Shown: positions 1 through 64,000 of the stretch, piece after piece
Position numbering within the stretch: the stretch's first letter is position 1
How the letters are laid out: the number at the start of each line of letters is the position of its first letter
NCBI GenBank assembly: GCA_977018835.1
Contig: OZ361261.1
Span: 186,001 to 250,000, forward strand
DNA: 64,000 nucleotides
Direction: 5' to 3'
DNA from: Minutocellus sp. GHC0000111
Taxonomy: Eukaryota
Program-made: the position numbers and the translations under genes
Notes under the pieces: generated by a model
What the model saw: the letters and a program-made list of their open reading frames with translations, nothing else
The model's database searches: none
Told to the model about the DNA's origin: nothing

Positions 1-495
1 ACTGCTCCATTCTGGCTGCTTTATTGTGGATGGATCGATGGATGTTTGCGACGTTGTGATTGCCGGAGGTGATCGAGGCCCGAGACGTGATCGAGAGGCA
101 CTCGAATATCGCCGCCGGGACGCCCGCGACGAGGAGAAGATATTCGAAAAGGTCTGCGTGTGATTCACCATATATGTAAAGACGAAGAACACCGCCGACC
201 ATTGGTAGAAGGACACGAGCAGCCTCCCTTTTTGATAATGAGAGGCCGCCGGTGAATGTGCACGAGAGTAGGCGTACGCCGCTTGAGATGTGCTCATTTT
301 GAGGCGGTGATCATGCGCTATCTTGAATGAATTACAACTACTGACACCTCGTCTGCTGCGGTGCTTTGAGACAACGGATGCGATGGCGGCTGGACTGGGA
401 AGTCAGTCGAGCGGCGGCAGATAAAAGAGGAGGCGGCACGAGACAGCAGCGCGCGCAGGGCCAGCCTGGCCAAGGCAGGCGAGGCAAAAATTCCC

Positions 496-525
496 AAGTT
501 TACCCGCAGGGCAAACTTTACCCGC
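496..525. repeat. Imperfect palindrome/direct repeat downstream of the YR ORF
   Basis: AAGTTTACCC-gca-GGGCAAACTT (one mismatch) at 496-518; TTTACCCGC occurs twice; CAAACTTTACCC at 512-523. Confidence 0.5.
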
Positions 526-649
526 GGAAAGAAAAAGAGGAGAAAGAAGGAAAAGGGAGCGAAATGATAAAAGCATCTCTGCTCGGCGAGTCTACATGTA
601 ACTACCGTTAACTTCATGTTTACTACATGTGTTGGTAATGAATGATTAC

Positions 650-3052
650 TTATTTACGAAACATCCCAAAAAGACCCCCATTGGACCTCGGCCATGCATT
701 GTCTGGTAATTTCTGGGCATTCGCTCCCACTCCTAGCACCTGCGCTGTCAACCTGCTTTTGGTGAGATTCTTATTCATCTTGCTTGCCAACCACCGACGG
801 ACTTCAAGATCTAAAGCCTTTCCTTTTGCCACTAGTTCGGCCTCATCGATCTCGGCTGCTCTAAACACATCATCCTGATCTTTTGTGACAGCTGCATCAA
901 CCACACGCATTGCCAACTTATATTTTGTCTTTTCATTGCGATCAAAAGCCCTGGGAAGTATTGCCAGCGGCGGAGGCATGGATTCATGCGACGACCCTGA
1001 CTTCAGCTTTCCAGATCGAGCCAATTCTATTACTATTTCGCTCATGAGCGGCCACTTATTCTTCTTTTTGCCCCCAGCGCTGCTGACAGTTGACAACTGC
1101 TCCGTCGTTGGTAGCGGTGGAGGCCGAAGAGCCGTCGGTAGCGGTGGCGCTCCTCCAACCATTCTCCTTGCTATGGCAACCGGCGATACTGCAATGGCAG
1201 ATATTGCGGTGCCGATAATGCCAGAACCTCCAGCGGTGCGCTGCCGCACGTTTCGGCCAGGGGATCGCGGTGGGGATGGCTCTCTTCGTCGGATGGTGCC
1301 ACCGGCAGGTCTACTGGTACCAGCAACCGCCGAATCAACACCACCAGAAGCAATCAATGGCACCGATGTTCCATTTAGCGCCCTTGCATCCGATTTTTGT
1401 AGCTGAGTCTCAAGGTGACATATTGTTCTTGCGTTGGTTGCTGCCAAAGCCTTCAAATCGGCAATCTCCTTCCGCAAATCTGATACTAAACGATTGTTTT
1501 CAGCTACCACAGTAGCAAGCTCCTCCTCAGCGGATGAATACGGTGCATTGATGGCCTTGAAATCATCTGCCACCTTCCTTGACCACCCCTTCAATTGAGA
1601 CAGATCAATACCGAGCTCGTCCCCCACATTCATCATCCGACGAACGGCAGGGCCTGCAACTCCAAGAAAAGACAGCTTCGTCGAAAAATTCATAATGTTG
1701 GTGGCCAGCACCTCCCGTACCAGCTGCCGTAGCCTCCCTCCAGCCTTGAAATCAGGCATTGTCATTGGATATAATTTGTCTGCAAACCGATCCAAAAGAG
1801 CCATGTCGTCAGGCAAAGTGCTGATGGCAATGAGCCGAGGAGGACGGTGGGACTTCCGAGGAGAGGGATGGCCAGCAAGAGACCTCATTCGCACATGTTG
1901 CATCGCCCGCCGAGATAGCACGTAGTGCCTGGTGTTATCAGCAGGAGCGTGGCCTGATCGTGCCGTGAGCTCTGGATGATTCACCGACGGATCTTCGTGA
2001 AGGTGGGTAGTGCCGCCGTATCGCATGCTTCGACCAGATATGCTGTCCCGTATTGAATCCGGCAGATCATCTCGCAAGGTTTCGGTGAGGGTCTTGGAAG
2101 TCCAGGAATCGCTTCGAGCCTGGCACATCGGTACAACAAAGGCCTGGAGAAAACCTATATTGCCAGAGGAGTTGCAGGTACGAGAGAGGCCACCATCGAC
2201 GCTCCAGTGGTCACCAAGGGCATCAAATACACAAGTCTCCCACCGGTCATAATCTGTACAGAAGGTAGTCGGCCTGGTCGTGCCATTCTTCAAGTCCTTC
2301 CAGTCAGCAGCAGCACAATTACCGACGGGATCATATGTCATGCCCTGGTAGTTGAGATATTTCACCTCCCCGGACCGGCCATCGGCGGCATATGTCAAGT
2401 TGAGAGCAAGGCGTCGCTGGTGCTTGTCGCCGAGCTTGCTGGTTTTCAGTAGCTTGCGATTGATGGTGACCATGTCGGGAACATCGTCGGCAAATGGACT
2501 GGTGCTGACACCGTCGTGTCCTTCAATAACACCAGCATCGGGGTTGAGGCGAACGATGCCGATCTTGCCGGGTACTTCGTCGACACCAGATGTGCCACGG
2601 ACGCTGTCTCTCTCCAGCTTCTTGACGAGCGCGCCCTTGGAGAGGGTGAACCAGGTCTCGTCGGTCCAGTCGACGTGGCGGCCGAACCGGTCCTTCAGGT
2701 ACTCCTTGATGAGGCCGAAGCCGTTGCCGACGCCGTCAGCCTTGAGGAGCTTGTCCCGGTTGTTCATGTACCTCGGAGGGTTCGTCGACATGTACTCGGC
2801 CCAAGAGCACATAATTGATTCGATGTCGCCGGGCGATGCGACGTCTTCGGGCGTCAAGTCGTCGACAAAGGGAAGACCGATATGCTGAAGATATGCATTG
2901 AATCGGGTCTTGTACGATGATAACTCGGGTGGTGCCCTTGGGACTGCCGTGCGGCGAAGGCCGGCGGTGGCGTTCGTGGCGGCGGTAGCAGCAGTAGTAG
3001 CGGCGGCCATGGTGTCAAAAGACTTCTGTTTTTTATTTTGGCTCGCAGCCAA
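650..3052 (-). mobile_element. Crypton-like tyrosine recombinase ORF (800 aa, intronless)
   Basis: YR catalytic motifs in the expected order: TYAADGRSGEV (R), DWKDLKNG (K), SGRSMRYGGTT (HxxR position, H replaced by R), ARSGH (H/W), NTRHYV (Y), followed by RSLAGHP..PP as in stramenopile Cryptons. A coiled coil and basic C-terminus follow. No RT/RNaseH seen nearby. Confidence 0.75.
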
Positions 3053-3122
3053 GATGCGCTTTCAGTTGGTGCTTGGCATCGCGGGGAAAATCTTGAAGTC
3101 TTCTCGCAGCAAACATGCGAGC

Positions 3123-3165
3123 CAAACTTTACCCAGGAATCCCCCCGAAACACCCGGGTAAAGTT
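3123..3165. repeat. Inverted repeat upstream of the YR ORF
   Basis: AACTTTACCC (3125-3134) and GGGTAAAGTT (3156-3165) are perfect 10-bp arms with a 21-nt spacer; CAAACTTTACCC at 3123-3134 is identical to 512-523. Confidence 0.55.
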
Positions 3166-3313
3166 CGGAAGCAAGGCGCAAAAAGAACCCGGACCGAAAC
3201 GTGGCGGATTGCGCCACAGCGCTGCGGGTAAGACCAACCAAAAACCGAGGCATTTGCAGCAATAAACCGAAGCATAAACGGAGGTCGTTCCGTCGACATT
3301 ATCAAATTTTGTC

Positions 3314-4191
3314 ATGTCATCTATATTCTCCCATACAAACAGGCGGCAAACGTTGAACGTCGAACATGGGACAAGGAGGCGTACGAAGCCCGGGCGCGAG
3401 CGAGGAATGAGGCCGTTGCATTGGCATCAGCAGGAGGTTCCGGAGGAGGAGGACCTGGAGCGGCTGTTGGGTCGAAGCGTCCGATGGGAAATGAAGCCAT
3501 CCAAACGGCGACAGATGCAGCTGCTGCGGCCATGTCCGACGAAAGAGAGAAGGAGGAATTCGTCCCAGCCTCACAGGGTGCAGCTGGGCCCGAGAAATCG
3601 CAGAGAGCCTATCTGAAATCACGACGAAATAAGGTTGATCTAGAAAGCAAACTGGGGACATCGGAGATCATCAACCCGGAAGCAATTGCCAATAGCGGCG
3701 GTAGCGCTGAGGGCGGTGCGGTTTCAATCACTGACGGGGTCACCAAGTCCTCAACGGGCGTTGGGTGGCACTGCAAGGTATGCGATTGCTACCTCAAGGA
3801 CTCGATGACGTATCTCGATCACATCAACGGGCGGAAGCATCAGAGACATCTCGGTTATTCTATGCGGGTAGAGAAGTCGACCAAGAGCGAGGTTACATCA
3901 AAGCTGTCTCTCTTGGCCGAACAGAAGCGCAAGGCCGATTTGGCTGCCGCGGTCGAGGGCGACAATCCCGCCGCGGATGGAGAGGACGAGGGCAATGCGT
4001 TCGAAGATGCCGTTCGGAAGAAGGACGAGGAAGCACTGAAGCGGAAGGCGGAGCGAGCGAGGAGGAAGGAGGAGCGGAAGAAGAAGGAACAAGAAGAGAG
4101 AGAAGAGAAGGAAGCTGAATTGAACGGAGGTTTAGATCCGGCCATGGCGGCAATGATGGGATTTAGTGGATTTGGCAGTTCCAAAAAGTGA
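3314..4191 (+). CDS. ZMAT2: ZMAT2/Snu23 spliceosomal matrin-type zinc finger protein (5' frameshift)
   Basis: NVERRTWDKEAYE, CKVCDCYLKDSMTYLDHINGRKHQRHLG and C-terminal MAAMMGFSGFG. The ATG at 3314 is out of frame with the main frame, which reads PYKQAANV from 3331. Confidence 0.9.
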
Positions 4192-4387
4192 AGTAGTCAG
4201 AGATGACTAGATAGAAGGCGAGTCTGATGGTAAGCCCGTACTAATACTCAAGGTCGGTTTTTAACTAGTCTGTGTAAAACAATGCGATCTGTAGTTTTTG
4301 TTATCAAAAACTATGTCAGCGTACTAACAAGACGCGTTAACGCCGTTGTTCGCTTCGACTGGCCATAGCATGACCAAGAATAATTCA

Positions 4388-5572
4388 TTATATTGCCGAA
4401 GGTTTTTTGTCCCCTTCATTACTTTTTCCTTCTTGTTGGCCAGGTGGCTGTTGTGGGGGGTACTGGCCGTAAGGAGGATACTGAGCGTAAGGATAATGGT
4501 GGGCATAATATGTACCTGGGGTTGCCGCTCCATAATTGTATCCGGGGTATGCGTAACCTGTGGGCGTTGGCTGCCTTGGGCTACTTCCTGCTGCTGCTGC
4601 TGCACTGGACCTGTTGGCCTGAGCTGAATGGGGTGTGACCATGACGGAAGGCTGATATGGGAAGTGTGGTGCATATCCGTATAGGTGGTGCTGTCCAAAA
4701 TATGTCTGATGAGCGGTAGCTGCCACAGTTGCAGAGGCGGCGGCAGCAGTGGCTTGAATTGGGGTGATTGGCGGTAGTGGTGGCTGATAGCTATCATCAC
4801 CATGCTTTGCATCATTGTCATTGTCGCCTTTCTCGGTCTCGCCTGCAGCATCGTTGGCTTTACTTTTGTCTTCATTTGCTTTCTTTGCGGCAGCAAATGT
4901 CGTACCAGTATACAATGCAATACGGTCCAGAGGAAAAGCCTTCTTTCCTGTCACAACATCCATCGCCTCTTCCTCCCTCTTCTCTCTAATTTTTGTATCC
5001 TCCTCCTCCTTCTTTGCGCGCCATTCAGCCATTTCCTTTTTGTAAACTTCACGTAGCTGTTCTTCGCGCTCGATGTGCTCACGTTTCTCCTCTTCTGAAG
5101 CCTCCTTCCACATTTTGGCGAGGGTCTTTGAGGCTTGGGCATTGGTAATGCCTGGGTTATCTTCTTTTACCTTGCCCCGATTGCTGTTGGAGAAGGACAA
5201 GAATGAAGACATGGGTCGTTTCGGTGCTGTTGCATCCTTCTTGGACTTTTTCTTTGCAGGTATCTTCCATGGCCCAGTGTATAGTGCCTTCTCTACCTCG
5301 TATCGCTCCTTATCGAGCCTTGCCTTCTCGTCCCATTTGGCGCGCTCCTCGGGCGCCAATGCTTTCCATTCCTCCGATATCAATTTGGCGACATCGGGTG
5401 TGTTATCTCCTCTGCCTCTGCTTTCTTCGAACTTTTCGCGCAAGATTCTATGCCTGTCCATGGTGAAAAATATAAAGGCACTCTTGAATCTCTTTGGTGC
5501 GGAAGGATCTTTCACATACTTCACTGGTTTCTTTGCCTTTTTCGCCGGAGATTGTTTGGCCTGGTCGCTCAT
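4388..5572 (-). CDS. Double HMG-box DNA-binding protein
   Basis: Two boxes: KDPSAPKRFKSAFIFF..W and KDATAPKRPMSSFLSF..W; Pro/Tyr/His-rich tail. Start taken at MSDQAK. Confidence 0.9.
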   Translation of the reverse strand: MSDQAKQSPAKKAKKPVKYVKDPSAPKRFKSAFIFFTMDRHRILREKFEESRGRGDNTPDVAKLISEEWKALAPEERAKWDEKARLDKERYEVEKALYTGPWKIPAKKKSKKDATAPKRPMSSFLSFSNSNRGKVKEDNPGITNAQASKTLAKMWKEASEEEKREHIEREEQLREVYKKEMAEWRAKKEEEDTKIREKREEEAMDVVTGKKAFPLDRIALYTGTTFAAAKKANEDKSKANDAAGETEKGDNDNDAKHGDDSYQPPLPPITPIQATAAAASATVAATAHQTYFGQHHLYGYAPHFPYQPSVMVTPHSAQANRSSAAAAAGSSPRQPTPTGYAYPGYNYGAATPGTYYAHHYPYAQYPPYGQYPPQQPPGQQEGKSNEGDKKPSAI

Positions 5573-6118
5573 GATTGGAAAAGTTGAAGTAGAGGGAATC
5601 CTGCGTATAGTAACGGGGCGAGGAATGGACTCTCTGAAGCAGGAGTTCCTATTCACGAATCGGCCTCCGTTAGAATGCTACTGCATCGACGTCTTTGTTC
5701 CTTTTTATTGCGTGTTGCCAATGGTGTCGCGGCTGAAAATGATAGAACGGTCCAACAATTGCTACAATTGTACAATGGATGTGGGATTTTCATGAGAAAA
5801 AGGAGGCGAGGTGGATTTCTGAAGTGGCACAAGTTCTCGGAGACCACAAAAATCGGGATACTGGGAGCGTAGGTTAGCGGAACGCGCGGCGCACCGCATA
5901 CAAAAGGACCTGAGAATGTGGTGCTAGATCTAGTAATAATGGCCAAGCCTTCGAAAACTTTGCTCGGGCAGGTACCGAGTCTACTAGTCTACCCTCAGGG
6001 TAGACTCTACAGGTAGGGTTTCAAGTAGATTTTAAGATCTTTAACCTCTCTAGATCTATCAGGGTACCACTGTCTGCGTAAAAAGTACCGGTACCGGTAG
6101 GTCTTCCAACGACTTCAA

Positions 6119-7732
6119 TCATAAGCCGTCCTTCCACTGTACAACGTGATTGGCGAGATTCAATGCCCTCTTTGCAAGCTCTTCGTTCATCAAAGTCGCT
6201 CTTAGTCGCTGGGCGAGTTGCGTGTTGTATGTAGTGACGGATCTTACCTCGTCGTCACAATCTCCACCTGCGGAAGGAACTTCCAGCATTGACTCCAGCT
6301 GATTTGAGAGGCGGTATATGTTGAAGGCTCATTCAGAGGTATCTGCAGGCACTTTCGATTGTGATACATTATGCAAACCTTCTAGCATCGATATTTCTTG
6401 AACCAAAGAAAATAAAAGCGCAAAAAAGAACATTGACACATTGAGACCGATGCATCCCCTCAACATGGTCTCTCGAGCATCCAAGTCATCGCTCGGAATC
6501 CCCCATTGGTTGCATTCTTCTTCCACCGACTTGGCCTCGATCAATATGCACTCCCAAACTTTATCTATTGAAGCGGCTGTAAACCAATTGTGATTCACTG
6601 AAAGAGTTTCCTCGATATTGCGAACGTTATGTTGCCATCCCGATGGTAAAAATACTGCCTCTCCCTCGAGTTGTGTGAACGAAAATGAAAATGCATCTTC
6701 TTCTGCTTCCTGATCTCCATTATTAAAAACTTCCCCAATTCCCTCATCCCTTTTGAAAGAAGAGGAACAATAGAAGGTCCACCTCTTCTCACCGACGACG
6801 TTCAAACTCCACGAAAACGTATTCAACACATCTGAATGCAGTGCGGTCGACGAACCCGCTGGTCCCCAATAAACAAAACGAAAATCTCCGCCACAGTACT
6901 TACGAAGAAAAGAGTTCAAAATATCTCGTTCAAATATCGATGGCACAGAGTACAATGGAATTTGAATATTTTCTCCTGCCCTGGTGCCTGCGGATGTCTG
7001 CTCTTCTCTTTCCTTCTCTTTATTCTCTATGAACTCCATCAAATGCCAGTCTTTGAGATAAAGTTTGTCGCGAGATTCCTCTTCTGTGCTGTCACTCGCG
7101 CTTGCTCTATCATCCTGACAATACTTTATCCATTGGCCCATGGTCATCTCGATAGTTTCGCATTCCCTTGCTCTGCCTTCCTCGTCAAGCACTGATGTAC
7201 TAGTGCTAGTATCTTCTGCTGGGCACAAGGGCTTGCGTACTGGAACGACGGATTTGCCGCCAACATTTTCACTGAACCAACTGCAGCGAATTGATGTTTT
7301 GCCGTCACGGCTGTGTTTCCTCCAAATCCGAGCAAGGTTGCAAAAACTGCAACCTTCGTCTTCGAGACCTCGAACAATCGCTGGGATGTTGCGATAAACG
7401 TATCGCTGCTTGAATTCCAAAGGCGTTAGCATTATTTCGGTCTCGTCGCCCACTACTAGCTCAGCACTGTCGTCCCCGTTGATGATTCGCACCACGTCGA
7501 CAGTGGATTCCTTGGTTAGGAAATCTGCTAAACCTTTACGTCTCCGATCTTTAATAGATTCCGCTATACCCCGGGCATCACACAAAGAATTGTTGTGGCT
7601 GCCCTCGCAATGAGATGACAAAGTTGCGGATCGTGGTGGAGGAAGATTGCCAACCAGCTTTTCGACATCAGTGAGTATGGAGCGCAGGATGATGGCATGC
7701 TCGCTGAGGGATTCGTCTGACGACGTTGCCAT
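6119..7732 (-). CDS. JMJD4: JmjC-domain 2OG-Fe(II) oxygenase, JMJD4-like; internal TGA at 6329-6331
   Basis: LYLKDWH, FRFVYWGPAGSSTALHSDVLNTFSWS (HxD), FLPSGWQHNVRN..SVNHNW. The frame stays open for 69 codons beyond the TGA. Confidence 0.85.
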
Positions 7733-8042
7733 ACTAGCTACGTTGCACTTGCCAGTTCGTACATGTTATCAATCAGCAAAAGAGTGCTACCTTTCGGAGA
7801 CTTGGGAGGGAGGAGCACCTACATGTACCTACCTACCTGCGCTGCGCATTCTTTGGTTTCGATGTTTCGATTGGCTTGTCACACTCCTCGGCGGATACGT
7901 CTTTTTTGTGTGCGTCTTTTTCGTGCTTCGCAACGCGAACCACACATCGCGGTCATCAGGCCTCATTTCCGGCCCACGTGCGCACGTCCAAAGTATCCTG
8001 GATACCGCTACCGTTCAAGCTTGGAATTACTGCACGCGTACC

Positions 8043-10316
8043 ATGACTTTCGAAGTACCCGAGGGCACGGCATATGCCATGTAAGTTATAGTTACCCGTT
8101 CTGGCATATTTCGTTTGCCCCTGTGGCCGTCCTTCGTTTGCATTCCTTGGTGATGTGTGATCAACTAAATTCTTCAAGTTGATGTCAAGGAGAGAATCTT
8201 TTGATCACCCGTTTGTGTTGCGCTTCAATTTGACCCTCGTCGCTTTAGGTTTGTTTCGTCTAGTCTTCCTGTTGCTCACATCATAGTTTCTTGCCAATGT
8301 GTTCTCTTCGTTTCATGCATGCCACAGGCTCTACACCGTCTTGGTGTCCTTCACCATCTTGGCCGTCGTTGCCGCTGGTTTCATTCCAGTCCCCAACTTC
8401 CTCTCCTGCTGTGTGGCATCTGCCGCGCCGACCTTCAAAACGGATGGAGCTGTCCCCACCGGCACCAGCGCCACCGGCAAGATGGCCCGTCGCGTCACCC
8501 TCCACACTGGCGGTGGAGCCGACTTCTTCCTCGCCGCTCGCAACTCCAGTAATGCCCGGGCCGTCGCCCTCTCCTTCTTCGCCAGTGGTATGGGTGCCTG
8601 GGTCGTCTACGGTTCCACCGAGATGGGCGCCAACCCCGAGCTGTCCTGGCTCGGCGTTATTGGCTACTCCGGTGCCAGTGCCTTCCCCGCCGTCGTCGTT
8701 TGCATCATCGGTCCCCGGATCCGCAAAATGACTGGAGAGAAGGCCTTTTGCACGACCGACTACGGTTTGGCTCGCTACGGACGCGTCATGCAGCTGGCCA
8801 TTGCTATCATTAGTGTCTTCTACATGTTCATTTACATTGTCAGTGAACTAACATCTATCAGCAACATCTACGCCCTCATCGTTGGGAAGAGCACTGTGAG
8901 TCTTGTACTATCACCAGTATGAAAGGCCAAATTTGACTGCACATTATGCATTACCTCATACTCGTACTCATCATTTCATTTATTCACCTTTGCTCACTTT
9001 CTCGTCTTCGTTTTCATTCCTCCAAAAATACAGTGGGATGGAGCTAATATTGCCTACACTACTGGTATCGCTATCAGTCTCGCTGTCTTCACGTGGTTCT
9101 ACACCTCTCTGGCCGGCTTGCCCGCTTCCATCACCACTGACAAGTTCCAGGGTGTCCTCATGTTTTGCCTTGTCTTCATTGTCCTCATTGCCGCCTGTGC
9201 CAAGGAGGAGAACCAGATCACCAGGGAGGAGTTTGCCGTCGCCTCGAACTGGACCGTAGACGGCCTTACTGCTGCCGTCACTCTCATCATCGCCATCCTT
9301 TCCGCCGAGATGTTCAATCAGGGAACTTGGCAGCGTGTTTGGGCCGCCGAGTCTGTTCCTGCCATGCGCAAGGGCTTCCTTTGGGGTAGCTTCCTCGTCT
9401 TCCTTTTGATGATGTTCTTTGGTATCATGGGTATGATTTCCTACGCCAACGATCCCATCGCCTTCGATACCTTCCAGAAGTTTTATTACCTGGCCTTCTT
9501 CGAGCTCCTCCGCCCTCTGGCGAATTTCTGGCACGTCGTTGTCCTCATCGTGGTCACGGCTCTCGCCGCCTCGTCCGTGGATTCCCTCCAGACCGCAATC
9601 GCTGCCATCTTCAGCTCTGATTTCGTCCGCATCAGCACCCAGAAGGGGGGGGGGGTGCCCAGGACTGGAAGATTCGCCTCATCACGCGTACTCTCCTTAT
9701 TTTGATCAACATTCCTGCCGTTATCATGAGCTCGAAGCGTTACGATGTCATCTCCCTGTTCCTGGTTGCCGATCTGGTTTGTGCCACGGCCGTTCTGCCT
9801 GTCTACCTCGGACTCATGACCAAGGACTGGGGCTTCATCACCGCTCCAACCGAGCTTGGAGCTCTCATGGGTATTATAGGTGGTATCTCAACTGTCCTGG
9901 TCATCGGTGCCCTGTACAACTTCACCGAAGCCGTAAATCCCATTACTGGGGAGACCATCGCCACCGGTCCCTTCTCGTACTTTTGGCTCACCAACTCCTA
10001 CCAGTGTGCTCTGTGCGGCGTTGAGACAATGGTTACGTTCATTGTGACCCCTCTTATGGGTGGATTTTTCTGCCTCTTCTTCTCCAAGCTCGATGTCATG
10101 ATCCGTGGCGAAAGGGCCCGCCAGCCCATCTTCAAGTTTGGCGAGAACGACGTTGCTGGTCAATACATTCTCGATCCCGAGGAGAGCTCCGATACTGACT
10201 CGCAGGCTGCCAAAGACGATAGCGCCGTGCCTGATGCCGTCGTCAATGCCTCCGACAATGGTCAGGAAGCCGAGGCCTTCCAGGACGAGGAGGTTGCCAA
10301 GATTGATGAGGAATAA
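8043..10316 (+). CDS. Sodium:solute symporter family membrane protein (candidate thiamine/precursor transporter, SSSP-like)
   Basis: Exons 8043-8080, 8328-8895 and 9034-10316 (GT-AG introns); many hydrophobic helices; DFFLAARNS, SITTDKFQG, NQGTWQRVWAA, ASSVDSLQTA. Frameshift in a G11 run at 9645-9655. Confidence 0.85.
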
Positions 10317-10323
10317 AAAGCTT

Positions 10324-10496
10324 GTTCCATTCATTAGCGGGAGCCCCATCATTGTTGGTGTTGATACTGCAATCGAAGCGCACAAATATTTTTTCATTTG
10401 TGCGACCGAGAGTAAGTATGTCACACTGATGGTGAAATATGGGTGCTGAGAAATAAACCGACCGAACCTGATCGAGGTAATGCTCGCGAAAGGAAC
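10324..10496 (+). promoter_or_regulatory. TPP riboswitch aptamer in the 3' UTR
   Basis: GCTGAGA..ACCG..GAACCTGATCGAGGTAATGCTCGCGAAAGGAAC matches the TPP consensus. P1 GTTCC/GGAAC, P2 CGG/CCG, P3 CCCAT/ATGGG with a long extension, P5 CGAG/CTCG closing the TAAT loop. Confidence 0.9.
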
Positions 10497-10680
10497 TCAA
10501 TGAATGCAAGCTTGAATAATAATTGGCACGCTCATCTCTTGTTAACTTTAAAAATTACGATTATGTGCCATTCGATGTTATAAGATCTACAAACCCTCAC
10601 TACTTACTGTACACAGTAGAAGACTCTAGCTAGCTAGCTAGCTAGGCTAGACTAGGCTTGTTGGCAACGTAGCTGCATTA

Positions 10681-12177
10681 TCACGTACCATGTTTCAGCT
10701 TTCGCCATATCTTTCGTCCCAAAGGCTTCGGTTCTCCATCTTCGTCATCACATCCCTCTGCAGGACCAAAAATGAGTCGCGTAAGTTCGACAAATTGGCC
10801 CGGCGATAATTCTTCGGGTCTTTTCGATGCCCAATCCTTTGGGAGCTCTTGCGACATGGCGAAGCTATCGCCATTTTCTTTAGCATTCAATATTTGTTTT
10901 GGTAAAGGAAGCGGGGACGAATCAATCATCTTCTTAGCAGCTTCCTTGTCGCCTCCACATACTTCTATTGCCAGCTTCTTGAGACCATTCCGAACTGTCT
11001 TGCGCCTCTGCTGAAAAGTTGCCGTCAAAACTCGCCGTAAATCGGCAGGCCGGACACCAGCCAGTCGCTGACGGAGAGCATTGGGGCCGATGAATCGTAG
11101 CCCAACAAGAGCCGAATCAACTTCCGGCTGTGGATAAAATACAGTCGGTGGGATCTTGAAATGTATCGTACAGTCAGCATAAAGCTGGAATACGACACTG
11201 AGAATTCCATATGCCTTGCACTTCGTCGGAGAGACAATCCGCTCCGCAACTTCGTATTGCATGGTGACAGTCGCGGATCTAACAGCACCAGTATGAGAAG
11301 CATCGGCAAGAGCAAAGAGGATCTGGCTGGTAATGTAATATGGTAGATTCCCGATGAAACTCAGCGGGCCACCTTCGTCTTCTGCGAGCTCTGGGTAATC
11401 GGTCTGGAGGACATCTTCATATCGGACTCGCAAATTGGGATGCCTTTCGCCCAGCATTTCCACCGAGCGAGGATCAATTTCGATACATTGCAAAACATCA
11501 GTGCCAAAGGTTTCCACCAATGGATCGGTCAACGCGCCCGGGCCAGGCCCAAGCTCAACCAAACGAATGCCTGGAACTTCTCCCTCGATCATGGTTTTGC
11601 CATCTGCCTTCACCTTGATCGTCTCTGATGCATCTTTGCCAAACGCACGAACAATTTTCATAACGGTGTTGCCATCGCGGAGGAAATTCTGTCCGAGCGA
11701 TTGCTTTGGCCGAAAGGATCCCGAGGGTAGTGTCGGAGTGGCAGAAGCGGAGTATTTCAATGCCTCGCTCCCATCAACGGGTGTGCTGGAATCGGCAGAC
11801 GGATCGTCCCGCGAAGCTGCTGCCGCTGCGGCAGCTGCCGCCTCAGCAGCAAGAAATGCAGGATCATCCTCCTCCCACACCCACTCTCCGTTATCGTCTT
11901 GCACCCAACCCAAGAGCTCGAAGCACTGCGGTGGTTGATGCCGAGCCGACACATGGCGATTCTGCGAAAAGGCGTGAGTCGATGGAAAGTGATGGTGGCC
12001 AAGAAGAAGAAGTAGCAACGTCACCGTGTATGTCGACGGGATTCTGGTGCTAAATGCGCAACTGTCGTCCCTGTGAGCACATTTGCTTCCCTGGCGAGTG
12101 CCTAGTCGAGCTCTTCGCAAGGCAGCCGCAGTCGTTTGGTGGCGTTTCGTCGTCATGATTTCCTTTTCGTATGGCAT
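10681..12177 (-). CDS. ksgA: Organellar KsgA/RsmA SSU rRNA dimethyltransferase
   Basis: PKQSLGQNFL, VELGPGPGALT, IGNLPYYITS, FYPQPEVDSA, FQQRRKT, RPEELS; hydrophobic leader ending THAF. Confidence 0.92.
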   Translation of the reverse strand: MPYEKEIMTTKRHQTTAAALRRARLGTRQGSKCAHRDDSCAFSTRIPSTYTVTLLLLLLGHHHFPSTHAFSQNRHVSARHQPPQCFELLGWVQDDNGEWVWEEDDPAFLAAEAAAAAAAAASRDDPSADSSTPVDGSEALKYSASATPTLPSGSFRPKQSLGQNFLRDGNTVMKIVRAFGKDASETIKVKADGKTMIEGEVPGIRLVELGPGPGALTDPLVETFGTDVLQCIEIDPRSVEMLGERHPNLRVRYEDVLQTDYPELAEDEGGPLSFIGNLPYYITSQILFALADASHTGAVRSATVTMQYEVAERIVSPTKCKAYGILSVVFQLYADCTIHFKIPPTVFYPQPEVDSALVGLRFIGPNALRQRLAGVRPADLRRVLTATFQQRRKTVRNGLKKLAIEVCGGDKEAAKKMIDSSPLPLPKQILNAKENGDSFAMSQELPKDWASKRPEELSPGQFVELTRLIFGPAEGCDDEDGEPKPLGRKIWRKLKHGT

Positions 12178-12464
12178 GGTGTAGTCAAGCCGAAGATGGC
12201 CGGGAGAGATTGTGGGGTCGATGCGGCGGAGATCTCTACCAGCTGGTACTGTAAGATGTAGATCTCTACCATACGTAGCTACCTACCGGTACTGAAGCCA
12301 TGGTGCTCTCTAGGGGGCTAGTTAGAAAAGCACGCGTAGGAATAATGGATTATCTATTTAGTTACCGTAGACTGCGGTATGAACAGTGTACCGGCACGGT
12401 AGGAACTGAAATAGAATTCGTACTGGTATCTGTGAGCTCACTCGTCGACCTTTCACTCGACCTT

Positions 12465-15400
12465 TCACCCTTGGCGTTCGTGAGCGGCCAGTAACTTTTC
12501 CAATTCGTCAATTGATAAATTCTTCAGTTTTTCTACCAGTTGTCGCTTGCGATCGCTCCGTGATGCAGAAGACGAGGTCTTTGCTTTAGAGTGCTTTGCT
12601 TTTCGACCGTGTGTCTTCGATTCTTTTGATCCGTCAGGAGGCGAATTCAAAGTAGCCATCTGTCCTAACCTCTGGCTGATATTGCGGCATCTCAAAAAGA
12701 AATGCGTGGGGTTTTCCTTCATACCGAGGGCCTTTTCGAGACTTCTCAGGTCCTCAAGATAAAACAGAACTCCCATTCTACAAGCTTCTGGGAGCTGTGC
12801 AAATTTTTGGATAACGACATTGCCTTTTGTCTGGGGTAGGTGGACATCTGCACGATTTCGCTTCCCGTACTCGAATTTTACTCGGTTTAGAACGCTGTGA
12901 ATAGAAAAGCCTTCTTCGGAAGAGGATTGTCCTGAAAGGGTTGTGGCGGGAAAAGCACACTTGATGTGGGGGCGCATGTTGAATTTACCACCGTCTAATC
13001 TGGCTGTATATTCCAGCAGTGACGGCAGTGGTGTCGATGCCTTCGTTGAAACTGATGCCTCAGAAGATGCGTCATGGTCACTCTCCTTAGTGGTGCTCCC
13101 CATTACCGATGCCATTGCTTCCTTTTTTGCTCTCATTACGTCGGAATTGAAATCAGGAGGTAGGTCGGCATCGAGCGATCCTAGTTTGACGTCGATACAG
13201 CGTCGTCTCATTGGCAAGCCATGGGTTGGATTGACTTCAGACGGTACAGGAATGTTGATGAAGCGAAAGTGAACGGCATTTTCTTGGCGGTGTAAAAGCC
13301 GTAACGCATCAAATGATGAGGATACTCCCAGAATTGTGGCGGCTGTGCATAGCTGTGTTGGTTGTGCTGTGCAATTTTCTTGGGAGTTTGCGGCACTGAT
13401 ATTCTCAGCTGGGTCCAGTCCCAAACGCACCAGCCTCTTGCGGCAAACACCTCTGAGCTCATAGAGTAGAATCTGACCGATGCTTATCCGCATGTCCTTA
13501 AATGCGAGCTCTTTTGCATTGAGGTTTTGAGAGTCAACCGTAAGTGCATCGAGCTGCATTTCCCAATAGGTGAACGCTAGTCCATCCTCTTTGGTCCCAT
13601 CGCTCTTCATGGCTTGTAACCGAAGGCAAACACTCGCAAGATGAACACCGACAATATGGACAGCTTCTGGCTTCATAAAAGAAGGAAACCCATTCTCTTC
13701 CGAATCATTCGGAGTCCCTTCCGCTTCTGCTGCAACTATTTGGTCATTAGAAATGGAAGCAGAATCCGTCTCGTCATTTCCGATCTTGGCATCCTGCGAG
13801 GTCCCGGGAGAGAAGAGTGACTTCAATGCATTCAGTGACTCCAATCCCTGCCGTTCGATGTTCACTTCAATGGGGTCGGTAATTGCGAAAAATAAAACAA
13901 GGCCGGGCAATGGCATCACTTCGTCTTGCTCCATTTCATATTTTTCTTCCGAAGATGATTGAACGACATAAGACCAACACTGCGAGCAATCATGAGATGG
14001 AAGGTGACTGTGCTCCTTGCAACCGTGCCTTCGCATACCTCTGCCTATTCGGTGGAAGTTGCTCGGTATTGGGATCGTCTCGATTTCATTATTGGTAGCT
14101 TCGTCTTCGGGAATCTCTCCTTTTTCCATGTGGTCCAACATTCCATCATTGTTTGGTGCCACTCCAGCAGAGAAATAATCCGTCCCCATCATTACCAATT
14201 CGCCGTCGTAATCGAAATAGTAGTCTTGAGCCTCATCAGCTGTTGCATAGTTCGTATTAGTCTCGGCAGCAGCCACTGCCTCCAGCTCCTTGCGTCTGCC
14301 AAACAAGATTCGAGCACTGACATCGAGACCAGAAAGCCTCAGAAGACACATATCCATCGCAGATGCAAAGGTCTTGACCGCCCATCTAGTAGATGAAAGT
14401 TCCGACGATGAAGCGCAGCTTGGAATATTTGGTCGCCCGGCATAATACTGCGGATAGCGCCTCTTATCCTGCAGAGGTGATATGACCTGAATAAAAATGC
14501 CGCCTTCGGGTCCTTTCCCAGTTCGGACTCTTTTACGTAGAAACTCGTTCAGTGTATCGTCGATACCACCCTCGCGGAATGAGGGAGCATTGCGTATTTG
14601 ACCCAGCGGGCCGCCTTCATTGTTGTTGCGAGCGTGGGCCAGAAAGTCATCTTCCCCACCAGTGACAGAGAGAAAGTCGATCCCAACAATGTACGTTGTG
14701 GATGATGAGTTGTCGTCAGCGTAATTTTCACCTTCACCATCAGTGGGCGTAGACGTTTCGTCATTGTTCGCATCTGTGCCTTTGTCAGCATCGGCACCGG
14801 CTTCGCTCGAGCCTCTCCCTTTCAAGACAATTCTGACTCGACAGTCGCGTAAATATAGGTTTGGTATAGCGGCCAGGTAGCGAGCAAGTCTGGAGTTTTG
14901 CATCACCCGATCCTCTGTCGTGGAGCTAGCACTCATCGAAGCAGCCTTTACCGATCTCTCTGCCTCCTTTACATCATCAGCAGTAGCAGCATCACCTGCT
15001 CCGGCTGCCCCTGTATCGTCAATGCTAGATATCGGTTTAGGCGCGATTTCTAATACAAGATCTGCATCTTCCACCGTGATGTGGTAGTCCTTGCCCACAA
15101 TCTTGGCATTAAGTGTGCCGATTCTCCCTCCATGGCCGACTCTCAATTCCATAATTTCCTCGATGGTAGATTCTTCTCCGTAGTATTCATATTCTTCTTC
15201 TTCGTCTTTCTCTGCATTTTCCTTTTCAATCGGTATAGATTCTCCGTATTCGTTGGCAGTCCCGATGCCATCTAATGTTTCAACCTGGTAACCAGTGCTT
15301 CTAGGCAAGGGCCGTATCGGCGGAAGAGCAGCATCACCAGATGTACCATCTTCCCCTCCTAGAGTATCATCTGGCAACAGGATTCTTTCTGCGTCTGCTG

Positions 15401-16253
15401 CTGTGTCAGCACCAGTAGGATCAAGATTTCCCCTAGTAGTAGCCCCCTTTCCTCCCCGGGCAAAGCATACCCAGCTTGGACCGGTAGGCGTCGGTGGGTT
15501 TGAGCCAGTGGAGTAGGGTGTTCGGGTGCCGCTCACAAAGCTCGCTGCACTTCGGGGAGGACTGGCATAGCCCATGATTCGTCCTCCGCGTCCATGATCA
15601 TCAATGTCAAGATCCATGTCGAAATCTCTGCTATTGGCGTCATCCTCCCTGTCGCTGCCTAGAAGAACTCCATCGCAGTCGCTGTTGGGAAACGACGAAT
15701 CGCACTCTTCTCCATACGATGTCTTTGGGGACAGATAAACACCAGCATTGTCGCCCATGCCCATCGATCCAGGTGTGCCAGGTGACATTGCCACTGCCGC
15801 TTCATTTCCTCTGGCGCCATTGTCATGAATGAATTCAGGTGGAGGCTGCATAGGCGTCTGTGGTGCCTGGTCCATAGTCATCGCTCCATGTTCCGCCGAT
15901 TGCTGATGGACTTCCTGCTCCAGGTCTGGCCTTGGCACATCACTCGGCCTCGGCCTCTTCTTCCGCTTGCGCCGCACTGTGGCGGCCCTCTTCCTCCGCC
16001 CGGGAAGCGTCATCAGCGTCACACCCTCCCGCAGTCGCACGTTGGAGAGGTGGATCCCCCACCCCCCTGCTCCGGTCTCGGGTCCGTCATCACCGCCACC
16101 ATCGGCGGCAGGTCGGCCACCACTGCCATCCTTGCTCGGCCCGGCATCGCCATAGGGGATGTACACAGAGTCAACGTCAATGTCCAGAAGATACTTCGAC
16201 AGGACCGTCCGGAGCGTGCGGGCGAGGAACCACCTGGCCGTGTATCGGAGCAT
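12465..16253 (-). CDS. Large uncharacterised protein with a possible Chorein-N (VPS13/ATG2-like) N-terminus
   Basis: Open ORF of about 1260 aa; N-terminal LRTVLSKYLLDID..IHLSNVRLR and later beta-rich segments. Family assignment is tentative. Confidence 0.6.
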   Translation of the reverse strand: MLRYTARWFLARTLRTVLSKYLLDIDVDSVYIPYGDAGPSKDGSGGRPAADGGGDDGPETGAGGWGIHLSNVRLREGVTLMTLPGRRKRAATVRRKRKKRPRPSDVPRPDLEQEVHQQSAEHGAMTMDQAPQTPMQPPPEFIHDNGARGNEAAVAMSPGTPGSMGMGDNAGVYLSPKTSYGEECDSSFPNSDCDGVLLGSDREDDANSRDFDMDLDIDDHGRGGRIMGYASPPRSAASFVSGTRTPYSTGSNPPTPTGPSWVCFARGGKGATTRGNLDPTGADTAADAERILLPDDTLGGEDGTSGDAALPPIRPLPRSTGYQVETLDGIGTANEYGESIPIEKENAEKDEEEEYEYYGEESTIEEIMELRVGHGGRIGTLNAKIVGKDYHITVEDADLVLEIAPKPISSIDDTGAAGAGDAATADDVKEAERSVKAASMSASSTTEDRVMQNSRLARYLAAIPNLYLRDCRVRIVLKGRGSSEAGADADKGTDANNDETSTPTDGEGENYADDNSSSTTYIVGIDFLSVTGGEDDFLAHARNNNEGGPLGQIRNAPSFREGGIDDTLNEFLRKRVRTGKGPEGGIFIQVISPLQDKRRYPQYYAGRPNIPSCASSSELSSTRWAVKTFASAMDMCLLRLSGLDVSARILFGRRKELEAVAAAETNTNYATADEAQDYYFDYDGELVMMGTDYFSAGVAPNNDGMLDHMEKGEIPEDEATNNEIETIPIPSNFHRIGRGMRRHGCKEHSHLPSHDCSQCWSYVVQSSSEEKYEMEQDEVMPLPGLVLFFAITDPIEVNIERQGLESLNALKSLFSPGTSQDAKIGNDETDSASISNDQIVAAEAEGTPNDSEENGFPSFMKPEAVHIVGVHLASVCLRLQAMKSDGTKEDGLAFTYWEMQLDALTVDSQNLNAKELAFKDMRISIGQILLYELRGVCRKRLVRLGLDPAENISAANSQENCTAQPTQLCTAATILGVSSSFDALRLLHRQENAVHFRFINIPVPSEVNPTHGLPMRRRCIDVKLGSLDADLPPDFNSDVMRAKKEAMASVMGSTTKESDHDASSEASVSTKASTPLPSLLEYTARLDGGKFNMRPHIKCAFPATTLSGQSSSEEGFSIHSVLNRVKFEYGKRNRADVHLPQTKGNVVIQKFAQLPEACRMGVLFYLEDLRSLEKALGMKENPTHFFLRCRNISQRLGQMATLNSPPDGSKESKTHGRKAKHSKAKTSSSASRSDRKRQLVEKLKNLSIDELEKLLAAHERQG

Positions 16254-16621
16254 CTTGTCTTTCTCTCTCCTCTCTCTTTTTCGGCACAAGGCAAAAAAAA
16301 CGACGAAAAATGAAGATACGGCCGATCGTAGCAGCCCACCAGCGGAAATGAACTACCAGAAAGATGCACCAACAAGCCAAAGAGCACAAGTACACTCTTG
16401 ACTCAAGCCCACTATCGATTTATCATTTGATACTACTAAAGTTGCTCTGCTCTCCTGTCGAGCAATAGTAGGCGTGGCAGTTGGTTCACTTCGTTCGGTT
16501 CGCCTTGCTTTTCACTTTCGAAGAGCTTTTTAGGGGTATCCCGAGACTGGTCCCCTCCCACCGCTACCGGCCTCCGCTCCAGTCACTGCTCCACTTGTCG
16601 TGTGCCCTTCAACCACCAACC

Positions 16622-17314
16622 ATGGACTACGAGGGACAGAAGCTCAGCGAGCTCCTCTTCCACATCATCATCCTCGCCTTTGGGGGCGTGGGGTGGATAT
16701 TCGGATACTTCGCGCAGGACTTTAGCTACGTGTTCTACGCGTGGGCTGCCGGCACCGCCATTAGCGTTGTGGTGAGTTTTTGGAGGCTGAGGCACCGTCA
16801 CCTGTCGGAACGTCGATGATGTTGAGGGGTACATGCATGTGTGTTCTTGATGCGCTTTGTGATTTATTTTTAAATTGTTCTATTGGGGAGGATGAAAGGT
16901 GCAGTGGTGTATGATTGTGTCATTTGGTACATGTCTTGTGTTTCGTCTCACCCATTTCTATTTCTCTTTGCTTGGCAAACATTGTTGTCGTTTGTGGTGG
17001 GTGTACCGTACCGCTTCTCTCGCTTATTGATTCGGCACCTCGCTATGCTGCCGCGGTCGTTCGTTATCTTCGGTGTTGGTGTTCCGACGTGTGGCGCGAA
17101 TCTCTATCTTTCGTGGGGTGTGATTGTGGGCGATTTCAATTCCAAACCTGTCGGCTTCCACCTTGGTTATTCGGTTTCGGACTTGCTCTCTATCGCGTTG
17201 CGTTGGGTTCGGGGACCTCAGCTTTGCGTCCCAGACTGGCCGTTTTACAACAGACATCCAGTCAAATGGCTGGATCAAATACCAACGAGTGCGCCAGAAA
17301 AGAAAACAAATTAA
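16622..17314 (+). CDS. SPCS1: Signal peptidase complex subunit 1 (Spc12)
   Basis: Exons 16622-16771 and 17222-17314: MDYEGQKLSE, two TM helices, VPDWPFYNRHPVKWL. Confidence 0.93.
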
Positions 17315-17401
17315 TGTGTGCCGCGTTGATGTAACATATCATTTAGGGGCATATTATTTTGCTTATATGTTGAATTATGTTTGTTTCGAATGTTTCATTT
17401 C

Positions 17402-20400
17402 CTACGACTTATCAAGGATTCTATTTATGGATATCTCGATTAAATCGAGGTCGGCCGCAAGAGGGATGCTAGCAAAGTAGTCGGCGTCGGTTCTGTAAAT
17501 TGCAAAACCAAGCTGATCGGTGATAAGATCCAGCCCTCCCGGCACACGCGCAATCCGATCAAAGATCTTATTGCTCAATTTGAAGCGGCGGAATCGGCTT
17601 GCGTGTGGGTCCTTCTTTGTATTGTCAAGATATTTCTTCGCGGTTTCGGCTATCTGACGAAACGAATCGGAGTTCAATCCACTTCCATCAGGTTGGAACT
17701 TCGCACCACCAGTAGTCGTCTTTTGGTAGAAACCGACACGGCCACCTTCACTGACTTCCTCCCAGTCGCCACCGACATTATCTCCTGGAACATAAATAGT
17801 GCAAGTCCATGGAACATCGTTCAAAGCACCAGTAGGTAATTCAGGACGAGAAATGCTTTGGTGCTTTTGGCCCTCTGAATATATCTGAATTGCCTTGGCT
17901 GCTGCAGCGTTCGGGGCCAAGCCCTCTTTGCCGACGAGGTCGGTGAATATCGCCTTGATTTGCTCCTGAGGACTGATGCTGGGCGAAGCACTTTCTTCGG
18001 TATCGTCACTAGTCTCTGACGGATCACGAACAAGATATTCATTGCTTTCGGAATCACCTACCGCATCCTCGTCGCCATCAGCACAGGAAAGAGCGAGGCT
18101 CTCCATGATGCTCGTGCTCTCCGGAGGAAGTAATTGGACCCAACGTTTGGTGACCAATTCAGTGATGGCATCATCTCCTCTCTGACAAGCAATCGCGACC
18201 TCTGAGCGACTCTGATCGGCTGGTACTACGACCGCACCAGTAATTGCGTCCAAAACAATCAGAGCTGGAATCCCACGGACACCAAACCTCATCGAAAGTG
18301 ATTGCTTGATAGCCTGTTTATCAAAAGGCAGTGATAGCCACGGCATCTTACCATAGTACTGGTTGAACTGATCTTGATCTCGATCGCTGGATACAAACAC
18401 AATTTCAAGACCATGGGAGGGCAGAGGACCTTCTTTCAGAGTCGTGTACAATTCAGCAAGCATAGGAGAAAATTTTCGGCTAACAAGAAAAATAAAATAT
18501 CGATCATGGAAAGGATGAGAGGTTCAATTGATACAGTGTGAGAGAGAATGAAAGAAGAAAGGTTTTCACCATCGAATGAGCAGAGGAGTGGGAGAAGTTC
18601 CACCTTCAGAATGATTTACGCACCATGGGCCACACCAGTTCGCCGAGAAATATAAGGCCACGAATTTTGCATTGTGAAGGGCTGTTGTTGTTTCTACCAC
18701 CGAGACATTTCCCGAAGTGTCCTTGGAAAGGAGAGAGGGTCCAAGCAAGTTATTGTAGAAATCAGAATCCGTCGGAATATCAAAGCTCGGCACGAGAGAG
18801 TCCGGTGTGCCTTCAGATGAGTAATTTGCATCTTCTTCGGGAACAAGTACCCCAGGTAGGTAATGGTGCGTTGTCCAATCTTTTCTTGCATCGCCTTTCG
18901 ATTCGTTGTGAGAGCGCTCAAACGGAAAGCTTGCTACAGACAGTAGGTAAACTGGCGCACCTTCTCGCGTTGTATAACCCAAACAAATACTCTTTTTTGA
19001 ATCTTCGCTCTCAATAAAGCCAACAAAGGCGGCTCTTTTCTGCTGTTCATTGGCCAAAATCTGGGTCCCGAGCGGCATGAAAGACTCTGGTAGCCTGCAA
19101 CAGACGGATCTGGGCGCAGTGTTGCGTTCCACTCGAAGCTTTAGATTCGATTTATCCAGTAGAGAGGAAATGTTAAGGGTAACATTGATCGCATGGACGC
19201 TAGCACATGGCACTGACTTGAATACAGCCCAATCCGGATTGCGATTCAGTTGACCTACAAAAAGTAGCACCTCATGCAAAATAGCCTCGCTCTCGTCATT
19301 ATTTTTCTCAGAACCAGATGCTGATGCTTTTTCCAAGTCAAAGCCACCGAGGCGAGATAGTTTGAGTTGGGTGGGCACATCCAGCGAAGTTTCACCTTGC
19401 TTGTCAGCATGCATGGCAACAATCCGCTCATTTGGCACGGAATGCAGAAAGTAAGCGGCGGTATCCCAGCTGGCAAAGAACGAGATTGCAGCACGCACCC
19501 TGTTTGTTCGTCAAAAATAACAATTGATATCGAATTGGCTGTTCCAGCAGCGCAATGAGCTCCATTTATGACGATTGAGTCCGAGGAGGAATTGACAGTC
19601 GATCCAGAAGTAACAGTAATAGAAATCACGCTGCTGTTGTCGAATGGACATGGGTAAATGCTCTCGACGTGGAGGCGACCGGTTGAATTTCCGTTGTCAG
19701 CCTCGTTGTCGTTACCGCTTTGGCTTCCCGTGCCATCTCCCAACTCTTGCCTCGCAGCTCTCCAGGCTAAAGAGCCACTAATTCTGCCCTCATTGTAAAG
19801 GTTGCCTTCCCAATTACCACTCTGCTGGGCCAGATGAAAGAATTTCTTTTCCTCTGATGCCCTTCGATCTAGCTCATCCTGACGAGCCTTGCTCAGATTG
19901 CTCCGGCTACGAAGAGAAGCATTGATTTGAGCAATTATCGTGTCACCAACTTCCTCCGATGGTGTTACCTCTCTTCGCCGAGCCTGCATTTCATTGCTCA
20001 GGATGTTGCGAGAGTATCTTCCAGTCACATCGGCGACCTGACCAGCTCCTTCGCTAGACAGCGCAATGATGTACCTCAACTTCTTCCCCCAGCCATGCTC
20101 GTACATGCTGGGCTCATCAATCTTTCCCTCGCATGCGTCCGCATGGATCCAACTTCCTCTGCGATCGCTCCACACTTCCACCCATACGTGGTCTGTAAAA
20201 TCAGAAATGTATCGCGTTTCAAAGCCAACAGCACGACAGTATAATCCAAATAAATTCGCCCACTCGCCACACCGTCCTCTTCTGGTCTCGAACAGCTTGC
20301 CAGCAGAATTGTATCGTGGGAATGTGGTCGTCTGGCGACCATCGCATGACGGGCAGTTATACACTGTGCGATCAATTTTTTGTTTTGTGCAAGGAAGAAA

Positions 20401-20977
20401 GAAATGACAAGTGAGCCATGAGCGAGTGATAAGTATTAAAACTGATTGGAACAATAAATCTTGAAGCTGTTGCATTGAAACAACGAATTTGAGAGCTTGA
20501 CTTACGCTCGACTCTGCCGGCCTGACCCTGCACTTCCTCGGTCGTCATCGGTCCTCTTATTCCGCAATTGGTGGTGTTGGTATCTCCGCAGCTGTCACAG
20601 CATGGATTCTTGACCCAAGTCATCACATGCAGCTTGAAATAGAGAGTCAGACGTTTCAATAACAAATCGTCACCCTCGTATGATGCATCATCATCTCGTG
20701 CGTAGGGAGACGTGTGACTTTGACTAGCTGTGTCATCCTCTGCCGACTGAAATACACGACGTGGAAACATGTGACGAAGAAGAGCATCGCCCGGGGGCGG
20801 GGTAGAGCCGACACCATCGTCGTCAACCCCGTCGTTCCGATGGACATTGGCATACCATTCGGGAAGCAACTTCTGAAATGGGATGGAATCTCTGACGGTC
20901 TTGAGGAGCTGGGGATCCTCCCAGGCCTTGGCCGTCTGCAGACCAGACGCAATGCGGCTCGAGAGTGGATCAGACAT
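17402..20977 (-). CDS. PNG1: Peptide:N-glycanase fused to nucleoredoxin-like thioredoxin and PUB-like domains
   Basis: CDSC/CPSC zinc sites, FPRYN, TRRGRCGEWAN, TDHVWVEVW, WIHADACE; spliced YFSANWCGPCRKFSP..EIVFVSSDRD..GIPALIVLD; C-terminal KYLDN..RFRRFKLSNKIF. Introns 20364-20505 and 18480-18623; frameshift near 19480. Confidence 0.88.
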
Positions 20978-21185
20978 GATGATACGAGCTATTGAGCGGG
21001 CCCCTGGTGGTGCCTCTGGCGAGCTTGGCCTTGGGTTGCGGTTGCCGATAGCGATGAGTGAGCCTGATCCCTGATCATCACAATGCATGTGGCGGTGCAT
21101 TATAATTCCGGGTGTTTTCTTTTCGACGCAACGGAACCATCAGCGCCAGCTCTCATTCAACGAACTCTTCGGAACGGAACGCAAG

Positions 21186-21770
21186 ATGGTACCGTTACGT
21201 GGTCTCCTCTTGCTTTTGGCGGTCCCCGCCTCGGCCTTTGTAGTCGTTCCAGATCGATCTGCTGGTACTAGTAGGCCGCTCATTTCCGAAACGCAACACA
21301 TTGTCAATCGCGCCGTGCGCCAGTTCCAACTACTCCATGCATCCTCCTCCTCGGAGGCAGATGCAGCAGCGGCCGATGCTTCAATAGAAGACGATGTTGA
21401 TGATGATGACGATGACGACGATGACACGGTGATCCACATCAAGAGCAAGGCAATGGAAAGACTGCGCGAGCTGAAATCGAAGCAAGAGGACCCTTCGGCA
21501 CCAATGATATTAAGAATGGGCGTTAGGTCTGGGGGGTGTTCGGGCATGAGCTATGTAATGGACTTCACAACTGAAGATGATGTGAATGAGGACGACGAGA
21601 TTGACGAATATCCCGAGGACGGCATCAAGTGCGTGGTAGATGCCAAGTCGTTGTTGTTCCTGTATGGGTTGGAGTTGGACTATTCGGATGAGTTGATTGG
21701 CGGTGGGTTCAAATTCTTCAACCCCAACGCCGAGGATGAATGTGGCTGTGGTTCGAGCTTTGGTGTATAG
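21186..21770 (+). CDS. iscA: Plastid A-type Fe-S cluster carrier (IscA/SufA)
   Basis: [41 protein letters not shown]; signal peptide plus ASAF motif. Confidence 0.93.
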
Positions 21771-22266
21771 ACCTACCTGGACCTTGAAGAAACCAGCCTA
21801 CTGGCACTTGACTATCGTTGCGTCGTTGCGTCGTTGCTTGCGACCGCCTCCATCGCGTGGAAATGGGAGATAACTTGACTTGACCCCCAAAGTGAGAGCA
21901 GTGGTAGATCTAATATGTGCCACATCCTCTTAATTTTAATCTTAAATAGGGATCCCTACTTGGTAATTTGTCCAAGGAGGGGGCTCTTCTTTGTGCCTGT
22001 CGCTCCTTTGCATCTCTCCATTTGACCAGCCCGCCCACACTCAGTAGCAATCTCTGATCGATCGATCACCAGAGTGTGTGGGGCGTGGACTCACTCGACT
22101 CGCTTGACTCGAGTAGAGTGAGGGGTGGCGTGCAATGTGGCGTGGTGGGGTGGACTCGACTCGCGAAGCAATGCCGACCAACCATGCCTTGCCGTTTCTC
22201 ATTCAAGAGACCATTACCACATAACCACCTCATTCCTCACTGAAGCCGACGACTACGAGACAAGCC

Positions 22267-23681
22267 ATGAGCAATGAGATCACATATGAGTCCATGCGAC
22301 GAGCGGTGGGGGTCAGTCAAGCCGCTGCCGCCGCCGCAGATCCGATAAATCGCATCCTCACAAGTCCTTTCCTTCCGCAAGACGTCAAGGCTCAACTGGG
22401 TGACGAGGCGCTGCGCAAACGAATAGGAGTCCGATGCGACCAACTGCTCCGACAGATGAAGGCAGCGGCTGGCATAAACTTAACTAGACACGACACGAAA
22501 GAAACGCGTTCTGCCATAGTGCTGGAGTTTGTTTTACGAACGGGCCTGCCGGACGAACGCGATGGGCACAGCAGTGTTAGGGCGGTGCCTTTGGGTGTAC
22601 TAGCGAGCCAAGTGGGTGTTAGAAAGGAGTTTGCAGAAGAAACGCAAAGAGCTCTGGTCCACTATTTGAATGACGCTGCAAAAATGGTAGGCCTAGATGG
22701 CCGACGGAAGACAAGGAGCTCTGGGCCTGGTTTCGACACTACGGACGCGTACGCTAGTGGTGGTATCGGCAATGGAATGTCGAACTCAAGGGTCGGAACT
22801 TCTCGGAATGCGGGGATTGAATCGAATGCAGCGGCCATGAAGGCGGCAAGAGATATTGTCGCCCGATCTTTGCAGCAGCCAGAAACTATACGTGATCTAT
22901 CGATCCGTTTAGGTTCCATGGTCGAAGACGCTGATGGGTCGGCGAGGAAGGGGGAGGCACTCTTCGAGACAGTGGTGCATCACATCTTGGATTCGACCGA
23001 TATCATTAAGAGCAGTCGAAAAGCCCTCCTTTCGGATATCGAGAGGAACAAATCATCTTATGAAGCAGCATGCTTCTATCTGTCGGTCAATGATTCAGAG
23101 GGTGCTGGTAGTGGCTCGACGAAGAAGAAGAAGTCGAATAGTGCCAAGGCAGGGACTGGAGATGGAGCGCAGTCGGATGAGGATGAGGAACGAAACTTAA
23201 CTATATCGGACATCATGGATGCTGCCAAGCTTGGCAACAGAAAAAAATTTGAAGATATTGTTCATGAAGTATCGAGAATTGCAGCCAAAATTCGATTGCA
23301 ACGAGAGGCCAATAACGAAGAGGAACGTACGAAGCGTGAGGGGACAGAACTACTGCGTACGAAAAGTGCACAAAAAAGAGGCAACAGGCTGATTCAAAGG
23401 TAACAGAAGAACAAAGACAGATATTGCCGCAAGATATCCTCATGGCCGCAGAAGAGAAAGAATGGAGGAATGATGTTTCTGATGGAACAAATTCTGCATC
23501 AAAGCGGCGATCCAAACGCAGTCTGCCGGCCTTTGTACCAAGTGCAGCATTTGTTGAGTGGAAGAAGCGGACGTTGGACGCTGCGATTGCAAGGGCGAAA
23601 AGCGAAAGTGGAGACGACCAAATGACCAACCAAGAGGCATTGGAGTGGGCTGTGAAGGATATTATATCGCGAAAAGATTAG
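22267..23681 (+). CDS. ORC6-like protein (frameshifted between 23340 and 23400)
   Basis: Helical body with IRDLSIRLG..YEAACFYL; the second frame carries FVEWKKRTL, which resembles the ORC6 C-terminal YEEWKRKIL motif. Confidence 0.55.
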
Positions 23682-23960
23682 TGACTTTTATGGTTGGGTT
23701 ATTCAGCATATATATTACATTTTAATATGCATATGAAAGGCAGCCTCACAGCCTGATGCGTATCACACACCAAAAATATGTAGAAAGAATAGCAAGCAGG
23801 ACGGTATGCGCCGTTGATACCGTTGTTTTAATTAAGCGGTAGAGGCATGGTGACAAACTACTCGACCAATACTCAACAGAATCTAGCAAGCGATGTCGCG
23901 ATGGAAAGCAGATTAAGAATAATTGTTTGGTGTAAGTGGTGTGAGTAGACATCTCGTATT

Positions 23961-24500
23961 ACCCGATGACCGGGAGATCAGAAGCCCTGATGACCGGGGG
24001 AAACGGGATATCAGGGGGTTCGTGTCTGAGATTTGTGACATTTTGTGACCCCTGATCCCTCCCTCAGGTGTGTACATTTCTGGCCCTGATGATTACGAAT
24101 GTTTGCAATGTTCGCCGGAACATTCGGAACATTTTTAATGTTGGTTTATTCCTACGATATCACGGCGCCACTTCCGTCGACCAGTGGACCGCCAGTCATG
24201 CCATTGGTAACGATGCATGATGTCTTCTCCGTATGCGAAGGAACCTTTTTGGATCCTTTTTGGATCCTTTTCTCCAGGAATCACGATGCACACATAATTC
24301 ATATCATAGAGCAACAAGTTCCCCATGAAGCGGCAGTAATAGTAAAATCCTCTTGGCCAGCTTTCTACATGGTTTTGGTGTCGAACAGGAGATCAGGGGC
24401 CCTGATGACCGGGAGAAAAGGGGAGATCAGGGTATCAAAAAGGATCAAAAAATGATCAAAATAGGATCATGAACGGATTATGAACGGATCATGACAGGTT
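23961..24500. repeat. Non-coding element with direct and inverted short repeats (probable non-autonomous TE remnant)
   Basis: About 44-bp imperfect direct repeat GGAGATCAG..GCCCTGATGACCGGG..GGGA.ATCAGGG at 23973-24016 and 24388-24432; inverted CCCCTGATCC near 24050; GATCAAAA/TTTTGGATC and TGAACGGAT repeats. Confidence 0.55.
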
Positions 24501-25090
24501 CTTCTGTTGTTCACCGATTCCAACATAATGAGGTATCAAATAAAAGCTCAAAGAGAGTACGGAACGATCGTGTCAGCGGCGGATGCCGTGCTGCTTGCTA
24601 TCGCAACTCTCAGAGGCAGCAAGATGAGGCTTTTTGGAGATTTGCAATTGCTCCCCAAGAATCACAATGGAGTGCCTCATGTGACATGTGGGTTGTCGTT
24701 ACCGGTCGGCACTGGCTAAAATGCCGGACAGAGAGACACAGACATACAGACCCGAATTTTGGTCCGTTGCACTGATTTTGGCAAAAACATTGTTACCATG
24801 ATGATCAGCCGACAGTGAGAACGGGCATAAAGATACGATGTGGACTATTAGCTAGCTAGTACCCAATTGGTATCTTCCGCTTCCGCTTGCTATGCCCGTG
24901 GGCAAATCCGCTGTGATTGGTCCAGGTAGCCGAAGAGAGAAGGCTCCGGGTGCCTTGTTCGGAGCTCAAAGATGAGGCTTGCTGAGCAACGAGATTTGAG
25001 CTAGATGCATCAATGACGCAAGTTGATAGACAAGGCACGATCAAGATCAAGAGGAAAGAGAGAGCAGAACGACAGGACGAACGAACTCAC

Positions 25091-25415
25091 TCTTCTTGGT
25101 AAAGCAGGAGCTGCATCGACTGAGAAGAGGATATCGAGTATCGCTCGATTCAAAGCAGGAGCTGCATCGACTGAGAAGAGGATATCGAGTATCGCTCGAT
25201 TCAAAAAAATAGATATTGGCTACTACATCTAGCTAGAAGCATTCTCTTCTTGGTAAAGCAGGAGCTGCATCGACTGAGAAGAGGATATCGAGTATCGCTC
25301 GATTCAAAAATCTTCTTGGTAAAGCAGGAGCTGCATCGACTGAGAAGAGGATATCGAGTATCGCTCGATTCAAAAAAATAGATATATTGGCTACTACATC
25401 TAGCTAGAAGCATTC
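25091..25415 (+). repeat. Array of four identical 51-bp units plus two approx. 40-bp linkers
   Basis: AAAGCAGGAGCTGCATCGACTGAGAAGAGGATATCGAGTATCGCTCGATTC at 25101, 25152, 25255 and 25321; linker ATATTGGCTACTACATCTAGCTAGAAGCATTC twice. Confidence 0.95.
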
Positions 25416-25418
25416 ATC

Positions 25419-25885
25419 ATGCCTAGTAACGTTATCTCCCAGTGGAAGTACTACTTCAGCCCCCATCAGGACGATCCTCGCTTTTCCGCGAACTACGCAA
25501 ACAACCTTGTAATGGACAAGCTCAAGGACTTCTTCCCGGATGAACTTACCACGGAGGACTGTGCCAACGAGCTTGTCAAACGGCCCAACCTTCCCATCCT
25601 GTTCGTCGCGAAAAACAACAGGCTCAAGGTCGCCTTTCTGCATCGTATCGTCTTAGAGAACGACGTTGATCCCAACCCAGTACTCGTATCGATTGCCAAC
25701 TCGACGTTTCGGTCTAATGAGAGGAGAGACCCGAAGCACGATGTCAGCGGCAACACGACCTTCCTTCTATCACGCCAATGCCGAGGATACAGAAACCAAG
25801 ACCCAGGTGAGAAACACCAAAAGGCAATCACTGGATCGGTCTTGAGACGAATGCACAGCGATGCCACGACGGAACTTGAATTTTC
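25419..25885 (+). mobile_element. Internally deleted DIRS/Ngaro-like YR retrotransposon remnant
   Basis: The ORF start (putative ORF1 N-terminus) is joined to STFRSNERRDPKHDVSGNTTFLLSRQCRGYRNQDPGEKHQKAITGSVL, which resembles the N-terminal part of DIRS/Ngaro YRs. No catalytic domain follows. Confidence 0.6.
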
Positions 25886-25968
25886 CTTGCCGACCTTGTG
25901 CCTTTTGCCTCCCGTGCGTTCATTCAGCGGCCTCTACTATCGCATCATTATTGACAGAACAGTCAATC

Positions 25969-26793
25969 ATGCCTCGATTCGGAGCACTGCAAGTAATTGC
26001 TGCCAGTATTGTGCTGGCATCGCCCAGCGCTAGCGCGTTTCAGTTCCCGAACATTCCGTTCTTATCAGCCCCAGCGAAATCCATCGCGTCCACGTCGTCT
26101 CCCTCTCTGACTCAGAAGAAGGAAGAACTGTTGTCCCTCGTATCGAACACAGAGAATGGAAAGACGGCTGCCCCACCATTACAAGCCAAGGTCCTGTCGA
26201 TCGTTCGGGAAATTGAGATGCTGCTGCCATTTGGGTCTCTTTCTGATCCCAACGAGGCAAAAGCGCTAGATGGCACGTGGTATTTGCAATATACATCTCC
26301 CTCGCAGCTTGAAGATGAAGAGGGGCTGTTGGACACCTGGACTCCTGTGGATCCTGTCGAGTTTGGCATCGACAAGACGGACAAGGAGATTGAAACGAAA
26401 CAATTCACGGCGAAGGGAACCGTTAGCGCTGTGGGGATCACTGTGGACACATCAAATCGCATTGTCAAACAAATTTTCAACAATGAAGATTCTACCGTTG
26501 CCAATGAAATCAACTTTGAATGGGGGACATTGACGGTTCGAGGTCCATTCAAGCCCAGTGACAAGGTCGATAACAGAGCAATTGTTGCTTTCAAGGAGCT
26601 GCTAATTGAACCGAACAACCTGCCGACGATCAATTTGTCGTTTCTATTCGCGGCAATCAAGAATATCAAAGGAAGCGACGTGGGTGGATGGTTGGAAACA
26701 ACATATTTGAGTGGTGACGATTTGCGAATTGGTCGTGGCAACAAAGGAACGATGTTCGTATTGACTCGAGATCCTAATGCTGTCAAGCCGTAG
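25969..26793 (+). CDS. Plastid lipid-associated protein / fibrillin
   Basis: Signal peptide plus ASAFQF; LDGTWYLQYTS; GWLETTYLSGDDLRIGRGNKGTMFVL. Confidence 0.92.
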   Translation: MPRFGALQVIAASIVLASPSASAFQFPNIPFLSAPAKSIASTSSPSLTQKKEELLSLVSNTENGKTAAPPLQAKVLSIVREIEMLLPFGSLSDPNEAKALDGTWYLQYTSPSQLEDEEGLLDTWTPVDPVEFGIDKTDKEIETKQFTAKGTVSAVGITVDTSNRIVKQIFNNEDSTVANEINFEWGTLTVRGPFKPSDKVDNRAIVAFKELLIEPNNLPTINLSFLFAAIKNIKGSDVGGWLETTYLSGDDLRIGRGNKGTMFVLTRDPNAVKP

Positions 26794-27122
26794 CCAACTG
26801 GAGGTATGCCCGGTTCTTTCTTGTGGCTTTGCTCATCATAAAGTAATTCGATTGAATAATGAAATTAATTCTCAAGCGAAATGCATACTAATAATCTATC
26901 CCTTCGTATTACTTCAATCTTACTTTCTGTGCATTTTCCTGTATGTGTGTATGTATGTATCTATTCTATGTGGTGTGTGTAAATTTCTAGGTTGCTTCTC
27001 TCGAAGCCAGCAAGGCTGATCGGATTCGTATGTATGAATTCAAAATACAGAATACAAAATGTGTGCAGTGCATAATCGAGTACATGAACGACACGAGCAT
27101 CTCTGCTTTGCGAGTGACATCC

Positions 27123-28667
27123 CTACTCGCTGAGCTTGCAGTCATCGGTGGTGACACTTTCAATGGGACTTGTTCGATCCAAACTGGAAACGCTATGCAT
27201 GCTAACGATTGATGGCAAGGTCACTGGTTTCTCATCCTGCTGCTGCTCCGATTGGGGATGATGAGTCCCCATGATCTGCTCGCCGATAATTCCGGATGAC
27301 GAGATAGACCAAGACAACGAACGAATCTTGGTTAACCCTGCGCAAAATTTGAATTGGAATGTAAGGGTAACAATAACCTCTTGAGTCAGTTGATCAATGA
27401 TATCAGCAAGAGCAATGGCAGTATCGTTGACGATTGCTATGCTATCGATGCCAACATTGTACGTGACATTGGGAGCTGGATACTTGGATTTGATCGAGTT
27501 GGCCATGCCCTCATCGAATTTGCATAGTGAAGCAATGTCATTCTCGGTATTCCGTCTGGGGGTGAGGGTGGACACCTCAAAGAGCCACTGGTTCTCGATA
27601 ACCTTGTCGAGCGAGGAAGGTCTGCATACTTCCATGGGATGATTCGTGTCATCGGTGGACGGAGGAGAAAGAGCCCTTGCGAGCATTTCGGTTCGAATGG
27701 CAAAGAACTCTTTGATGCAGGCACGCCGAGCCTGATCGAGCTTCTCTTTTTGCATCAATTCTTGATACTTGGCCTCGATGGTCAATAGCTCGTCGTTCCT
27801 GGCCTTCTTGCGAATCCTGTGGGTATAAAAGTGTTGTTTGATGATACGTGTAAGTCTTGCCATTCGTCTATCAAATGCACGCTTCTATCACAGCGTGAAT
27901 AAAGAATAAATTGAAGATACGAGGATACGCACCTGGTCGTTCGAGCGTGTTCTCTGTTGCGGGTCTTGGTCAGTTCCTTCCTCTCCTCGGCGGTGAGGTT
28001 GTTAGGGTTAGGGTTAAACTAACCCTAACCCTAACCCTAACCGCTTCTTTCCTCTCTGAGGCTTGCTGGTCAGGGCCGCCTTGATCTCCTTCTCACGGAC
28101 CGATGAAGATGTAGGTGATTTCGCCGGAGGAGGAAACACAGCTGCCATGCCCGCAATGGGAAGATGAGAAGGAGGAACAGGAGAATTAATCGTGGAATGG
28201 AGTGCCTTTGCGCCAGGAGAGACCAACACGCCAGAGATGTTTGTGTGTGCTGCACGCGTAGGATGATTGTAGATCGTCACTGCCGAGGTGGGGACGCTGG
28301 TCTCTTTGTGACGGAAATGGCGTGGAGCCAATAAGTGCGACGGTAGCATGGTCGAGGTGGCAGTTTGGAGCATCGGAGTAGGCCTGGATGTACTCGTAAT
28401 GTCTACCCCAGTGATGGGTATGGTGGTTGGGATCTGTAGGTTGGTCATACTACTCGTAGTACTCGTCGTGCCAAGCTGCTGAGCAGTGGTTGGAGTTGGT
28501 ACCGGAAGGACCGGCGTTCCAAAGGCCGACGGTGGGCTGTTCTTGATCTCAAGGAGAGCCTCAAGGGCCGATGCCGTATCCTGGGCAGAGACGGAGGCGA
28601 AGGCGACGGTGGCGGGAGCGGGAGCGGGAGCAGCGGCAGCCGCTCTGATGGGTAGTGGGCTCTGCAT
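27123..28667 (-). pseudogene. bZIP transcription factor disrupted by a telomeric-repeat insert
   Basis: SKPQRGKKR-[insert]-NLTAEERKELTKTRNREHARTT, intron 27817-27932, then RIRKKARNDELL. The insert creates an in-frame TAA. Confidence 0.85.
28001..28042. repeat. Inverted (head-to-head) interstitial telomeric repeat
   Basis: GTTAGGGTTAGGGTTA-AAC-TAACCCTAACCCTAACCCTAACC. Confidence 0.95.
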
Positions 28668-29175
28668 GTGCTACTTTTACTTTCAATTAATTTCTTACTT
28701 CGGAAGGAACAGTTTGTGTTTTAGTTGATTCGATGGATCCGCGTTCGTGCGGGTGAGAATAATTATTGTTCATGTCTGTGCGACCCCGCGAGATGTGAGA
28801 TGGACCAGCCAGACGCTCCTTCGTCGAGCAGGAGCTTCCCGCTTCCCGCATCGATCCGTTGTCGACGTCGCCAGTTTTGGTGGTTCTAAAATTTTCGAAT
28901 GAGGCAGGTGGAACGGCGCTATCCGGGTCCTTTTTTTGCCGATGCCGAGCGATTTTACCGTTGCTCCCAGACGACGATTGATTGACTTGCTTCGTTGCGC
29001 CTTGGAAAGAACAAGTTGTCCTTTCATTATTTCATTCATCTGCTTGCCAAACTACCCGACTTGGTCGGAGCCGGCCCTCTGTGACGCTTCGTCCACGTGG
29101 CTGGCTGGTGGCATTTCTTCCGCCATTTATTTTTGCCACGGAACCAACGACGGAAAAAAATCCTGATCTTGTATC

Positions 29176-32100
29176 ATGACCACACACACCGGCTCGGCAG
29201 ATATCTCCTGCCAGGTTCGGGTGGGGGTGCGCGTCCGTCCTCTAACGTCCACCGAGCTGTCCTCGGGTGGGAATGCCGTCGTCGATGCTCGGCCCATCGA
29301 GCGGACGGTATCCGTCGCCGGTCGCAAGTATACGTACGACGCCGTCATTGACGATCAAATGACACAGACCGATCTGTACCGGACCGTCTCCCCGTCGTTG
29401 CTGGGTTCCTTCCTCGATGGGTACAATGCCACGGTGCGTAGTGCTGTGCGATGGCTGGCATAAGTGATGTTTGGGCGTTGGATTTTGTGCAGGATGATTT
29501 GTTTTCTTTTCCTCTCGTACATGTACTTCTCACATCTGTTCCCATTGTTCGTTCCCCTACTTTTCTTTTTCGATTCGATCATCTATCTATCTGACCTTCC
29601 ATGCACAATCAATCAGATCATGGCATACGGCCAGACTGGATCCGGCAAGACCTATACAATGGGAAGTGAGGCGCATGGCAGCAGCGGGGACATTGCCGAC
29701 GGCGCTGACGGTGATGGCGAAGGAGAAGGCTTGCACATTGGACTGATCCCACGATTCATGGCGGATATGTTTGCCGCCTTGGAGGAACAGAAGCGCCGGG
29801 CGGCCTCCGAGGCGGCAGCTGCGGCCGTATCCCCGTCCAAGAAGGATGGTGATAGGTCGAAGAAGAACGACAAGAGCAGCAGCGGCGGCGGTAGTGGAGA
29901 TGGTTCCTCCTCCTCTGCCAGCAAGCTGGTGCGTTACGACGTATCGGCATCCTTCCTCGAGGTTTACGGTAAGGACGTTCACGACCTCCTCGACGAGGAT
30001 CGCAAGACACTTCCCCTCCGAGAGGATGGGACCGGCAGCGTCAGCGTCGTGGGTCTCAAAACTCGTGCGGTATCCACTGCCTCCGAGGCGCTCAATGTGT
30101 TGCACGTCGGGACGCTCCACCGCACGACGGCCGCCACTTTGATGAATCATCAGAGCAGTCGGTCACATGCAGTCTTCACCGTCCATCTGCAGCAGACCAT
30201 GCGGAATGAGGAATCGGGAGTTGACGTCACCACCTCCTCACGCTTCACCTTTGTGGACCTCGCCGGCAGTGAGCGGATGAAGAAGACGGGTGCCGAGGGT
30301 GAGAGGGCGCGGGAGGGGATCAAGATTAATGAAGGACTATTGGCATTGGGCAACGTCATTAACGCTCTTGCAGATGAAGAGCGATTGGCCAAGGGTGGCA
30401 AGGCCCAGCACGTTCCGTATCGCCAGAGCAAGCTCACCCGTCTATTGCAGGATGCGCTGGGTGGGAATAGTCAAACGCTGTTCCTGGCGTGTGTGTCGCC
30501 CTCGGATGGCAATGCCCCGGAAACGCTGTCGACCTTGCACTACGCCAATCGGGCGCGCAATATCAAGAATGCACCGACGAAGAATGTTGATGCCACCATG
30601 CTGGAGGTCCAGCGCCTCCATGCCCTCACGTACGTGCTTCAAAACGAGCTGGTGAAGCAAATGTTTCAGGACGATGCCTCGGCTTCTTCTCCCAGTGCCT
30701 CGTCGACGTCGAGCTCCTCGTCATCGTCGTCTTCGTCCTCAACCTCTTCAAGAGGTAAATCCAGTCGCATTGGACAGGCCAAGGCTGAACTATTCGAACG
30801 GAAGGAGGTCAAGGAGTACATGGAGAAGATTCGCCGAGCTGCTGAAGAAAAGCAACAAAATTCATCTGGTGGCATGCAGAGCAGCTCATTCTCCTTGGTT
30901 GCTTCGGGTGGTCCCTCGACCAGCAACGTTTCTGCACCTGAGCGCAATGATACTAAGATCGCCTCGAGTTCGATGGCTCTTCCTTTGCCAACATCGCATC
31001 GCCCAAGAGCGGGCTCAAGAGATTTTGCCGTCTCCAACAATATGGGAGGCAGAACAACTACGGGCGAAGTTGGTGAATCGTCGGAACAACTCCTTGATGC
31101 AGCATTCTTGGCCGACGTCGATCCCGACGGTGATATGGCAATCCTTGATCAGTTGATCGAAATACAGCACCAAGATCAAGAATTCGACAAGGCACAAAAG
31201 GAAGATCAGGTCCAGATCGATCAGGTGGAGGGACAAATTGAGGAGCAAGAGGTGTTATTACTCCAGCTGAAGGAGAGTATGAGAGTCTATCACGACATGA
31301 AAGACAAGTACGAGGTCCTGATGGTACGTCGATTATTGCAATATCTCTTACCTCGCGCATACGAATATGTATTGTTTGTGTTTTGCCTCTAATTGCAATG
31401 ATTTCAAGCTCTCACCAAATTACATCTACTCTTGTCAATTTTTCTTCCTCAACAATGAAACAATTAGGGTGAGGTTCAAAGTCTCGAGGCCGAGAAGGTT
31501 TCGTTGGCCCGAGAGCTGGAGAGGGTGCAGGTGGATCCAACCAAGGGATGTTCCATCGCAATTAAGAAGAAGCTTGAAAGGGTCGAGTCCAGCCTCGCTC
31601 GGGCCAGGAGCGAGACGAGGAAGCATCAACAGATGTACCGCAAGGCTGAGGCCGAGGCGCAAAAGTGCCGAGCATTGGAGCGCAAGATCAGTGACTTGAA
31701 ACAGGGCAAGGTGGCGCTGATGAAGAAGCAACGAGAGGCGGCCGCCAGGCATCGGAACTTTATGGATGCCAAGACGAGAGAAATTCATGCGTTGAAGAAG
31801 AAGGAGAGGAAGGTGGGGCAAAAGGTGTCGAAGCTTGAGGCCGAGTGCCACAAGTACAAGACGAATCTCGAAAGAAGAAAGCAGTACTGCGACAAGCTGC
31901 AGGACAAGCTGAAACAGACTGAATCTCATCTCATGTCGCTCCTATCCATGAGAAAACGTGAGCTACAGAAACGTACCAAGTCATTGGCCCCAAGTGGTGG
32001 CCTACCTTATCGTTCGCGAGGCGGCGATGGTGGTGTCGGAGGACGAGGAGGCAATGCAATGACCGATACTGCTAATGTCAACAGCGACAATGGCAGTGAT

Positions 32101-35100
32101 CCATTCGCCGAGAGAACTGAGGAGGTGAAATCAATCAAGTTCCTATTGGAAAAGATGGTGTCCGACAGAGTTGTCTTCTCCCAGAACAAGATGAGATATG
32201 AGCAGAAGGTAGCAGAGTACAGCAATCTCATGAAGATGTTGACGGTCGAGCTGCAAGCTATCAAGACAGCAAGGCAAGATACAAAATCGTCAATGGAAGA
32301 GAGCGGTGATCTTGATGAGCAGAGGATCCAATCTCTTCGCGATCATGAACACAATATCAATGATCTCGAGCTGAAATTAGATCTTGTTGGGGCAGAGCTG
32401 GAAGATCTCCGAGCAAAGCTTCCGCGTGGGGAGCTTGAGGACCGTAATATTGAGGGGGTCGATCCGACCTGTGATAAAGATCTTGTTGGTGGTGAAACCT
32501 CTGGCTTGACCAGGAGCGAAGATTCTGCCACTCGTATGATGTCTAATCTCAGCGCTCCAGTTCTTCGTACCATCCTTTGGGATATGCTTGACGCATTTAC
32601 GAAATCTGAGGTGAGTTCCACTATGTGATAGAGATTTCAGTGGTGAGTTTTTTATCTTTCTGTCATTGCTCTCTAACCGTTCTTTACTTTCTTCTGTTTC
32701 ATTGTCATTTCTATAATATGTTTCCCAGCTTGAACGTCTTTCTCTGGCAGAGATTCTAAAGCGAAAGGAATCAGCCCTTAGAGGATTTGAGGCCGAGGTC
32801 AACTCTCTCAACGACAAGGTGGTTTCTCTATCTAGCGAGATTGGCGAACGAAGAAGAATGTCGGCCGCAAACGGGGAATCCGACGCGCTCGAGCTCATGC
32901 GCCAAAAGGATGATGAGATTAAGCAGCTTCGACAGGAGGTTGAACAATGCACAAGGGCCAAGGATCGTGCTGAGTTATCTGCACGTGAGACGAATGCGAA
33001 GCTTGAGAAGGCACAGGTGGATCTATGCGTCAGCAAGGAAAAATTGACGGTGGCCGAGGTGGCTTTGAAGCGATCGGGAGGTGCAAAAGAGGTCGAGGAA
33101 ACATTAGCCAGCCTTCAAACTATCTGGGGTGAAGTAGGAGTTGCTGTTCAGGATCGAGAAACCTCAAGGATGCAGATCGATAGGTGTCTTGAGAACACAT
33201 GCTCCAGACTACTTGGCGATGCGAATCAAACGCGCAGCCAGACCTTGGTGGATATCGCCCATCAACGCCAACGACTTCTTGGCACCTACCAAGCACTTAG
33301 ACTAGCCGACATGGCTGTCAATTTTGAGGCCTCAATTGCCGTGGGTGCTGCTGATAGTGATACGTCTAATGGCACCTTGATGCAGCGTCTTGGAGCTCTC
33401 AACGAAAAGATGGATCACATCATGCCGACGTATGCTGGTGCTCTCGAGCGCAGATCTACTTTGGCGTCAGAGGCATCTTCCCTCATCAGAGCCTTGCATC
33501 CACTCAACGAGGATAAGATCAGTGATAATATCAAGTCAATGATCAAGTCAAAGCGCGCGGGGGAGAAGCGCCGTCGTGTCCAAATGCCGACAGAATCTAC
33601 ACCCGCAGCCAAGTCCGCAAAGAAACGGCGTGAGGATATGTTCAGGAATGTTGAAGGGATGGTTAGGGCCCTGGAGGGAGAAGACGGCGATGCTATTAGT
33701 GGCGACCCGATGCAGATTGATGGGGACGACCAAAATCATCAGCTCGATAACTTCAAAACGGCATCAGCAGATGAACCTTTGCCTCCAATTGAAGCGCCAA
33801 GGTCTTTGTCTGAGTCATTTTTGGATCAGTGTGAGAATGATATCAAGCAGCTCCGGTTGATGAAGACCGAGCTTCTTGTTTCCAACGGCGATTCGCGGTC
33901 ACAAACGCAGCTTCTCGCCAAAGAGATGCATCTGCGGGCACGAGATGTCGTCTCGTTGGTGGTTCACTCCACAAAGAAGCAGAGGAGAGACTTCCCTTCC
34001 TGGTGGGATCCTAAGATCGTCGATGACGTCTGTCACATCGTTACGAGCAAGGATGCCGTCATCAGAGCAGATGGCTCGTTTACGAAGCATCTCAATTTTG
34101 TCCGTCAGTGTCTGGAAAGTGTTGCATCGGGCCGCCGGGCATTGTCACAAACTCTAAAGAGCGTTGTCGAACGAGCCTACAAGACCCTGTTAACGGCTGT
34201 GGATGGAGAAACATATGCAAGTGAGGCATACGATAGCTTTCACGACGCGCTCTTCCGCCTCCCACCACTATCGAAGGAGCATATTCGGGCTTGTATTGAT
34301 GAAATCGAGACCCTTGTTACTGCCGTCGAGGCAATGTCGCAGTCCGAGATCGAGGCACTCACGGTTGTATGGGACGCTGTTAGCATTACATCCTCCGAGC
34401 GAGGAACCTTTTGGAGCGACGTTGAAGAAGCAGTTGCTTCCGTCCAAGCGCAAGGAGATGGTCCGTTTGGGGACCTATTCAAGACTAGCGGAGCTGATAT
34501 CGAGGACTGGGTGCGTTCGTCGACAGTTGATGCCAAGAAAGTCTATCGTCATCTCAACACGCGTCTCTTTAAGCTGGGTAAGATTCACGAAGAAGTTGAG
34601 TCACAGCGCTCCAAGCAAGATGCAAAGAGCAAGATTATTAGTCTAGACTCCGAAGTTCGTATCCTTTCCGCCAAGCTCAGCGACTTTGAGGAGAAAGCCA
34701 GCAGCAAGCAACGGCTTTTGACTAAGAAGATGAACAGCACAGCGTTGCTCAAGGAAGAGAAATTTCGAAAGCAGATGCAATCGAAATTTGCTGCCAAATT
34801 GGAAGCACTCGGAAGACTCCTGCAGGATTGGGAACAAACCGAAGGCAAAAGCTTTGATGCAAGCCTACTGAGCGATGACGTTCGAACTCTGTTGTCCAAT
34901 CCCGATAAGTCCGGTACCTGGATTGAGCAACGCACTGCCTTTATGCATCTCAGAACAGCCCATCAGAAGCATGGTAGCAGAAGACGGGGCGAGTCGCCTG
35001 CTGCGTTTGATTCTGTTTCATCATCGGACAATGAGCTACCGGGTATGAAACATCTCCAGCGACCAACCTCTTCTTCTCGAGCTAGGTTGGCTGCATCTCC

Positions 35101-35689
35101 TGGACGTAAGGCGAGGCCTGCTACCGCCAGTAGAACGACGATGGCGAGGAGAGATCCATCGCCAGCATCGAGGAGAGATGCGCCGCCTGCCCAAACCAGG
35201 CCGATTGGTGCCAGTATTGGCGTTGCTACAGCTCGCTCGAACAAGATGGGCGCTTCGTCTTCAGTTGCTTCGTCTAGGCCAACCTCATCGCGAGTCGCAA
35301 ATAATAGCAGTAGCAGCAGCAGGTCCAGAAACGGCATTTCTACCGCTGTAGGGCCAGCAACATCGGCGGCTAGTAGCCATAAGCGACATATCGAACCAAC
35401 GGCGAGATTACCTATCAAAAAGCAACATTTAAGTCCAGACGAGGAGGTCGGAGTCAAAAAGGAGAGGGTTAAGCGTGCACCTGTGGGAAAGAAGGGTCTA
35501 TCTTCGACCAGAACGTCGACAAATGACGCGCCACCAGATTCACCACCTGCGTCTCGAGCAGGTGGCACCAAGAGCCTAGCTGTGGATACTACCAGGACGA
35601 CTACGAGTACTACTGCCAACCCGTTCGGAGCACTTCTATCAAAGACTCCAACGCCCAAACACACAACCAAGGAGAATAGGCCGTGGTAG
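29176..35689 (+). CDS. Kinesin-4-like motor fused to a MAP65/PRC1/Ase1-like domain (about 2020 aa)
   Basis: Exons 29176-29433, 29617-31323, 31468-32610 and 32729-35689, all phase 0 and in frame. YGQTGSGKTYTMG, SSRSHAVF, VDLAGSER, LLQDALGGNSQT; KIF4-like stalk; C-terminal LQTIWGEVG and LLKEEKFRK..LLQDWEQTEGKSF. Confidence 0.88.
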
Positions 35690-35856
35690 ATTGGAAATAG
35701 CTAGCTCCGGCATAAAATTGAAAGTATTATCTGTAATGAAAAACAGTATTTTTAGTGAGCAAGGCCCACCATACCTAGGTACCATCTCCCTTATATTCTA
35801 AACACAGCGGGGGAACTAGTCTGGAAGCCAATGATTCTCCCTTTTCTTGCACACCA

Positions 35857-38649
35857 TTACATAAGTGCACACGCACAACCCTTGTCGTCCGAGACACTTT
35901 GAATCTGATCAGTATCCATTCGGAACACGTCGCGTGAATATGCTGCAAGTTCCTCAACGATCGCCTCGAAGCTGGGTCTAGCATTCGGATTCTCGTCCCA
36001 GCATTGCTGCAAAAGCCTAGCAAGACGTTCATCCCACTCTCGGGGGATTTGCGGCCGGTCTCCTTCGACAGCGGCCTTTGTCACTGCTTTCAATCCGTTC
36101 TGAGTTGCCCATGGCGGGCGGCCCGAAAGCAAATAGTAGAAGATCATGGAGAAGGAGTATATGTCGACGGTTTCAGTGTAGCTCTCGTGGCGAAAGACTT
36201 CCGGCGCCACTGCGTAAAGAAAAGTTTTTTGAAGTAGATAGGATTCGATGCAGCGGGTTAGAAAAGATATGAAAGATTCTTGGTAAAATTAATTTTGTCT
36301 GAGAGAAAGGAAGGAGTCACTCACTGAATCGATAACTGCCAGTTTCGCCTGTCATGACGAATGCCTCCTGCTCCGTCTTTGTGGGATCAGGACGAATCTT
36401 TGCAAGTCCAAAGTCCGAGATCTTGAGGACGCCCGAGTAATCAATCAAAAGATTTGCCGGCTTTCAAGACAGGGAAGATCAAAATGTGGTGGAAAAATCA
36501 ATGTAGAAAAGTGAGAGAATGCACATAGAAAAAAATAGTGGTCAATACAATAAGAGAATGGTATGTCACCAAACATACGCCAAGTCTCACCTTCAGATCG
36601 CGGTGGATGATGGGGGGCTTGCAGGTATGAAGATAGTTCATTCCCTGGGCCAGCTGCTGTGCATAGACCACTTGCTTCCGCTTGGGCATTTTTGTGCCAT
36701 GGAGAATGTCAGCCTTGAAGATATCAAGGAGAGAACACTTCATCAGCTCAGACACCATGACCTCAAAGTTTTCCGTCGTCGAGTAAGCTAGCAACATGCA
36801 GACGTTGGGATGACGGAGCTTGCGAAGGATGGACACTTCCTGTCGGAAATCAGCCAATGCCATTGCAATTTCTTCCTCATCCATTGCATCAGAATTTGCA
36901 GCGCCGATTCGACTGCTACTGACGCCCAATGCATCAGCACCGCCATTGCTGGCCTTTCGCTCACTTTCCTTTTGCTGCTGCCACTCCTTCAGAATCTTTG
37001 TTGATTTGATGCACTTGGCGGCGACCAAAATTCCACGCCAACGGCACTTATAAATCTCTCCGAAAGCTCCGCTACCAATGCGTTCAATCATATCCAGCTC
37101 CTGAAAATCAATCAAAAGGTTGGGGTCGATGCCGACATCCTCGTCATCATCACCGCCGTTTGTGAGCGATCCCCGGTGGCTGACGACAGTGGAGTCTTGA
37201 CTCGGTTTTGCACCGTACCGTTCGAGAATCTCAGCACATTCCATAAAGTTGCGCCGAATGGCATCTTGGTGCGCCGAGTCGAAGTTTTGTATTCAAGCAA
37301 TGGCACGATGTGGTGAGAAAAACATATATTATCTAGCTAGTGTATCATGACCCAAAATGATGACTCAAACTGCGACCAAACAACATCATTCATCACACTT
37401 ACCATCGAGAGGCCGCCCGCCCCACCTGTCCTCGATGTTGACGTTGGCGCCGCGTTCACACAGAAGCTGCACCACGTCGGTATGTCCCTCTCCAGCCGCC
37501 AAGTGCAACGCAGTGCGCTTGTCGTAATCTCCAGCATTGATGTCGACGGGAGGCAGAATTTCCAGCGCCTTCTTTTGTCCCCCTTTACCTCCGCCCTTCC
37601 CATGATGCGATCCCATTCTGCGGAAGCTTCTGCCGGACGCCGACGTGCCCATACTGTAGGCACCACCGCTGCTGTTGCCAATGTGTCTACCGGAAACCGA
37701 TGACGAGTCGCCAAGAGCATCGCGGTTGGGAATGACAGCCATCAATGGGGTGAGGAGCATCCGCACCTCGTCGAGGTCGCCCTGGGCAGCGGCCGTGATG
37801 AGGTTGGACGTCTGATCGGCACTTCCCGTAGTTCCGCCCTTTTGGCGGAGATAGGTGGCCACTTCCGTCTGCCGATGGCGGTGCGCATCGTCCAATGGAC
37901 TTCCACCCCACCGATCACTACGATTAATCCGCGCCCCTCTGTGGACCAAGAGCCGAACGATGTCGAGATGTCCCTCCGATGCCGCGACGTGGAGAGCCGT
38001 CCGCCGATCACTGCGAATTTTGTGAGGAACAGTTCGTTGAATTGAATTGTATTGTTAGATACGACCGAATTGGTGGCAAAACAAATACAAAGTAAACGCA
38101 TGCAACAACTCACTAATCTCGAAAGTTGATGTGCCCCTTGTTGATCCGAAGAAGAGCCTCCACACGGGTCCGATCTCCGAGGGCACAGGCCTGCAGCAGC
38201 TTGCACCCCTCGGCGAACTCGGTAGGTGCCACCGACACGTCCTTCATGCTGGCGAGGATGCCCCCACCCTTGACGTAGCGGGTGGAATCATCGAGCCGCT
38301 CCGAACCGGTGGGCGAGCCGCCCTTGGAAAGTCTGCCGCTGCTGTCGCGACTAACGTGACCGCTCTCATCCTCCTCCTCCTCTTCCTCCGACGACAATTC
38401 CTGTTCGGCCTCCGCCTCCAGTGCAGCGATGCGAATGGAGGGCCGCCGGGTGTACGACGGGTCACGAGGCGGGGGCGGGGGCTTGCTCTTCGGTCCGCCA
38501 TTGGCTTGTGGGGACGTCGAGTTGAGGTTCGGCGGCGGCGGTGGATACGAACTTGTGCCAGGGCCCCCTTCGAGCGCAACGACGCCAGGCTCCACCCGTG
38601 GCGTGTCGTCCGGCTCTTCGGAGACGATGATGGCAGGAGCAGAGGGCAT
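35857..38649 (-). CDS. Ankyrin-repeat TKL/Raf-like protein kinase
   Basis: Five exons splice cleanly; ankyrin repeats DYDRRTALHVAASEGH and DYDKRTALHLAAGEGH; IGSGAFG, VAAK, HRDLKPANLL, DFG, GSYRFMAPE. Confidence 0.92.
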
Positions 38650-38711
38650 GATGCGTTGCTTTTTGCTGGAGTGTTCAGCAGTTTGGCTTAGCGATAGAAG
38701 CGGCTGAGAAC

Positions 38712-39008
38712 CTCGCCCTGATGATTTCACCATTTGGACCTCATTTGGGCGAGGAGTGCTGGAACATGCTGGGGCATGAGGAATCGCTCGCATACCACCC
38801 ATGGGTTGAGTACGACGAAGAATTGTGCGTCGATAATACGGTTACAATGGGCGTGCAGGTTAATGGTAAAGTGCGAGGGGAGATCGAAATTCCAAAGGAC
38901 GCCGACCAAGAGCTTGCCATGGGAGAAGCGATGAAGCAATCTCGCGTTGCCGCACAATTGGATGGCAAGGACGTTAAGAAGCGGATCCTCAACATTGTTG
39001 CCAAGTAA
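38712..39008 (+). pseudogene. leuS: C-terminal fragment of organellar (bacterial-type) leucyl-tRNA synthetase
   Basis: MISPFGPHLGEECW..VQVNGKVRG..KK RILNIV. Only the last approx. 100 aa are present, and the usual IYVPG segment before ILNIV is absent. Confidence 0.85.
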
Positions 39009-39138
39009 CTTTAACAATCATAAAAGATCTAGCTTGATTGTTTCTAATTTTATTCTCCTGGTGATACCTCTATGATGTGTACGATGACTCGCGAGCGTTG
39101 GTAGAATATCAGCTTGCAATTCATTTTATTTCCTCTCA

Positions 39139-42100
39139 CTAATTCTTCCCCTCGGCCTTGGCATGGCGAACGATGTCAGAAAAGAGTGAAGTGGGATCCT
39201 GCATGAGAGCTTTCGGGGACGAGAACTCGGCAGCCCTACCATCATCCATGACCAATATCTTATCGCTATCCAAAATAGTATTGATTCGGTGGGCAATGGT
39301 CAAGACAGTGTTGTCCGCAAACGCGGTCCGAATCGTCTTTTGAATCTCTTGGTCAGTTTCGAAGTCGAGACTGCTGGTGGCCTCATCCAAAAGCAAAATC
39401 TTGCATTTGCGAAGAAGAGCCCGGCCAAGACAAAGAAGCTGGCGTTGGCCTTGGCTCCAGTTCTCACCGTATTCAGTCACTTCGGCCATTAGACCGACTC
39501 CTAGCTCTTTGACTGTGGAAAGCATTCCACATCCCTTGAGCGCATCCCAGATGTCACCGTCACAGAATTCGTCGAAGGGGTCGAGATTACTTCTCAAGGT
39601 ACCCTCGAACATGACAGGGTTTTGCGGTACAATCCCGATCTTTTGACGGAGATCTTTCAGACCAATGCGAAGGCAGTCGATGCCATCAATTTGGATGGGC
39701 GGCTGATAATCTTTCAGCTCACCACTCAGTTCGGGCTCGACAAGGCGCATCAGCGAGACTAAGAGGGACGACTTTCCACTGCCGGTTCGACCGACGACAC
39801 CAACCTTTTCACCTGCTAGAATATTCACGTTCAGACCTTTGAGCACGATGGGCGTCTCGTCCCTGTACCGCATGTACAGATTGTTGAGCGTGATAGCGCC
39901 CTTCGCAGGCCAAGAGGAAGAAGGTCGGAGTGCAGAGCCACCAGCTGCCACAACGGCAAATGCCGATGGATCAGATGGAGAAGGGTCCGAAGGATTGCTG
40001 CGAATGCGATCTTCCAGCAGTTCCGATGTGGAAGGAGCTTCTTGCGGAATTTCTTCCGAGTAGTAGAGGACACGCTCCGAGGCGTTCATAGCAGCTTCCA
40101 AGTTGGCAAAACTTCTGACCGTCCAATTCATGAGGCCTGTTACCGAGATCGCGTAGGTGAGAGAGAGACCCGCAAGACTTGCAAAGCTGTTTCCAGTGGC
40201 GAGTCCAGAAGCAGCGCTAGCTACCGCAACATTCGACGCAAAAATTGCGGCCAATCCGGCAACAATCGATCCAAGTAATTCAAGCCGAACGGAGAGCCAT
40301 CGATCTGCCACCTTGATGCTCACGTAAGCTTTGGTATTGGTGTCGACCTTGGCGAAGAAGTCTTTGGTGAATCTATCTGATTGACCATACGCACGGATCG
40401 TGGCTAATCCACCCAAGGACTCGGAGAAGTGAGCGTATACCGGACTTCTGCTGATGGAATCAAGTCTCTTGGTCTCACGAGAAACGTCGCGGAAATAGTT
40501 GAGAACCTTCAGATAAATGATAGCAACTGAGCAAGGAAGAGAAGTGGAGTAAGTTAAGTTTTAGACGAGATAGTGGAGGTTGGTAAGTATACAATGAGGA
40601 AAGTAAAATAAAAAGACCACACGTGTAGTGCGCAGGCAAGCATGACGATGAATTTTCATCCTCTCCAAGCTACCTAGCAAGTAGTAGGTACTCACTCGGG
40701 ACAATGGCGACCCCAAACCACGGTGTTGCGAATGTTATAGTACCCAGGCTTACAACCACGTACAGGCTGCACCACAGGAAAAAGTCCAAAACTTCCGAGA
40801 GTTCTGAGTCAATGCTGAAGAGGTCCTTCGAGAATCTACTGATGATCCTTCCTGTTGGAGTCGTATCGAAGAACGACATTGGTGCCTTCAAAATGGAGGA
40901 CAACAAGTCGTCGTGCATCTTCTGACTTGCTCTCACTCCAAACAAGGCGAGATTGAGGGAACGCACGAATGTCACGATCCCAAGAACAACCGCAGTTCCT
41001 GCATACAGGCCCATGTAGAACCCAATTGGAAACTTTTCATACGATGAGTCGGCGGTCCACAGGGAGATCATCGACGTCTTCCAGAGCTCAACGGCAGCAC
41101 ACAGCACAAAGGTGAAGTAAACGAACGTAAATCGGACATTTCCTCCGCCAGCGGCAAAATACTTGCGATAGACCTGCCACTTCACAGCTCCAAGCGCACG
41201 CTCTTCCTTTGTAACGAGAGCACCATCTTTCTCTGCCTTCGACTTTTCCTTTTGGGGATCCGATGGCGCATCATTGGAGCCTCCGGCATTGTTTTGGGTA
41301 TTTTCGCCCGGATTTGCTCCGACGTCGTCGCTGTCATTACTACCAGACTCTTGATGATCCTTGTCGCCGTGATCTACCTCCTTCGTCTTGGCCTCGTCGA
41401 GCTCTTTCAATAGACGCGTAACCTCTCCGTCATTCTGCAATAGCTCATTACACCGCCCCTCTTCAAGAACGCCGCCATTGCCCAAGACAACTACCTTGTC
41501 ACACTTCTTCAAGAATTGCAATTGATTTGTGACAAGAAGACGAGTCTTCTCTTTCATGAGCCCGAGGATGCACTCGGTGAAAACAAGCTCTGCAACCTTG
41601 GGATCAAGCGCGGAGAGCTGGTCATCCAAAATAATATTATCTGCTGCACTGTAGGCAGCCCGAGCTAGAGAGACGCGCTGTTTCTGGCCTCCCGATAGAT
41701 TGATTCCACGCTCGCCTTTTGTTCGAGAAGAAAATAGATTGATGCACCAAAGATAACTCGCGAGATGGTGAATAGAAGCATACGAGTAACATAATACACA
41801 TGCATAAATATAACATATGGCACTGCTCCCTGCTATGCTGGGGGCGATGCTGTAAAGCACTTACCAATTTCGCTCATGTCACCCTTGTTGAGAATGCTCA
41901 GATCCTGCTCCAACTGACACGCCTTGAGAACTCTCTGATACTTCTCTTCGTCGTAGGGAGCACCAAAGAGAATATTATCACGCACAGTAGCATTGAGGAT
42001 CCAGGCAGTTTGAGCGACGTACGCAACCCGGCCCTTGACAGCGACGCGGCCCTCGCCAAGAATACTTTCGTTCAAAATCGCAGAGCAAAGACTGCTCTTT

Positions 42101-44029
42101 CCAGATCCCACTCGACCAATTATAGCAGATAAATCGCCAGAGTCGACGTGAAAGCTGACATCACTGAGAATTGGCTTGGGATAGGCCGCAATTCCCTCCT
42201 CAGAATCTTGACTTCCGGTCTCCCGAAGCGTGGCGTCAAGAGCATGCTTGACTTCCTCTTTATCTTCATCCTTTTTGACAGAGCAGATGGGGACAGTGGG
42301 GTCACTCCAATATATCTTGGCATTCTCGACAGAGATTTCACCGCCTCCATCCCTTGCGTCGCGATGGCATTCGTACTGGCCCTTTGCACCGGGAACAGAC
42401 TCTTTAAGGCCCAAGAACGCAGATACCCGGCTAATACTAATGGACGCTTGCGCCAACTGCGCCAACGCAACAGGATAGAAGATCAGAGGGAAGCGTAGCT
42501 GGTCAAAAGCTGTAGGCAGGTGTATCACAAGAGGAAAAGGACAAAAGGAATTTGACTTTAGAGTTAGCAAGGAAACGTGACAAAAAATTTGAGTATTGAC
42601 CACACCTTCATAAGCCTTCTAGATACGAATGTTCTTACCTGCTAGCGCTGCGAAGAGAATCGACGCAGATATTGTCCCACCTGCTGCTGACGCATAGACG
42701 ATGAATGACACAACTGCCACAATGCCAGGAAGACTGCTAACTACCGATCGGGAGAAACCACGGAGTAGACTAGCAATCTTGAGATACCTCAGCTCATGGC
42801 TTCGGGTCTCAGCAATGTTCTTGGCGACTTTGTCCTCGAAGGTGCTAGTCTTGACAAACTGGATTCCTTGGATAGCCTCATTCGTTGTGCGGACTCTAGA
42901 GTCGGTATGAACGACCATCTTTCTATTGAGCCCAAACTGCTTCTGGGCAATCTTGGCTGTTGGTGGATATCGTTGTAACGAAAAGAAGGGGTGTTCGAGT
43001 TAGATGGAGAAGCAAACAATAAGTCTTGAGAAGGAAATTCAAAGAAGAGATAGAATTCTTGTATGCTCAATCACGCAACTCACCTTGAATTGGTCCAGAT
43101 AACAACAATATTGCCATACCAATGAAGCAGGGCCAGCCAATGAGCGAGTACAAAATCGCAGTATAGCCAAAGATTTGAAGCAATCCGTCCCAAAGAACGT
43201 GGATTTGGGGGACAAAGCTCTCAATCTTGGTGGCATCCACCATCATCAGATTCGTCAGTTCACCGACTGAACTGGATTTCTCCGACGAAGGTAGCCGAAG
43301 AGCCTTCTCGTAGACAGCCGCCGAGACGGCCACTCTCGCATGAATGCCACATCGATACACGAGATGAAAATAGGTGTTTTCAGTGACGGCTTTCGACGCC
43401 ATTGCTGCAAAAAGGAGAGCACTTAGCCAATATCCCTTGTTTGGACTGACATCGACACCCGCTTGACTCTCCTCAATGAATCGTAGGACAGCGCTCAACA
43501 GCAGGGGAAAGGTAAATTGAAGGCCACTATTGACCATCTTGACCAGCCCAGCAACAATGAATCGCTTTCCCATTACGGCAAATAGCGTCTTTTTGAGCTG
43601 TAGCTCCAATTCCTTCTTGGATTGTGCTGCAGCATCCCTTTTCTTCTTTCCCTTCATCTTTTTACCCGAGGTATTGCCATCGGCGTCTGCCTTGGCCGCA
43701 GCAGCCCGCTGAGCGGCCAACTTTTCCACGTTCTTGGCGTAATGTGCATCAAAGATGGAAAGTATGCGCCCTCCTTGGTCGATATTGGCCAACGGAACTA
43801 GATCGTCCTGCTGGAGGACATCGCCCTGACGACGGAGGACGGAAGCACGCGAGAATAGGGGCTGCACCCACCAGAAGATGAGACGGGAGAAAAAGTTGGC
43901 CTGCTCCTCCGGGGATGTACTTTTCCACACGGTCGCCGAAGAAGCTGGGATGATATCTTCCGAAGCGAATTGTTGCTCCTTTGAATCGGCAGGCTGGTCA
44001 TCCTGAAGTTGCTGCTTTGTGGCCGCCAT
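39139..44029 (-). CDS. ABCC/MRP-type full ABC transporter
   Basis: Five exons; NBD1 GRVGSGKSS, LSGGQKQR; NBD2 GRTGSGKSS, SQGQRQLLCL, LLDEATS, IAHR; TMD motif FFDTTPTGRI. Confidence 0.95.
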
Positions 44030-44422
44030 TTTATTTTTGGCTGACTCAGTGATATCAGAGATACCCGAGTCGAGTCGTCGAGTCGAGCCGACACGAAGAA
44101 AACGCTGCTCTGCAAAGGTCCGGCCAGCTACTACGTCGTCGTCCAACTACGTAGTAGATGCTTTGAATGAAAACAAAGCGCCGTTGCTCAGAGGCGCCCA
44201 CGTTTCGTCAATGCTGCTCATTCAGGACGATCAATGATGAAGCTTGTGGAAACCGGAGGCGAGAGTTCTAATTTTCGCCGAGCGACCAGTGCGAGCGACT
44301 GTAAACATCACCGACTGTAGACGAGACTGACTCGTCAAAAAGGGAGTGCTAACAAATTTGTGCTGAAGATCCATCATCCCCAGCCATCAGACGCTGCTCA
44401 TCCTCTCATCATTCTTCGGCAA

Positions 44423-46499
44423 GATGGCGTCTATGTTTCGCCGCTGCCGCCTACTCGTAATTGCTCTCCTCTCTTCATCATGCTCTTGGCGCCTCTGCTT
44501 TTCATGATTGCATTGAGCTATCACGAACAGGCCGAGACCGCCGCCGCAAATTCATGTCGAGGGCAATCGAAAAAGAAGGATCCAGACCCTCTTACCTGAG
44601 TGATGACAATTGTAGCGGAGGTCTATGTGTGGGCATGAAGGACGGCCCACACGAGGGAGGGGGTGCAAGCTATCCAATTGCATGGGACACGGATTTGCTT
44701 CGAGGAACTACGGTTCGCTCCACCATGACAGTGCCGCATCTCCCTACTTTGACCGATGGAATTACCTACTACATTTGGACCGACATCTTCTTTGGAGATG
44801 GCGGTCTCGGCCGGATGAATCAGTTCGTGCCACAGCTCATCCTCGGCAAAGCATTGGACGGCAGTAGTGGTCCGCCAAGTTATGAGCCCCGTTGGGGACC
44901 ACATCATGACACTTGGTCATTTGCTGCACACTACTTCTTTGAGACTTTTAATACCACTGTAAGTGCCATCGATAGCCATGCCGCCTATGGAGAATTCTAC
45001 CCAACTATACCGGGTGAGACTCTCTGGACAGAATTTCGCTTGGAAGCAGGGGGTGATGGACATGACGCTGAAACGCCCCGTTGGGTCCTGCAAATGGGTG
45101 TCGTGGGAGATCCGAGCAGAACTTCAACCTTGGTGGTTGATCGACCATACATGGGAATGGGACAAGACCCCTCGTGGGGACCAAACAAAACTCACTCCTG
45201 GTCTGAACCATCATACCACAACTTATGCATCAATTCCTGCTGGGAGCTCTATGGGGCGGATGATTCTCGTCATTTGCCTTCGTCTGGGTCTACCTACAAC
45301 ATTATTATCACACAACCAAAGCCTGATACTTTTCAATTCATGAGCGAGTGGGAGCAGGACGAAGGCAAGGTCAATGGATGCCCCTCGTCGACTGTACATG
45401 AATGGCACAACGCATCTGTTCAAACCATCCGGTGGGACATCCGTGTATATCCAAAGGATTCATACTCGTCGATAGATGATAGGAAATGGGACGATTGGAA
45501 AAGAAAATTCTCGACTTTTGACATGGGCAACAAAATAATCGAAGAGAAGAGGCGAAGAATATTCGAGGACAATTTGGTGCGCTTCTCAAATAGGGGAGAT
45601 GAATACATCGTTGATCAATTTGCTGCCCATACAAAAAAGGAATTTAGGCAGTATGGAGAAAGAGCCTGCTTACATTTATCGAAGAATGGCAAAGCCAAAA
45701 GTATTGATAGTGTCCATGGCTCCTCAAAGTTTTCATGTCAGATGCTTGATGCCGTTGATTTCACATTCAAATTTCGGGTGGATAACCCGTCTGAAATCGA
45801 TTACCGAGGCACGCAGTCGACTCGAAGAATCAGGGAGCTTTTGGAACTAGTTGGAGCTTTGGATTCGTTGAGACGATTGAAGGCCTGGGAGTGCGACAAG
45901 GGCATAACCTTCAAAATGTCTCCAACCAAGAGGTAATTGACTGCTGCCCTAAATGCAGAGGAGCAGCGCAAGATGCCTCTTTCGATTACGTAATTCGCAA
46001 CCATTACACACACGGGCGACTATCGAGAGAGGAAGCTTATCCATACCAAGGTTCACCCGGGAATTGCTCCAGTGCATCGGTCAAGCGCCGTAACCTTGCA
46101 CTGGCAAAGGTTGGAGGCTGTGTCCGAGTATACGATGATGCAGAGAAAACAGGCCATCCAATTCTCTTCGCATTGTCGATTCTCGGCCCTGCTGCTTTCG
46201 GAATAGATGCCTCATGTCTTCAGGGCTACAAAGGTGGCGTCATATCAAATTGCACCGACAATCGAATCAATCACGAGGTTTTGCTCGTGGGTGCCGGCGT
46301 AGACGACGAGAGTGGAACTCCATTTTTCCGAGCAAAGAATTCTTGGGGTAGTCAGTGGGGCGAAAATGGTTATTTTAGATTTGCCCAAACGGGTGGCCAA
46401 CTTGGATTCGGCTCTGTAATCTTTGCAACATCCAGAGCTGTTAGTACCGACGAATTCACAGCAAGTATGGAACAAGGAGCTCAATCGGTGGCATCATAA
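44423..46499 (+). pseudogene. Papain-family (C1A) protease-like gene with an extra N-terminal domain; frameshifted, catalytic Cys replaced by Ser
   Basis: I29-like prodomain (EEKRRRIFEDN..QFAAHTKKEF), KNQGAFGTSWSF, SNQEVIDC, NHEVLLVG, KNSWGSQWGENGYF. Frameshifts near 44460-44480 and 45820. Confidence 0.75.
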
Positions 46500-46569
46500 T
46501 TCTTCGTAGTACAGCAAATTTTCTTGTTCATTACTCCATCTATTTCTCCTACGTAGTAGGTAGATCTAG

Positions 46570-46643
46570 AAAACTATCGAGCTAGCTACGTAGCTTCTAC
46601 GTAGCTAAAACTATCTAGCTAGCTACGTAGCTTCTACTTAGCT
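46570..46643. repeat. Tandem duplication of a 37-bp TAGCTA-rich unit
   Basis: AAAACTATCGAGCTAGCTACGTAGCTTCTACGTAGCT x2 with two mismatches. Confidence 0.85.
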
Positions 46644-46646
46644 AGG

Positions 46647-48971
46647 TCAAAGCCTTGCCACAAGTCTCATCAGAGCCTTCTTCGCCTCGTCACGCTCAGG
46701 GCCACTTGGTCCCACAGCATTCGTGCAATAGTGGGTGAAACTTGAAAGAAGGTCGGGATAATCCACTACAGACTGAGCTGAATCGTCGTGGGATAATTCG
46801 ACAAGAATCGCAGCCGCTTCCTTTTGCAAATCTACCACCTCGATAGCCCCAATCGCTCCGCATCCGTAATCTTTTTCAGATCGCTTGAGGATGAGAGAAA
46901 GGCAATGTAGGAGACCAAAAGAGATCTCATCGCCACCAGCGTCGCGTCCAATACGGCCCTCTTCGCGTAGCATGATTGGTCGATTAGTTTCCACTGTCGA
47001 AAGTACTCGAATCAACTTCAGCGACGATAGCCTCAACTTGTGGGTTTCATCTGAATCAGATTCGTTCAAACGAACAATCCCAAGAAGAGAAGGAAAGAGG
47101 TCTGATTGCTTGTTCAGATCAATCATCACCGAAGCTGACCATAGACAACGACACGCAATTTCTGAACGCTTTGCATTCTTTGCGGTGCTTGCGATAACAC
47201 AGATAAAAGAGTTGTTCAACATCTCGATGGTCTCGACTTCGTTCAGCGTCATATTGGTAGTGAGCATTTCGTACAATGTAGCCACCGACTCGGCAGCATG
47301 AATTTGGACATTTTCATCGTCGTCATTCTTCATGATATTCGAAAGCTCTCCCAGAACATCAATTCCTCGTTGGGATGCAATTCCAAGCATTGCCGACACG
47401 CAATTGTTGCCATCGTCAGCGTTGGTCCCACTGCTTGTGGCTCCCACTAAGCAACGAATGGTCCGGACGGCCCTCCTCCTGCAAACCAAGCTCGAGCTTG
47501 CGGGGGCATGAGTAGCAATTGAAAGCAACCGCTCTACGAAAATACCCTCATCATGGACCAAGACAATCCTCTCATCATCCATGCCCTCAGCAGCACCATC
47601 TTGCATTCCTCTACAGAGATTCCCCAGGCAGCTCAGAGCTGCTTTTTGTAGCTCAAAATGATCATCACCATCGTCCCCAGCATAGTTAGCCCTATGCTGG
47701 CTGCCACTATCGAAATATAATACACTTGACAGGAAAGAGAGGATTGGGCTGTTGTTGTTGCTGATGCTGTTGCTACTGCTGTTGTTGCTGCTGCACCCCT
47801 CCTTCCCCAACGATAACAATGCAGCTCGAACTGAGCGGTGAGAGGCGCAATTCCACAGCACTGTGGCAAGGTATTCATCGTTTCGACGGCGATGACTGGT
47901 AGCCCGCCCGGTGCCCTTGTTCGCAAGGATACCAATCTCAAGAGCAGCCTCCAGCACACCGGGCCTATCTACAACCAATAGACGAGCCTCGCTTTCAGAA
48001 CAACGATGAGTTACATCTTTGAGCAAGCCCAACGCATCCTTCTCGATTTTGATCCTCACACTTCGATCAACAATTTTCTTCTTACGAGCGCAAAGTTGCA
48101 ATAGACCAGCAAGGCCAGGTAGGAGCCGTTCAGCGATGGTTGGTTTCAACAGCTGAGGGCGGATATCAGCCACCTTGGAGTACGATCTCAGCACACCGAG
48201 CGAACCAACAATGACCTCGGAAGCATTCTTGGCGATGCTGGGACTGGTATTTGCGCCTAGCACTTCACGACCTCTGCTCGTCACGTGGAATAGAAGCGGG
48301 AGCAGTTGGTCCTGGGCAGCAGAATTGAAAGTTGCCAGTCGATACGAATGGGAACACCTGCAAACCTTGGATAGCGTCGATACAATTTGCGCAAGTTCTG
48401 ACCATGCCTCGTCTTGCCTGGAAGGAGTGCCCTGCTCCCCTTCAACTTCACCAGATACAGATGATGAAGCAGCCAAGAGGCCCACCGAAAAGCCCAACCT
48501 GAAAACCAGCGCATCAAACGCTCCCGCTCGTACCTCGTCATCGTGGGCGACGACATCGTCGTGGTGAAACATCCGATGCGCCGCGGCAATGCTCTTGGAA
48601 CGCGATTCTTTTGATAATGCCGATGGAATAGCCAATTTATTGGATGCATGGAAGAGGGGATCGGTACCAGCGGCGGCATTGGTGGACGAGGATGAAGCAC
48701 GGAGCAGCCCGTCGATCGTCCCTGCAAGGTCAAGCGCACAGTCAGCCGCACCATTCCCCATGGCCTCGTCATTCTCATTGGTCATTGGTCGTTGATGCGG
48801 AATCGCATTGGCGTGTTCGTGGTTGCTTGGGATATTCTCGTCGTTGATACCACCGCCACCAGTCGCACACGCGGCACTGGCACAACCCACAGCAGGAGAC
48901 CTCGGCCGAGACCTCCTCCTGCTGCTGCGGCTACTATTACCAGACGCTGGGCAGTTGCCAGTTGCCATCAT
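46647..48971 (-). CDS. Armadillo/HEAT-type alpha-solenoid protein
   Basis: Long Leu-rich helical ORF with motifs such as ATVLWN, AALSCLGNLC and AAAILVELS. Confidence 0.65.
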   Translation of the reverse strand: MMATGNCPASGNSSRSSRRRSRPRSPAVGCASAACATGGGGINDENIPSNHEHANAIPHQRPMTNENDEAMGNGAADCALDLAGTIDGLLRASSSSTNAAAGTDPLFHASNKLAIPSALSKESRSKSIAAAHRMFHHDDVVAHDDEVRAGAFDALVFRLGFSVGLLAASSSVSGEVEGEQGTPSRQDEAWSELAQIVSTLSKVCRCSHSYRLATFNSAAQDQLLPLLFHVTSRGREVLGANTSPSIAKNASEVIVGSLGVLRSYSKVADIRPQLLKPTIAERLLPGLAGLLQLCARKKKIVDRSVRIKIEKDALGLLKDVTHRCSESEARLLVVDRPGVLEAALEIGILANKGTGRATSHRRRNDEYLATVLWNCASHRSVRAALLSLGKEGCSSNNSSSNSISNNNSPILSFLSSVLYFDSGSQHRANYAGDDGDDHFELQKAALSCLGNLCRGMQDGAAEGMDDERIVLVHDEGIFVERLLSIATHAPASSSLVCRRRAVRTIRCLVGATSSGTNADDGNNCVSAMLGIASQRGIDVLGELSNIMKNDDDENVQIHAAESVATLYEMLTTNMTLNEVETIEMLNNSFICVIASTAKNAKRSEIACRCLWSASVMIDLNKQSDLFPSLLGIVRLNESDSDETHKLRLSSLKLIRVLSTVETNRPIMLREEGRIGRDAGGDEISFGLLHCLSLILKRSEKDYGCGAIGAIEVVDLQKEAAAILVELSHDDSAQSVVDYPDLLSSFTHYCTNAVGPSGPERDEAKKALMRLVARL

Positions 48972-49362
48972 GGAGTTGGGCAAGATATGAAACATCGCCA
49001 TGCAAACCGTCACATGACATGCTCGTTGCATTTCGTCACGTATTAGTAATTTCTGGTGCGTCACTCTGTCGATCACAGCTCTGGCCCGAAAAAAATGCAT
49101 GGCCTGCGCTGCACTGAGGCCTTCTTCGACACGCGGAAGCTACGGTACTTTTACGAGTTCCTAATAATACGGCAGTCAGCAGGAATTCCAACATAGCTAT
49201 GCGATCGCACAGGCAGTAGGATCCTAAGCGTTTCCTACATTATCATGTTAATGTTATATCATTGCATGTGCGGTACATGTACCATACCAGGCAGTATTGC
49301 CTGCCTGACAAAAACTTGCTCTCCTGCTAAAAATCTCTCCTGGTACTTCGAGTCTAGCCAGA

Positions 49363-50420
49363 TCACTTGGTAACAACAGTACCACCCTCTCCAGTGCCCA
49401 TGCTGTCTTCGCCTCCAGCCAAAACCTCCCTCAAAAGTGCGTGAGGAACGCGACCGTCAGTAATGAAGGCTGCCTGCACACCAAGCTGAACGGCATCGGT
49501 GGCATATGTTACCTTGGGAATCATTCCACCAGTGATGGTTTCATCATCAATGAGGTTCTTGATATCCTGAGTGCTCAGCTCCTTCAGCAGTTCCATCTTC
49601 TTATCGAGGACGCCGGCAATATCGGTAAGGAAGATTACTCGGGCGGCACGCATCTCACCAGCAATTCTTCCAGCAGCAACGTCAGCGTTGCAATTGTAGG
49701 CAATGTCTTTCTCATCATCGATCCCGGTGCCGATGGGGGAGATCACAGGGACGATTCCCATATCCAAAAGATCTTCGATTACCTCGACATTGACGTCCTT
49801 GACTTCACCAACATATCCAAGATCATACCCCGACTTGTCGACCATTTTGGTGCACTGAAGGATGTTGGCATCCCGGCCAGACATGCCGATCGCCATTCCT
49901 CCAGCACTGCAAATGCCGGACGCAATCTTCTTGTTCACGCCACCACAGAGCACCATCTCCGCAACCTCCACTACCTCCGTCGACGAGACGCGCATACCAC
50001 CCTCGAAGCGGGATTCCACGCCCACCTTCTCGAGCATGTTCTTGATCTGAGGACCACCGCCGTGGACCACTACCACCCGCACGCCCAACTTCTGGAGGGC
50101 CGCAACATCCTCACAGAACTTCGAGGCAAGATCATCCGACGTCATGGCGTTGCCGCCGTACTTGACCACGATGGTCTGATCGGCCAGAGAGTTGACAGCG
50201 CCTGCAACCTTGAGGGCGTCGAGGGCAAAGTCGTCCACCTCCGTGCTGGCCTCGGTGGAAATGTCGTCTCCGGCCGCAAACAATAATTGTTGCTGACGAC
50301 CACCAGCCGAGGAGATGGGTGATACTACGGAACCACTGAAAGGCACAAAGCCGCTGGTCAGAGGAGCAGCGGCAAGTGCCGCGACGACGATGGTAAGAGG
50401 GATGGCGGAAAATCGCTTTG
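49363..50420 (-). CDS. argB: Acetylglutamate kinase, plastid-type leader; no in-frame ATG found
   Basis: VVKYGGNAM, VVVHGGGPQI, GMRVS, NCNAD, LTDIAGV, ITGGMIPKV; the upstream frame encodes a hydrophobic signal LTIVVAALAAAPLTSGFV. The 5' coordinate is approximate. Confidence 0.92.
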
Positions 50421-50731
50421 CCGTGGGTGAGCTTTGTTGGATACTGGCAAGAGCTGTTCTGTTGGAAGATATTATGATATTATGATGCGGCGCGGATCGC
50501 CGATGCTGAAAATCTGAAAATGGGCCCGATCTTCAGCATCAAGGGCTCATAACCCAGACGTTGCCGCCGCACCATGGGCATGCAATGTGATTTCTACATG
50601 TACATGTTCGAATGTATCGGATTATTGTACATGTACATGTATCTGTACTGGCTTAGATCTAGAATAAATCTAGGAAATCCTAGACGTCCATCACTAGGCT
50701 ACATGGATATCACAACAACCCCTCCACAACA

Positions 50732-53185
50732 TCAAATAAGTTGAGAATTGTACCCACCATCCTCAATGAGTTGTCTGAGCATTGCTTCCGCCCTCTCCCC
50801 ACACAAAATCTTTGCAGCTCGAGCCGTATAATGGCCGAGGCAAGCCACCGAAGAAGCTGCCTCGATCTGTGCTTTGCAATCGCCATCCCGATCAATACGC
50901 CCCATAAGTTCAACATCCTTCTGTGCTCGGCAAATGCACCCTAATAGCTCCGACAGTATCTTCCCTGTATGCCTCGGGACGATGGGATGGCCGCCGACCA
51001 TGAGTTCTTCGAGACAGGCAAGAGCAGTTAGCTGAAGCTGACGGCTTGTGACTCTCATTCGCGGCATATCCCAACCGATGGTTGGCAACAGAACAGCCAG
51101 CCCAGGACGAACTAGTTCCACGGATGCCGCGATTTCGTCAGGTAAATCAGCTAGCTCGGACAGGATAGGGTGTGCACCGCCCAAAAGAGCGCTCAATGCA
51201 TATGCTTGTTGTGCACTGACATTGTGCATATCGTCTTCCCCTCTAATTCCACTGCGATAGCTTGCCTTATGCACCGCCTCGAACATTACAATGCCAATCT
51301 TTCTTAGCCTTTCAGCCTTTTCCGTAACAGTCAGGGTCTCAAGCAATCTCTGGTGCATTAGTTCTAATTCAAACCTCGCGCGACATAGGATCGACAGCGC
51401 TACGGAGTCAGAGCAAGATGTTTTGAGGGAAATTCCAACGACATTACTGGCCGTGTCAACGAAACCGCTATTCCAATCGTTGTGTTGGAATCTATTCAGC
51501 ATTGTCAGCAATGTAGCTCCACCAACAGCTTGCTCAGTAGCATCGATCGAGTCCACTAGACAATATACGGCAGGACGAAAATTCTCGAGAACAGTATTTG
51601 GCGCATTCTTTGCTTTCGACGATGCAGAACGAGACCCATCACCATCAGTAAGAGAAATGCAGAGACGAAGCATCGAGCTTAGTCTTGATGGGATCATTAT
51701 GTGAGCTCGACTTTCAGGTAGCAGAGTCGTCTTATTTCGCCCAGATGCCGAAGGTTTGGACGAAAGTTTGGGCCACGGAAGTTGATTGCTGGCCTTGTTT
51801 CTAGCAATGATCGACTCGGTGACGGTGTCATTGGAAACAGCGATTTGACTCTCAACCGAAGAGACTGCCTCCAAACTGGCAAGCGTTGACGACGATACGA
51901 AGGATCGACAAAAGAAGTGACGTCTCGCAGCATCTGACACTACTTGGCTCCCTAGTGCGCACACAATTCTTTCCAACGCCGAATGGTTTGGTAAATCATT
52001 CGTCCTCTCCTCGTTATCGCATAGTTGTACGATCAAAAGAATTGCATGTAACAATTCCTTGGCAGATTTTCCAACATGCGACAATCCATTCTCATCGATG
52101 TGATCTCCCCCCCTTACCCATGGTTCTGGAACAGCACGGGATGACAAATCAACAATGCATTCACTCAATAGAGAATCGTCTTCAACAAGGACATCCCCAA
52201 AACAGTCCTTGAATTGAGACACCCGCGCAGTTTCCTCTTTCTCATCATATGAAGGTTCGGACAATGTATGCTCAAGTGCCCGTGATAGCGTTAGCTTGGA
52301 TGATAAGGAAGGGTGGAGGGAGAGGGCATCAATTCTTTCCTCATCGAAATCACCATCATTTCCCGCAGAAAACGAAGCAGCGGCAATCGTTGCCGCCATT
52401 ACTGCATCCTGAAGGACTTCTGCTCCCCGCAAAAAGTTCCCACCGCTTGGACTGATACGGCGATGCAACAATTCGAAACCAAGGCGCATGATTTTCAGAA
52501 GACAAGGCATCGTCTCCTCCCGTATCCGCTTCGCTCCCAATATTGACGATGGTGTGAAATTTTTCTCATCGGTCGGGATGATAGATGGTGCTGCTGTCAA
52601 AGAAATGACATCCACGGCAAGAGCAACAATGGCGAGACAGATGGCGTCGGCATTACTATCGAGATCCGTGGCAGTTTGGGAAGGCAGTGGTGAAGTACAT
52701 GTATGATCGGCATCGTCATCAAATTGGCCATGTTTTGTCCAAACATCCCTAATCAGCTCAAAGTAATGTCTCGAGATCAAATGACCATATTCACCAACAA
52801 TGATCTTTTCGTGAGAGGTACCAGTGCCGCCGTCTGCTTCAGCTTCTCCATCGCCATTCGATTGAAAGGTCCCAGTACCACGTGTAGTAGTTCGCCGAAT
52901 CACAATCTTTTGCCGTACCATCCGCGGGTAGAGACCTAATACGATGGAAGCTGCATCGGCTGATCCACCATTCGCATCGATTGAGTGCAACGCCTCCGTC
53001 CAATGGTTGACCACCCTGGAGTTGGAATGTTGTACGAGGTGTCCCTCATTCTCCGTTCGTGCCGTCTCTGGGTACGCATCGCGCTCTGCCAAATCAAGAT
53101 GGACAGACTGGCTGTAATGGGAGATGATGGACTCTACCGCATCGTTTGCCGCAGCCGACAATGGATCAACCACCTCGGTGATCAT
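50732..53185 (-). CDS. Uncharacterised HEAT-like protein (possibly TTI2-related)
   Basis: 817-aa helical ORF; weak resemblance only (PAVYCLVDS, PIVPRH..IL). Confidence 0.55.
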   Translation of the reverse strand: MITEVVDPLSAAANDAVESIISHYSQSVHLDLAERDAYPETARTENEGHLVQHSNSRVVNHWTEALHSIDANGGSADAASIVLGLYPRMVRQKIVIRRTTTRGTGTFQSNGDGEAEADGGTGTSHEKIIVGEYGHLISRHYFELIRDVWTKHGQFDDDADHTCTSPLPSQTATDLDSNADAICLAIVALAVDVISLTAAPSIIPTDEKNFTPSSILGAKRIREETMPCLLKIMRLGFELLHRRISPSGGNFLRGAEVLQDAVMAATIAAASFSAGNDGDFDEERIDALSLHPSLSSKLTLSRALEHTLSEPSYDEKEETARVSQFKDCFGDVLVEDDSLLSECIVDLSSRAVPEPWVRGGDHIDENGLSHVGKSAKELLHAILLIVQLCDNEERTNDLPNHSALERIVCALGSQVVSDAARRHFFCRSFVSSSTLASLEAVSSVESQIAVSNDTVTESIIARNKASNQLPWPKLSSKPSASGRNKTTLLPESRAHIMIPSRLSSMLRLCISLTDGDGSRSASSKAKNAPNTVLENFRPAVYCLVDSIDATEQAVGGATLLTMLNRFQHNDWNSGFVDTASNVVGISLKTSCSDSVALSILCRARFELELMHQRLLETLTVTEKAERLRKIGIVMFEAVHKASYRSGIRGEDDMHNVSAQQAYALSALLGGAHPILSELADLPDEIAASVELVRPGLAVLLPTIGWDMPRMRVTSRQLQLTALACLEELMVGGHPIVPRHTGKILSELLGCICRAQKDVELMGRIDRDGDCKAQIEAASSVACLGHYTARAAKILCGERAEAMLRQLIEDGGYNSQLI

Positions 53186-53473
53186 CGCTGCAGCAGGGAG
53201 CAGTCAGACGGCAGTCCTTGTGGCGGTTGGCGGTGGCGGGGCGGGTGGTAAGTGCTTGCGGCCGGTAGGTTGGCGTTGACTTCTCCGGGTTTCTTTACCG
53301 CGCGGTCGGTCGGTCGGTCGGTGGAAGCTCCAGCGCGGCCTCAACTTCCCTCCCATTCTCGACCATCACGACCCTCTAGAGCTAGTTAGATCTAGCTAGA
53401 TACAGTGGTCAGATAGAAGAAAAATTGTGAATAATGTACACTTTATAAGCATGCCTGCATTAAGAGCATGTAT

Positions 53474-56400
53474 CTAAATCGGCTGCACAATCAACCGAAT
53501 CTTCTCATCTGCTTTCACTCGATCAACATAGAGCTTCTTCACACCATACACCCCGGCCTTTCCGTGAGTTTTACTGTAATGGACCAGCGTTGGAGGTCGA
53601 TCGTCATAATCGGGCATGTCAGTAGCGGCGACCATGAGATTCTTCTCTACCCATGTGAATCTGTGTGCGCCCATGTCTTCTTTGTTCTGTTGCAATATGA
53701 TCGTACGGCCAGGAATCAACAGCCTTTGATCGTCAGGGCTAACGACGATTCCTCGCTTCTTATCCATCCCGGTCAATTTTGCAACATCGCCATCGCCTGC
53801 ACCACCGCTCTGTTCCAACCGCTCAATGCTCCAAATATCGATGTCACCAGGCTCGAACGGTTCCTGCATGTGCTTTCCAAGAGCTGCATTGATTCCTCCG
53901 CCGAGGATGCACGGTCCACAGGTAAAAAGCGTGTCGACCGAGTGAGAGATCTGAAAAATTGGTCGAGGGCAGAGCATGTCGTCATAATCCACCGAAGTAA
54001 AGCGATTGCGTATGTTGTTGACAACAAGCTCGATCGTCTTGGCCAAGAAGGGATGTCCAGGGGCGACAGCCATCAGGCCATTCCACAGGCAGCTTCTTCG
54101 ACCAATCTTGGTGCCGGGAGAATCCATGGGGACCATGAAACCAACGTCTCCAGAGACAACGGCATCCAAATTACTTTCAAGAAGGACGTCCATGTCCGCA
54201 TACACACCGCCTTGGATAAGCAATACACAGTAACGAAATAAATCGGCCTTGAAGGCTCCTGGCAACACGGAATCATATGCTTCTCTCACTTCCGGTGGAA
54301 AGTGAGTGGAAAGAAAAGCTGCCGCCTTCTCATCAGACCAGAAATTGTAAGTCCAGCCACTACGTTCCCAGGATGCGATTAGACGAGACATATTGGGATA
54401 CTTCTCTTTCGTCACGGGCTCGAACCAAGTCTGATGAACAATTCTAGGGACGAGGCGATCACCATCTTTTCGGACGGCCGGAGGATAGATCTTGTATTCC
54501 TTGACGACTTGCTTTTCCGGCGGTCGGATTTTGCATAAAATTTTGCAGTAACAACCACATTCCTTGGCACAAGCCTTGCAGTCATGACCCTTTCCATCTC
54601 TCACTCGCTTAAGGCATGAATGGCAGGCCTTCGACGTGGGGAGACAATCATTCTCAAGTAAAATGTCGAAGAAATTCGGCGTGGCGATGGGGGTAAAGCC
54701 ATTTTGCAGATGAACCTCACGAACTGTCGACATATAGGCAGCTTCATGTGGGCTCACGGTATAGGTGACGTTGTCAACTGTCGCTACTTCTCCAAGATCT
54801 GTGAGATATGGCAGGGGATAGGCCTTGTCATTTTTGGTATTGGTGCTCGGATTTTCAGCATCCAAGGCTTTTCCACTCGATGGTACCATCCGTTCCATTG
54901 CGCGACCGGACACAGGATGTCGAACCAGCAAAAGAGGAAGGGGGTCCTCGCCATTCTGCTCAGTGTTTGGATTATATACTTCGCAACACATACCCCCCGA
55001 GGGATGAACACAATGCCTACTGACTCGACGAGAGTTGGCATCTGGCGTGACACTGGTATGGACCAAGCTGCTTTCTGAATCAGCTTGCCCATGAAGGCCA
55101 TCATGGCGCTTTGGATAGAGGCGAGACGTTCCGTATCGCTCACCAGAAATGGCTCTATCAGTTCCAGGTCCCAATTGTTCCGCTATTGAACCCTGGATAG
55201 GGTCGACCTCGCCACTCTCGGCATTAGCAGATAGCTTAACACCCGACCACAGTGATTGGACGGTTACGGTGGGATCCGCAAGTTTTGTACAGCGAGACTG
55301 AAGCATTGTCCATGGCTCTGAGTGTCCTCCATTATCGCCATCTTCCATAGCATCAATCAATCTCTTCATTTCTCGTGGCAATAAAAGAGGTGCCGATTCC
55401 AGAACCTCATTTGAGGTCTCCACAATCATTTTTATCACCCCAAGAGGGACTGATGACAGGGGTTCTGACACAATTAGAAGGGATGGATGGACCATGAGAG
55501 GAGGTGCACCCCCACGTTTCGATATTTCCATGTCCTTACTGCTCTCGTCACCCTCGGCAGCGACACCGGGATCAATCTTTATAGCAAAGTTACTGGCGGG
55601 ATTGTCGTTGAGGAAAGCGTCCCGAAAAGTTTGGATCATCACTATATCATTGGTATCTACGTAGGCCGATCCGTGGCCAAGGTAGAGCATACAGGCCTTC
55701 CACAGCTCCAATTGAAGTGACGGATGTGCGACGAGAGCGTCGTATCTTCGGAGGACAGGATTCTCACCACCTACGGTGGCATCTCCATCGTAGCACAAAT
55801 GTCCATATTTAGACAAGAATGATTTCCGGGCCAGAGGATCATAAGAGCGGAATGCAAATTGTGGTGTGCCTTCACCATTGGCACTCATGTTATCATCGTC
55901 ATCCTTCATCTTTCCGTCACCATTAGCATTGCCCTTTTGATCATCCAGCATAGCTGCAAGCAGTCGGATTGATGTGGCGGCTTCGCCTGTGTCCCCACCA
56001 ATCGCATCAATGGCATGGAAAATTCTCACAGCAATCCCACTTCCACGTGTCGGAATGGCTGCCTTTCTCAGTTTTTGTAGGCGTTCTGGACTCATGCGCA
56101 GCGACGACGACGCTGGTGCTGTCCCGGAAACAATAATGCTGGATGCATATGCTCCCCCGGCATCAGCATCAGCGCCGTCATCGCCAGGCCTGGTCAGTGC
56201 ACCAGCATTTGTCTCTTGTTCACTCAAGGTCAAGCTTTGAATCTGCCCAGAGCTCGGTCGAATATCATTTTCAACCTCCCCATTCGCATTCCTGCTCCCA
56301 CCACTGCCCACCCAAACGAAAAAAATGACGCCGGCACATCCAACGGACACCAGCGTTGACCACCACGACGACCTATCGCCACCCACACCTCGTCCTCGCC

Positions 56401-56728
56401 GATTCCCTCCAGTACCGACCGAAGATACCGACGTGGGGTGGTAGTGCTGTCGCTGTGGCACCGACGGTGCAGCAATGTGGTTGCCACCGTAGTGTTGTGT
56501 CGAACCCGGTGGGTAGCCACCACTCGAACCGACATGACCAGCCTGTTGTTGCTGCGAAGGATAACTGCCATTCATAACGCCGCCGCTGCTAGCGCCCGCC
56601 GATGTGTCATTTCCCGTGGCCTGCCAACCACGACGTTCAAAGCCGTGCAGTCCATGAGTGCGCTCGGCCTTTACAGTTTTGGAGCTTTGCCGCTGGGCCT
56701 GCCGATGCTGGGGCAGTCGGGTCGTCAT
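53474..56728 (-). CDS. Type II membrane GT32 (OCH1-like, DXD) glycosyltransferase
   Basis: N-terminal TM helix; VPRIVHQTW, PGAFKADLFRYCVLLIQGGVYADMD, TCGPCILG. Confidence 0.9.
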   Translation of the reverse strand: MTTRLPQHRQAQRQSSKTVKAERTHGLHGFERRGWQATGNDTSAGASSGGVMNGSYPSQQQQAGHVGSSGGYPPGSTQHYGGNHIAAPSVPQRQHYHPTSVSSVGTGGNRRGRGVGGDRSSWWSTLVSVGCAGVIFFVWVGSGGSRNANGEVENDIRPSSGQIQSLTLSEQETNAGALTRPGDDGADADAGGAYASSIIVSGTAPASSSLRMSPERLQKLRKAAIPTRGSGIAVRIFHAIDAIGGDTGEAATSIRLLAAMLDDQKGNANGDGKMKDDDDNMSANGEGTPQFAFRSYDPLARKSFLSKYGHLCYDGDATVGGENPVLRRYDALVAHPSLQLELWKACMLYLGHGSAYVDTNDIVMIQTFRDAFLNDNPASNFAIKIDPGVAAEGDESSKDMEISKRGGAPPLMVHPSLLIVSEPLSSVPLGVIKMIVETSNEVLESAPLLLPREMKRLIDAMEDGDNGGHSEPWTMLQSRCTKLADPTVTVQSLWSGVKLSANAESGEVDPIQGSIAEQLGPGTDRAISGERYGTSRLYPKRHDGLHGQADSESSLVHTSVTPDANSRRVSRHCVHPSGGMCCEVYNPNTEQNGEDPLPLLLVRHPVSGRAMERMVPSSGKALDAENPSTNTKNDKAYPLPYLTDLGEVATVDNVTYTVSPHEAAYMSTVREVHLQNGFTPIATPNFFDILLENDCLPTSKACHSCLKRVRDGKGHDCKACAKECGCYCKILCKIRPPEKQVVKEYKIYPPAVRKDGDRLVPRIVHQTWFEPVTKEKYPNMSRLIASWERSGWTYNFWSDEKAAAFLSTHFPPEVREAYDSVLPGAFKADLFRYCVLLIQGGVYADMDVLLESNLDAVVSGDVGFMVPMDSPGTKIGRRSCLWNGLMAVAPGHPFLAKTIELVVNNIRNRFTSVDYDDMLCPRPIFQISHSVDTLFTCGPCILGGGINAALGKHMQEPFEPGDIDIWSIERLEQSGGAGDGDVAKLTGMDKKRGIVVSPDDQRLLIPGRTIILQQNKEDMGAHRFTWVEKNLMVAATDMPDYDDRPPTLVHYSKTHGKAGVYGVKKLYVDRVKADEKIRLIVQPI

Positions 56729-57379
56729 GGCGATTTACCTGATTTTGATGCTGTAGTATCGCAAATATTCAATACCAACCAAGCAAGCTCTGTTCATTGC
56801 CAGCATCAATTGTTTGCGCACTCCTCTTCCCTTATTATTACGAGGCTCGTGACCAACCAGTTGCTCGCAGCCAAGACCCGAAAAATGATGAGCAGGCATC
56901 GCACCGAGGAGGGCACGAAACAAGACGAGTAAAAATGTCGGGAAGGCTGCCCAAGCAAGGAAAGCAACACAGCCAAATATCTTCACCAGTGAAGCCACTC
57001 CACTCTACTGCCCGATTATCGTGTCGACTCGACTCGTCGTCAACTCCTTATGGTAGAGGTGCACTCAGCGTATCTCGCAATGCGGTGCCGCTTGGGCCGG
57101 GGGGGGGGGCAATGGGAGCTTGTTTTAGGAGACCCCCTCCATGCCAAGCGAAGCCAAAGTCAAACCAGAACCGGAATTTCTTTGGCGCCATCTCGCATCG
57201 CCACTGTCGACTCGTCCATAATATGCAGAGAAGATTAGGAATACCAAACAACATTCAACGTATGGTCGCTCGCTCATATGTGCACAAAACTGGCAAGCTT
57301 TGTTCACCACCAAAAGACCCCGAAGTCTGCTACAATCGCAAGGATCATCCAAACGCCAAAAACCGAGCGCGAAAGATCC

Positions 57380-58717
57380 ATGTCGTCGGTTCATCCGGCA
57401 CCACCAATTGCGCTGAAGGAAGAGAAGAAGACTGAGGGATGCTGCCACAGAAAGAATGGTGGCACGAAAAACCAAACAAAAGATGAGAAAAAGCACAAGA
57501 CCAAGCTGTACACGCCCTCTTTTCTCGAAAGGAACCGCAGCAGCGCCAGCAGCAGCCCATCAAGAAAAAATCGGAAGCGCCGCCCATATCCAGGTCGGAA
57601 CGACTTGCATGATGCATTGGATTCAGATGCTGCGACATCAGCATCTGGTCAGTCTACGTCAGCCCATAATCAATTGCAAGACAGTAGAATCGAATGTCCT
57701 TCTTTTTTGGTGGAAGCAGAAGCTGCAACCATTGCAAGTCCAACCTTGGCAGCACATATTACAGACTGTCAACCTTTAGTCAATGGTTGGTTCGATATCG
57801 AGACAGGATTGGTTAATTTGTGTGTTGGATCGCCTCCGCCATCATCGCCTGTGCATTCAAGCGCTGACGACGAACCTTTCGTCGAACAACAACCGCCTAG
57901 CGCCCAGCGATTGCTCGATCGGCTACAATTAGACAGAAACGATGGCGTGACAGAACATGTCCAGGGTCGATTACTGAATAATCACGATAGCCATACCTAC
58001 TATGGAAGCAGAGACAATTTGCAATTTTTGGAAAATGGGGGCGCATTCTACTCTTTTACCTGTCGAACATACTTGACTCCATATGAAAGTGATATGATGA
58101 GGACAATGGCAAACATGACATCGTTTGAGGACGAGCAAAAAGAGAACTCCGTTCCTGGCTTTGATGTTGCTAACATTCACGACATTGAGAAATACACATT
58201 TGTCATTCAAAAGGCGGCTTATTTATTGCCCGGTGTGCATTTACACGATCTGACTCCAGATCTTTTGTCCAGTACTGATTATCATCTCAACTGCCAGCCA
58301 TGCGGAGCGGAGATATGGGACCACAAAGACCCGAATACTTTTCGGTTCACTCGACCCATCGTTCGTCACGTATATTACATGACAATTCAATTCAAAGTTA
58401 GTCAAATTGAGGGAAATGATCTGATTGCGCTGTCCAAGCTGATGGGCATTCGAGTTGATCACGGAATATTGATGGAGCGGACCAAGAGATCCAAACCACC
58501 GAAGGTCGATGGCACAGCGAAGGCCAAGTCGATACTGTGTTATACCTCAGTATCTGGTGGTGTTCTGGTCACTCACGCGACTGTGATTTTGAACACAGCC
58601 ATCCCTAGTGCCGTTTCTGGTGAAATAAATACATTTGGTTCTCTTGGGCTTCGGGAGACCTGTGAGACGGCAGAGAAGACGCGACAATATCTTTTGCGAG
58701 TTTGCAATGAGACGTGA
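57380..58717 (+). CDS. Hypothetical protein
   Basis: Open ORF of about 445 aa; disordered N-terminus and a structured-looking C-terminal domain; no family recognised. Confidence 0.6.
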   Translation: MSSVHPAPPIALKEEKKTEGCCHRKNGGTKNQTKDEKKHKTKLYTPSFLERNRSSASSSPSRKNRKRRPYPGRNDLHDALDSDAATSASGQSTSAHNQLQDSRIECPSFLVEAEAATIASPTLAAHITDCQPLVNGWFDIETGLVNLCVGSPPPSSPVHSSADDEPFVEQQPPSAQRLLDRLQLDRNDGVTEHVQGRLLNNHDSHTYYGSRDNLQFLENGGAFYSFTCRTYLTPYESDMMRTMANMTSFEDEQKENSVPGFDVANIHDIEKYTFVIQKAAYLLPGVHLHDLTPDLLSSTDYHLNCQPCGAEIWDHKDPNTFRFTRPIVRHVYYMTIQFKVSQIEGNDLIALSKLMGIRVDHGILMERTKRSKPPKVDGTAKAKSILCYTSVSGGVLVTHATVILNTAIPSAVSGEINTFGSLGLRETCETAEKTRQYLLRVCNET

Positions 58718-59086
58718 TGTGTGTAGATGTGTGTATCATGCAATGGTAGATGTTTGTACTTTTACATACCGTAGACACAATTGTATCGTGCAATATTCAG
58801 GCCTGCAGTACCGGTACTAGTAGATCTCTAACTACTAGAGTTCCCCACACTGAAGCTTGGAGTCGGGTTCGTTGGGCGGTGTGCTAGTTTTTCGAAAAAT
58901 AATTCTAGTTTCTATTCTACGTAATTTTGACGCAACACTGAAAGCAGAGCTAGCTGCGCTGCTGCTGCTGCTTGCAGAAGCCGAACGGGCGGGCGAATGG
59001 CAGCTGAGATCCGAGAGCTGACATGCATGTGAGCTCGAGTGGCTGCTATTACCGCCTGCTTTCATGGCCCTGAATGTACACGCATC

Positions 59087-60367
59087 ATGCCCGACCAATG
59101 GTCGATTGCTGATTTTTACATCGGCTCTACGATTGGGGAGGGTCGCTACGGTCGGGTGGTACACGCAATCGTCAAAGATAAAAACTAAAGGAATGATGAG
59201 ACGTTGCCAACGAGAAGACCGCGAATCAGCTCCGGCAGTGCATGTGGTACGAGTGGGGAAGACACACAGCACTGCCGCCATGTTGCCGTCAAAATCATGG
59301 ACAAGTCTCAGCTTATTCGATTGAAGCAGACGAAAGCCGCCTTGAGAGAGCGAAAGATACTGACGTATCTTACGGAAATTCGCCAATACAGCGAACGCAC
59401 GTTTGTGCCACGTTTGTTGATGAGTTTTGTGGACGAGTCGTCTCTTTATATCGTTACCGAGCTCTGCGATGGTGGCACCTTGGCAGATTTTGTTCGACAT
59501 ATTAATAATCATGACCGCCCACAAAATCCCGGGAAAAGTGAGCTGGAGCAACTGCGCTCGTTATTTAACTGTAATGCCGAAGACGAGAGATATCAGTGGG
59601 TACGACACATATTGGCGCAGCTTTTATGTGGGTTGGAATTCCTCCATTCTTATGGGATCATCCACCGAGATCTGAAGCCTGAGAATACTTTACTACTCTC
59701 AAACGGATGCGTCAAGTTGGTGGATTTTGGATCTGCAATCCATGTACAAAGTGACATTGGAGAAGGCGAAGTAGATGGAATTGATGAATTCGTGGGGACA
59801 GCCGATTTTGTGTCGCCTGAAATGTTACGAGGCGCGAGAGACTCAACCGACGCCAGCGCTTTTATTTCGTTCCAAAATCTCGCTGCCCAAGATCTATGGT
59901 CATTTGGCTGCATGGTCCATTTTTCATTCTCTGGTCGGTCACCCTTTCACGCGGAAAGTGACCATCTAGCAATGAAAGCCATTCTTTCCCATGCCGATGG
60001 AAGCCACGCCTGCACATTGAGTGCTAGGATACCATCGAATGGAAGAGGATTGATTCATGCTCTTTTAGCTGGCAAACCTGAAATGAGACTTGGCTACGGG
60101 GACATAGTGTGGCGACATCCCAGGGCTGATGACAAAGGCGGGAAAGCAAATGAAACGGAAAATTCCTCCAATCTTCAGCCCACGCAACACTACACGTCTA
60201 TTCGACAGCACGGATTCTTCCTCGACACCAAGTGGGACAGTATTAATAGAGGGACTGCCACACTATCTCGAACCCCACCGGCCCCAGCTTGGGTAAAACA
60301 ATATGAGGCGGGGAGTTCAGACCTCAGAGATGGAGCATCAATTCATAATGACTTGAGTTGGCTATAA
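59087..60367 (+). pseudogene. PDK1-like AGC Ser/Thr kinase with an in-frame TAA at 59186-59188
   Basis: MPDQWSIADFYIGSTIGEGRYGRVVHA..*..VAVKIMDK, HRDLKPEN, DFGSA, FVGTADFVSPE, DLWSFGC. Confidence 0.8.
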
Positions 60368-60393
60368 GGTTGTCTTTCTGCACCTACATCATA

Positions 60394-60593
60394 NNNNNNN
60401 NNNNNNNNNNNNNNNNNNNNNNNNNNNNNNNNNNNNNNNNNNNNNNNNNNNNNNNNNNNNNNNNNNNNNNNNNNNNNNNNNNNNNNNNNNNNNNNNNNNN
60501 NNNNNNNNNNNNNNNNNNNNNNNNNNNNNNNNNNNNNNNNNNNNNNNNNNNNNNNNNNNNNNNNNNNNNNNNNNNNNNNNNNNNNNNNNNNNN
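60394..60593. other. Assembly gap (200 N)
   Basis: Run of N. Confidence 1.
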
Positions 60594-62469
60594 GGAAGGG
60601 GTGTTCAACATCGGCGGTGGTCTCGGCGCCGGAAATAGGCGCAAGAAGCGACGGAAGAAGAAGGCCCTGCAGTACAAGATGCTGGCCGATCAGGGCATCC
60701 TCAAGCCGGAGGAGGCCGAGGGGGCGAAGGATACTGCTAGTGGCACTGCTGCCGTGGATTCCTTTGCGGTTCCTGCTGGATCGGCACCTTCTCCTGCCCT
60801 TGCGTCCAAACCTGGAGGTTATCCCCACGGTGATGACCATCAAGAGGAGGAGGAAGACGATGCCTTTGTGATGGCCAATGCGTCCGCTGCCGCGGCTCGG
60901 CGCCCACGGAAGAAGGCCGAGGCGATCGTGCTGAGTCGGAGGGATCGGCAGCCGACCAAGTCTCGTCGTCGGCATGGTAGCGATGATGATTCCGATTCTT
61001 CTGCCGGCAGTAGCAAAGGAAGGAGCGATTCCAGCCGATCCTCGTCGTCAGCAGCATCCAGAGGTAGCGGCCGAGGAAGAGGGAGGGGTACCCGTGGCAG
61101 CCGCAGTCGCAGAAGGAGGAGATCAAGGTCACGGTCGCCGTCGTCGTCCTCTTCTGCCTCTGATGCCGAGGCCGAGGCGCAACGCCGGCGTCGCCGACGG
61201 AGACAACAACAGCGGAGGCGCAGTGGCTCGTTATCACCTTCCTCCTCCTCATCAGCATCGTCGGGCTCCGACAGTGGGCGCAGAAGCCGCCAACGGTCAT
61301 CTCGGCGATCAAGACGATCGGGTTCTTCTTCGGGATCCAGCTCATCGTCATCGGATGACGATGGTGGAGTTGCCGCTAGGAGGCGAAGGGCGCGAGAAAA
61401 GGTGGCCCAAAGAAGAAGAGAGGAGGACGAGGTCATTTCGGCTAGCAGGGCCACAAAAGCCAACGATGAACAAAGCACTTTGGTGGCAGCACCGATGGAT
61501 GCAGACCGCGACCAAATGGCTCGACGCGGCGAGGTTGGTGCTGAGATGGGAAGGACAGGTAGACGTGCAAGGTCAGGTTCATCATCATCAAGCTCATCTT
61601 CGTCGTCATCCTCCTCGTCATCTTCGAGCTCCTCCAGCTCCAGTTCAGAGGACGAGGCCAGCATGGTACCAGCCGTAGCTAAGCCACTCTTTGTTCCCAA
61701 ACATCGACGAAAGGCTGCATCGGAGTTGGCTGCGCAACAGGAGGCTGAAGAAGCCGAGCGAGCCGCCAAGGCAGAAAAGGAGAAAGAGAGAAGAATTATG
61801 CAGTCCCGTGCTCTTGTGGCACAGGTGGTGGCTGAGGATGGTAATGGGAACGACAATGATCAGGGTGGTCTTGGTCTGGATGGTCCAATCGGATTACAGA
61901 ATGAGTTCGACGAGAGTGGTGGATCATCGCAGCCTCCACCGAATGATACCGGCGATAATTTGAAGGAAGGTGAACTGGAGAAGAGGAGAGATGCCTGGGA
62001 GGTCCGAGAACTACTCCGTATCCTTCGCGACTATGACGAGAAGGCAGAGGCCGAACGAGAAGCCGCTGAGTTGGAGCGCCGGCGGAATATGACTGACGAG
62101 GAACGCCTCCAGGAGGACATTGTGTCCGGCCGGTATCGCAAGCCTGGCGAACAGCGAAGGAAGAAGGTCGATGGTGACGGTGGTGATGGCAAGAGCAAAG
62201 AAGGCATGCGGTACTACCATCGTGGAGCATTTTACATGGACGAAGACACTCTCCAAGAGGCTGGAAGCGATGATGTCCGTCATAAGGCGGCTGATTATGC
62301 CCGCGCAGCAACTGGGGACGAGATATTCGACAGAACCAAGATGCCGGATATTATGCGAGTGAAGAAGTTTGGGTTCGCTGGCCAGACGCGTTACAAAGGC
62401 CTGGCTAAGGAAGATACTACTGATAGGAGCCGAGATTACTTGCCTCTGAATCGAGGAAGACAGAAATAG
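60594..62469 (+). CDS. MFAP1: MFAP1/Spp381 spliceosomal protein (5' end lies in the gap)
   Basis: KPLFVPK, AWEVRELLRILRD, ELERRRNMTDEER, YYHRGAFYMD, MRVKKFGFAGQTRY..EDTT; Ser/Arg-rich N-terminal half. Confidence 0.9.
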
Positions 62470-62650
62470 TACGTCGAATCGATTCTCTCTAATTTATGCA
62501 TCTAACATTTGAACAATTAACACCGCGACCCACTTACAGTATATATACAGTAATCTAATGAAACAGATTATGAAAATAAATCAGGTGAAACATTTCTTTG
62601 ATGCACGGAAGATGGGCTCTACAGCTGACTTACTGGGCAAGAAGGATTTT

Positions 62651-63661
62651 TCAATTGGTGGGAGAGGCAGCTGCGTCCGCGAATCGGAGTCTTCGTGCCG
62701 CAATCTTTGTCACGATCCCATCATACTCTATGTAGCAAAATCGCGGCAGACCAAATCGTCGACTATACACAAGTCTGTAGTGACCCAACTTGGAGGGATC
62801 ACCTCGAGCGTCTTGGAGGATTTCTTGTATGCGATTGACAAGGTTGGTCGCAGATTCATGGCCAGCAGGTCGGGTCACGTCCACGTCGCTGACCCGTACT
62901 CTCGTATACGTAATATCTTGGAAGGTGGCGCCATCTTCCAAGGTACGCTGTGATCCTCGAAGTCCACGTCGTTGAATTCGATATTCTTCGAGAAAGTACT
63001 CGAAGCTGTAGCCTCTGTTTTTGGTGAATCTCTCGAGTTTTTTTTTGTTCCTTCGTAGCTTGAAATTTTCCCTATAGACCTTCAATCGCAGTAAGGAAGG
63101 GGCGCGGGCATCATTTGGATTGCCGCCGACCAAGGCTGGGCCCTCGTCAGAATCTTCGGAACTCTGGCTGCATCCAGGTCCTTGCGGTGTTCCCCAGCTC
63201 CACGTCGTGGTGCTGCACCCATCGTCGCCCTGTTGTGGAGTACCACTACTATTGGGATTGCCACCCACTAGCTCAGGCCCAGATCCATTAACATTGACAG
63301 TTTCTTCACTACCGCTTGCATGGTTGAACGCCCCTTGGCACCGCAGTGGGACAGGTATTCCTGGCACTCGTTCGTCGCAATCATCCTCGTCGCTTGGGCT
63401 GTCGATACCACCGCCAGCGGGGTCACGCCCAGCAATTAGTTCTGGGCCACCGTCGCTACTATTTCCGCTCTCACTCTCTTCGAGGCAATCTGAATTGGGC
63501 GTGCCTCTGATGGCAGAACAATCTTTTTGAGCGCTGGGCCCAAATTGGAGATGGCGGATAGAAAGCGCCTTTTGCACGATACCGTCGTTCCCATGGTGAA
63601 AATCACCAACGGCGACGATCGCGGCTGTCACGCATATGGCTACAATTGCTGTTATTCGCAT
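62651..63661 (-). CDS. Predicted secreted protein with internal GPxLxxG repeats
   Basis: Signal peptide MRITAIVAICVTAAIVAVG; three Cys-pair + GP(E/A)L(I/V)(A/G)G repeats; basic C-terminal domain. Confidence 0.7.
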   Translation of the reverse strand: MRITAIVAICVTAAIVAVGDFHHGNDGIVQKALSIRHLQFGPSAQKDCSAIRGTPNSDCLEESESGNSSDGGPELIAGRDPAGGGIDSPSDEDDCDERVPGIPVPLRCQGAFNHASGSEETVNVNGSGPELVGGNPNSSGTPQQGDDGCSTTTWSWGTPQGPGCSQSSEDSDEGPALVGGNPNDARAPSLLRLKVYRENFKLRRNKKKLERFTKNRGYSFEYFLEEYRIQRRGLRGSQRTLEDGATFQDITYTRVRVSDVDVTRPAGHESATNLVNRIQEILQDARGDPSKLGHYRLVYSRRFGLPRFCYIEYDGIVTKIAARRLRFADAAASPTN

Positions 63662-64000
63662 GTGCTCGTAGATCTAAATCTAGCTAGCTACGTTGTTTGG
63701 TGGATAGGTCAATTTGTCGATAGGTTCGCTGAAGTAGAAAGATGGTACCTAGGTAAGGCTTCTTCGAATGAATCAATCGTTCGTGCCTTGGGGAGCTTCA
63801 TCGAACGGTGGAAAGATGATTGCCTGTCAGTCATCCTCGCCCTTTGAGAGTTCTCGTTGATGAGGGTGTCGCTGCACTTGTGCTGCTTCGCCCTCCTTTT
63901 TCGCGAAGAATCGGCATCACAATGCATGTAGATCTATGCAGCACGGTACATGTTTATAGAGGAGTTGCCAAAATAAGGCGGAAGTTGAGGTGATGTTGGT

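Follow-up and report, generated by a model that had tools for sequence, protein, structure and literature searches.

A bZIP-like exon split by facing telomere repeats

The window (the whole 64,000-nucleotide stretch of DNA analysed here) holds a two-exon gene whose first exon is interrupted by two short telomeric arms facing each other across two other bases (Table 1). All organism-named matches to the acetylglutamate kinase encoded in the window are diatoms, the nearest named cluster being that of Arcocellulus cornucervis at 91%, followed by Odontella aurita at 81%. We take the family of Arcocellulus to be Cymatosiraceae, and hence place the host there.

Table 1. Coordinates of the interrupted gene and of the parts of its insert in the window.
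Feature	Position	Strand	Remarks
Exon 1, bZIP-like gene	27933..28667	-	ATG at 28667; insert just upstream of the basic region (translation)
Native intron	27817..27932	-	116 nt, GT-AG, ends GTGCGT..CACAG; skipped by RNA-run contig X6
Exon 2	27123..27816	-	End of basic region, weak zipper, C-terminal domain; intact in the window; 99% identity to P0001; stop at 27123
Left telomeric arm	28003..28016	+	TAGGGTTAGGGTTA, 14 nt, G-rich on plus strand; register continues flank GT 28001-28002; left boundary on the simplest reading
Linker AA	28017..28018	.	Two non-telomeric bases where the arms meet
Right telomeric arm	28019..28040	-	CTAACCCTAACCCTAACCCTAA, 22 nt, G-rich on minus strand (TTAGGG x3, TTAG); register continues flank GG 28041-28042

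Read directly, positions 27995-28047 of the plus strand consist of GAGGTTGT, the left arm, AA, the right arm and CCGCTTC, just as the first-pass annotation had described in reporting head-to-head telomere repeats within a coding exon. All three double-hexamer matches in the 64-kb window fall at the insert, against an expectation of 0.06, and the head-to-head TTAGGG/CCCTAA pattern occurs once in the window and in none of 100 shuffles. As a perfect inverted repeat of 16 bp, the arms make a hairpin with a 3-nt loop (fold z = -7.96). In both, the G-rich strand starts at the flank and runs 3' toward the centre, which confirms the polarity claimed at first pass. The flanking GG and GT are in register with the repeats provided that the corresponding codons of the empty allele, known by its length and its protein, are CGG and GAC. 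No direct repeat adjoins the insert, and no YAG lies beside its C-rich arm. A telomerase-RNA-derived piece beside the repeats is likewise absent, only two bases of the insert being non-telomeric.

The gene had been annotated as a bZIP. The N-x7-R motif of the basic region is present (N221..R229), with R229 invariant and N221 conserved in at least 90% of 32 aligned sequences, and protein P0023 carries the UniRef name 'BZIP domain-containing'. Protein P0001 has no Pfam bZIP match; P0026 matches bZIP_2 weakly, at E 0.043. A PDB search with P0001 gave no match, and the sole PDB match for the host-gene family, TGA7 at E 8.9, is weak. Since the motif is present and the Pfam bZIP match absent, we term the gene bZIP-like.

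The insert is a net 37-nt frameshift. The altered frame reads KKR-LGLGLGLV-stop, with the stop nine codons in, at a premature TAA (28016-28014), and gives a product of 217 aa, where full-length alleles encode 459-463 aa. In-frame splices from the first GTTAG donor within the insert would cost 8 codons with a GAG acceptor, 17 with the first CAG, or 24 with the native acceptor; later donors would retain telomere-coded residues and remove the same downstream codons. The allele is therefore likely null, or encodes a protein without the DNA-binding (basic) region, as judged from the predicted reading frames. Carriers, whether heterozygous or clonal, probably tolerate it.

Elsewhere in the window, an intronless ORF of about 800 aa (650-3061, minus strand) looks by eye like the protein of a tyrosine-recombinase transposon, with no Pfam match at E 0.01. 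Facing 11-nt tandem arrays at 24240-24494 (GGATCCTTTTT x3 and AAAAAGGATCA x3) resemble the ends of small mobile elements. The intergenic region 25090-25415 contains nested near-perfect tandem duplications with periods of 51 and 66 nt, reflecting either recent duplication or assembly stutter.

Insert-bearing and insert-free alleles

Eight of the 21 listed runs (X1, X4, X5, X6, X8, X11, X12 and X13) were compared with the window, six runs of small share being left out. Insert-free alleles, raised in the first-pass annotation as something to look for, were found in contigs of X1, X4, X5 and X6, four of four. In each run a single contig spans 27991 to 28050 and carries 21 letters there against 58 in the window; the shortfall of exactly 37 agrees with the net length first proposed. 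These contigs, from three studies, have depths of 515, 419, 27 and 16 and were compared by length. Those of X1, X4 and X5 show five differences from the window, and X6 carries the window's bases at 27455 and 28469. At 27538 the window has T and all four runs have C (Asp versus Gly), a private variant or a consensus error. A 12-nt length polymorphism lies in the Ala-Pro repeat of the gene at 28612-28631, the 12 nt being missing from X5 and X6.

At the protein level, KKR-D-NL is found in the relative P0002 and in each of the seven proteins of the same cluster that cover the site without the insert, and ENA contigs of 658,505 and 5,317,691 nt are insert-free. The junction residue among 65 homologues with the motif is D in 30, M in 24, E in 7, K in 3, L in 1 (the insert allele itself) and N in none. 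The first-pass proposal that removal of 28004-28040 restores KKR followed by Asn is contradicted by these sequences. Because the junction residue of the empty alleles is Asp and not Asn, at least one base was likely lost. The flanks are indeed contiguous parts of one gene, as the four runs and the proteins indicate, and of the little or no loss first suggested, no loss at all probably does not hold.

The Asp codon of the empty alleles moves the left boundary, most simply, to 28003, so that 38 nt (28003-28040) would have come in and one base gone out if the codon was GAC. With GAT instead, three bases would have been lost and the left seed would disappear; Asp codons in the host gene are GAT 11 times and GAC 6 times. 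The junction change consists of an Asp codon altered exactly there plus a 2-base linker, a change of the end-joining type, with a loss of 1 or 3 nt according to the codon assumed.

The search for contigs that support the insert covered 27000-28011 and matched one run of four, X12. Its 509-nt contig (mean depth 15) matches 27571-28011 with no differences and extends for 68 further, unseen letters. The match takes in the left junction, nine letters of the insert and the window's alleles at 27911-27912; the right junction lies outside it. X8, X11 and X13 gave no contig and are evidence neither way. A separate ENA record, a contig of 761,871 nt, encodes the exact truncated protein (P0003, ending KKRLGLGLGLV). 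The exon-2 product listed for a contig of that same length, P0011, is one residue off the window (G versus D), and the window's own exon-2 product has no entry in the protein collection; apparently, therefore, two records carry the insert. X12 and the ENA record may share their source sample with the window, and a widespread allele is not implied.

The empty alleles that are 37 nt shorter, the X12 match and the second truncated record together identify an insertion polymorphism and not an assembler join. Both arms are perfect, and the insert-free protein P0007 has the window's T and V residues, from which it follows that the event is young. We conclude that the insert is real, recent and polymorphic, carried by one lineage and missing from others.

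Facing telomere tracts in metagenomes

One of 64 parts of a metagenome collection was scanned, yielding 124 loci (L012-L135) with 136 tracts; about 8,100 such stretches are estimated overall. Removal of tracts with a flank under 40 nt or with redundant flanks left 110, of which 90 come from contigs with GC of at least 57% and 20 are low-GC. The arms join without a linker in 37 of the 110 and with a 2-base linker in 9. Unselected two-arm tracts in the metagenome loci run G-then-C in 23 cases and C-then-G in none, alongside 190 tracts of single orientation; the polarity is that of the diatom insert. Variant units are mirrored between arms in 6 of 51 (null 3.3; 300 of 2000 shuffles reach 6), and since variants are unmirrored, the arms of the metagenome tracts were made independently.

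On the high-GC contigs, which belong to marine eukaryotes, tracts have a median length of 97 nt, often occur several to a contig, and show target duplications and CCCTAACCAG ends like those of spliceosomal introns. An adjoining direct repeat of at least 8 nt accompanies 34 of the 90 high-GC tracts (null mean 1.2, maximum 5), and a YAG stands beside an arm in 68 of 90 (control 23). The upstream flank recurs after the acceptor in 25 of the 90, the copy starting with GT or GC in 18 of these 25. Removal of the predicted intron keeps the frame inferred from GC3 in 18 of 30 testable tracts (p = 0.0025 versus one third). Low-GC tracts show no enrichment, either of duplications (2 of 20; null mean 0.43, maximum 2) or of acceptors (11 of 20; control 7.5). 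None of 37 tract/strand pairs (74 segments) has the same Pfam family on both flanks, so domain continuity gives no demonstration of splicing there; domains abut three tracts, in L089, L093 and L133. An Atlas search with the high-GC loci returned no useful taxon, and our guess is that they are haptophytes. In the titles and abstract openings covered by a literature search, outside which most subscription journals lay, no named class of telomere-repeat introns was found.

Viral contigs carry similar structures. Six of 4.4-4.7 kb (L004, L005, L006, L009, L010 and L011) have long head-to-head telomere-repeat arrays adjoining their main ORFs, and the ORFs tested gave Pfam matches to Viral_Rep (L005, L009) and to S-domain Viral_coat (L011), a pairing that we take to be crucivirus-like. 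Telomere-repeat palindromes lie at the ends of larger viral contigs (L003:8-37, L007:20-49, L008:5001-5030); of these contigs, L003 and L008 have genes for major capsid proteins of the virophage type. Capture from such viruses was considered as a source of the diatom insert and rejected, the window's centre occurring in none of the nine viral head-to-head loci. The 15-nt centre has 21 viral matches, on contigs other than those of these nine loci.

Origin of the insert and its relation to known systems

The insert probably arose by a double-strand break in exon 1, extension of both ends by telomerase, and end joining. The first-pass annotation had proposed extension at both ends followed by ligation; the polarity of the arms and the empty alleles support it, and the action of telomerase itself is what we infer. 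A near-blunt break would have separated the Arg codon from the Asp codon. Of the two ends, one, offering a GG-3' seed, would have gained 22 nt; the other would have lost one base and gained 14 nt from a GT-3' seed. The resulting tracts, too short for protected telomeres, would then have been ligated with two untemplated bases. The one-base loss and the 2-nt seeds are suggested by parsimony, with GAC and CGG assumed.

Published background bears on this mechanism in both directions. TTAGGG telomeres are reported from the diatoms T. pseudonana and P. tricornutum, species other than the host (PMC3622300, PMC8329260). Short products of telomerase are expected, in a human study (10.1101/2022.10.31.514589), to end up as interstitial insertions through end joining, and a second telomerase at the other break end has been proposed for 3 of 41 vertebrate TERC-ITS loci (PMC8537989). 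Counting against it, N. inconspicua has a variant 12-mer telomere unit (PMC8329260), an assay of telomerase activity in P. tricornutum failed (PMC3622300), and human telomerase is said to be inactive on blunt ends (10.1101/2022.10.31.514589).

An unlikely but workable alternative is that telomerase added repeats on one side only and fold-back synthesis made the second arm, or that a polymerase copied or captured a ready-made inverted telomeric fragment. The perfect hairpin suits both versions. For fold-back, the flank beside the shorter arm would give 2 nt of microhomology, and perfect repeats in a single diatom insert are compatible with the copying of one arm. Templated insertion at breaks occurs. 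Against fold-back, variants are unmirrored and arm lengths anticorrelated (rho -0.52) in the 90 high-GC metagenome tracts, which come from organisms other than the diatom. Capture should produce either polarity, contrary to the 23-to-0 count, and the exact 15-nt centre was found in none of 135 loci, viral hairpins included.

We regard as improbable an artefact of library or assembly, in which a chimera or amplification product was retained by the assembler. Such an origin would be in keeping with support that possibly all comes from one sample and that consists of contigs and not raw reads, with a window base at 27538 that none of X1, X4, X5 and X6 shares, and with a scaffolded window (200 N at 60394-60593). 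It is opposed by the X12 match across the left junction, by the presence of the insert on two separate records, and by flanks that come together again about one net base short, a result not expected from random ligation.

Very little probability attaches to the option, offered in the first-pass annotation, that the site undergoes programmed or recurrent breakage and that the assembler joined the two capped products. Programmed breakage with telomere healing is known in nematodes (PMC13060919). At the diatom site, the X12 match extends over the left junction, and two deep contigs (12,468 and 5,554 nt, at depths 515 and 419) run through, although contigs may drop minor forms; a contig from the RNA run is also unbroken there. 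No loose contig ends were seen there, though rows at the repeat fell outside the comparison. In addition, TTAGGG and CCCTAA ends could not be merged by overlap, and the tracts are just 14 and 22 nt long. Equally hard to credit is a functional newborn intron that leaves the gene intact: the sense strand does offer four GTTAG donors and CTAAC branch-like motifs, and inserts of this type look like introns elsewhere, but the duplication and the YAG beside the C-rich arm are both absent, and each in-frame splice considered above would lose codons. Carrier RNA did not turn up among the data.

Human 2q13 is an example of a fusion ITS. ITS left by end-to-end chromosome fusion share the head-to-head (TTAGGG)n(CCCTAA)n signature (PMC8537989), whereas the flanks of the diatom insert are two halves of one exon, meeting at adjacent codons, and not two subtelomeres. 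Closer are the short ITS at double-strand breaks of primates, rodents and the horse (PMC7215372), which share a few exact internal repeats, an empty allele in the same species and a small deletion at the site; in the horse, deletion is reported at 30% of 66 loci and in-register bases at 77.5%, together with insertion polymorphism. Flank bases are in register there, while those of the diatom depend on the assumed CGG and GAC codons. The diatom insert differs also in its two facing arms, its lack of any other rearrangement, its coding exon and its host, a diatom. The horse head-to-head case is accompanied by an inversion and duplications (PMC7215372), which the diatom insert lacks.

Mouse lemur and Xenopus have head-to-head TERC-ITS loci (PMC8537989) that share the two facing tracts and the second-telomerase explanation; by comparison, the 2-nt linker of the diatom insert leaves no room for a retrotranscribed piece of telomerase RNA, and the diatom locus is polymorphic for an insert of very recent origin. 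In cancer, two-sided telomere insertions and fused neotelomeres (10.1101/157560; PMC11293586) similarly have repeats on both sides of a break and sometimes disrupt exons. These are somatic, rare and often ALT-linked, in contrast to an event in a wild or cultured alga with the original ends rejoined. Of cancer telomere insertions 98% are one-sided (10.1101/157560); fused neotelomeres are a defined cancer class, in a study where only about 10% of sites showed a seed match (PMC11293586). The short-ITS class and the two-telomerase model are thus already known; what is new here is an insert that is exonic, two-armed and nearly scar-free, in a diatom.

Intron gain by break repair or by AGGT tandem duplication (PMC3443670) resembles the metagenome look-alikes in placing filler between direct repeats that supply splice sites. 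The filler here is telomeric ('telomer' occurs 0 times in that review), and the diatom insert has neither duplication nor acceptor; for this reason it has the look of a fresh event from which no intron arose. We tentatively suggest, as a real possibility short of a probable one, that marine algal telomerase routinely extends both ends of internal breaks before they are rejoined, that this is a major unrecognised source of spliceosomal introns, and that the diatom insert is the same reaction, fresh and at a blunt break. Under this proposal either strand would find its GTTAG donor and its CTAAC branch point in the facing arms, and the acceptor would come from an AG|G duplicated by a staggered break. 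The blunt break in the diatom would have made no acceptor, and the gene would have been knocked out.

As one mutation in one strain, the insert carries modest weight. It is an unusually clean natural record in which both ends of one break were given telomere repeats and rejoined, with empty alleles still extant, and would point indirectly to telomerase acting on internal breaks in diatoms, a group in which an activity assay failed (PMC3622300). It connects a known type of repair scar with the problem of intron origin. Other marine eukaryotes have this architecture in abundance and with intron-like features; there it may make introns at scale, and this raises the interest of the diatom insert.
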